Under the pieces are notes generated by a model. The model was given only the letters and a program-made list of their open reading frames with translations. It was not told the DNA's origin and searched no databases. DNA of 40,641 nucleotides from an uncultured bacterium (lineage in GTDB: Bacteria > CSSED10-310 > CAZUFC01): assembly GCA_964619725.1 (NCBI GenBank), contig CAZUFC010000077.1, positions 1-40,641 of the forward strand, in the 5' to 3' direction. How positions within the stretch are numbered: position 1 is the stretch's first letter; each line of letters opens with the position of its first letter. Of this stretch, positions 1-40,641 are shown one piece after another. Position numbers and translations under genes: made by a program.

Positions 1-24
1 GAGCACGAAGGATTCAAACTGAGA

Positions 25-62
25 AATTGTAACCCTGACAGGGCCATTTTTGATCAGCGCCC
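25..62. repeat. Right end of dispersed repeat family A (partial, at window edge)
   Basis: AATTGTAACC-N12-TTTTTGATCAGCGCC matches the end motif of the copies ending near 11268, 17900, 22664 and 35176. Confidence 0.6.
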
Positions 63-123
63 AAGTTTATATTCTGGAGAATAGACGTATTCCCCGCTTT
101 GGCTGCCCCTAATTTTTTCCTTG

Positions 124-152
124 TTGATTTTATTATCTTTTTCTGTTATTTT
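124..152 (+). promoter_or_regulatory. Putative sigma70-type promoter for the histidine kinase
   Basis: TTGATT (124-129), 17-nt spacer, TATTTT (147-152) preceded by TGn; argues against the ORF-track start at 99. Confidence 0.4.
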
Positions 153-257
153 AATTTTGTTCAAAAGTTCGAGGAGGACAGAGTTGAGGCCAAGTTACGA
201 TCACATTATCTGAAAAGCGCTGTTATTGACGAAATTTCGGAATTGGAGGGAAAAATC

Positions 258-1883
258 ATGCTGCAAAGGCTGCTGAACCGGGTTCGTCTTCGTTACCAGT
301 ATGCAGTAGCGACCGGCTTGCTGATAGTCATCGTCTCCGGGATTATCATCGGCCTCAGCTACCGGAAGCTCAGTCGCGAGTTATCAGAAGAAATAGACCG
401 ACAGCTTTTCATGGCTGCCATTCTTGAGGAGCGGGTTCCTCCCGGCGACGAACAGTTTTTCGATAGTCTGGACGGTCCGGGCTCTATCTCCCCGGAAGAC
501 TATGATCGACTCATCGTTGCTGAAAATAATCGACTCTGCAGGCGCCTCGGTCTGCAATACCTGTGGAGTTGCATGCAAGTCGGAGATGAAATCGTTTTCA
601 CGACATCCACGTCACCGAGTCATGACTTAACCAGGGGTGATCATGCAAAATTCTGGGAGGTACACAGTGATCCGGCGGCTTTCGATTTAGTTTTCGGCGA
701 AGAGAGGGTCGACTACAGTTCATTCAGGAATGAGTGGGGATACGGGCGAATGGCGCTGGTTCCCAGGCGTGATGCAAAGGGCCGGAAATACTGCCTGGGC
801 GCAAGCATAAGCGTAAACGACGTCATGCTGACGCTTCAACGTCATTTGCGCAACAGTTTAGCGCTTTCCGGGACAGTCCTCATCATCGGTGTTCTGTTTG
901 TAATTTTCGTTTCTACAAGGCTTTCCAGGCCATTGGAGGAACTGACCGATGCCGCCGGGAGCATCGCGGGGGGAAATCTGAACCGGACAGTCGACATCGG
1001 CGGCAGCTCGGAACTGCTCTCACTTTCCGAGAGCATCGAACGTATGACGGATTCGATCAGGGAGAAGATAACCGCTCTTGAAGGAGAAATACGGGAGCGG
1101 ATAAAAGCGGAAAGAGAGCTTAAGGACTATCGTGACCGCCTGGAAGATATCGTACGGGAGAGAACCGCTGATCTCGAACGTTCCAATAAAGAACTGGAAC
1201 AGTTCGCTTACATGGCTTCTCATGATTTAAAGGAACCCCTTCGGACGGTGGGGAGTTTCGTCCAGATCCTTGAACGAAAATACAAAGGCAAACTCGACGA
1301 CGAGGCGGATAAATACATAAGCTATGCGGTTGATGGAGTGTTCCGCATGCAGCGGTTGATCAACGATCTGCTCGATTACTCCAGGATATCGACCCGTGCC
1401 GGAGATTTCGGGCCAGTCGATTGCGGTAAAGCGGTGGAATGCGCTCTGCAAGACCTGACGAAAGCTATCGAAGAAACCTCGGCGCAGGTGTCGTATGATG
1501 AATTGCCGGATGTTTGGGGGGATCAGTCTCAACTCTGCGATCTTTTCCAGAATTTAACAGCCAATGCGATTAAATTCTGCGATGAAGCAATCCCAAAAAT
1601 AAACATTTCGGCAGAAAAAGAGAACGAGATGTGGATTTTCGCGGTAAGCGACAATGGAATTGGAATTGAACCGGAGCATGCGGATCGCATATTTTCCTTA
1701 TTCGAGCGGTTGCACAAAGACAAGTATCAGTCAGGAACAGGAATCGGGCTTGCCGTCTGCAAGCGAATAGTGGATCGGCACGGCGGGGAAATATGGGTTG
1801 AATCGGAACCCGGCAGGGGCTCGACTTTTTATTTTACCATTCCTGGAACAGAAAAAGGAGATCAACCTGCGGGGCAGGGATGA
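258..1883 (+). CDS. Membrane sensor histidine kinase (2 TM, periplasmic sensor, HAMP, HisKA, HATPase_c)
   Basis: H-box ASHDLKEPL, N-box NLTANAIKF, G1 DNGIGI, G2 GTGIGLA, HAMP SRPLEEL; ATG 258 with RBS GGAGGG at 245-250. Confidence 0.93.
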   Translation: MLQRLLNRVRLRYQYAVATGLLIVIVSGIIIGLSYRKLSRELSEEIDRQLFMAAILEERVPPGDEQFFDSLDGPGSISPEDYDRLIVAENNRLCRRLGLQYLWSCMQVGDEIVFTTSTSPSHDLTRGDHAKFWEVHSDPAAFDLVFGEERVDYSSFRNEWGYGRMALVPRRDAKGRKYCLGASISVNDVMLTLQRHLRNSLALSGTVLIIGVLFVIFVSTRLSRPLEELTDAAGSIAGGNLNRTVDIGGSSELLSLSESIERMTDSIREKITALEGEIRERIKAERELKDYRDRLEDIVRERTADLERSNKELEQFAYMASHDLKEPLRTVGSFVQILERKYKGKLDDEADKYISYAVDGVFRMQRLINDLLDYSRISTRAGDFGPVDCGKAVECALQDLTKAIEETSAQVSYDELPDVWGDQSQLCDLFQNLTANAIKFCDEAIPKINISAEKENEMWIFAVSDNGIGIEPEHADRIFSLFERLHKDKYQSGTGIGLAVCKRIVDRHGGEIWVESEPGRGSTFYFTIPGTEKGDQPAGQG

Positions 1884-1963
1884 AAAAGGCTAAAAAAGGA
1901 AGGATTAAGCAGACCAAATGCGATTCAAAGTCCAACCGGTGAAAAATCAATCGGAAACTCACT

Positions 1964-2971
1964 TTACGGATACGCCCACCCGAAGGTCGTCCAGTCGTAT
2001 TCGCCTGAGATATCTGAGAAGTCTTCAGTAAGGATGGCTCCGTAGAAAATCAAGCCGTCTGCGGAGCTATGTTCATTCGGCCATTGAAAATTCAGAATTG
2101 TCTTTTGCATTATCGTTTCGCCCAGGGTTTCGATATTTTCCCAATTGAAATTTTCCGTCCAGTCCGGTCGCCAGAAATATAACCCATATGCGTCGAGAAG
2201 GATTACAAAGGGAACATTAACGTAAGTTTCCGGGCCGGGATTTGAGATGTAAGCTTCAAGGAGAAAAATATCGCCGGGCCGGAATATTGACTGCGAAAGA
2301 ACAATGTCGACGCCCAGGGGCGGAATTCCTGTCGTGGGCGTGGGCGGCGGCGTAGGCGCTTCAGTGGGCGCCGGCGTCGGACTCGTCGCTGGAGGATCGA
2401 AATCAATGGTGAGATGAGGCCGGTAACTTATTTCGCTCCACTCGCGGGCAAAGAAGTAGGCGTAGCACTCTCCGGATGAATTCACCTGTGTGAGTTGAAA
2501 GCCATGGTTGTCCCATTCGCCTGAAATCCAATCAGCCACATATGACGTGACATCGACGGATATCCATTCCGAAGAAACGGGCCAGTCTATTGTAACGGAG
2601 TTGCCGAATGGAGGACACGTATGATAGTTCACTGTATTCTCTTCCCAATCATCGCTGACCCTGCCGCAGTGCAACTGGGATGAAGCGGAACCATAAAATA
2701 TATGACACCATGCCCCGAAAACAGCAGAAGTAATCGTTGAATTATCAGGAATAGCCGATAAATCAAAACGAACCAGTGATTTGTAGTAGGTACCGCCTGA
2801 ATCGACGATACCCGCCAGCAACCTGTCCCATCCCCCGAAATTCGTAAACGGTTCATCAGAATATACGAACGCATCCGCTGACGGTTCCAGGGTGATTACA
2901 TCAGCCTGAGCTGTGGACAGATAAATACTCATAAAGGCCAAAAACACTACTGATGCTTTGTTGATGTTCAT
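1964..2971 (-). CDS. Secreted DNRLRE-like domain protein with Pro/Thr linker and ~115-aa C-terminal module
   Basis: Signal peptide ending AQA; ADAFV..TNFG, SLVRFDLSAIP..ITSA, WEE..V, DVTSYV..W...NHGF, RPHL motifs; PT-rich linker; RBS GGAGGTGGAG upstream. Confidence 0.75.
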   Translation of the reverse strand: MNINKASVVFLAFMSIYLSTAQADVITLEPSADAFVYSDEPFTNFGGWDRLLAGIVDSGGTYYKSLVRFDLSAIPDNSTITSAVFGAWCHIFYGSASSQLHCGRVSDDWEENTVNYHTCPPFGNSVTIDWPVSSEWISVDVTSYVADWISGEWDNHGFQLTQVNSSGECYAYFFAREWSEISYRPHLTIDFDPPATSPTPAPTEAPTPPPTPTTGIPPLGVDIVLSQSIFRPGDIFLLEAYISNPGPETYVNVPFVILLDAYGLYFWRPDWTENFNWENIETLGETIMQKTILNFQWPNEHSSADGLIFYGAILTEDFSDISGEYDWTTFGWAYP

Positions 2972-3409
2972 TCTCCACCTCCCGGATTTTTATGCATCGT
3001 TTCCTCCCGGTCTGATTGACTTTATCATAATACAACAGAGCGTGTCGAAAATCAATGTGTGCTGTCTTCAGCGGACGCTGCAGAAGTTGCAATGATTGGG
3101 AGACAGGTCTGTCTGTAAAACATGGAAAACGGATGATCAAAAATACTTGTATTCAAAAAGGGTCTCTGGTAAAAATGGGGGAGTCAGGTTGGAGTTGAAC
3201 AGGCATAATAAAAAGACTGGTTAAACCGCATGAAAAACTGAGGAGCGAATGAATGAAATACTTGAGGGTAGCATCATCATTTTTTTGAGTTTTAAATTTT
3301 TTAAGCGGAATAAGCGCTTCAGCATCTACCAGTTGAAATATAAGTTACAATAGTGATTATCAAATGCTATTCATCGAAGGGAGATAAAATTAGCGAAAAT
3401 ATATCAAAT

Positions 3410-3997
3410 GAACATGCACTAACGCATTTCCCCAAATCAATTCGTGCAAAGCAGCTTAGAGGTCTTGCGTTACGTTGAATGAAGAAATATCAGAAAGCCA
3501 TCGATGTGTTGTCGGAACTCAAAGTCGCCGGTCACCAGGACCCTGAGACGTTGGGAATACTTGCAGCCGCGTGGGACGGACGATACCGGGAATCAGGCAG
3601 GGAAATTCATCTCCGAAAATCACGCGATTTGTATCTTACTGTTTTCCAGGGCGATCCCAGGGACTATTACACGGGTATTAACGCAGCATCAAAATCTCTT
3701 TTCCTCGGCGAATCAGAACAAGCCGCCGGGCTCGCTTCAGAAGTTTTGCCGCTGGTTGAGCGCGCAGACGATGGTGAGGATTTCTGGGCCGGCTGTAATT
3801 TGGGTGAAGTATATCTTCTGCAGGGTGAATTCGAGCGTGCTGCAGCACAATATCAGAAAGTCATCGACAAACATCCGGCAAAAGTCGGTGGCCTTGAAGG
3901 AACGAAGCTGCAAGCAGAGAGAATATGCGTAGCGCGTGGAGTCCCGGAAGAAGTTATGAAAGAGACGTTAGCTCCCTTCGAGTTGCTTAGTGACTGA
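3410..3997 (+). pseudogene. 5'-truncated TPR (TRAF-binding/DUF4071-like) protein remnant with an in-frame stop
   Basis: Frame of ORF 3479-3997 continues upstream as EHALTHFPKSIRAKQLRGLALR*MKKYQ (TGA at 3476-3478); motifs DPETLGIL, DYYTGINAA, FWAGCNLGE. Confidence 0.65.
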
Positions 3998-4097
3998 GCT
4001 CAACCGGCATTTTTGGCATCGGTATCGGTGTCGCAATCGGACATTCAATATAGAGAACGATCCCGACTGAATGCTTACGTCAGGTTTGCAGAAAAGT

Positions 4098-4270
4098 GGG
4101 CATTGAGCAAAAATGCCTTTTTTGAGGTTACAATTCTACAGAATATCTGATCATTTTGTTTCGATCCCGATGCCGATCCCGATCCCGATGCCGACTCCGA
4201 TCCCGATGCCGACTCCGATCCCTATCCCGAAACAAACGGCTCTTGATGAAATAACAGCGGTGAGTACTTC
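4098..4270 (-). repeat. Family A dispersed repeat with expanded hexamer tract (CCGATC/CCGATG/CCGACT, ~4162-4230)
   Basis: Reverse complement aligns with 11120-11268, 22492-22664 and 35033-35176 (GTTTGTTTC...ATCGAAACAAAATGA...AATTGTAAC...TTTTG(A/C)TCAATGC). Confidence 0.8.
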
Positions 4271-4319
4271 AAACAGACAGTTGTGGGTCAGGAGCGGTTT
4301 CTTGTGGGGATTTCAATCA

Positions 4320-4396
4320 GGCAATTTTTTTGACGAGTTGTAATGCAATAAATCAAATTGTTTCAATAGATTAGGATATCCTTGTCAAGAGTTCTG
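4320..4396. repeat. Partial family C element (right end)
   Basis: Ends in TTGTCAAGAGTTCTG like the copies ending at 30224 and 32258, with a similar preceding AT-rich stretch; left end not found. Confidence 0.6.
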
Positions 4397-4416
4397 ATTT
4401 TAAGAAAATTATTGAA

Positions 4417-7400
4417 TCACCCTAGTTTTGCTGTTTTGAATTTGTTTTCAATCCAACTGTAAGCGGCTGGAATGACGAAGAGTGTGAGGATGGTGGATGA
4501 TGTGAGTCCGAAGACGACGACTGCCGCCAGGGGTCTTTGCACATCCGCTCCGATACCTTGTGCTAGGAGGAGCGGCAGCAGGCCGAGGACGGTTGTGACG
4601 GTAGTCATGATAACCGGCCGCAGGCGGAGTTGCCCGCCTTCGAGGATCGCATCATCTATGGATACTCCTTTTTTGCGCAGGTCGTTGAAGTATGTGACCA
4701 GGACCATCCCGTCCTGCATGGCTATGCCGAAGAGGGCAATGAATCCAACGGATGCCGGAACGGACAGATATTCTCCGGTGACCAGCAGTCCCAGGACGCC
4801 TCCTATCAGTGAGAGGGGAACGTTAACGATAATGATCATTGCGTAGCGAATCGATCCGAATGTAATCCAGAGCATTACGAACACCAACGCAATGACTGCG
4901 GGGACTATAATCGACAGTCTTTTCATGGCGCGTTCCTGGTTTTCAAATTGTCCGCCGTATTCCACCCAGTATCCTGAAGGTATATCGACTTTTTCATTAA
5001 TAATTTCACGAATGTCGGCTACAACTCCGCCCAGGTCGCGACCGCGTATATTGCCCTGGACGATCCATCGGCGCTGGTTCTTTTCGCGGTTTATCTGAAC
5101 CGGCCCTGTGACCGATTCGACGTCTGCTGCTCTTGAGAGGGGAACGCGTCCGCCTTTATCGGTCGGAATGAGGATGTTGCGAACAGCTTCGGGGTCTGAG
5201 CGGTATTCCTCCTGATAGCGTATGTGGATGCCGAAACGCCTTGTATTGATGTATATGTCGTCTATTACTTCACCTCCAACAGCCAACTCGACAATTTCCA
5301 GAATCTCATCCACTGCGACCCCGTAACGCGCGCAGGCCGCCCGGTCCGCAATGATCTGAACTTGGGGCTGTCCGAAACTCTGTTCGACGGACAGATCGAC
5401 CAATCCGGGTACGCCGGCGACGGCCTTTCGGATTTCTTCGGCTTTCTGCCTGAGAATATCCAGGTTTTCACCGAATATTTTTATCGCCAATTGGGCTTTA
5501 ATACCTGATAGCAATTCATCGAAGGCGTTTTGTATGGGTTGAGTAAAGTTCATTTGAACTCCGGGGAAGTTGGAGAGCTTCGCATTCAATTGTTCGATCA
5601 AGTCTTTTTTATCTTCAGTGGATTCCCACATTTTAAAGGGTTTGAGTTCAATATGAATTTCAGCGTAGTTAACAGGATGGGGGTGACTTCCGGCTTCGGG
5701 ACGGCCTATTCTTGAAACGGTTTCTTCAACTTCGTCGAATTCCATTATTTTGCGTTCCATATTCATGATCAGATCGACGCCTTTTTCCAGGGATATGGAC
5801 GGCGCCATGGCGACTCCGATCATGATGGAGCCTTCTTCCAGCGTGGGAATAAATTCCGCGCCCAGGAAAGGAATGAGGGCCAGGCAGAGAGCAAACAAGG
5901 CGAATGCGACGGATACGACGAGGCGTTTATGACGAAGGGTTTTTTTCAGCAGAGGATTATAGAATGAGCGGATTGCTTTCATAAGTTTCAATTCTTTGTG
6001 AGGAGCGTGTTTGAGCAGGAACAGGGACAGGACTGGAGCGGCGATTAAAGCGACCAGAACTGCACCGACCAGGGCGAAGGCTATGGTGAAGGCGACAGGA
6101 GAGAACATTTTTCCTTCAACGCCCTGGAGGGTAAAAATCGGCAGGAAGACGGCGATGATGATAGCAATGGAAAAAACGATGGGGCGGTTTACTTCTTTAG
6201 CAGCTTCCAGGATTATTTTCTTTTTAGGCGCCTGTTGGTTTTCCGGCAGGCCCAGGTGACGAAAAATGTTTTCAGCCATAACGATGGTTCCGTCTACCAG
6301 CAATCCGATAGCGATGGCTATGCCTCCGAGAGACATCAGGTTGGCGGAAAGTCCGCCGAGGCCCATAAAAATAACGGCGACCAGGGCGCAAACAGGCAGA
6401 GAAACGACGACGATAGCGGCTGTCCTCAGGTTTCCCAGGAAAAGGAGCAGGGTTATCGTGACGAGGACCGCTCCTTCCAGAAGCGCTTTTTTTACGGTAC
6501 CGACGGCTTTATTCACTAGTTCTGCCTGTTCATAGTAGGGTACAAGTTCCACTCCGGGGGGCAGCGATTTTTTAACTTCATCGACTTTATCGTACAGTCT
6601 TCCAATAACATCTGAAGTATTTTCTCCGAAGAGCTTTAACACAATGCCGGAGACGACTTCATTCTGACCGTTCAGGGTTACGACGCCCCTCCGTATTTCG
6701 TTGCCGTATTGCACATCAGCCACATCGGAGATAAAGACCGGCTTGCCGTTCTCTTCTTTGACGGCGATGTTTCGTATATCTTCCAGGCTTTCAACAAGAC
6801 CCAGGCCGCGAACGAGCCATTCCTCTGATCCTAGAACGAGGAATTGTCCCCCGACATTTCTGTTGTTCCGGTTGACGGCATCCTTCAGGTCCAAGAGGGT
6901 CAGTTCATATTTCCAGAGGGCATTGGGATCGACCCGGATTTGATACTGAAGCACGTGACCGCCTATGGATAGAATATCGGTCACGCCGGGGACGGTTTGC
7001 AACTGGAATTTAACCAGCCAGTCGTTCAGTTCTCTGAGATAGGTATTGGGGTCTTTGCCGCCGGTATCCACAGAATCGTCCATCGTCAGATAATAGAGGA
7101 AAATTTGCCCCAGTCCGGTTGAAATAGGTCCCAGGGATGGGGGTTCGTGCATTTCGGGCAGTTCGGGCAAAACGCCCGCTAGCCGTTCGGCGACCAACCG
7201 GCGGGCAAAATATATATCGACGTCGTCTCTGAAATAGACGTAAATGACCGCCAAACCGAACGCCGAGGTGGATTTGATCTGTGTTACGCCGGGCAGTCCG
7301 TTCATGGCCGATTCCACGGGATAAGCGATAAGGCGTTCTACTTCTTCGGGGGCCATGCCGTGAGCTTCAGCAAATACGGGGACCATGATCGGCGAAATAT

Positions 7401-7521
7401 CAGGAAAAGCATCCACAGGCATTTCCAGGTATTGATGGACGCCTGTTCCTATTATAGCTAATAAAGCTAACACGACCAGCGCGGGAAATTTCAATGCATA
7501 TTCAACTGCTCTGTTTATCAT
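4417..7521 (-). CDS. czcA: CzcA/CusA family heavy-metal efflux RND permease
   Basis: 1034 aa; VDAFPDI, APEEVERLI, SLGPISTGLG, NLMSLGG, RLRPVIMT, QRPLAAVV motifs; substrate metal uncertain. Confidence 0.93.
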   Translation of the reverse strand: MINRAVEYALKFPALVVLALLAIIGTGVHQYLEMPVDAFPDISPIMVPVFAEAHGMAPEEVERLIAYPVESAMNGLPGVTQIKSTSAFGLAVIYVYFRDDVDIYFARRLVAERLAGVLPELPEMHEPPSLGPISTGLGQIFLYYLTMDDSVDTGGKDPNTYLRELNDWLVKFQLQTVPGVTDILSIGGHVLQYQIRVDPNALWKYELTLLDLKDAVNRNNRNVGGQFLVLGSEEWLVRGLGLVESLEDIRNIAVKEENGKPVFISDVADVQYGNEIRRGVVTLNGQNEVVSGIVLKLFGENTSDVIGRLYDKVDEVKKSLPPGVELVPYYEQAELVNKAVGTVKKALLEGAVLVTITLLLFLGNLRTAAIVVVSLPVCALVAVIFMGLGGLSANLMSLGGIAIAIGLLVDGTIVMAENIFRHLGLPENQQAPKKKIILEAAKEVNRPIVFSIAIIIAVFLPIFTLQGVEGKMFSPVAFTIAFALVGAVLVALIAAPVLSLFLLKHAPHKELKLMKAIRSFYNPLLKKTLRHKRLVVSVAFALFALCLALIPFLGAEFIPTLEEGSIMIGVAMAPSISLEKGVDLIMNMERKIMEFDEVEETVSRIGRPEAGSHPHPVNYAEIHIELKPFKMWESTEDKKDLIEQLNAKLSNFPGVQMNFTQPIQNAFDELLSGIKAQLAIKIFGENLDILRQKAEEIRKAVAGVPGLVDLSVEQSFGQPQVQIIADRAACARYGVAVDEILEIVELAVGGEVIDDIYINTRRFGIHIRYQEEYRSDPEAVRNILIPTDKGGRVPLSRAADVESVTGPVQINREKNQRRWIVQGNIRGRDLGGVVADIREIINEKVDIPSGYWVEYGGQFENQERAMKRLSIIVPAVIALVFVMLWITFGSIRYAMIIIVNVPLSLIGGVLGLLVTGEYLSVPASVGFIALFGIAMQDGMVLVTYFNDLRKKGVSIDDAILEGGQLRLRPVIMTTVTTVLGLLPLLLAQGIGADVQRPLAAVVVFGLTSSTILTLFVIPAAYSWIENKFKTAKLG

Positions 7522-7536
7522 CTGTCGCTCCTTTTA

Positions 7537-8964
7537 TCAGTGTCCGTGCCCGGCATGCGGGTCCATGCCGCTGGTTATGACTGCAGCTTTAAGATTGAAT
7601 GCCCCTTTTGCGACATAACGCATTCCGGCCTCGATTCCATCAAGTATTTCCACCTTTTTACGATCCGACCGCCCGGTTTTAACCGGTTTGATCACGTATT
7701 CGCCTTCCTGTCCGATAAAAACCGCTTTTTCACCTTCAAAAACCTGCACAGCGTCCTTTTTAACTGTTACAGGAGCTTCTTCTCCGGATATACTGATATG
7801 GCCCGTTACAAAAGTTCCCGGTCGCCAGTATCCTTCCTTATTGTCTATGACTATTCGAGTTGCAGCGGTTCTCGTCGATCTGTCGGCGAAAGGGGTAATT
7901 ATGGAAATATTGCCCCTGGCGACATGTGCGGCGTAATCCGAGCGTATTTCCACTTCCTGTCCTATCTTAAGCGCATGCAGGTCTTTCAGATATACCGTCA
8001 GATCGACCCATACCGAACTCAGGTCCACGACGGCGTATATTTCGCTGTTTTCTTCCAGGCTTTCTCCCAGAGAAATATTCTTTTCTATAACTGTTCCATC
8101 TATCGGCGCTCTTATCTCATACCGTGTGAAGGTCGTAAAATGCTTATCCGCTAATCCTTCAATATATTTTTCAGAGAATCCCAGAAAAGAGAGTTTCTGT
8201 TTAGCCGAATTCAATTGTATGCGGGATTCGATCATTGCCTGACGGGCATCCAGATAATCCTGCTCAGAAGTTATTTTCTTTTTCATCAAAGATTCTTCGC
8301 GCTGAAAAATGGTTTCCGTCAGCGCCGCCCGTTCACGGGCCGCCAGGTAATCAGCCTTCATATCGGCTAATCCGCGACTATCGATCTCCGCTATTACCTC
8401 CCCGGCACGGACGGTATCTCCTACGTTTTTAGTCGTTTTAAGCACGATTCCGGCAACTCTAGAGGCAATATGCACCAGCCGGTTCTGGTCTGCTGTGATT
8501 TCACCGGGTAAAACCACTGAATGGTTCAATCGTCCAGGCCCCGCTCTTTCCATCTCAATACCGAAATGCTCCTCCTGTTCCCGGGTTAAATTAATTCCTG
8601 CTTCTTCATGACTATCTTCCGAATGATGTTCATGATCGACCACATGATCCTCACAGGATTCCACGTCATGATTGTGAGGCATTCGGGCATCCTCCCGGTC
8701 CGAATCGTGCGCGTGATGTTCGCCTTCATCATCATGGGCATGCTCTTCTGTATCGGCTTCCTGTATATGAACGCCTTCGGAAGATTCTGCATCATGATCA
8801 TGCGGTTCTTGCGCATGAGTGTAACTTTCACCCTGATGTTCGTGAAGATGTTCCTCTTCACCCGCAGCTTTCCTGACGAGTTGCAGTTGCATTGAGACAA
8901 ATATGACAGCGAAAACAAGAATCGCAACAGCGTTGACGATATGATTTCGGTGATTCAATTTCAT
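7537..8964 (-). CDS. czcB: CzcB-like RND periplasmic adaptor with long His/acidic N-terminal region
   Basis: IRAPIDGTVIEK, DLSSVWVD, GYWRPGTFV, VKTGRSD motifs; 19 His in ~86 aa after the TM; C-terminal PHAGHGH; start overlaps the czcC stop. Confidence 0.9.
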   Translation of the reverse strand: MKLNHRNHIVNAVAILVFAVIFVSMQLQLVRKAAGEEEHLHEHQGESYTHAQEPHDHDAESSEGVHIQEADTEEHAHDDEGEHHAHDSDREDARMPHNHDVESCEDHVVDHEHHSEDSHEEAGINLTREQEEHFGIEMERAGPGRLNHSVVLPGEITADQNRLVHIASRVAGIVLKTTKNVGDTVRAGEVIAEIDSRGLADMKADYLAARERAALTETIFQREESLMKKKITSEQDYLDARQAMIESRIQLNSAKQKLSFLGFSEKYIEGLADKHFTTFTRYEIRAPIDGTVIEKNISLGESLEENSEIYAVVDLSSVWVDLTVYLKDLHALKIGQEVEIRSDYAAHVARGNISIITPFADRSTRTAATRIVIDNKEGYWRPGTFVTGHISISGEEAPVTVKKDAVQVFEGEKAVFIGQEGEYVIKPVKTGRSDRKKVEILDGIEAGMRYVAKGAFNLKAAVITSGMDPHAGHGH

Positions 8965-10349
8965 TTTTGTTCCTCCTCCAGAGTTATGAGTTGAGCCATA
9001 CTCAATGATGTGAGTTCTTCAATATCGGCTGCAGCCTTGTGATATTCGAGCTGCGAGGTTATAAGTTCTTTTTTTGTTTGAAATAGGGTTTGTTGCGCTT
9101 GCAGGACTTCAAGGAAGTTCAATTTTCCCAGGCGATAACCTTCGCTTGCTGCCGAGAATGCTTCCTGAGCAGCGGGCAATATTTCATTTTTCCCCGTAAA
9201 AACAGCGTTATGAGAAGATATCAGGCGCTGATAAGCTTCAAACATCGCCAGGCGTATATTTGTTTCCGCCTTTTCTTTCGCTTTGAGGGTTTTCGCCTGC
9301 CTGGCATCGGCCGCCCTTACGCCGCCGGCATTGCGATCGAACAAAGGCAGTGAGAACCCCAGCCCGATAGAGAAAGCTCTCTCGTTATGTCCTTCATTGT
9401 GCTCCATTCCGGCAGAAATGTTTAAATCCGGGATTCGGGCGGCTTTTTCAGCTTCAGTCAAAACCTTTGACAATTCTGTTCGTGATTCCCATCCGGCTAT
9501 TTCCGCATTACGGGGAACGCATCCGACAATGCACGGCAAAGAAGGTAATTCCTTCGGAACATCTTCAATTGAACCTACAGCTTGTGTAAATGAGGGCAGA
9601 GATTCCCCCCACATTGAAGCTAAAGCGTGACGGGCCGTTTCGAGTTCAATTTCCGCCCGGTTCAGTTCGAGTTCTGCGGATGACAGTGCAACGCGGCTTT
9701 GAATTTCTTCAAACGGCGAACTTTTTCCCGATTCCACTTTATCAGTTACGACCTTATGAACATTGGACGCGAGTTTGCAGGCTGACCGGATTACAGCCAA
9801 TTTCTGCTGAGAAGCCAGCAATTCAAAAAATCTTTTGGCGGTTTCAGTCAATATAGCCTGTCGTGATGCTTCGTAATCTCGCACAGCCAAATCCGATTCC
9901 CAAACCGCTGCCTGTCGTCTGTGTTCCCTTTTTCCTCCCAGTTCAAAGGGTTGAATCAGTCTTAAAACAGCGGTTGCAGAATCGAATGGCTGCGAGCCGG
10001 ACTCTGCTGTAATCTCCTCCATTTCCAATTCCAGCTCAGGGTTCGGTAACCGCCCGGACTGCATGACCTCAGCTTTTGCCGCCTCAACTTCCCAAAAAGC
10101 TTCACCCAGAGCGGGATTCCCGGATAAAGCCCAATCCAGCGCTTTTTCCAATGTCATGGAGCCGCCGGCCTTCTCCGCTGCGAGCGATTCGTGAGACTCA
10201 GCGGCTGGAACCGGTTGAGTCGATGAAAATCGGACATCCTCTTCAAGTAACGGCTTCGCAGTCATGTCCGCGGCCAATAAATTTGAAATGCAATCCATAA
10301 ACATGCATGGAATCGCTATACATGATAACAACAATACTTTGATGAACAT
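8961..10349 (-). CDS. czcC: TolC/CzcC family outer-membrane efflux protein
   Basis: LPNPELE, QPFELGGKR, SLPLFDRN, GYRLGKLNFLEVLQAQ; first gene of the tripartite operon. Confidence 0.9.
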   Translation of the reverse strand: MFIKVLLLSCIAIPCMFMDCISNLLAADMTAKPLLEEDVRFSSTQPVPAAESHESLAAEKAGGSMTLEKALDWALSGNPALGEAFWEVEAAKAEVMQSGRLPNPELELEMEEITAESGSQPFDSATAVLRLIQPFELGGKREHRRQAAVWESDLAVRDYEASRQAILTETAKRFFELLASQQKLAVIRSACKLASNVHKVVTDKVESGKSSPFEEIQSRVALSSAELELNRAEIELETARHALASMWGESLPSFTQAVGSIEDVPKELPSLPCIVGCVPRNAEIAGWESRTELSKVLTEAEKAARIPDLNISAGMEHNEGHNERAFSIGLGFSLPLFDRNAGGVRAADARQAKTLKAKEKAETNIRLAMFEAYQRLISSHNAVFTGKNEILPAAQEAFSAASEGYRLGKLNFLEVLQAQQTLFQTKKELITSQLEYHKAAADIEELTSLSMAQLITLEEEQK

Positions 10350-10498
10350 TCCGTTTCTCCTTTTTCATTTGGAATAAAATTGCTTGATTTCAGGATTTTA
10401 TAGAGAACGATACGGTGATATCATTTCTGGGACGAAACGATACAATGCCGCCTTTTCCCGTACTGGTTGAAAAGTACGAAAAAGAAGAAAAGAATTGT

Positions 10499-10945
10499 CT
10501 AAATGATCAGTTTGATTGTATTGAGGGATAATCGATCAGAACACGGCTTTTCCGGAACAGGAACAGCGGCGCTCTCGGAAGCCCCCGTTTTTTCACGGAC
10601 TGTCGGATTGCAAGGGCTGATGAAGGTTGCGGAATGAAGTCCGGGATCGGATATGCTCTTTGATGCCGGTCTTCGTTTGTACCAGACAAGGGATACCTCA
10701 ATGTCTATACATATTCCCGGCGCGGCCGAAATCCACAAGAAATCATCCATATCGCCCGCCCGGCTGCAGCCCTTATCTGGATCGTATCCGCAAGCTCCTT
10801 CGTATAAGTGCTTCACATGAATATGCCCGTCAGCATCCAGGCACAGCGCCAAGCCGGAAATATTGCACAGGAATACGATGGCGTAAAAGAAAACGACCGG
10901 GTAAATCATCGTCTTTTTTCTGCTTTTTGTGAGAGCCTGCTTCAC
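10499..10945 (-). CDS. Small exported Cys/His-containing protein upstream of the czc operon
   Basis: GTG 10945 with AGAAGG RBS; hydrophobic segment followed by LCLDADGHIHV...C...CIDI; position typical of accessory metal-efflux genes. Confidence 0.6.
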   Translation of the reverse strand: MKQALTKSRKKTMIYPVVFFYAIVFLCNISGLALCLDADGHIHVKHLYEGACGYDPDKGCSRAGDMDDFLWISAAPGICIDIEVSLVWYKRRPASKSISDPGLHSATFISPCNPTVREKTGASESAAVPVPEKPCSDRLSLNTIKLII

Positions 10946-11042
10946 ATCAACCTTCTCGATCCGCAATACTTGAACATTTGAATGCTTCAGATTTGCAATG
11001 GTTTCCCTCAATATTGCGGGAAAGGAAACCATACTCCTTTGA

Positions 11043-11071
11043 GTATTAAGAAAAGATAAGTGAAATGTCAA
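11043..11071 (-). promoter_or_regulatory. Putative sigma70-type promoter of the czc operon
   Basis: Minus strand TTGACA (11071-11066), 17-nt spacer, weak -10 TAATAC. Confidence 0.4.
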
Positions 11072-11119
11072 ACATGACGCGCCTTGAGGATTCAATCTGT
11101 CGTCATCATTAAGTCATTT

Positions 11120-11268
11120 GGTCCTGATCAAGCTGGAGTTACACTTCTGTCAATACTTTTGACGGTTTGTTTCATTAATCGGGATCATAACCGGGAATGA
11201 AATCGAAACAAAATGATGGGAGGTTCAGTCGAATTGTAACTTCAAAAGAGGCTTTTTTGATCAATGCA
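11120..11268 (+). repeat. Family A dispersed repeat (MITE-like)
   Basis: GGTCCTGATCAAGCTGGAGTTACAC ... AATTGTAACTTCAAAAGAGGCTTTTTTGATCAATGC; close match to 35033-35176. Confidence 0.8.
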
Positions 11269-11310
11269 CGTAATTTTCCAACGAGAGCCCTGTTCACTTT
11301 TTTTTGCACA

Positions 11311-11904
11311 TTACGTCTTAACAGCTATGAACACCATGTGATTCAAGGGAAACTGATCGCTTTCCATCAAAAGTATTCTGAGTCCGTCGGCATTGAGGAT
11401 ATTTAAATATTCCATGTAATCCAATGAGCCGTAATCGAATTTGATGCCGTGCATTTCACCGCTGCGTTCGTCATCTATCCCGCCTGCCGTGAACAGCAGT
11501 ACGCCCTTTTTGTTCAGCAGTCCGCACATTTTTCTCACGGCTTTCGCCTGAAGGTTTTTCGAGGCATGAAAAATACTGTCCCAGGCTATTATCAGATCGT
11601 AAGTTCCGGAGGAATTCCAAGTGATGAAATCATTATGTATGAAAGGAATACCGGGATGCTTGATTTTTGCTGATTTTATCATTTGGGCAGATACGTCTAT
11701 ACCGGAAATCTGAAAACCTCGTCTGACGGCTTCATCGATTATTCTGCCGGAGCTGCCGCAGCCGACATCCAGGACTTTAGCGTTTTCCGGGGCGAGACTC
11801 ATCGCCTGCCGCACGTATTTCATGCCGTAGTCGGACCCCTGCATTTGGGCTGTCCACCATTCAGCAATCAGATCATATCTTTTTCCGAGTTCTTTTGAAT
11901 CCAT
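11311..11904 (-). CDS. Class I SAM-dependent methyltransferase
   Basis: VLDVGCGSSG, GIDVSAQMI, YDLIIAWDSIFH; RBS AGAAAGGA. Confidence 0.9.
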   Translation of the reverse strand: MDSKELGKRYDLIAEWWTAQMQGSDYGMKYVRQAMSLAPENAKVLDVGCGSSGRIIDEAVRRGFQISGIDVSAQMIKSAKIKHPGIPFIHNDFITWNSSGTYDLIIAWDSIFHASKNLQAKAVRKMCGLLNKKGVLLFTAGGIDDERSGEMHGIKFDYGSLDYMEYLNILNADGLRILLMESDQFPLNHMVFIAVKT

Positions 11905-11967
11905 GTTTCCTTTCTAAAAAGGAGATCGAAGTCCTGCCGGCATGCTCATGTCAAGTCCGCTTACGCC

Positions 11968-12402
11968 TTACGGTAACTGTTCTTCCTCATTTATCCACTG
12001 AAGCATGGCCGGACTGTGGTCTTTCTGTGCGATAAAGCCGTGTTTTTCGTAAAAACCGGTTAAGCCTCTGGTCGGAAATACGCCGATCAGGGTATTCGGA
12101 TATCTAATCCCGTCGAAGTATTCCATCAGTTTTCCGACGATAGCCGTGCCGATTCCTCCCCCCTGACACTCAGGATGCACAACCACATCAGTAATGTAAT
12201 AATGCAGTCCCCCGTCGCCGATGATGCCTCCGAAACCGATGATTCGACTGTCAATGACGGCACATACGGAATATTCAGACCGGGCAAGCGCCTTCCGAAC
12301 CGCTTCCGGACCACGTTTTTTCCATTTCACGGAATCGATAAGATAAAGATATTCCTCAACAGTCGGAACTTTATCGATCAATGTGTACCCGGTAGAAGGC
12401 AT
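11968..12402 (-). CDS. GNAT family N-acetyltransferase
   Basis: YITDVVVHPECQGGGIG acetyl-CoA motif A; GFYEKHGF. Confidence 0.9.
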   Translation of the reverse strand: MPSTGYTLIDKVPTVEEYLYLIDSVKWKKRGPEAVRKALARSEYSVCAVIDSRIIGFGGIIGDGGLHYYITDVVVHPECQGGGIGTAIVGKLMEYFDGIRYPNTLIGVFPTRGLTGFYEKHGFIAQKDHSPAMLQWINEEEQLP

Positions 12403-12606
12403 ATTTTTGTCCTTGCCGCCCCCGAAGAGTCTGCCGATTCTTCATGACAAACATCACGCCATTCCCTCAGGCGATTTTCTCAAAGCTGCGCCTGTTAGTC
12501 AATCGGATGAATAATAGATTCATTCTGATGTTTCCGGGGCAGTACTGCCGGCTTGACTTTAAAGATGAGAGGATGAAAAATCGGTATGGGATGGAGGATT
12601 GGAAGA

Positions 12607-13067
12607 ATGTTTTTAATTGAATTCAACAACGAGATTCATCGGGAGCAGGTGATGGAACTGTGGAAGTTGGTTTTCGGATACGAAGCGCCTCATAATGCTC
12701 CTGGATTCGTGATAGACAAAAAGCTAGAGGCGGCTGACGGACTTTTCTTCGTAGCTCTGAAGGAGGGTGAAGTAGTCGGCGCGGTTATGGCCGGATATGA
12801 CGGGCACAGGGGCTGGATTTATTCCCTTTCGGTTCATCCGTATCATCGCAATCAGTCGATCGGATCACGCCTGCTGCATTCGCTGAACAAGCCCTGGCCT
12901 CACGCGGATGCATCAAGATAAACCTGCAGATTATGTCTGATAACGAGCAAGTAAAGGCATTTTACGAAGCAAACGGTTATTCGGTGGAGGAGAGGATAAG
13001 CATGGGGAAGAGGTTATATGAAGAATTAAGCGGAATGCCTCAGGCGCTTGTAAATCCGATCACTTAA
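12607..13067 (+). pseudogene. YpeA-like GNAT acetyltransferase, frameshifted near 12878
   Basis: First frame MAGYDGHRGWIYSLSVHP..R..IG; the -1 frame continues FAEQALASRGCIKINLQI...FYEANGY..EERISMGKRL to TAA 13065-13067. Confidence 0.85.
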
Positions 13068-13384
13068 GTCGGAAGAATTTTTAATTAACGGGTATGAGTT
13101 GTAATCAATTCTGAAATTTCATAAAATTTAAGGTTGAGAGCGTTAATTTTTCGAGCAGAACCTCATAAAGTAGTGGAGGATTTGCGCTCCATCGAAAACG
13201 TCAGTCTGAACAGGGGATTCCAGACAAGGCTTTTTTTTAGCAGGGAAGAAGCAGTTACCATGGTTGCGGAGTGATTGACGGTCAGCTTCAAGGCGATTGA
13301 GTGGAAGCGTGGAACTAAACAAGCTCTCAAGGAATCCGGGACGTTCCCGCCGGCTTGACTTTGAAGAACAGAAAAGCTAAGTAG

Positions 13385-13582
13385 TGTCTGTCCACAAACT
13401 CAAATCTCGATTCAAAATTTAATGCTGGACAGCCACTTGGGTTTTTGATCCATAAACGAGCGAATTTTTCTTAAGACAAGGAAGGCAAGGATTTGCGAAG
13501 GAGGCGCATTTATTATACGTTGACTGAGCAAATCCGCAGTCTGACGCAGCATTGGGGGAAATTCGCCGTTTATGGACAAAAA
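13385..13582 (+). mobile_element. 198-bp MITE, family E, copy 1
   Basis: Imperfect TIRs TGTCTGTCCACAAA / TTTATGGACAAAAA; flanked by CTAAGTAG (13377-13384) and CTAAGTAC (13583-13590); inverted homolog at 14705-14902. Confidence 0.85.
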
Positions 13583-13671
13583 CTAAGTACATTAATAGCG
13601 AAAAAGAAAGCTGTTCTGCTTCATACGAACACCGAAAAAAAATCAGAAATTTTTGAAGGGAGGATTTCCAA

Positions 13672-14169
13672 ATGAGAAGATATTTCAACTTATATAACTT
13701 TTTTTTCGTTGTTGGAATTTTGGGAATAAGTTGCGTGGTCTGTGAAGGGCACGGCACGGGAACTTCATGGGACAGCGGGCTTACGGATTTGGCCTATGAT
13801 TGCGGCTGGATCGGATGTTTGGAGGAATATTCGCCGCAGGAATATTGTGAAATAGCGGTTGAGGATCAAAGCATTTACGTTTCGCACATCAATGCGATAT
13901 TGAACTGCTGCATCAATGAGGTGGACTTGGACATAGAGGTTCAGCCGGGGTTGATCAAGGTAATCGAAAATGAGGTTTTCTATGCGGGGCCGTGTGATTG
14001 TTACTGCAATTTCGACGTGCATATAGACATATACAATGTACCATGCGGAATCTATACGCTGGAAGTATGGACGCGTTACGAGGGAATGGAAATGGAACTG
14101 AAGTGCAGTCATAGCGTTAAAATCTGCAAGGGAGAATTGTCAGGGATAGAAAATTCAGTGCGGGATTGA
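13672..14169 (+). CDS. Cys-rich exported hypothetical protein
   Basis: Signal-like N-terminus; HINAILNCC and GPCDCYC motifs; RBS GGGAGG. Confidence 0.7.
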   Translation: MRRYFNLYNFFFVVGILGISCVVCEGHGTGTSWDSGLTDLAYDCGWIGCLEEYSPQEYCEIAVEDQSIYVSHINAILNCCINEVDLDIEVQPGLIKVIENEVFYAGPCDCYCNFDVHIDIYNVPCGIYTLEVWTRYEGMEMELKCSHSVKICKGELSGIENSVRD

Positions 14170-14276
14170 ATTTCAGAGATCGTTAACTTCCATCAGTTTA
14201 TTATTAAAAAAAATGGACAACATCCACAAAAGTTATCATCATAATCCCCCCCCTGTTTCCCCCCGCCTGCGGCTTT

Positions 14277-14482
14277 GGCATCAGGATAACAGGAACCAAT
14301 CATTGTTTTTAAAGCATAAAACTTAAAAATGTATTCGTCGTCGTTGTCGCTGTCGAATTTAAACTCGAAGCTCATTCATGTGAAATTGGGTTTAAAATTC
14401 ATTGCGCACGATACTCCGACAACGACAACGATTCATCAGCCAACATATTGAGAAGTAATGAGGTAACGCTTATCCTAATACG
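14277..14482 (+). repeat. Family B dispersed repeat (MITE-like), copy 1
   Basis: Ends GGCATCAGGATAAC ... CTTATCCTAATACG are imperfect inverted repeats; internal TCGTTGTCG/CGACAACGA arms; aligns to 18050-18280 and 26358-26597. Confidence 0.85.
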
Positions 14483-14486
14483 TATT

Positions 14487-15340
14487 CCCGGGATGGGGCG
14501 CCTGCACAGCGATGGTGAGTTCATCCCGTATCGTATACGGACCTTTTGAATGGGAACCGGAAAACGGCGGCGGTTGCGAATCAGTATGTTACGAATTCAA
14601 CCGCTTTATGATCGACAGCCCCTCCGGCGCTTTGCCTGTCGGCGAGGCTTTTTACGAAGGAAAGCATTATACTCATGTGAATTTCGACATGGGTAACTAC
14701 ATAGTTTTTGTCCATAAAGGGCGAATTTTCCCCAATACTGAGTCAGTCTTCTGATTTGCTCAGTCAACGTATAAGCGCCACCCCTGCATCGCAAATCCTT
14801 ACCATCCATGTCTTAAGAAAGATTCGCCCGTTTATGGATCAAAAACCGCAGTGACTGTCCGGCATTAAATTTTGAATCGAGAATCGAGTTTGTGGACAGT
14901 CACTACATAGAAAACATCACCATGCTGGAATATAACCTGTTCGGCGATCCCTCGCTGGTGCGGGAAGGAATAGAAAATCAGGTTACTCCATCACCGGCGC
15001 CGACTTTTACGCCGACTCCCGTCATAGCGCATGAGGACCACTTTGAAAACGGAATCCTGGTGTGTACGGGCCCATACGGCGCTGCAGCATGCGAAACAGC
15101 CTGGGCGGCCCATGATCCCACCGACGGAGGATATCCGCCTGCCTGCGATGGGACTAATGTGGCCTGGCACACTTACGAGGCATGTAATTATCCGCACGGG
15201 CCGGATCATCTGCTCATCATGAACGGTACGACGAATCCCAATCATGACATGACGGGATACCGGGACATAGCAATTTCGCTCGACTGGTATTACAACAACG
15301 ATGCCTATGGAGAAACCGTCGAAATATGGCAGGAATTTTC
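14487..15340 (+). pseudogene. Fragment of C25 (gingipain-like) peptidase with PT linker, interrupted by a MITE and truncated at both ends
   Basis: Removing 14705-14910 joins the two ORFs into ...VGEAFYEGKHY...DMGNYIENITMLEYNLFGDPSL..., the C25 C-terminal YNLFGDP motif, followed by TPSPAPTFTPTP. Confidence 0.75.
14705..14902 (-). mobile_element. 198-bp MITE, family E, copy 2 (inverted relative to copy 1)
   Basis: Perfect duplication CTACATAG at 14697-14704 and 14903-14910; same length as copy 1. Confidence 0.9.
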
Positions 15341-17227
15341 TATCAAAGCCAGGGCGTGCTGAAAAACGGTGTCTTTGCCTTCAAGCAGGTCACTGTAAGT
15401 TTGAGTTACCGGATAATCAGGCGACACGCCGCGACGCTTATCAATTCCCTCAACAGCCGCCGCATAGGTTTTTTTTCCTATGTACAGCATTATCCTGGTG
15501 TTTTTTAAATCCATGTGCATATCCTGCCCAGCGTTGCACTTGTAAGAAGCGCCGCCCTCAGAACCCACGAATTTGCCTAATTTGTGATACTTGAGAAGAG
15601 AGCAGAAATGACCGCTGGTTGAATTGCAGCGGCCGTCTATGAGAATGTATAAATTGCCGGTGAAGTGATTTTCCGCCAGGGTAATCGGATCGGCCAGGGA
15701 GGAATACTTGCCGTACGGTTCGGCGAAATAAGGCACAGGCTCCCGCTCCAAGTACGAAAGCAGAGGGGCTGCACAGAACGGATCGCCTCCGTCGTTTCCG
15801 CGAATATCCAGAATCAGGTTTTTTATTTCTTTTTCACGAATTTCTCTGAAACTTCTTTCGAGATACTCTTTAAACATGGGTACCCTATCATAATAAATAA
15901 AAGTCTTTATCGTCATCACTGCCGTATTTTTGTCTTCATGCAGCTCAAATTCAAGTTCGGGATGATGATGATTTGCAAAAACTACGGCCCTGACCGCTTG
16001 TATGCCCGCCGGCTTTAGGTCATCTGTTATTCCCCTTTCTTCTCCGGGAGGGATATAGGATGTCCTGAAAGTTTCCGGAAACCCGAAACGCCTGGCGTAA
16101 ATCATGGAAAAACGTCTTTCGATTTGCGACAGGATGAAGTTTTCATTAAAAGCATCTGCCGAATAATTCTGTTTCATTTCTTCAATTATGTCTGCGACAG
16201 GAACGCCGTTGATATCCAGGATGATGCTTCCCAGAGGAACGCTTGATTCGACGTCATAATCGCCCGTAACCACTGCCTTGCCCTCTATCAATCTTATCCT
16301 CAGCGGAAACAGCTTGTGGGGGTCACTGTTCCAGTATGCAGAAGGCATCCACACATTCGTATGAGCGCAACCGATTCGCGCTGTGACCGGCGTGAGAATT
16401 CTGAAGAACTCCCTTAAGTTCATTGGCCTCGTAATGAGTCCGTATTGCTTGTCGAACAGTTCATCGAATGTTTTCTTATCGGTGTATTCATAAAGAGCGG
16501 CGTGCTTTTCTTCCAACGCGCGTCTCGCCTGCCGGAAGTCTTCCTGCAGCTCTTCAACCGGAAATACCGTTTTAAAATTTCTGTCCTCGATTCTTACGGC
16601 ATATATCGTTAAATCTCCGTCGACCCATCTGATTTTTGAGATATTACCGTCTTCATTTTTCATAAAAGTGATGTAATAATCATGTTCTTCCTCTTCAGCC
16701 TTGAATTTCAGTTTTGCCGGGTCCAGGGGCATCATCTCGATCGGATCGTCAGGCGGCTCGACGCCCATTAATTTGCCCTCTTCTATGTATACCTCGAGGA
16801 GGATGTATTTTTCTTTAAAATAAAATTCATAATCTCCCGTCAGTTCCGCCAGGAGAGGATTTTTAAGTTTTTCAAGCATTCTCTTGCCGTTTGCATTTCC
16901 GGGATTCAGTTCCAGGGATTTTTCATAATTCAGAACCGCCAGGTCTGATTCTCCTTTTATCATGTAGGCCTCAGCGAGACTGTCGTATGCATTCCAGGAT
17001 TCAGGATGCGTTTTAAGGTTAAACCGAAAAATTTCTACGGCTTCGTCCAACCGGTTTTGTTTGACGAGGCGATAACCCAGGTAATTGATCGTCGCTTCAT
17101 TATATTGAGTAAGGCCGGGGTACGCTTTTTTCACATCTTCCAGCGTTTCCAGAGGCTTTTGCGAAAAACATACGGTCGCGAATTGAATCAGAAAAATTAC
17201 TGCGTATAATTTTTTTCCAGAATACAT
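15305..17227 (-). CDS. S41 family peptidase with N-terminal TPR
   Basis: Signal peptide; TPR WNAYDSLAEAY...YEKSLELNP; LILDIRGNDGG, LIDGRCNSTS, VGSEGG, GVSPD motifs. Confidence 0.88.
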   Translation of the reverse strand: MYSGKKLYAVIFLIQFATVCFSQKPLETLEDVKKAYPGLTQYNEATINYLGYRLVKQNRLDEAVEIFRFNLKTHPESWNAYDSLAEAYMIKGESDLAVLNYEKSLELNPGNANGKRMLEKLKNPLLAELTGDYEFYFKEKYILLEVYIEEGKLMGVEPPDDPIEMMPLDPAKLKFKAEEEEHDYYITFMKNEDGNISKIRWVDGDLTIYAVRIEDRNFKTVFPVEELQEDFRQARRALEEKHAALYEYTDKKTFDELFDKQYGLITRPMNLREFFRILTPVTARIGCAHTNVWMPSAYWNSDPHKLFPLRIRLIEGKAVVTGDYDVESSVPLGSIILDINGVPVADIIEEMKQNYSADAFNENFILSQIERRFSMIYARRFGFPETFRTSYIPPGEERGITDDLKPAGIQAVRAVVFANHHHPELEFELHEDKNTAVMTIKTFIYYDRVPMFKEYLERSFREIREKEIKNLILDIRGNDGGDPFCAAPLLSYLEREPVPYFAEPYGKYSSLADPITLAENHFTGNLYILIDGRCNSTSGHFCSLLKYHKLGKFVGSEGGASYKCNAGQDMHMDLKNTRIMLYIGKKTYAAAVEGIDKRRGVSPDYPVTQTYSDLLEGKDTVFQHALALIENSCHISTVSP

Positions 17228-17402
17228 AGTTTCACCGCCTTAAGTCAGTCAGGCTTTAACGGAAACAATCAACAGCAAGCCGTCCACTGCCTGATCGGAA
17301 GACAGTGAACATATTCAGAAATTGACCTTTGCTCATTAGATTGATTCTCCAGCAAGATAATAGCGTAAGGAAAAACAAATGTAAAAACACTGAAAATTAA
17401 GA

Positions 17403-17901
17403 AACTGATCAAACCGGATTAAAGTTTTTACAGGGAAAAAATTGACTGATTGAAATCCCCATTCCTGAAAGGAACAGATACGCTTATGTCGATGCGAGAC
17501 GCTCGCAACGAAGCATGGGCATTAGCGTATCGGGGGTTGTTTTTTTTCTTACGGAACATCAAATGCTTATGGAATTTATGATATCTCCCGGCCTTTTGCA
17601 GATTGCGTACTGCCCGAATTGTAACCTCGAAAGACCTATTTTCAGACTTCGTTAAGGCAAAATTTAAAGTCATTTAAATTAAATTAGTTGAGCAGCATCT
17701 CTAAAATTGGACAATTGAGCAAAAACAAACATTTCAAAACTATTTAAATTCAATATGATAGTCAATGCCAGTGAATCGCCCGATCATCTCTTTTTGGTCT
17801 AACTATATGATTTTAATAACTTTAACAAAATGACCCATTGTCCAAAAAATCCACTGTTTTTTCACCCCTTTTTAACGATCTCTGATTTTGGATCAATGCC
17901 C
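17403..17901 (+). repeat. Family A-ended composite element containing a structured core and a nested MITE
   Basis: Left end ACTGATCAAACCGGA; right end AATTGTAACCTCGAAAGACCTATTTT|GGATCAATGCCC split by the insertion at 17643-17884. Confidence 0.6.
17643..17884. mobile_element. 242-bp MITE, family D, nested in a family A end
   Basis: TIRs CAGACTTCGTTAA / TTAACGATCTCTG (11/13); 5-bp duplication ATTTT at 17638-17642 and 17885-17889; solo matching end at 14174-14186. Confidence 0.8.
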
Positions 17902-17942
17902 GCTTTTTTAAGAACGTTAAGCTGTATTGAGGGTTTGACTTC

Positions 17943-17979
17943 ACCCCCCGGCCCCCTCTCCATCACTGGATAGGGGGAG
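17943..17979. repeat. GC-rich REP-like hairpin
   Basis: CCCCCTCTCCA-TCAC-TGGATAGGGGG stem-loop preceded by a C-run. Confidence 0.45.
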
Positions 17980-18049
17980 TAAGATTGGGTAATTAAAGCG
18001 GTTAGGTCGAAAAGAAATAATACCGCAGCATCTTTCCATCATTGGCTTT

Positions 18050-18280
18050 CGCATTGGGATAACGGGAACAGATCATTGTATTTAAAGCTAAGAAAGTTAA
18101 AAATGTATTCGTTGTCGTGATCGTTGTCGAATTTAAACATTACGCCCATTCAGGCGAAATTGAATTTAAAAGTCATTGCGCAAGGCGCTGCGACAACGAT
18201 AACCGCTTCACCGGCAAATGACACGACAACTATTCATCAGCCGAATGTGAAAGTAATGAAGTAAATTTAATCCTCATATG
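18050..18280 (+). repeat. Family B dispersed repeat, copy 2
   Basis: Shares TTTAAAGC..AAAAATGTATTCG, CATTCAGGCGAAATTGAATTTAAAAGTCATTGCGCA and ATTCATCAGCC blocks with the other copies. Confidence 0.85.
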
Positions 18281-18672
18281 TATTGCATCATTGGAGAAGG
18301 GCAGCGGGCTTGGTAATGATGCACAGGAATTTGACTTTTTCATCGACATTGCATACTTATAAGAATGAGGACTCAAACCGAAATGCTGATCGAAACGGCG
18401 CGCAGGTTTGAACTGTTTACTGATCCTGTCGACCGAGGGATCATTAACCATGAACGAGGGTGTTTTCGTTACGGGTGGAGACGAAGCATCGCGCTGCCGG
18501 TAGATTGTTTTTTTTCGTACACGGTCAATTCTGATTTATTGACGCTTTAAGAAGCGTATATCGGGAGGATGGCGCGCATCAAAGATTGGTGCATGCGGAT
18601 GCTTTTGATGTCGACCCTGATTATCGGTTTTCCGATTATGAGGGAATATCCTCCGGAGGAAAGGAGAGCTTC

Positions 18673-20562
18673 ATGAAAAGGGCGGTTACGGCGATGAATG
18701 TGATGGCGGCGATAATGTGTTTTTTCGCAGGAGCGGCATTAGCGACGCCGGGTATGATCAATTATCAGGGAAAAGTTGAGGTGGGCGGCGAGCCTTTCGG
18801 GCATCCTGATGCAGCGACGGGATATTTTCGTTTTGCGATTGTGAACGACGATCAGGTAATCGTATGGAATAACGACGGTACGCAGCCTGCAGCTCCCGGG
18901 ACGAACGTTCCGATCACGGTATCGAATGGATTGTATAATGTGCTCCTGGGCGATACGTCCCTGCCGGGCATGACGGAATCCATTCCATATTCCATTTTTT
19001 CGATGGATGTATTAAAGTTACGGATATGGTTCGACGACGGTCAGCATGGAGTGCAGGTATTGACTCCTGACCAGAGGATAACGAGTGCGGGGTATGCTTT
19101 CAATGCCCAGATGTTGAACGGTATGGACTCGGACGATTTCATGCAGGCCGGTGTGGATGAATGGGTGAACGAAACCGGCGATACGATGACGGGAACGCTG
19201 AATTTACCGGCAGACGGACTGGTTGTTGGGGGCGATCAACTGATAGCGGTGAACGGCAAGATAGGGATTGGAACGACTGACCCCGGCGCCAGGTTGAATA
19301 TAGAATGTTCCGGGCATGCCTTACTGGCTACGACAAACTACATTCCGGTAAGGGGCGTCAAGACCGGTTCCGGGACATTTCCGGGAGTGCAGGGCGAAAC
19401 CGAATCCGAGTCGAGCGGCGCTTCCGGCGTACGAGGACGAGTCACAAGCGAGACGCCGGGGGCCAATTCAGCGGGAGTATACGGCGTAAATGCCGGTACC
19501 GGCTCTGACGGCATAGGTGTGCGGGGTCGCCATTCAGGCAGCGGCATAGGCGTTATGGGCGAGGTAGTGGATTCTGCCGGATATGCGGGTTATTTTGCCG
19601 GCGGCAAAAATTATTTTGAAGGAGCCGTGGGCATTGGAAAAGAGTCTCCAGTAAAAATGCTTGAAGTCAAGGGTAATGATGGAATCCGCGTTACTTCTTC
19701 CTCAAGCGACAGCTTCTACGGAGACATATATCCTGATTTTGGTTCAGGAGCTGGAGGACTGGTGATAAATTCCCGTACGGGCGGCACCTGGGCCGACATC
19801 AGTTTTCAGTGTAACGGAAATACCAGGATGTTTTTGACTAGCAGCGGTCGGCTCGGCATAGGCACGACGGCGCCGGGCGCGGGATTGCATGTTGTGGGCG
19901 CTGATTTTCCGGAGTCTTTTATTTATCTGCAAGCTGATGAGTTTCATGATGCAGGCATACGGTTTTATTCAGGAGCCAATCCGATGTGGCATATTTTCAA
20001 TGACGGGGACGCCTGGCAGAATTTGCGTATAGCGCCTCAAAACGCCTTCGGCAGCGGCGGTATCACGGTCAATTTAGTCGGCTGGGTGGGAATAGGAACC
20101 ACATCGCCGTCTGAACAGCTCGAAGTCGCCGGAGCGATAAAACTTTCCGGATCAGACCTGGCTGAACCGTTTGCATTCGCAGAAACGGATGAGCTCGAAC
20201 CCGGAATGGTGGTCGTAATTGACAGGGAGAATCCTGGTGAATTGAAGATATCGGACAGGGCTTACGATCGATGCGTGGCTGGCGTGATTAGCGGCGCAGG
20301 CGGCATCAAGCCCGGAGTGCTTATGAGCGACGAACGCCTGGGCGGTTCGCATAACGTGGCGCTTGCCGGCCGGGTTTATACCTGGTGCGATGCTTCTTTC
20401 GGTTCGATAGAGCCGGGGGATATGTTGGTGACCTCGCCCGTCTGCGGGTATGCGATGAGAGCAGATGAGACGGAAGCCATACACGGTGCAGTGATCGGAA
20501 AGGCGATGGAGGGTCTTAAAGACGGCAGGGGACTGGTTTTGATTCTCATTTCACAATTATAA
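18673..20562 (+). CDS. Secreted fibre/tail-spike-like protein with GIGT repeats and C-terminal autochaperone-like (peptidase G2/IMC-like) domain
   Basis: ATG 18673 with RBS AAGGAG; signal peptide ending ALA; PGMINYQG N-domain; repeated (I/V/L)GIGT..P; C-terminal GSDLAEPF...PGMVVVID...AYD..VAGVIS...VALAGRV...GDMLVTS...IGKAM. Confidence 0.75.
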   Translation: MKRAVTAMNVMAAIMCFFAGAALATPGMINYQGKVEVGGEPFGHPDAATGYFRFAIVNDDQVIVWNNDGTQPAAPGTNVPITVSNGLYNVLLGDTSLPGMTESIPYSIFSMDVLKLRIWFDDGQHGVQVLTPDQRITSAGYAFNAQMLNGMDSDDFMQAGVDEWVNETGDTMTGTLNLPADGLVVGGDQLIAVNGKIGIGTTDPGARLNIECSGHALLATTNYIPVRGVKTGSGTFPGVQGETESESSGASGVRGRVTSETPGANSAGVYGVNAGTGSDGIGVRGRHSGSGIGVMGEVVDSAGYAGYFAGGKNYFEGAVGIGKESPVKMLEVKGNDGIRVTSSSSDSFYGDIYPDFGSGAGGLVINSRTGGTWADISFQCNGNTRMFLTSSGRLGIGTTAPGAGLHVVGADFPESFIYLQADEFHDAGIRFYSGANPMWHIFNDGDAWQNLRIAPQNAFGSGGITVNLVGWVGIGTTSPSEQLEVAGAIKLSGSDLAEPFAFAETDELEPGMVVVIDRENPGELKISDRAYDRCVAGVISGAGGIKPGVLMSDERLGGSHNVALAGRVYTWCDASFGSIEPGDMLVTSPVCGYAMRADETEAIHGAVIGKAMEGLKDGRGLVLILISQL

Positions 20563-20737
20563 GATGATGTTTCGTGATGAAGGGTATGAGAATGAGAAAA
20601 AAACAAATATTCGCAGATGAGGAGGGTTTTCTCATGAGTTTTTCAGCCCTTTATTCAACGGAGCAATATACCGGAATGTAATTTTCAGCGCTGAGACGCC
20701 TCAGTAGCTGGAAGATTTTGATGAAAGGAAAAGAATT

Positions 20738-22453
20738 ATGAGAAAGGAACCAGTTCAGCGGAAGAACAGGGAAAGGATTCGGGAGAACCTGTCGGGTACC
20801 GGTTCTGCAGACGCCCGGACAAATTTTGTTTACCTTTCAGTATTTTTTCTGATTTTAGGAACGGCTGCAACGGTTTTGTTATTTTTTATACCCTCGACAT
20901 CGGCCGGCGTTGTTGAGGCGGAGAATGTACCGGTCGTTGTAGAAACGTGGGTCAGGGAGCTTACGGCGGATGCTCGCTCCGATGCCTTTGTAAAATCATT
21001 GGAGCCTTACCGGGAAGGCGGAGAGATCACGGGTTACGTTGCTGTATTGGAGAACGGCGGATTCTGCATTGCATCCGCCGACGATATGCTTCTTCCCGTA
21101 TATCTTTACAGCCCGGAAGGCGAGTATCATCCGGAGGACCCTGCGGTTCGACACATTTTTTGGGAGATGAAAGAGCGGCGGCAAAATATGCGTCGCATCC
21201 TGAGTGAAGGGGAAGAGGAAGAAGTCTCCTGGATGGCGAAGGAACTGGAGTCCAGACAAGGATACTGGGAAGCTTTGAAGGCCGGCGAGATACCCGATGG
21301 ATGGGGGCGTTTCGGAGAATCAAAAGCCGAGCCGAATGTAATGGAATTAGATTTGTCCTGCAAATGGCACCAGGGTTCACCATATAACGATCAATGCGTT
21401 GAGTTGACGCCGGGTGCGGACGAGCATGTGGTGGTCGGCTGCAATGCGACGGCGACATTGCAGATCATGTATTACTGGCAATGGCCGAATGCGGGTACGG
21501 GCTCCGGCAGCGTCACGTATGACTGGCGATACAGAACCAATTGGGATTATGAAGCGTTGGCTTCAGACCCGGGCATACCGGCCGACTGGGGCGCTGTGCC
21601 CGGATACGAATACGGAAGGCTGACCTGGACATCGGGCGGCGGCGGTTATCTGCGCATGACAGGTTACTGGGATGCCAGCGTGCTCAACGCAGCCAAAAAC
21701 GACAACAATATCACAAACAAAACGCCTGAATACCTGGCTGCATTACAGGCGCTCTATGACCGTCTAACGCCCGGTTCCACGAACTGTTACGCTAACTTCG
21801 GCGCTGCGGCTTACGACTGGAGCATAATCAACGATACGCATTCCGATCCGCCGGATGCCGGGGACGTCGAAGTCGCAAAATTAAACAATCACGTTGCAAT
21901 AGGCGTCAATTCCACTTTCGGCGTCTGGGGAACATCATCCTATTTCGGTAACGACGTCGCCGGGCTTGAAGATCATTTCGGATACGATTATGACGCTCTA
22001 TTTACACAGGTTGCGGACATTTATTCAATCACAACAGACATATTGTGGCTGAGACCGACGGGATTAGGCGGCAGCAGTGAAGGCGGCGGCGGTCACGCCT
22101 GGGTCGTCCACGGATACAATAAATCTACCGACCCTCACCGACAGTTCCTCATGAACTTCGGCTGGGGAGGCAGCTCAGACGGCTGGTACACCTTCGACAA
22201 CGCTCCTTTCCCCCTCAATCACGACATGATGACCCGCATCGCTCCGCCAACAGTTAAATTCGTCGATAATTCAGGCGCCGGAGACGGCTCGCCGAATAAC
22301 CCCTACGGAAGCGCTGCCGAAGCCGTCGCTGAAGCCCCCAATCACTCAACGCTCATCTTTAAAGCCGGATCAGCATTTCCATACTCCGGCGATTCCCTGA
22401 CTTTTAATAAACCTCTTCTCCTGAGAGGGTACCAGGCGGTGATCGGGAATTAG
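20738..22453 (+). CDS. C10 (streptopain/SpeB-like) cysteine peptidase with prodomain and C-terminal ~65-aa module
   Basis: WHQGSPYN, catalytic VGCNATA..QIMYYWQWP, GHAWVVHGY, MNFGWGG; prodomain GGFCIASADD..LPV. Confidence 0.9.
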   Translation: MRKEPVQRKNRERIRENLSGTGSADARTNFVYLSVFFLILGTAATVLLFFIPSTSAGVVEAENVPVVVETWVRELTADARSDAFVKSLEPYREGGEITGYVAVLENGGFCIASADDMLLPVYLYSPEGEYHPEDPAVRHIFWEMKERRQNMRRILSEGEEEEVSWMAKELESRQGYWEALKAGEIPDGWGRFGESKAEPNVMELDLSCKWHQGSPYNDQCVELTPGADEHVVVGCNATATLQIMYYWQWPNAGTGSGSVTYDWRYRTNWDYEALASDPGIPADWGAVPGYEYGRLTWTSGGGGYLRMTGYWDASVLNAAKNDNNITNKTPEYLAALQALYDRLTPGSTNCYANFGAAAYDWSIINDTHSDPPDAGDVEVAKLNNHVAIGVNSTFGVWGTSSYFGNDVAGLEDHFGYDYDALFTQVADIYSITTDILWLRPTGLGGSSEGGGGHAWVVHGYNKSTDPHRQFLMNFGWGGSSDGWYTFDNAPFPLNHDMMTRIAPPTVKFVDNSGAGDGSPNNPYGSAAEAVAEAPNHSTLIFKAGSAFPYSGDSLTFNKPLLLRGYQAVIGN

Positions 22454-22491
22454 AAAAGCTTATCAAGCATATCCATTTGCATTTGAACGAC

Positions 22492-22664
22492 GGAGACTGA
22501 TCATAACGGTTTACGCTTTTTTCAAAACGTTTGACGGTTTGTTTCAGTAATCTGGATCGGAGTCGGTATCGGTATCGGGATCGTAATCGAAATCCAAATC
22601 GAAATAAAATGACGGCATATTCTGGAAAATTGTAACCCCAAAAGACCAATTTTTGATCAATGCC
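22492..22664 (+). repeat. Family A dispersed repeat with hexamer tract (GGATCG/GAGTCG/GTATCG)
   Basis: Aligns with 11120-11268 and 35033-35176 but has a longer hexamer tract. Confidence 0.8.
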
Positions 22665-22816
22665 TCAAAAAGTGCAACTGCGGTTTGATTGCTTCTATTC
22701 TTTCGTTTATCGGATGGATTTTCTGCAGGCATATTTTCATTAAACCTGTTGATTCGAAAAAAACGATATGATTAAATAGTTATGAGTAATTTCTCTTTAC
22801 CGGAGCGGACGAACGA

Positions 22817-25177
22817 ATGGGGAAAAAAAAGACTGAGAAGCGTAAGGCGCGGAAAAAGAAAAGCAGAAAACAGTTAACGAAACAGAAGGAGAGCAGCCGG
22901 AATCAGTATAATGCTCAGGCAGCCTTTGACGAAGCCAAATGGCAGATTGAACGTGGTCGTTTGGACAAGGCGATGGTCCTGATGCGCAAGGCGGTTCGTT
23001 TGGATCCGGGAAACGTAATTTACTGGGAATTCCTGGAAAATTTAGCGTATGACCTCAAGGATATGGATACCCGCATGCTTGCATTCGAAAAGCTTTATGA
23101 AATGGCTGAAATTAATCCGAACTATGCGATGATTTACGGTATGTACCTGGTTGAAGATGATAAAAATCTTAAGCGCGCTTTGACGATATTCGAAGCATTG
23201 TATGATTGCGATGTGAGTTTGTCGGGATTCCCTGACGAGATTGTGAAAAAGGAAATCAAGGAATGGAGAGATCATTGCAGATATCGTATTGATGTTCAGA
23301 ATCGCTTAAAGGAATGGGAGAGAGACTCGGAAGCAGACAAGAAGGCAAGAGAAGATTGGTTGTGGTGGGAAGGTGAAGAGAAGCGGGAGAAGAAAAAGAA
23401 ATCGACTCCAAAGGTAAAGCGGAAGAAAGCGGATACTAAACCTGAGATTGATGTACCGATTTCCATATCATTCGATACGACGGAGCTCAAAAAAAGTCTG
23501 AAAAGCAGAGAATTTGCCTCTCCAGAGAGATACGAGACGGCTCTGGCAGGTTACGAGATGAGTTTCCGGGAATCGTTTGACCGGTTGCTTTGTCTTGCCG
23601 GATTGAAGAATGTGCATTCTTACTGGTATCAGGAGGAGACGGCGAAGAAGGTTCTAAAGTCTTTCCGGGGAAGAGCATTATTAGCTGATGAAGTGGGTCT
23701 GGGGAAGACGATCGAGGCGTTGATGACGTTGAAAGAGTATATGCAACGTGGGCTGGTTGAGTCGGCGCTGATATTGACTCCGCCCTCTTTGTTGACTCAG
23801 TGGCGAGATGAGATGTCGTCGAAGTTCGGTCTTTCCTTTGTAACGACCGAGGACGGCGATTACAGGGACAAGGGTGACGAATTCTGGAAGAATCCCTTTA
23901 TTTTAAGTTCTTTGAACATAGCGAAATCCAAACGTAATTTCGACAAAGTCACCTCACGTGAATATGATATGGTTATTGTGGACGAAGCGCATCATGTGAA
24001 GAATCGATCGACTCAGAGCTGGAAGCTGGTGAATGCCTTAAAGAAGAGGTTCATCCTGCTTCTGACGGCAACTCCGGTATCGAATAATCTGATGGAGTTA
24101 TATAATTTGATAACTCTGTTGAAACCCGGGCAACTCAAGACTCAGGCGAGTTTCAAATCGGAATTCGTATCCCGTGGCGATCCTACGGACCCCCGGAACC
24201 GGGAACGTTTAAGGGAATTGCTCAAAGAGGTAATGATCAGGAACACCCGGTCCCTGGCCAATATAAATCTGCCGCCTCGCTACGCTGAAACGATCCAGGT
24301 GGAGCCCAACGAGGATGAGAGCATGCTGTATGAGCGGTTGACGTCGCTTGTTCGCTCGTTGTCGAGAGGAAGGACTTTTTCCAATAAAATGGTCCTGAAG
24401 ATACTTCTGGAGGAGATAGGTTCTTCGCCGCAGGCGTTGTATCAGACTCTGGAATCAATGGTCCGGAAAAGGGATTTTCCGTCAGCGACAGAGGATGAGA
24501 TAATGGAGTTGCTTGATATGTGCGGCAGAATGCAGCATACGGGCAAGTGTCTGAAGTTATTGGACTTATTAAACGCCATCCGGGAAAAAACGATAGTTTT
24601 CGTCAAATATAAAGCCACGCTGGAGTATTTATCCTACCTGCTTGATGCAGAGCGCATACCTTACGCCATATTTCACGGTTCAATGAATATTGCGGAGAAG
24701 GACAGGCAGATTGATCTGTTTCGCGACGAACGACTCGTGCTCCTGTCGACGGAATCGGGAGGTGAAGGCAGGAATCTTCAGTTCTGCAGCAACATGATCA
24801 ATTTCGACCTGCCGTGGAACCCCATGAAGATTGAGCAGCGGATCGGAAGGATACACCGGATCGGACAGCAGAATGAGGTGCATATTTATAACCTGTGCGC
24901 CAACGGCAGCATTGAAGACTATATGCTTGAAATACTGGATAAAAAAGTCAATATGTTTGAACTCGTCATAGGCGAGATCGACATGATACTCGGAAGACTC
25001 AGAGGCGAAAAGGACTTCGCGAATTTAATATATGAAATATGGATCGGTTCTGAAAATCAGCAGGACAGAAAAAAAGCTTTCGATAACCTCGGAAGACGAA
25101 TGAAAACGGCCAAAAAAGGTTACGAAAAAACGAAAGAACTGGATGAAAAACTGTTCGAAAAGGATTATGAGTTATAA
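22817..25177 (+). CDS. SNF2-family helicase/ATPase (YqhH-like) with basic N-terminus and TPR-like region
   Basis: LADEVGLGKT, DEAH, LLTATP..N, STESGGEGRNLQ, DLPWNP..EQRIGRIHRIGQ. Confidence 0.92.
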   Translation: MGKKKTEKRKARKKKSRKQLTKQKESSRNQYNAQAAFDEAKWQIERGRLDKAMVLMRKAVRLDPGNVIYWEFLENLAYDLKDMDTRMLAFEKLYEMAEINPNYAMIYGMYLVEDDKNLKRALTIFEALYDCDVSLSGFPDEIVKKEIKEWRDHCRYRIDVQNRLKEWERDSEADKKAREDWLWWEGEEKREKKKKSTPKVKRKKADTKPEIDVPISISFDTTELKKSLKSREFASPERYETALAGYEMSFRESFDRLLCLAGLKNVHSYWYQEETAKKVLKSFRGRALLADEVGLGKTIEALMTLKEYMQRGLVESALILTPPSLLTQWRDEMSSKFGLSFVTTEDGDYRDKGDEFWKNPFILSSLNIAKSKRNFDKVTSREYDMVIVDEAHHVKNRSTQSWKLVNALKKRFILLLTATPVSNNLMELYNLITLLKPGQLKTQASFKSEFVSRGDPTDPRNRERLRELLKEVMIRNTRSLANINLPPRYAETIQVEPNEDESMLYERLTSLVRSLSRGRTFSNKMVLKILLEEIGSSPQALYQTLESMVRKRDFPSATEDEIMELLDMCGRMQHTGKCLKLLDLLNAIREKTIVFVKYKATLEYLSYLLDAERIPYAIFHGSMNIAEKDRQIDLFRDERLVLLSTESGGEGRNLQFCSNMINFDLPWNPMKIEQRIGRIHRIGQQNEVHIYNLCANGSIEDYMLEILDKKVNMFELVIGEIDMILGRLRGEKDFANLIYEIWIGSENQQDRKKAFDNLGRRMKTAKKGYEKTKELDEKLFEKDYEL

Positions 25178-26222
25178 ACAAGAAGACGAACTACTAAATT
25201 TTGCAGCCAGGACCCTGCGATCAAAGGGTGCTGCAGTTGAAAAGGAAAACGGGACTTTGACATCGGTTCTTCCTCCGGAGCTCGTCGGAGTATTCGGCAG
25301 GGAATACATGGAAATAACAAGACGCCGGAGTGACGAGGATGCGGAAAAACTCCTGTACGGTTCGCCGTTGCTCGATAAAATTATAGGACTGGCTTGCGCA
25401 GGCGTCCCCATATCATCATGTTCCATCTATGTTCGGTATCTAAAAAAGCAAGGCTTCCAGCAAATCATATCCGATCAGTTCAAACTGCATAAAGCGACCG
25501 GCAGTGTTGAAAGCCCGGCCGAAACCAGGGGCGATTATCTGTTGTCCGCTTTCAGGTATACGGCTCTTAGCGATGAAAGAAAAGAAGGGCTGATAAAGAT
25601 TATCATGAATCTGGATTCAAAAGCGATCATCCCGGAGCTGGAGGAGAATCTGTCCAATGCTGAAATAAAATATGTTAAGCATAAAAAGTTCAATTCATCG
25701 TTCGCAGACCGCCTCAGGAAAACAATCGAGGATATAAGGCCTCTGGTCAGGCAGGAAATCGAAAAAGAATTAACTGATTTCAAAAGCAGCATGAAAAGGC
25801 GATGCAACAGAGATACCGATATCCTCGAAGAATATTACAAATCTTACGCGGAAGAGATCAGATCGAGTTTTAGAAAGAGAAAACTCTCCGAAAAAGGGAT
25901 TGAGGAAAGAAAAGAAAAACTGGCTTCTCTTCCCGATGAACTGGCGATGAAAAAGAATGATTTGTTTAAAAAATACAGCATCCAGGTTACCGTTTCTCCG
26001 GTTGCGGCGCTGCATATTTCTATGCCCGTGGTGAGAATCATCTACAAGGTTAAATCCAGAAACAGGAAAAGAACGATATCCATGTACTGGAATCCATTAA
26101 CGAAAAAACTGGAACCTGTCGTTTGCGAAGGGTGCGGAATAAACGCAACAGAATTATTCGTCTGCAGGGAAACTCATATACTCTGTCCAGATTGCAGCGA
26201 AAATTGTCCCTTGTGCAGATAA
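25167..26222 (+). CDS. YqhG-like helicase partner with C-terminal Cys/His zinc-binding cluster
   Basis: ATG 25167 (RBS AAAGGA) overlaps the helicase stop; LLYGSPLL, coiled-coil region, CEGC..C..H..C..C...C..C terminus. Confidence 0.7.
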   Translation: MSYKQEDELLNFAARTLRSKGAAVEKENGTLTSVLPPELVGVFGREYMEITRRRSDEDAEKLLYGSPLLDKIIGLACAGVPISSCSIYVRYLKKQGFQQIISDQFKLHKATGSVESPAETRGDYLLSAFRYTALSDERKEGLIKIIMNLDSKAIIPELEENLSNAEIKYVKHKKFNSSFADRLRKTIEDIRPLVRQEIEKELTDFKSSMKRRCNRDTDILEEYYKSYAEEIRSSFRKRKLSEKGIEERKEKLASLPDELAMKKNDLFKKYSIQVTVSPVAALHISMPVVRIIYKVKSRNRKRTISMYWNPLTKKLEPVVCEGCGINATELFVCRETHILCPDCSENCPLCR

Positions 26223-26357
26223 AAGCAGCGGGCGGTCAGCGACAAGGCGCGATACGCCCGCATATTTTATCCGAAATGTCTTGTTTTCCGATAGTTGCAT
26301 TTATTTGGACTCTCTGTTAAATTAAAAGCGCCTTTAATCCCCTTTCGGGATGGCTTC

Positions 26358-26597
26358 GGCATTAGGGTAATAGGAACAAATAATTGTGTTTAAAGCAAAA
26401 AACGTTAAAAATACATTCGCAGACGTGATCGTAATCGTTGTCAAAATTAAACTTGAAGCGCATTCAGGCGAAATTGAATTTAAAAGTCATTGCGCATGTC
26501 ACTCCGGCAACGACTACCGCTTCGCCGGCAACGACACCGATTCATCAGCCAACATAGCGTTTGATGAGAGATAATGAGGATTCTTTATGTAAATACG
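26358..26597 (+). repeat. Family B dispersed repeat, copy 3
   Basis: 34-nt block CATTCAGGCGAAATTGAATTTAAAAGTCATTGCG identical to copy 2, and same flanking blocks. Confidence 0.85.
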
Positions 26598-26633
26598 GGG
26601 AATTTAATGATGGATGACATATATTTACAATCG

Positions 26634-26999
26634 ATGAAGAAAAGTAAGGCGCTTTTTTTTACGGTGTTTTTTATAATTATGCCGGTAATGGCAGCGAGGG
26701 GTGATGCGACTCCGCAATGGAGATGGGAGGACGCGATGGCTGAGCATGTGACATGCATTGGGATGAATTCAGCGGGAACGTTTATGGCGGCGGGAACGAC
26801 GACAGTAGAGGGTATGAGCGTAATGGCGGTTTTCGAAAGCATTTCACCTTGGCCGATAAGCCGGATAGAGTTCACTGAACACATATTTGACGTTGAGATT
26901 TCCGAGGATGGACAACTCGTCGCTTGCGCGGTCGACCACATGATTTACCTGTATGACGGAGTTGATCAGCAATCTGGATTTCATTTCCTGGGGTTATGA
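26634..26999 (+). pseudogene. Truncated secreted beta-propeller (WD40-like) protein
   Basis: Signal peptide, then only about 2-3 blade-like repeats (VTCIGMNSAGTFMAAG; IFDVEISEDGQLVACA..MIYLYD); ends in a short TGATCA-bounded inverted repeat (26958-27013). Confidence 0.6.
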
Positions 27000-27210
27000 T
27001 TTTTGATCAACCCGGAATGACCGGTTGATGCATAAATTTTACAGCGCCGGATGCGCGTATGAAGGGGACAGTGATTATCATGCAGGGCCATTCCTGTATT
27101 TTAATTGATGCGCTGAAAGAGTATATGGACAGGCGGCGTTTATTATGTTTATTTTATCAGAGGCAATATCTCCCGTTGGGAAAACGGGAGCAGAACTATT
27201 GGAGTAAAAC

Positions 27211-28431
27211 ATGAATTTTTCAGATTATTCACGATCAGCATGGAGTTATTTTTTGGCCGGCGTTTCATTTTTTCTTTTTGCAGGTTGTGCGAGCGTCGGG
27301 ATGAAGCCTCAGCCGGATAAGGCGGAATTGAGCGGCGTTCCGGAGGAATACCGGGAAGGGATAGAAGAGCGCATGGAGTGGGCAGGGGAGAACAGGGAAG
27401 AAGTCATTACATTTTTGAACATGTTGCCGCCTGAAGAGCTTTGGGCGGGATGGTTTACGGCGGCTAATCTTCCGCCGCGTGATTTAGGGATCATAACAGC
27501 TGAGGAGTTATCGGCGAATCATCGGCTGGCGTTTCGCGCCCGTTCTGAACTGCCTTGGGGTAAGGCGATGCCGGATTCTCATTTTCTTCATTACGTGCTG
27601 CCGTATCATGTCAGCCAGGAGCCTGTCCAGTCGTGGCGGTCGGCGCTTTATGAAGAGCTCAGGGATCGGGTGAAGGAGATATCGGACATGAAGGAGGCTG
27701 CGCTTGAGATCAATCGTTGGGCCGCGGAGAAGATCAAGTTCAAGCAGACCGAATTCAGGGACCAGGGACCTTTGACGTCCATCCGTCATGGGATCGGGCG
27801 ATGCGAAGAGATGATGATTTTGTATATAGCGGCGGCCCGGACTGTATGCATACCGGCTCGACCGTGCAGTACGCCCTGGTGGCCGTTTACGGACAATAAC
27901 CATGCCTGGGTTGAAGTATGGTGCGACGGGAAGTGGTATTCGCTTGGGGCTGCCGAACCGGCGCCGACATTGAGCGAGGCCTGGTTCAGCAAGTCTGCGC
28001 AACGGGCAGTTATGGTGAGAAGCATAGGTTTCGGCGTTATGGACCAGGAAAAGACGGAAGAGCGAATTTATCGGACAGGGGACGATTTCACCATAATCAA
28101 CAGCACGCCCGTTTATACCGATCCCTGTGAGATTGAGGTCCAGGTATATCGTGATGAAGAGCCTTCGGTCGATACTGCGGTTTATCTTTCTGTTTTTAAC
28201 TATGGGGTGTTCCGGGCTGTAGCGGCAAAGAAAACCGACGATGCCGGCATAGCGGAGTTCGTTGCAGGCCCCGGACAGATGCTGATTACTGCAGGCGATG
28301 ATGAGTTGAAGGCTATGCAGGTCGTCACGGCTTCACCGGAAAAGACTGTTGAGGTGACTTTTGATCTGGCGGAACAATATACGATGCCGGAAACGTTATG
28401 GTTGCATTATCCTTTGCCGGAGGGTGAGTGA
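27211..28431 (+). CDS. Transglutaminase-like (TGc) lipoprotein
   Basis: Lipobox FAGC; FLHYVLPY..SQEP..WR, GRCEE catalytic Cys, IPAR, NHAWVEVW.DGKW. Confidence 0.9.
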   Translation: MNFSDYSRSAWSYFLAGVSFFLFAGCASVGMKPQPDKAELSGVPEEYREGIEERMEWAGENREEVITFLNMLPPEELWAGWFTAANLPPRDLGIITAEELSANHRLAFRARSELPWGKAMPDSHFLHYVLPYHVSQEPVQSWRSALYEELRDRVKEISDMKEAALEINRWAAEKIKFKQTEFRDQGPLTSIRHGIGRCEEMMILYIAAARTVCIPARPCSTPWWPFTDNNHAWVEVWCDGKWYSLGAAEPAPTLSEAWFSKSAQRAVMVRSIGFGVMDQEKTEERIYRTGDDFTIINSTPVYTDPCEIEVQVYRDEEPSVDTAVYLSVFNYGVFRAVAAKKTDDAGIAEFVAGPGQMLITAGDDELKAMQVVTASPEKTVEVTFDLAEQYTMPETLWLHYPLPEGE

Positions 28432-28432
28432 T

Positions 28433-29977
28433 ATGAAACGACTGTTCATTATTATAGTTATGGTTTTTTACGGCTTGTTGAGAATGAATGCCGCTGTTTT
28501 TTCAGATGAAAAGGTTGATGTGACGAATGAGGAGGAGCAGGCGAAGTCTTCAATAAGATCGATGCCCTGGGCGGAAGCAATGTCCGAATCAGCGATGGAT
28601 AAGCTGGAAGAAGTCCTGGGGAGAAGCGCCGGCAATCGGGAGCAAATAGAAAAAGCCTTGAACATGTGTTCCAATGAGGAATCCGGCGATATGGTTACTG
28701 TCGTAACTGAGCTGCGGACGCTTGATCTTCTGGACGTTTCGGCTGAACAGTTGATGCATGTGGTACGTGAAGCCCGGTTAGTTCGCGGATTCTATCCGGA
28801 TATTAAGTTTGATGATGTAATATATCATGAGGGATTGTTGGAACCTTTCATCAGTCCTTATGAACACTTGAGGAACTGGCGGAAATTTCTGAGGGGACGA
28901 TTTGAGAATCTGAGGGAAGAAGAGATACAAAAAACGGTCGATAACGTCGTCGTATGGCTAAGGGATAATTTTAACGTCAGGAATCTTAAATGTTACTTCG
29001 GACCGCTGCAGGACCCTGGTTCCCTCGTCAGGACGGGTTGGGGCAGCGAATACCAGCGGGATATACTTTGCGTCGCCATGCTGAGAAGCCTCGGCGTCCC
29101 GTCGCTGCTTTCACGTATTGAACCCGGGGCCGTCGACTTCCATAACGGCCAGGAATGGCGTACAATAAAAATATCCTCTGGTATGGAAAAAACGACAGAT
29201 GACCAGGAGGCTGCGGAAAAAGAACCGGGATCAATACTCGTAGAATTGAAATTACGTGGGATACCGGTGAAAAATACTCACTCTTTCGGTTTCAGTCAAT
29301 GGAAAGGCGGCGCCTGGAAACCGCTCGATACGCGTGACTTCCCCATGCAGATTGAGAAGGAGGATGAGAATTACCGGGTGAGTCTGCCGAAGGGACAATA
29401 CCTTTTTACCGCCGGTACGCGTAACTTCAAGGGCGATCCTTATATTCATACGCGCATTATAGATGTCGAACCGGGATCAGAACAGACTGTTTCCATGAAC
29501 CTGGATATGCCGTTCAGCGAGAGAAAAGGCAGCGACCGATACGCTCGAAAATTGGACAAAATCCCTGGGGTAACCTTATCGGTAAAAGATACTGGAGATT
29601 TTTCCTTAAACGGGCTCCTAAAGGAGAATCATGTTATGCTGGTCTTCTATGATCCCGGCGAGGAACCGAGCGCTCGCATGATGCCTTTGATTTTTGAAAT
29701 GAAGGATGAGCTGAAGCAAGCGGGAGCAGTCAGCTTTATGATCCGATGCGGGACTGTGGAGTCAGAATGGGAGAAGACGCCATTTCATGAAGTCGAAGAT
29801 GCCAGGGGTGAAATTGCTGCAGCTTTTAACTTGAAAAGAAACGACGACGGAAGCATTAAGAATCTCCCGTCCGTTGTATTGATGAAGAAAGGCGGTGAGT
29901 TTCATTTCTGGACGGAAGGTTACAACCTGTCCGTGGCTTCTTTGTTAAGGGATGCGCTGGATGATTTAAAGGATTAA
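28433..29977 (+). CDS. Secreted degenerate transglutaminase-like protein with C-terminal thioredoxin-like domain
   Basis: ATG 28433 with RBS GGAGGG, 1 nt after the upstream stop; EHLRNWR, VAMLRSLGVPS without GxC/NHAW; C-terminal VMLVFY.PGEEPS...LPSVVL...EGY. Confidence 0.75.
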   Translation: MKRLFIIIVMVFYGLLRMNAAVFSDEKVDVTNEEEQAKSSIRSMPWAEAMSESAMDKLEEVLGRSAGNREQIEKALNMCSNEESGDMVTVVTELRTLDLLDVSAEQLMHVVREARLVRGFYPDIKFDDVIYHEGLLEPFISPYEHLRNWRKFLRGRFENLREEEIQKTVDNVVVWLRDNFNVRNLKCYFGPLQDPGSLVRTGWGSEYQRDILCVAMLRSLGVPSLLSRIEPGAVDFHNGQEWRTIKISSGMEKTTDDQEAAEKEPGSILVELKLRGIPVKNTHSFGFSQWKGGAWKPLDTRDFPMQIEKEDENYRVSLPKGQYLFTAGTRNFKGDPYIHTRIIDVEPGSEQTVSMNLDMPFSERKGSDRYARKLDKIPGVTLSVKDTGDFSLNGLLKENHVMLVFYDPGEEPSARMMPLIFEMKDELKQAGAVSFMIRCGTVESEWEKTPFHEVEDARGEIAAAFNLKRNDDGSIKNLPSVVLMKKGGEFHFWTEGYNLSVASLLRDALDDLKD

Positions 29978-30039
29978 AATGCGTTGATCAGTCCCTTCTT
30001 TCTGTTCATCGAATGGTCTTCGAAGAAAGCCATAAAATT

Positions 30040-30224
30040 CTGAGCTCCTGACAATGTGCCTGAAAAGAATTGTGAATTTTTTTGATGAAAACGGATCACG
30101 GTTCAAATCATATCAATATTGCTTGTCGTGAAATCCAAAAATATTTCACAATAATTTTGCCGATTTAGTGAGAGTAAAAATCTATTAAAATCAATTGGTT
30201 GACTCGGGTATGTCAAGAGTTCTG
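30040..30224. mobile_element. 185-bp MITE, family C
   Basis: TIRs CTGAGCTCCTGACA / TGTCAAGAGTTCTG (11/14); 5-bp duplication AAATT at 30035-30039 and 30225-30229. Confidence 0.8.
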
Positions 30225-30231
30225 AAATTAT

Positions 30232-30507
30232 GGCATTGATCAAAAGTGCACATTTCGAGGTTCCAATCTGTGCTGAATTTACTCGAAGTATTTCCGAACA
30301 GCTCTGCCTTCCATTACTTTATTATAGCCGCCGAAACGCAAATTTACTGCGCTCCTTCAGAGCTTTCATTTTTCTTGTCTTACCCAGGGTTGCGCTCCGC
30401 TTCGCTTCGCTTAACCCTGGGCTTTCGTACAGCGCTCCTTCGGAGCTTAAGAGTTTTTTGGATCAATCCAAATTGTAACCCTTAAATACCGAATTTTGAT
30501 TAGCGCT
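30232..30507. mobile_element. MITE-like element bounded by two family A ends and carrying a REP-like cassette
   Basis: GGCATTGATCAAAA..GAGGTTCCAAT at left, AATTGTAACC..TTTTGATTAGCGCT at right. Confidence 0.6.
30349..30447. repeat. REP-like palindromic cassette
   Basis: GCGCTCCTTCAGAGCT ... CCCAGGGTT-GCGCTCCGCTTCGCTTCGCTT-AACCCTGGG ... GCGCTCCTTCGGAGCT. Confidence 0.7.
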
Positions 30508-30818
30508 ATAAATTGAAAAAAGCTCATAAAACAGCTCATGCTGCATAGTCAACTTTTTGGTTAAGGCTGTCGAGAGCCAATCCAACCATCCCGTCTTTCA
30601 ACATTCATCCTGATGAAGTGAAATGCTCACATGCACATGCAAACTGCCGTTTGATCTCAACCCCCCTTGGTGAGTTTTGCTGTTAATCATTTGATTTAAT
30701 GATCCAATTTGGTAATATCGTTCTTGTTCATGGTTGCAGGTTTCGACGTTTCTGATTCGCATGAACAGGAGAGGTTTTAAGTTTTTTTGTCACCTATGGC
30801 TCAAAGGAACATTTTAAC

Positions 30819-31772
30819 ATGAAAAAAATGATTGCAGGATTAATCGTTTGTCTGGTCGTTTTCAGTTGCTCGGTAGAACGTGAAGGGGAGGAAGAAGGAA
30901 CCTCGTCCTTGCATTTTAAGGAGTTTACGAGGAAAATCGAGGAAAGCCTGGAGACGGGGGCTTCATGTGATTTAATTGTTTCCGTGGATGATTGCGAAAT
31001 GGAAATTACAGGATGGGATGAACCTGGAGTTTCAATTACGGGCGAATTAGTGATATCCGCGCCGAATCGGGAAAAGGCGGATGATGTGTATGAATCTTTC
31101 AGCATAACCGGCGATAATGGCGAGGTTTCCATTCGTCATGAGGGCGATTCCGTCAAGGTAGTTTCAGGGGGATGCGGTTGCAACGTCATTCGAACCTGCA
31201 CGGCAAGCTTTAACTGTGAATTGCGCGTTCCTTATGAAACTGTGTTGCAATTGGATGTGGACGACGGTTTCGCGAATATCAGGGAGATTGCAGGAAACAT
31301 TGAAATAGACGGCGATGATCTTGATGTCGACATTCAGAATATAAAAGCGGGAAGTCTGGACATTAATCTCGATGACGGCGAAATAAACGGTTCGGCCATT
31401 GAAGGACATATCAAAATTAACGTCGATGACGGAAACGTTGACTTGAATGCCGTAGTTTCCGACAAAATAAGCGTTGCCGCAGATGACGGCGATCTGGCCG
31501 TTGAAACGACAGTGGACGCGAACGGCAGTTACGAGTTTAATACCGATGACGGAGACATCACGTTTGCAATTCCGGAGGATGCCGGGCTGGAAATTGATAT
31601 AACGAAAGACGACGGCAAATTCGAATGCGAATTTCCTTTAGAAGGAAGCATGGATCATAATAAAATAAAAGGTAAAATCGGCGGCGCCGCCGCCCGCTTG
31701 AAAATAAACACGGACGACGGCGATATCCATATCAAAAAAGCGGCAGCGAAAAGAGAATTAATAAGATTGTAA
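30819..31772 (+). CDS. DUF4097-like beta-strand repeat lipoprotein (putative adhesin)
   Basis: Lipobox VFSC; repeated xDDG(D/E/N)I/V/L turns; ELRVP; LKINTDDGDIHIKK terminus. Confidence 0.8.
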   Translation: MKKMIAGLIVCLVVFSCSVEREGEEEGTSSLHFKEFTRKIEESLETGASCDLIVSVDDCEMEITGWDEPGVSITGELVISAPNREKADDVYESFSITGDNGEVSIRHEGDSVKVVSGGCGCNVIRTCTASFNCELRVPYETVLQLDVDDGFANIREIAGNIEIDGDDLDVDIQNIKAGSLDINLDDGEINGSAIEGHIKINVDDGNVDLNAVVSDKISVAADDGDLAVETTVDANGSYEFNTDDGDITFAIPEDAGLEIDITKDDGKFECEFPLEGSMDHNKIKGKIGGAAARLKINTDDGDIHIKKAAAKRELIRL

Positions 31773-32054
31773 GTTTTCTGCAATAGTTGAGAACGCATTG
31801 TTTCGTGCAGTTCACCGTTTAATAGTGAAGAAGAATCTTAATTTGGATTTAAAATCGGCTGTGATCGACAACAAATATCTCGGGTTCAGAATATTTATGA
31901 CAGATTTATTATCGACGGTGAATGTGATTGGAATCGACAGCAATTTGAATTCAGATTAGAAGAAAAGGAACCGGCAAATCGCTAATACGGCGCCTTCTTA
32001 TACGTATCTGCTCAGCATAAGTATATAAGCCTCAATCATAGTAAAAAGGGAGTT

Positions 32055-32258
32055 CACACATCCTGAAATCGACTGACAAAATACTGTGAAATGTTTGATG
32101 AAAAAACTTCAATCGATCAAAAAAATCAAGAAAAACAAAGGCCCCCCGCTTGCGGGGGGATATGGGGGGGCAAAAAAATGCACAATTATTATGCCGAGGC
32201 TCAGTGTGAAAAAATCAATTGATTTCAATATGTTAGGTTGTACTTGTCAGGAGTTCTG
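32055..32258. mobile_element. 204-bp MITE, family C, with internal CCCCCGCTTGCGGGGG palindrome
   Basis: Ends CACACATCCTGAAA / TGTCAGGAGTTCTG; 5-bp duplication GAGTT at 32050-32054 and 32259-32263; colinear with 30040-30224. Confidence 0.75.
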
Positions 32259-32320
32259 GAGTTTAAATCTTTGGTGTCTGTTTGGTAAAGTTAAATTGTC
32301 GCGAGAAGAAAGGATTTTTC

Positions 32321-33075
32321 ATGAGAATATTCAGTGTTGTTGAAGACAAATTTAAGGAATATAAGAAAATAAACTTTCAAACTTCCTACGAGGAGACGAT
32401 ACTTGAAAATTGGCTGGAAAAGAACCCTGAAGGCATATTGGAAGATGGTGATCTTATGATTATCGGCAGGCAGACAGAACCAATTTAGGGAGCGTTATCG
32501 ACTTGTTAGGAGCAGATCGTGAAGGGGATATGGTTGTTATTGAGTTAAAAAGAGACAGGACTCCTCGCGATACTTTGGCGCAAGCATTGGAGTATGCTTC
32601 ATTTATAGAGGATTTGGATTCTGAGCAAATATCGTCGATTCTTCGGAATTATCTTGGCGATGAATCAGGTAGTCTTGCAGAATGCCATCGTGACTATTTT
32701 AATATTAAACCAGAAGAGACCGTTGCCTTCAATAAAGATCAACGTATCGTAATTATAGGTCAGGATGTAACGGATGAAATACGGCAGACCTCTTCCTTCC
32801 TGAGGAAAAAAGGGTTAAGAGTAACTTGTATTGAATTTTCATTTTTTCAAGCGGAGGGGGGATTAAAATTACTTTCTCATGAAATTGTGATAGGTCGTGA
32901 ACCCTTGAAAATTTCAAAAGTTGAATCAGGAAGCCGTGTAAAGATAACAGAAGAGGAATTTATTGATTCTTTGGATAAGAATGGCAAACAGGTATTCAGG
33001 AAAACCCTTGATCATGCCGCTGATAATTCCTTGCCCGTTCATTCAGAAGAATCCGCTGGAGGTCGTAAAAGCTGA
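32321..33075 (+). pseudogene. NucS/DUF91-like PD-(D/E)xK endonuclease domain protein, frameshifted near 32474
   Basis: E..LENWLEKNP...IIGRQ, then the -1 frame RTNLGSVIDLLGADREGDMVVIELKRDRTPRDTLAQALEYA. Confidence 0.8.
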
Positions 33076-33166
33076 ATCCCGTGCCGTACACAAGGTCTGG
33101 GAATCGCGTTAAACAATTTGCATGAGGAATCCGGGCTGACCTTCCGTTCTTTCTCTCGCCGGCTTT

Positions 33167-34870
33167 CTATTGAGGATATGAATTTCGGCTGTCTGATGTA
33201 CTGCGTTGAGCTTTCAAATCTATCAGGCCTGTCGTATATCTGACGAAGCAGCGAACCAAAAAACGAAACAGATGTATAGCTTGAAAGGGTTTGGAACGGA
33301 TGATTTTCATCATCATATTTGCTGATTTTACCGGGTAAATACCATTAAGACGCTTTTGCAGGAAGGGTGACTTGAAACAGGTAGCGATAAGCAGTTTTTT
33401 CAATCTGGTTTCGCTTTTTCGCATATCGGCCGTTTTTGAGCCGATTAATAGTTCCGGGTGTCGTCGGTAAATGGCTCGATTCGACAGGAAATCTGTCAAC
33501 CATTTCGGTATGGCGGGATTGCCCAAGCTCATTATCAGGAAAAGCCAGTAAGCTCGCTTCAGATTCTGCTGTCGGGGAGTCCCGCCTTCATTCCAATAAA
33601 TTTTCCGCAGGTTGCCGTCAATATCGTCCAACAGATTCTGAACCAGTTCATCCCCTGTGGTAGAACCTTCGGCCACAGCACGCCGGGCTAAAGTCGTACC
33701 GGGGAAAACGACCAGGTTATGCATGCTTACGCTATAAGGCCTGCGCAAACTCGACAGCAATTCGAACGTTTCCTCCAGCTCTGTCGGACTTTCCCATTCA
33801 TGTTCAATAATAAAATCATACCTGACGTCAATTTGATGCTTCAACAGTATTTCATGTGAAAGCTTTATGGCTTTTCGGCTTTCATGCCGCAGAAATACAT
33901 CTTTCCTGGTAATATCCGATCCGCTTTCGATGCCTAAAACCGCCTCTTTCAATCCCGCGGATTTCAATGCGGCTATGTTGCGGTCGTCCGTCATATTAGG
34001 ATTCAACCATATCCTGAACGGCAATTCAATGTCGCTGTAACGCTCAGCAAAATCCTCCACCCAATCAGCATCGGAAGGAAAAGTGTCGTCTATAAAAAAG
34101 ATATAGGGCGGGCAGGACCTCTGTTCCAGAACAGACTTTATTTCTGTTATCACGTTTTCAGGCGATCTCGACCTGATGTATGTCCCGGGTTCATAAAGCG
34201 CCTGAATGGAAGCGTTTGCGCAATAGCTGCATTTGAAAGGACATCCTCTCGTGCAACGAGTGGCGTAAGGAACCGGAAATTTTTTGACCGGGTCCCCTTC
34301 GATGACCGAACCGTCAAAGAGAATGAAAAATTTGCCTTCATCGCCGATGTCCTGGAAAGGCAATGCGTCGAGTTCACATGGAGGATTTCGCCTGATATGT
34401 CGTTTGCTCTGCCGGGACATTATGCCTGCGATTTCATCATCATCATCATCATCATTACCCGCTCCCGAAAGGCGCCGGCATAACTCCGTCATGGATTCTT
34501 CTCCTTCTCCGATACAGATATAATCAAAAGGCGCTTCTTCGAGGCAGAAACCGGGCATTAACGTCGGATGAACGCCGCCCAAAACAACCGGAATCTCTGA
34601 AATTGATTTTATCGTTGAAGCTATACGGCAGGCGATGGGGTGATAAAAGAAGGTCAGCGCGCTGATGCCGACCAGATCAGGTTGCAAATTGCGCAGGATA
34701 TCTTCGAGCGACTGGTATTGATCCTCACTCTTTTCCATTTTATTCCCAAGAAATTCAATACCGAAAAAGATGCTATAGACTTCAAAACCGTTGTTTTTCA
34801 GGTGGGAAGAGAGACAACGGAATCCGTAGGCATTGGTATTATTGATGCTGACCAGACAAATCCTGAACAC
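33167..34870 (-). CDS. B12-binding domain radical SAM protein
   Basis: PDLVGIS, VVLGGVHPT, GEGE, TRGCPFKCSYC (CxxxCxxC), FIDDTF, GIESGS, PGT motifs. Confidence 0.92.
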   Translation of the reverse strand: MFRICLVSINNTNAYGFRCLSSHLKNNGFEVYSIFFGIEFLGNKMEKSEDQYQSLEDILRNLQPDLVGISALTFFYHPIACRIASTIKSISEIPVVLGGVHPTLMPGFCLEEAPFDYICIGEGEESMTELCRRLSGAGNDDDDDDEIAGIMSRQSKRHIRRNPPCELDALPFQDIGDEGKFFILFDGSVIEGDPVKKFPVPYATRCTRGCPFKCSYCANASIQALYEPGTYIRSRSPENVITEIKSVLEQRSCPPYIFFIDDTFPSDADWVEDFAERYSDIELPFRIWLNPNMTDDRNIAALKSAGLKEAVLGIESGSDITRKDVFLRHESRKAIKLSHEILLKHQIDVRYDFIIEHEWESPTELEETFELLSSLRRPYSVSMHNLVVFPGTTLARRAVAEGSTTGDELVQNLLDDIDGNLRKIYWNEGGTPRQQNLKRAYWLFLIMSLGNPAIPKWLTDFLSNRAIYRRHPELLIGSKTADMRKSETRLKKLLIATCFKSPFLQKRLNGIYPVKSANMMMKIIRSKPFQAIHLFRFLVRCFVRYTTGLIDLKAQRSTSDSRNSYPQ

Positions 34871-35032
34871 CGGCTTCTGTCCTCTCTGATGATTCCTTGC
34901 GGCAGGGCGCTTCCGTCATTACGATTAATTTTGCAGACCTCATTTTTTAGGCTTTCCAACCACAGATTCATACTCCGCTGAGAATCTGCGGAAGAAAAAG
35001 GTTAGGAAAACCGGGCAGAAAAGTCAATTTTG

Positions 35033-35176
35033 GGGGACTGAACAAACCGGAGTTACACTTTTTTCAAGACTTTTGACAGTTTGTTTCAGTAATCGGGATC
35101 AAAATCGAAATTTAAACAAAATGATGGGATATTCGGAAGAATTGTAATCTCAAAAGAGATATTTTTGATCAATGCC
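35033..35176 (+). repeat. Family A dispersed repeat
   Basis: GGGGACTGAACAAACCGGAGTTACAC ... AATTGTAATCTCAAAAGAGATATTTTTGATCAATGCC. Confidence 0.8.
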
Positions 35177-35204
35177 AATCTTTGCCGGGTTCCGGTTTAC
35201 CTTT

Positions 35205-37061
35205 TCAAGGATTCCAGGCGCCTAAATAATACCTGTCGTCCTGCGCTTCAGTATTCACGATTTTCACCCTACGCCAATCCCCGGGAACAAACAGCCCGAT
35301 GTATACACGAAGAGTTTTCTCCAGGGCTGTTTCCGGAATTTTTATCACGTAACGCTCATTGATATGACCTTGTTCATCGGTTGAAACCGTGAATCCCCTT
35401 GCCAGGTAATGATCGTGGCCGAAAAGGATGCGATCGTTCTGATCTTCAAAATGAACGAATATTTTGAAGACGGGGGTTTTAATTGAAGTAATTTTCCACT
35501 CATAATGGAGCAGCGCGTACGTTTCGGATATCATGCGAAAATCAAACCCAGTAAATCTTACATCATTATCGAATAAAACGTCGGTTTTCATATCAGCTGC
35601 CGGGACCGGACTTTTTTTCATGTCGAAGAGGATGTAATCGAAAGGCAGGAAAAGGGCGGGATGTCTGTTTATGAGGAACTCCTGGAAGGTGTAGTCGTCA
35701 GTAATGAAGCAACTGATTTTTCCCGAAGCCGCCATATAATCAAATTTTTTCCAGCTTGTGACGTCGTAAAGAATTTTACGGCCGCTGTAATCGATATAGG
35801 GTGAACTGAAGGGTTTATCGACGGCAACGCCTGCGAGGGGTTCTGTCATTGCGGATATGACTTTTCCGAGCATGAAGTTTTCATGGTTCGTATTTTCCAG
35901 TGAGTACAAAGTATGAGTATTTTTTACAGCAAATACCAGGAATAGCGCTGCGAAAAGGACAGATAAGGATTTACGACGCCTGGGCATAGCCAGGGCGGCT
36001 GTCGCCGATACGCCGGGTGTCAGCAGCGCTGTGCAATACATATGGTCATAAATCATTTTCGAGAAAATTATTCCGTAACAAATATAAATGCCGGGAATGA
36101 AAAAGATGACCAGTTTTTCTGCGGTAAAGCGCGATCTCAATTTGTTGCCGAACAGAGACAGAAGAATCAGCGCGGTAACAGGAAAAGTAAATGCCGACAG
36201 GAAGTATTCGAGAAGCCTGGAATAAAAACTCGGTTCCGTCAGCAAATCAAGACGCAGACGTTCGGCCAGGGTGTGATCGAGCAATCCTTTGTATGTCGGA
36301 GTCATATAGGACGGCCATTGCGACTGGGCGCTGGAGAAAGAGCCTGTGAGGGAATAACAGATGAAGGAATGAACAGCGAATGCTGCCAGTCCGGCGAACA
36401 GGAGGAGGAAAATTCCGTATCCTTTTCGGTTTAAGATATATCTGTAATGAAATACGGCGATGGGCGCCAGGAAAAAACCCATCCAGGAGGAAGCGGCGCT
36501 CAGGAGGAAAAAGAGCAGGAGAAGGAGAAAGGAGCCGGCATTTTTTTTTATAATCCAGAGGTAATAGGAGAGGACGAAAGCGAAGAAGAAGGGATGTGCC
36601 AGGGCCATAATTTTACTGAAGTATTGGTTTGTGGGCAAAAAGGCGAAAAAAAAGCAGGTCCATGCGGCAATTCTTTTATTCCAGAGGGAGGAAACGAGGT
36701 AGAAGAAGAGAATCAGGGAGACAAGGAAGAGGAAAACGAGAGTAGTTCTCGTATACATGAAGGAGGGACGGAAAATTTTAGCTGTAGGAGCGATGAAGTA
36801 ATAATTAAGATAAGGATGGTTGAGGTAGTAGATGAACCGGTCATTGAGCGGATTAACATTGATGACGGGAGCGACAGCAGCATCCTTGCCGTATTCGATC
36901 ATATTCCTTGCGATCATGGTTTTTTCGATCACGTCGAACTCGTGGTATCCGAAAGGCTCCCTGTCGATCTGATAGAGCTGGCTTTCCAGGAACAATACCG
37001 TGATCAGAATTAAAATCAGGGTATAAGGAAAGCGGCGTTTGTTTTTTGCGTCAGCGTTCAT
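35205..37061 (-). CDS. GT39/ArnT-like (GT-C fold) polytopic membrane glycosyltransferase with C-terminal soluble domain
   Basis: Many TM segments; YYLNHP, ARN, HMY motifs; C-terminal KIFVHF...DH...YIGLF domain; start uncertain (37061 or 37157). Confidence 0.75.
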   Translation of the reverse strand: MNADAKNKRRFPYTLILILITVLFLESQLYQIDREPFGYHEFDVIEKTMIARNMIEYGKDAAVAPVINVNPLNDRFIYYLNHPYLNYYFIAPTAKIFRPSFMYTRTTLVFLFLVSLILFFYLVSSLWNKRIAAWTCFFFAFLPTNQYFSKIMALAHPFFFAFVLSYYLWIIKKNAGSFLLLLLFFLLSAASSWMGFFLAPIAVFHYRYILNRKGYGIFLLLFAGLAAFAVHSFICYSLTGSFSSAQSQWPSYMTPTYKGLLDHTLAERLRLDLLTEPSFYSRLLEYFLSAFTFPVTALILLSLFGNKLRSRFTAEKLVIFFIPGIYICYGIIFSKMIYDHMYCTALLTPGVSATAALAMPRRRKSLSVLFAALFLVFAVKNTHTLYSLENTNHENFMLGKVISAMTEPLAGVAVDKPFSSPYIDYSGRKILYDVTSWKKFDYMAASGKISCFITDDYTFQEFLINRHPALFLPFDYILFDMKKSPVPAADMKTDVLFDNDVRFTGFDFRMISETYALLHYEWKITSIKTPVFKIFVHFEDQNDRILFGHDHYLARGFTVSTDEQGHINERYVIKIPETALEKTLRVYIGLFVPGDWRRVKIVNTEAQDDRYYLGAWNP

Positions 37062-37410
37062 ATTCGGCGAAACTTCACTTTCCGTTAAGAGGTTGAATAA
37101 AGGTAACGAACGGAAATCGGCCTCTGTTGCGAGTAAGAAAACAGAATGCAGACTCATCGAGAAAACAGCGCAATGACTCCGTCCGAAGCGACTTTTGGAG
37201 AGTAATGAAAAAGGATAAGTGAGTCAAGATGCTTGATTATGGTTTGTATAGGCTTGAAGCTGGAGGACGATTGCCGGATACTCTTTGGTATGCTTTCTGG
37301 TGAGGTGCGCCGCATTCTTGAACATATGACCTTTGAGATTCTCCTGTGTGCGTGTGCGGTCCGCTGAGTCAGCAGTATAAAAAGCCGCTGTTAACATGTA
37401 TGTTATGAGT

Positions 37411-38943
37411 TTACTGTCCGATAACGACGACTCCATTTCTGGCGTTGACTGTCATTGGTTTTTCAATAACGAGCTGTTCGTCGTAGGAGCCTGCTTCGAC
37501 ATAGAGGTCGCTTCCGCTGATGACGGCGAAGACTCCTTTATGCACGGAGTTGAAGGGATTGGATAAGGTACCCAGTTCTTCTCCGGAGAAAGAGCCGTCG
37601 ACGTAAATGGGGTCAGTTGGTTGCAGGTAGGGCTGCAGTTTGGGCCAAACGACGTCGAACCTGCCGTAAACGGCGTCATTGCCTGTTTCGCAGTCCCAGT
37701 TAGCGCCTTGAAGCGAACCTCTGACGCGACCTTCCGAGTCGAAAACAGGAGAGCCTGAAGAACCCGGTTCCAGTTCTCCGTTGCCGTGCGGATTGTATAC
37801 GATGTATCCGATGGGCCACCAGTCCAGATCGCCGGTTTTCGTTCCGAAAGTTATTCTTTTGTATGTCCCTGCCGGGTGATGGATGCCTGTTGAAGCAGAA
37901 TCGTTGCTCCAATATCCGGCATCCCAACCCTGGTAATAGACGCCGCCGGGGATATCCGACCTCAAACCCACTAGAGAGGTATCTGTTGGGTTTTCGTGCA
38001 CCATACGAATAGCTCCTGCGGTTTGCGGGAGCGTCGCGGGGTCCGGGGGGGCTCCGTCGCATGTGGAGGACTGGAAGAACCAGGTGACGAGCAGGCTTTT
38101 TACGTTATGTTCTTCGATGCCGCAATGCCAGTTCGTCAACAGATAGGGCGTCCAGTCCGTAGGATTACGGTTCAACAAGCAACCCGTGCAGAAATATCCG
38201 TACGGATTGTTGATGTAGGATAACGCGCCGACTCCTGAAGCTGCAACAGCCCAAGCAGGATAACAGGTAACGTCCAGGTGGCAGGGGAGTTCCTTGCTTC
38301 CGGAATTGGGAAAGGGTAATCCCCTGTATTGATTCAGCAGGGCGTCGATGGTGATGTGGTTTTCAACCTGTCCAGGGTCCAGATCATCAGGAAGGTAATA
38401 TTCCAATTTTACCTCATTTGTATATAAAGTGGGGGTCCAGAAAGGAGCTCCTGATATTTTAAGTGAGTCGCCGAAAGGGCCGAAGGATTGATCTGGATTA
38501 AGAGCATCGTAAACAATCAATTCGCTTCCCGACGGCGGGTTCCAGGGCTTTATTCTAAGTCGAATTCCCACGGCTCCGGGAGCGATGAAAGCATAAGTCC
38601 ACAAATGTCCTTCTTTTCCCAATTGCGTCCATTTTCCGTCTTTCCCGGACCGGGGCTCGAATTCCTGAACTACTCCCATACGCAAGGGACCGAGTTTTTT
38701 TTGTTCCGCATCCTCCCGCAACAGTTCGTCGACGTCCAGATAAGATGTGACAACGATATTATCTTCCTGGAAGAGCTCAGACAGGTTCAGCGTTCGGGGC
38801 GTTTTGCGAGGGATGCCGATTGCGTCTTTTTTCGCTTCTGCCGCATCGGCGAAAGGCGCTCTCTCTTCGGCGTGAATGACGTCAGCGCTCGTACAGCAGA
38901 AGCAGTAAAATAGTAAGCTTAGCAATATGAACAGACACTTCAC
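37411..38943 (-). CDS. Secreted S1 serine protease, lysyl-endopeptidase-like, with propeptide and C-terminal ~65-aa module
   Basis: GTG 38943 with RBS AAGGAGG, 10 nt after the upstream stop; CTGCLLN, LTNWHC, DTSLV, GIHHP.G..KRI, EPGSSGSP. Confidence 0.88.
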   Translation of the reverse strand: MKCLFILLSLLFYCFCCTSADVIHAEERAPFADAAEAKKDAIGIPRKTPRTLNLSELFQEDNIVVTSYLDVDELLREDAEQKKLGPLRMGVVQEFEPRSGKDGKWTQLGKEGHLWTYAFIAPGAVGIRLRIKPWNPPSGSELIVYDALNPDQSFGPFGDSLKISGAPFWTPTLYTNEVKLEYYLPDDLDPGQVENHITIDALLNQYRGLPFPNSGSKELPCHLDVTCYPAWAVAASGVGALSYINNPYGYFCTGCLLNRNPTDWTPYLLTNWHCGIEEHNVKSLLVTWFFQSSTCDGAPPDPATLPQTAGAIRMVHENPTDTSLVGLRSDIPGGVYYQGWDAGYWSNDSASTGIHHPAGTYKRITFGTKTGDLDWWPIGYIVYNPHGNGELEPGSSGSPVFDSEGRVRGSLQGANWDCETGNDAVYGRFDVVWPKLQPYLQPTDPIYVDGSFSGEELGTLSNPFNSVHKGVFAVISGSDLYVEAGSYDEQLVIEKPMTVNARNGVVVIGQ

Positions 38944-38953
38944 GAGTTCCTCC

Positions 38954-40641
38954 TTACTGCAGCGATATGAATACCAGGGCGAGTCCCTGTCCGGAGTCAA
39001 TCCCGGACATGGCTTTTCCGATTACCGCTCCTTGAGATTTGTCGAAGTCGTTCGCTTTCATGGCATAACCTGTGGTAGGCGATGTCGTCAGAAAATCGCC
39101 GGCTTCGATGGAGCCGTAAGTCGCATCGACCAGGCAATAGACCCGGCCTGTGATGGCGATTTGCGTATCGCCTTCCAGTTTGTTTCTCTGCTGCAATGAT
39201 AATCCCGTCTTGACGCCGCCGGCCCCGCTGACCACTCCTATGACTTTTCTGTCATACGCCTTATCGCATCTCTTGAGGCGTCCCGGATGCTCCGTATCAA
39301 TGACCATGATGCTGCCGGGTTCGACCTTTTCGCCTTCAACAGCGTAAAAAGGTTCCGCTATATCGCTTCCTCCGTTTATCTGAAGGACTTCAACTTCTGT
39401 AACGTCGTTGCTTTTGACTCGAAACACGGGATGCCAGCCGCCCTGATAACTGTCGCAACGGAAAATATCGCCCTCTCCCAGATTGGAGGCAAGAAAAGTA
39501 ACGTCGTCCGAATCGTTTTTGCAATGCATTGCGATACCGTTGTTCGTATTAGTGTTTTCAACGTAACAGGCAGTTCCCGATGCTCCGGAGCCTGAACCGT
39601 AAATGCTTAAACTATGCGCTCCGGGATTCGTCGTTCCAATGCCGATATTGCCTGAGCCGTCCTTTATTACCGCACGGGTTCCCGCTTTGCTGTTGTAGTC
39701 GTACAGATACAGGTAATTGTTTGTTGTTGAATAAGATAACGACCATCTGGCGCTCCCGCTTTCCTCCAGTCTGATGGAGGGGCTTCCGGACAACGCGTTG
39801 ATAGCCAGTGAGGGGCTGGAGTCTGCCAGATGAAGAAGAGCGACAGGTGTGCTGGTTCCGATGCCTATCTTTCCATAAATATCAAAAGACATTTTGTCGG
39901 ACCATGAAGCTCCTTCGTCGATACTGCTGGAGAGATGCAGCTCTCCGCCGCTGTTCTGAAGCCTCCAGTCAAGATACGACGCTCCTGTTCGTTCCAGGAT
40001 AAGAGCGGCATCATCGGAAGAAGAAGAGGTAATTTTAAATGCCTGATCTCCTGAGCCGTATATTTCCAGTTTACCGTCAGGATTGGATGTTCCTATACCG
40101 ACTTTGTCCGAACTCGACGTAAGCCTTATGATAGACCCGTCATCCGTCCAGCCGCCCGAAGGTCCTTCCGGACCAGACGGGCCTCGAGAACCTGGCGGAC
40201 CGCTCGGACCTCTCGCTCCAGACGATCCTTCCGGTCCCGTCGGTCCACTCGGTCCTCTGGCGCCGGCTGAACCCTCCGGCCCCGTCGGACCCATGGGACC
40301 TGTGGCTCCCGTCAATCCGGCGGGATCGCCTACCCATTGACCAGCATCATCTATAACTTCTCCGTAATTTACTATACTGACGCTGTTGGGATGAATATCC
40401 TGCTTGTAGACATCATCGGCGTTCAACGCATAAGCCGCGCTCGTCAGCGGAAGGCGCGGCGACAATATTTCACCGTCAACAGCGATTTGCAGCCAGTATG
40501 TGCCGGTGAATCCCAGGTTTATATCATTTGTCGATCCTAAAACAACGTGAAAAAGGCCCTCATTCACTGAAATTCCTGTATGGAACTGTGTCTTTCCGGC
40601 AAGCGTGCTTAACAATCCCTGCCCGCCGTGGCTATCATTGG
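38954..40641 (-). CDS. Fibre/tail-spike-like protein with collagen-like segment, GIGT repeats and C-terminal autochaperone-like domain (5' end outside window)
   Basis: Frame open to the window edge; [26 protein letters not shown] repeats, GGSDIAEPF...[11 protein letters not shown]...GRV...GDFLTTS...IGKAM; paralog of 18673-20562. Confidence 0.8.
40157..40318 (-). repeat. Collagen-like Gly-X-Y repeat (18 triplets)
   Basis: [24 protein letters not shown] ... GPE GPS. Confidence 0.9.

Follow-up and report, generated by a model that had tools for sequence, protein, structure and literature searches.

Twice within one 40,641-nt contig of an uncultured bacterium (the window, by which we mean this whole stretch of DNA), a gene for a fibre-like protein is directly followed by a co-oriented gene for a secreted protease, and the protease belongs to a different class each time. 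This arrangement raises the question whether fibre and enzyme form a functional unit and, if so, what the one does for the other. The original prediction proposed a cellular fibre scaffold paired with interchangeable protease cargo. No published account of such a pairing of fibre and enzyme was found in the literature searched.

Two fibre and protease pairs in the window

At the first locus, the reading frame of fibre 1 (18673-20562, + strand) starts at an ATG preceded by a ribosome-binding site (GGAGGAAAGGAG) and encodes a signal peptide (MKRAVTAMNVMAAIMCFFAGAALA), an N-terminal β-rich domain resembling that of mosaic adhesive trimer (MAT) proteins (18715-19155, + strand, approximate boundaries drawn from a local profile and a weak Bdello_MAT_N match), a body of GIGT repeats and a C-terminal domain (C-domain; 20155-20559, + strand). 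It is followed by the gene of protease 1 (20738-22453, + strand). At the second locus, fibre 2 (38954-40639, - strand), the 5' end of which is truncated by the window edge, carries the N-domain segment, a collagen segment (PF01391), GIGT repeats and the C-domain (38957-39364, - strand, counted from the D of GGSDIAEPF; local profile, E = 2.4e-55). Protease 2 (37411-38943, - strand) likely starts at the GTG at 38943, 10 nt past the TAA of fibre 2 and behind AAGGAGG, in favour of which a TTG at 39000 was set aside. Both pairs described in the original prediction are thus present, the Sec signal that it placed at locus 1 opens fibre 1, and no phage genes were found in the window. The two fibres share 35% identity over 331 residues (E = 3e-43), with the N-terminal GL(Y/F)xVxLG...TSAxYA segment and the GIGT repeats in common, and the best-conserved stretch between them is the C-terminal domain of ~140 amino acids. 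The mid region of fibre 1 matches PHROG tail-fibre families.

The proteases are of unrelated classes, as had been suggested. Protease 1 is a C10 cysteine peptidase (PF01640, 113.1 bits against a cut-off of 26, E = 2.6e-32) that carries an N-terminal membrane or signal segment, a weak Inhibitor_I69-like prosegment (PF13734, 0.0014) and the motifs GCNATA (Cys234) and GHAWV (His452), which we take to be the C10 Cys and His motifs. Protease 2 is a putative S1-like serine peptidase, with WHC and GSSGSP motifs and a Trypsin_2 score of 26.1 bits, just below the cut-off of 27.6. Two partners in cassettes elsewhere, L188 and L232, match PF00089 at 25.1 and 27.1 bits (cut-off 20.6). Neither protease of the window matched a PHROG family. 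The two proteins are alike only in their last ~70-88 residues (pairwise E = 0.004), and an iterated profile upheld this shared end module with E-values of the order of 1e-21 and 1e-25. The module, termed T1, spans residues 485-571 at the end of protease 1 (22190-22450, + strand; E = 4.8e-21) and residues 444-529 at the C-terminus of protease 2 (37414-37671, - strand; E = 1.1e-25).

A predicted gp12-type autochaperone at the fibre end

The last ~135 residues of the fibre very probably adopt the autochaperone fold (MEROPS G2-like, tandem β-tulip) of phage phi29 gp12, as judged from an AF2 model of the fibre 1 C-domain with block pLDDT values of ~74-97 over the domain. When the model was compared by VIA-align with chain 3gqh_A of phi29 gp12, residues 66-198 of the model aligned with residues 692-854 of the chain (Z = 13.9, rmsd 2.1 Å, 110 residues, 23% identity), and 3suc gave Z = 13.7; Foldseek alone was marginal (3suc, E = 1.1e-3). 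The earlier likening of the fibre end to the gp12 or peptidase G2 chaperone is upheld by this fold comparison. At the level of sequence models, Pfam Peptidase_G2 (PF11962) matches two of the nine scanned C-domains with E-values of 0.01-0.016, both below the cut-off of 25 bits; the fibre 2 domain scores 15.1 bits (E = 0.016), no PF11962 match was obtained for the fibre 1 domain in the Pfam scan, and a relative of the same family as the window fibres (P0220) reaches 37.1 bits, above the same cut-off. A search of PDB sequences with the C-domain profile yielded no match.

The putative autocleavage motif of fibre 1, G-S-D-L-A-E (20149-20166, + strand), was located by the conservation of its D and E and by alignment to gp12. 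Residue 66 of the model corresponds to D524 of fibre 1, counted from the TTG at 18586, and is aligned with residue 692 of gp12 in chain 3gqh_A; we take residues 692 and 695 of gp12 to be the catalytic ones. Release of the gp12 autochaperone needs ATP. Of 89 C-domains compared at the G-x-D-x-A-E-x-F motif, 96% have the D and 97% the E, and judging from the sequence a cut is expected before D524. The C-domain ends the fibre in 221 of 257 relatives. A polymorphic toxin system, in which the fibre itself would end in a toxin domain and an immunity gene would come next, was rejected on this count and because the enzyme is encoded by an ORF of its own and begins with an export segment. β-tulip domains have been described as protein-protein interaction modules in a source that also notes some bacterial adhesins to be homologous to this part of gp12 (bioRxiv 10.1101/216911).

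Enzyme pairing tracks the fibre C-domain

With a local profile, the N-domain was found in 84 ORFs of the genome to which the window belongs, only 9 of which also carry the C-domain. The next gene encodes a peptidase or amidase for 5 of these 9 fibres and for 1 of the 75 others (Fisher p = 2e-5). The five partners, all next co-oriented genes, are the C10 and S1-like enzymes, a C39-like enzyme and two CHAP proteins, and the sole peptidase after the other 75 fibres is an M14 enzyme behind an 825-nt gap. Enzyme pairing thus tracks the fibre C-domain and not the N-terminal segment. The original prediction had treated this segment as a mark of the pairing; it is indeed shared, but fibres that have it without the C-domain are hardly ever paired (1/75). 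A scan of 64 fibre C-termini of this genome revealed S74 domains (at least 8), FGE-sulfatase-like domains (4), a β-helix (1) and a P_proprotein domain (1).

This repertoire resembles the MAT proteins of Bdellovibrio bacteriovorus, a large paralogous family likewise made up of a signal peptide, a β-rich N-domain of ~130 amino acids, a fibre body and exchangeable C-terminal ends, self-cleaving chaperones among them. For the MAT family, 21 members are reported, S74 being present in 13 (PMC10769870); the corresponding counts here are 84 ORFs, at least 8 S74 ends and 9 G2-like ends. The two systems differ in several respects: fibre 1 matches the Bdello_MAT_N model (NF053851) weakly (35.6 bits, cut-off 60; E = 7.5e-9; profile positions 104-159 only), the host belongs to a different, sparsely sampled phylum, and neither a G2-type end nor a linked enzyme gene appears in the sections of the MAT description used here (PMC10769870).

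The cassette recurs across phyla

For other genomes, the best 80 of 279 confirmed loci were analyzed, a sample of the closest relatives, chosen by two peptide patterns, that includes near-duplicates (e.g. L156/L162 and L130/L138/L165) and for which ORF calling was crude. Most of the 75 downstream ORFs in this sample are co-oriented and start within ~100 nt of the fibre stop codon, and a peptidase family was matched by 35 of these 75 compared with 2 of 60 upstream ORFs (p = 3.5e-9). Among the 35 matches from the best 80 of the 279 loci, C10 is the most frequent family (16), followed by astacin (4), reprolysin (4), M43 (3) and C25 (3), with one match each to M4, M6, M10, C39-like and trypsin. 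Metagenome contigs show the same enrichment (29/45 downstream ORFs, or 26 of 41 distinct sequences) and add S8 and S53. At least 10 peptidase families were seen among the partners in the other genomes. An N-terminal hydrophobic segment was detected, by a crude test, in 54 of 67 downstream and 17 of 46 upstream proteins.

The pairing predicted from the window therefore extends to other genomes and to metagenomes, and we are nearly certain that the cassette is real and conserved. The proposed interchangeability of the protease is borne out by the C10, C25, C39-like, CHAP, S1, S8, S53, M4, M6, M10, astacin, reprolysin and M43 partners, but the cargo is not restricted to proteases, given the Kelch, BNR/sortilin-like and phosphoesterase proteins found in the same position. 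The cassette recurs across phyla, and its cultured, harmless carriers include Runella zeae, Larkinella punicea, Spirosoma spitsbergense, Lewinella cohaerens, Fibrisoma montanum and Sulfidibacter corallicola. In public data the C-domain family counts 28,840 cluster representatives at E <= 1e-3, a number that falls to 22,574 at E <= 1e-10, and its closest relatives, where named by the source, are called 'hypothetical protein'.

Two C-terminal modules on the partner enzymes

In the best 80 of the 279 loci, T1 or a second module, T2, occupies the C-terminal part of 50 of the 75 downstream proteins: T1 is found in 37 and T2, always C-terminal, in 13, and the other 25 have neither. T1 lies within 1 residue of the protein C-terminus in 23 of its 37 occurrences and is followed only by a T9SS sorting domain in another 6. 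The identity of T1 or T2 with a T9SS sorting domain was rejected because six Bacteroidota partners have a separate Por_Secre_tail after T1; the window proteases gave no match to that family. The same module is borne by unrelated catalytic domains as well as by Kelch, BNR/sortilin-like and DMFA2_C-like partners, the phosphoesterase partner is devoid of it, and some loci encode two module-bearing enzymes in tandem. The T1 region of protease 1 is modelled with pLDDT 73, and its weak fold matches are all N-terminal parts of right-handed β-helix proteins. Since the ordinary caps at the N-terminus of β-helix proteins are homologues of T1, the module is not necessarily a dedicated docking fold.

The linkage of the modules to fibre genes is tight. 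In the genome of the window, the two window proteases are the only proteins with a C-terminal T1, and a C-terminal T2 is confined to two proteins, each adjoining a fibre gene. In a complete 5.0-Mb genome, a T1 match follows each of the five C-domain loci at a distance of roughly 1-2 kb, and all five T1 matches at E <= 2e-10, along with two weaker ones, lie there. The one C-domain of an 11.8-Mb genome has the single best T1 match of that genome next to it. The C-terminal protease module of the original prediction is accordingly real and tied to fibre genes in all three genomes, although it is of two types, not one. Of the outcomes that would have spoken against that prediction, a lack of enrichment in other genomes and a spread of module-bearing genes irrespective of fibre genes were both looked for, and neither was seen. 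In the C-domain tree, all 14 T2 cases fall into one clade of 20 (SH-aLRT 95) and 37 of the 39 T1 cases into its sister clade, with 17 label changes against a mean of 35.8 in shuffled trees, a value reached in none of 200 shuffles. This match between module type and C-domain clade would also be explained by vertical inheritance of whole cassettes. A third clade (14 members) lacks the modules and holds five fibres of the genome of the window, three of which precede the CHAP, CHAP and C39-like genes.

A proposed mechanism and its alternatives

We propose that these genes form a two-gene cassette for a self-cleaving fibre and a module-docked secreted enzyme, an explanation that we consider, taken as a whole, to have about an even chance of being correct. 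The first gene would encode a Sec-exported, probably trimeric surface fibre with a variable body (collagen, GIGT repeats), anchored in the present case by its MAT-like N-terminal domain, and the C-domain, as the structural model suggests, would help the trimer to fold and then cleave itself at G-S|D-x-A-E. The second gene, usually 10-30 nt downstream, would supply a secreted hydrolase with a freely exchanged catalytic domain, ending in T1 or T2. The module may dock on the C-terminal β-tulip knob or on the tip exposed by cleavage, so that the enzyme would sit on the end of a fibre anchored to the cell and could digest the proteins or cells that the fibre touches, in an arrangement for proteases that would be analogous to cohesin and dockerin. 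Tethering of the enzyme by the module, and with it a putative display on the fibre, we put slightly below an even chance. A C-domain that is cleaved and released could not itself be the docking site on the mature fibre. A little less probable again is the broader notion of a phylum-spanning way of arming the cell surface, with the self-cleaving β-tulip fibre end as a universal hub into which T1 and T2 would plug interchangeable proteases and other hydrolases.

It is less likely, yet deserves serious consideration, that the genes are a co-regulated cassette whose products never touch, the fibre being an adhesin to substrate or prey, the enzyme being free or held by the cell in another way, and T1 and T2 acting as sorting, anchoring or folding tags read by a component other than the fibre. 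Tight gene linkage by itself is no proof of binding, one third of the downstream genes lack both modules, divergent ECF sigma factors upstream of the pair in 4 of 60 loci hint at joint regulation, and in one Bacteroidota family the enzyme already has its own route to the surface because a T9SS sorting domain stands behind T1. However, in the genomes checked, C-terminal T1 and T2 were never seen away from fibre genes, the module type goes with the fibre C-domain clade, and it is difficult to imagine one sorting machinery common to the dozen or more phyla, differing in their envelopes, in which the modules occur.

Docking of a displayed enzyme also has to be weighed against two readings to which we assign much lower probabilities. 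The downstream peptidase might be a maturation enzyme that trims or cuts away the C-domain or a propeptide of the fibre, and its class could vary because any endopeptidase could do this. Most partners are endopeptidases and the fibre does contain a processing site, but the conserved self-cleavage motif D-x-A-E means that no helper peptidase is needed. This reading is made improbable also by the Kelch, BNR/sortilin-like and DMFA2_C-like partners that bear the same modules, by the phosphoesterase partner without a module and by the loci with tandem pairs of module-bearing enzymes. Even further from what we would expect are remnants of prophage tail-fibre and lysin genes, in spite of the fibre mid-regions that match phage tail-fibre families, a C-domain fold best known from a phage spike and the two CHAP amidases among the partners in the genome of the window. 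A pattern scan found relatives of the C-domain in none of 2.9 million viral contigs compared with 279 in genomes, the window is devoid of phage genes, fibres and enzymes alike carry export signals, and the proteases match no PHROG family.

The partner gene and the two modules give a large unannotated C-domain family a testable role and provide an annotation rule for thousands of secreted proteases, including partners without a recognisable catalytic family. If docking is true, it would represent a new principle of protease display at a distance from the cell, with a bearing on bacterial predation, on protein turnover in soil and sediment and on engineered enzyme display. If the hub reading is true as well, the system would do for proteases what the cellulosome does for its own enzymes, only on a stalk, and could serve predation, the scavenging of proteins or the remodelling of matrix.

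Comparison with known systems

As in phi29 gp12, the fibre or spike ends C-terminally in a trimer-forming domain of the same fold, and a conserved D-x-x-E occupies the aligned cleavage position. The proteins of the window are, however, cellular, Sec-exported and outside any phage, the PF11962 model stays below cut-off on the window fibres, and gp12 is not known to be accompanied by an enzyme gene whose product bears a tail module to match. Phage tail fibres and tailspikes of the depolymerase and branched kinds likewise place an enzymatic function at the end of a fibre or spike, and the weak matches of T1 are to N-terminal parts of β-helix tail fibres and spikes. In enzyme-bearing phage spikes, the enzyme usually resides in the spike chain or is docked via N-terminal adaptor domains, whereas the enzyme of the cassette is exported as a protein of its own, with its module at the C-terminal end, and the carriers are cells, not virions. 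The Bfp loci of Bacteroides also encode secreted SpeB-type C10 peptidases, which are found in environmental and commensal bacteria alike, but the partner gene described there encodes a staphostatin-like inhibitor and not a fibre (PMC2873492).

The cohesin-dockerin system of cellulosomes shares with the proposed cassette a scaffold and interchangeable secreted enzymes with a short terminal docking module, putative in the present case. Here a trimeric fibre would offer its end as the scaffold, proteases make up most of the cargo, and the four proteins of the window matched none of the cohesin or dockerin families. Small dockerin-bearing proteins do come after a few related fibres (L125, L235 and L236).

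Two fibre-protease gene pairs in the window

In locus 1, on the forward strand, the fibre 1 gene (18673-20562, +; 629 aa) starts with an ATG behind GGAGGAAAGGAG, encodes a signal peptide at the protein start and is followed, 176 nt downstream, by the protease 1 gene (20738-22453, +; 571 aa), whose product is a Peptidase_C10 protein (PF01640, 113 bits) with a weak Pfam match to the Inhibitor_I69 prosegment. In locus 2, on the reverse strand, the 5' end of the fibre 2 gene (38954-40639, -) is cut by the window edge, and the protease 2 gene (-) likely starts with the GTG at 38943, 10 nt past the fibre 2 stop and behind AAGGAGG; the encoded S1-like peptidase reaches 26.1 bits against the Trypsin_2 cut-off of 27.6 and contains the motifs WHC and GSSGSP. 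The fibres are 35% identical over 331 residues, with the C-terminal domain of ~140 aa being the best-conserved part, and their alignment confirmed the common features named in the original prediction, namely, the N-terminal segment, the GIGT repeats and this C-terminal domain. Similarity between the proteases (C10 and S1-like) is confined to the last ~88 residues, in keeping with the unrelated classes named there.

Other genes in the window encode a histidine kinase, an RND efflux pump, an S41 peptidase, an SNF2 helicase, a transglutaminase-like protein and a radical SAM enzyme; in agreement with the earlier reading, no phage genes were seen in the window. Promoter and terminator scans yielded site counts not above those in shuffled sequence, and no terminator-like site was found in the scan on the coding strand between fibre and protease. 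The ~1.4 kb upstream of fibre 1 (17228-18672) contain no ORF of at least 100 aa on either strand and are poorer in G+C than the fibre and protease genes (0.42 versus 0.50-0.52).

A shared fibre N-terminus and a gp12-type C-terminal domain

Fibre 1 shows weak similarity to Bdello_MAT_N over residues 134-187 (NCBIfam; 35.6 bits against a cut-off of 60), and in the 9.17-Mb genome a local profile search detected this N-domain in 84 ORFs. A publication on the Bdellovibrio MAT family (PMC10769870) describes 21 fibres that share an N-domain of ~130 aa after the signal peptide, 13 of them with a terminal S74 chaperone; the parallel lies in the use of one N-domain in many fibres with differing ends. 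The 84 ORFs are about four times the 21 of Bdellovibrio bacteriovorus, and their genes (for example, loci L031-L107) are dispersed among unrelated housekeeping genes. The C-domain of the window fibres (the last ~135 residues) is present in only 9 of the 84 N-domain ORFs of the genome; among the 64 other C-termini scanned, S74 was detected in 8, FGE-sulfatase-like domains in 4, and beta-helix and P_proprotein in 1 each.

The end of fibre 1 (last 200 residues) was modelled with AlphaFold2 (39-row alignment, mean pLDDT 78.7). In structure, the model is closest to the C-terminal fragment of phi29 gp12 (3gqh_A; Z 13.9, 23% identity, with an rmsd of 2.1 A over 110 residues) and then to uncleaved gp12 (3suc, Z 13.7); phage capsid decoration proteins, which share the beta-tulip fold, rank below both. 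The D of G-S-D-L-A-E (model residue 66) aligns to gp12 residue 692, which bears out, with the aspartate in register, the anticipated likeness of the fibre end to the phi29 gp12/peptidase G2 chaperone. Over 89 C-domains, this D and the E are conserved in 96% and 97%, respectively, and S617, G621, K639 and A640 are invariant. Because Pfam Peptidase_G2 matches 2 of the 9 C-domains scanned, only at E 0.01-0.016 (fibre 2 included, fibre 1 without a match), and one relative is above its cut-off, the C-domain was classified by its modelled fold and motif, which make it a predicted gp12-type autochaperone with putative self-cleavage. A search of the C-domain profile against PDB sequences gave no meaningful match (best E 0.35).

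At E <= 1e-3, the C-domain family numbers 28,840 cluster representatives; the closest relatives are called 'hypothetical protein' wherever a source gives a name, and almost none contain a Pfam domain. A different architecture, with a non-terminal C-domain, is found in 36 of 257 relatives (P0124, P0138, P0145, P0152 and others), giant proteins of up to 5,766 aa in which the C-domain fold is repeated internally, in two or three tandem copies, ahead of a tail of 125-460 aa without a Pfam match.

Pairing with peptidases tracks the C-domain

The 221 ORFs neighbouring all 84 fibre genes of the genome were scanned against Pfam. Apart from the C10 and S1-like proteases of the window, the next co-oriented gene after a C-domain fibre encodes a Peptidase_C39_2 protein (one case; 392 aa, gap 16), a CHAP protein (two cases; 178 and 187 aa, gaps -12 and 3), a 512-aa protein without a Pfam match that carries tail module T2 (contig C172), an 865-aa protein with a weak thermolysin-propeptide motif alone (E 0.0099) or a TPR protein; one C-domain fibre has no close next gene. 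A peptidase or amidase is thus encoded next downstream of 5/9 C-domain fibres versus 1/75 others (Fisher p = 2e-5), the latter being an M14 peptidase at a gap of 825 nt, with the remaining peptidases near these 75 fibres located upstream or on the opposite strand. Therefore, the fibre-peptidase pairing tracks the C-domain rather than the N-domain.

Both CHAP partners (L087:4477-5013, -; L107:195-758, -) are small secreted proteins encoded directly after fibres of a C-domain clade that lacks tail modules, and share a Cys-rich tail, NPCGCGDCDC.DCCVED; the C39-like partner (L084:6996-8174) has a Cys-rich end too. Small secreted proteins with a common Gly-rich ...GGFW motif adjoin C-domain fibres at L093:700-1227 (+) and L110:940-1443 (-); such proteins occur in this genome and a same-phylum relative, and one of them combines a Thr/Pro-rich linker with a membrane segment at its C-terminus. 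A cohesin-domain protein (L073:7360-10653) is encoded upstream of the fibre on contig C106 of the same genome.

Among 40 other genomes scanned, 13 of them of the same phylum, the C-domain was found in 3 alone; the downstream gene encodes no recognisable peptidase in two of these and is cut by the contig end in the third. When one genome per species was scanned for C-domain patterns, 279 loci were confirmed by tblastn, the best 80 of which were analysed. Their sources are labelled as Gemmatimonadota, Bacteroidota, Chloroflexota, Acidobacteriota, Verrucomicrobiota, Planctomycetota, Krumholzibacteriota, Zixibacteria, Proteobacteria, Cyanobacteria and a few archaeal MAGs, and nearly all fibre ORFs at the retained loci end in VLV(S/T)LQ. 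With ORFs called by a simple longest-frame rule, 75 of the best 80 loci have a downstream ORF, mostly co-oriented and starting within about 100 nt.

The original prediction had called for neighbourhood enrichment across genomes, and this was found: a peptidase family (Pfam, E <= 1e-3) is matched by 35/75 downstream ORFs versus 2/60 upstream ORFs in the matched control, both S8 (Fisher p = 3.5e-9), in a sample of nearest relatives chosen by two peptide patterns, with near-duplicates included and kin not independent. The downstream peptidases belong to C10 (16), astacin (4), reprolysin-like (4, 2 of them weak), M43 (3), C25 (3), and M4, M6, M10, C39-like and trypsin families (1 each). The other 40 ORFs include 6 with a T9SS sorting domain alone, 3 BNR/sortilin-like, 2 Kelch, and 1 each of phosphoesterase, DMFA2_C-like, dockerin and sigma factor (gap 607 nt), together with 5 on the opposite strand and about 20 without a Pfam match. 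An N-terminal export-like segment was detected, by a crude test, in 54/67 downstream proteins versus 17/46 upstream ones. In a metagenome-contig replicate (80 of 436 confirmed loci retained), a peptidase family is matched by 29/45 complete co-oriented downstream ORFs, or 26/41 distinct sequences, with S8 and the pro-kumamolisin (S53) domain being new to the list.

Two tail modules and their specificity

Module T1, delineated with a profile iterated from the two window proteases, has ~88 aa (YVD..G..G(S/T)...P(Y/F)......AP.G..L....G.Y......(K/R)P(M/L)TLRA..G.V.IG), and is present in 37/75 downstream ORFs. It ends within 1 residue of the C-terminus in 23 of the 37 and is followed by a T9SS sorting domain alone in 6; in 4 astacins, 243 more residues follow. 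The second module, T2 (~105 aa, ending ..GIK..G..KL.NGG.IKLY), is terminal in 13/75 downstream ORFs and in the 512-aa partner on contig C172. Altogether, 50/75 partners carry T1 or T2, and some other loci have a module on the product of the second gene downstream. The T1 and T2 profiles gave no match to the fibre region before the putative cleavage site. The same module type is found on unrelated catalytic domains: T1 on C10, astacin, M4, M10, M43, C39-like, trypsin, Kelch, BNR and DMFA2_C-like proteins, and T2 on C10, C25 and M6.

The cap at the N-terminus of right-handed beta-helix domains is homologous to T1, given the DUF1565 matches of T1, the ~89 beta-helix-type ORFs in the window's own genome that match it and a fold search in which the weak matches (best E 0.17) all fall on the N-terminal portions of beta-helix proteins. 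Unlike these N-terminal caps, T1 stands alone at the C-terminus of cassette partners.

In the C-domain tree (n = 89), all 14 T2 cases fall inside one clade of 20 (SH-aLRT 95) and 37/39 T1 cases inside its sister clade of 55, and neither module occurs in the third clade (14 C-domains, five of them from fibres of the window's genome). The module labels require 17 changes versus a shuffled mean of 35.8 (0/200 shuffles as low), and part of this agreement could be a product of shared descent. Within the same genome, C-terminal T1 is confined to the two window proteases and C-terminal T2 to the C172 partner and a 493-aa protein encoded directly after another N-domain ORF. The latter (L061:5498-6979, +; G000 C71:26438-27919 in genome coordinates) is preceded by a 182-aa ORF with the N-domain alone and may mark a cassette that has been broken or rearranged. 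A complete 5.0-Mb genome has 5 C-domain loci, each followed by a T1 match some 1-2 kb downstream, and all 5 T1 matches of E 2e-10 or better, together with two weaker ones, sit at C-domain loci; in an 11.8-Mb genome, the top T1 match adjoins the sole C-domain. The remaining T1 matches are partial and lie inside large beta-helix proteins.

Proposed mechanism and alternatives

The analysis shows a conserved two-gene cassette that combines a fibre ending in a gp12-type fold and motif, interchangeable hydrolases and two cassette-specific C-terminal modules. We infer that the tail module docks on the fibre, and thus the enzyme would be kept at the end of a surface fibre. The best candidate docking site would be the highly conserved beta-tulip C-domain, which might remain attached after cleavage, outside the cell; a preprint on beta-tulip domains (bioRxiv 10.1101/216911) presents them as trimeric protein-interaction modules. 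Alternatively, the module might dock on the fibre tip exposed by cleavage.

Docking competes with joint regulation of the fibre and the enzyme with no contact between them. That the enzyme serves as a maturation factor for the fibre is unlikely, since partners other than proteases occur and the self-cleavage motif of the fibre is intact, and an origin of the pairs as a prophage remnant is likewise unlikely given their gene context and the fact that 0 C-domain relatives were confirmed in a pattern scan of viral contigs. The fibre belongs to known kinds as a new member. The cassette, together with its two modules, appears to be undescribed, no account of a fibre paired with module-bearing proteases having been found in a literature search that covered few subscription journals.

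Cassette neighbourhoods and unusual partners

No conserved gene was found upstream of the cassette, where the ORFs form small unrelated groups. Among L148, L163, L172, L173, L135, L138 and L165, several cassettes have a divergent gene for an ECF-type sigma factor upstream, and weak zf-HC2 (anti-sigma-like) proteins are encoded upstream of the astacin cassettes, which hints at envelope-signal control. Cassettes in archaeal-labelled MAGs (L121, L123, L190; P0010), assigned to Thermoplasmatales, Euryarchaeota and Promethearchaeota, could reflect transfer or binning error. Small dockerin-domain proteins are encoded after a few related fibres (L125:5521-6009, L235:1617-2189, L236:3995-4567). Finally, a conserved Spirosomaceae-type partner of ~590 aa (L147, L154, L158, L160, L175, L193) carries T1 and a T9SS sorting domain, and its first ~380 residues, which match no Pfam family, may represent an unrecognised enzyme family.
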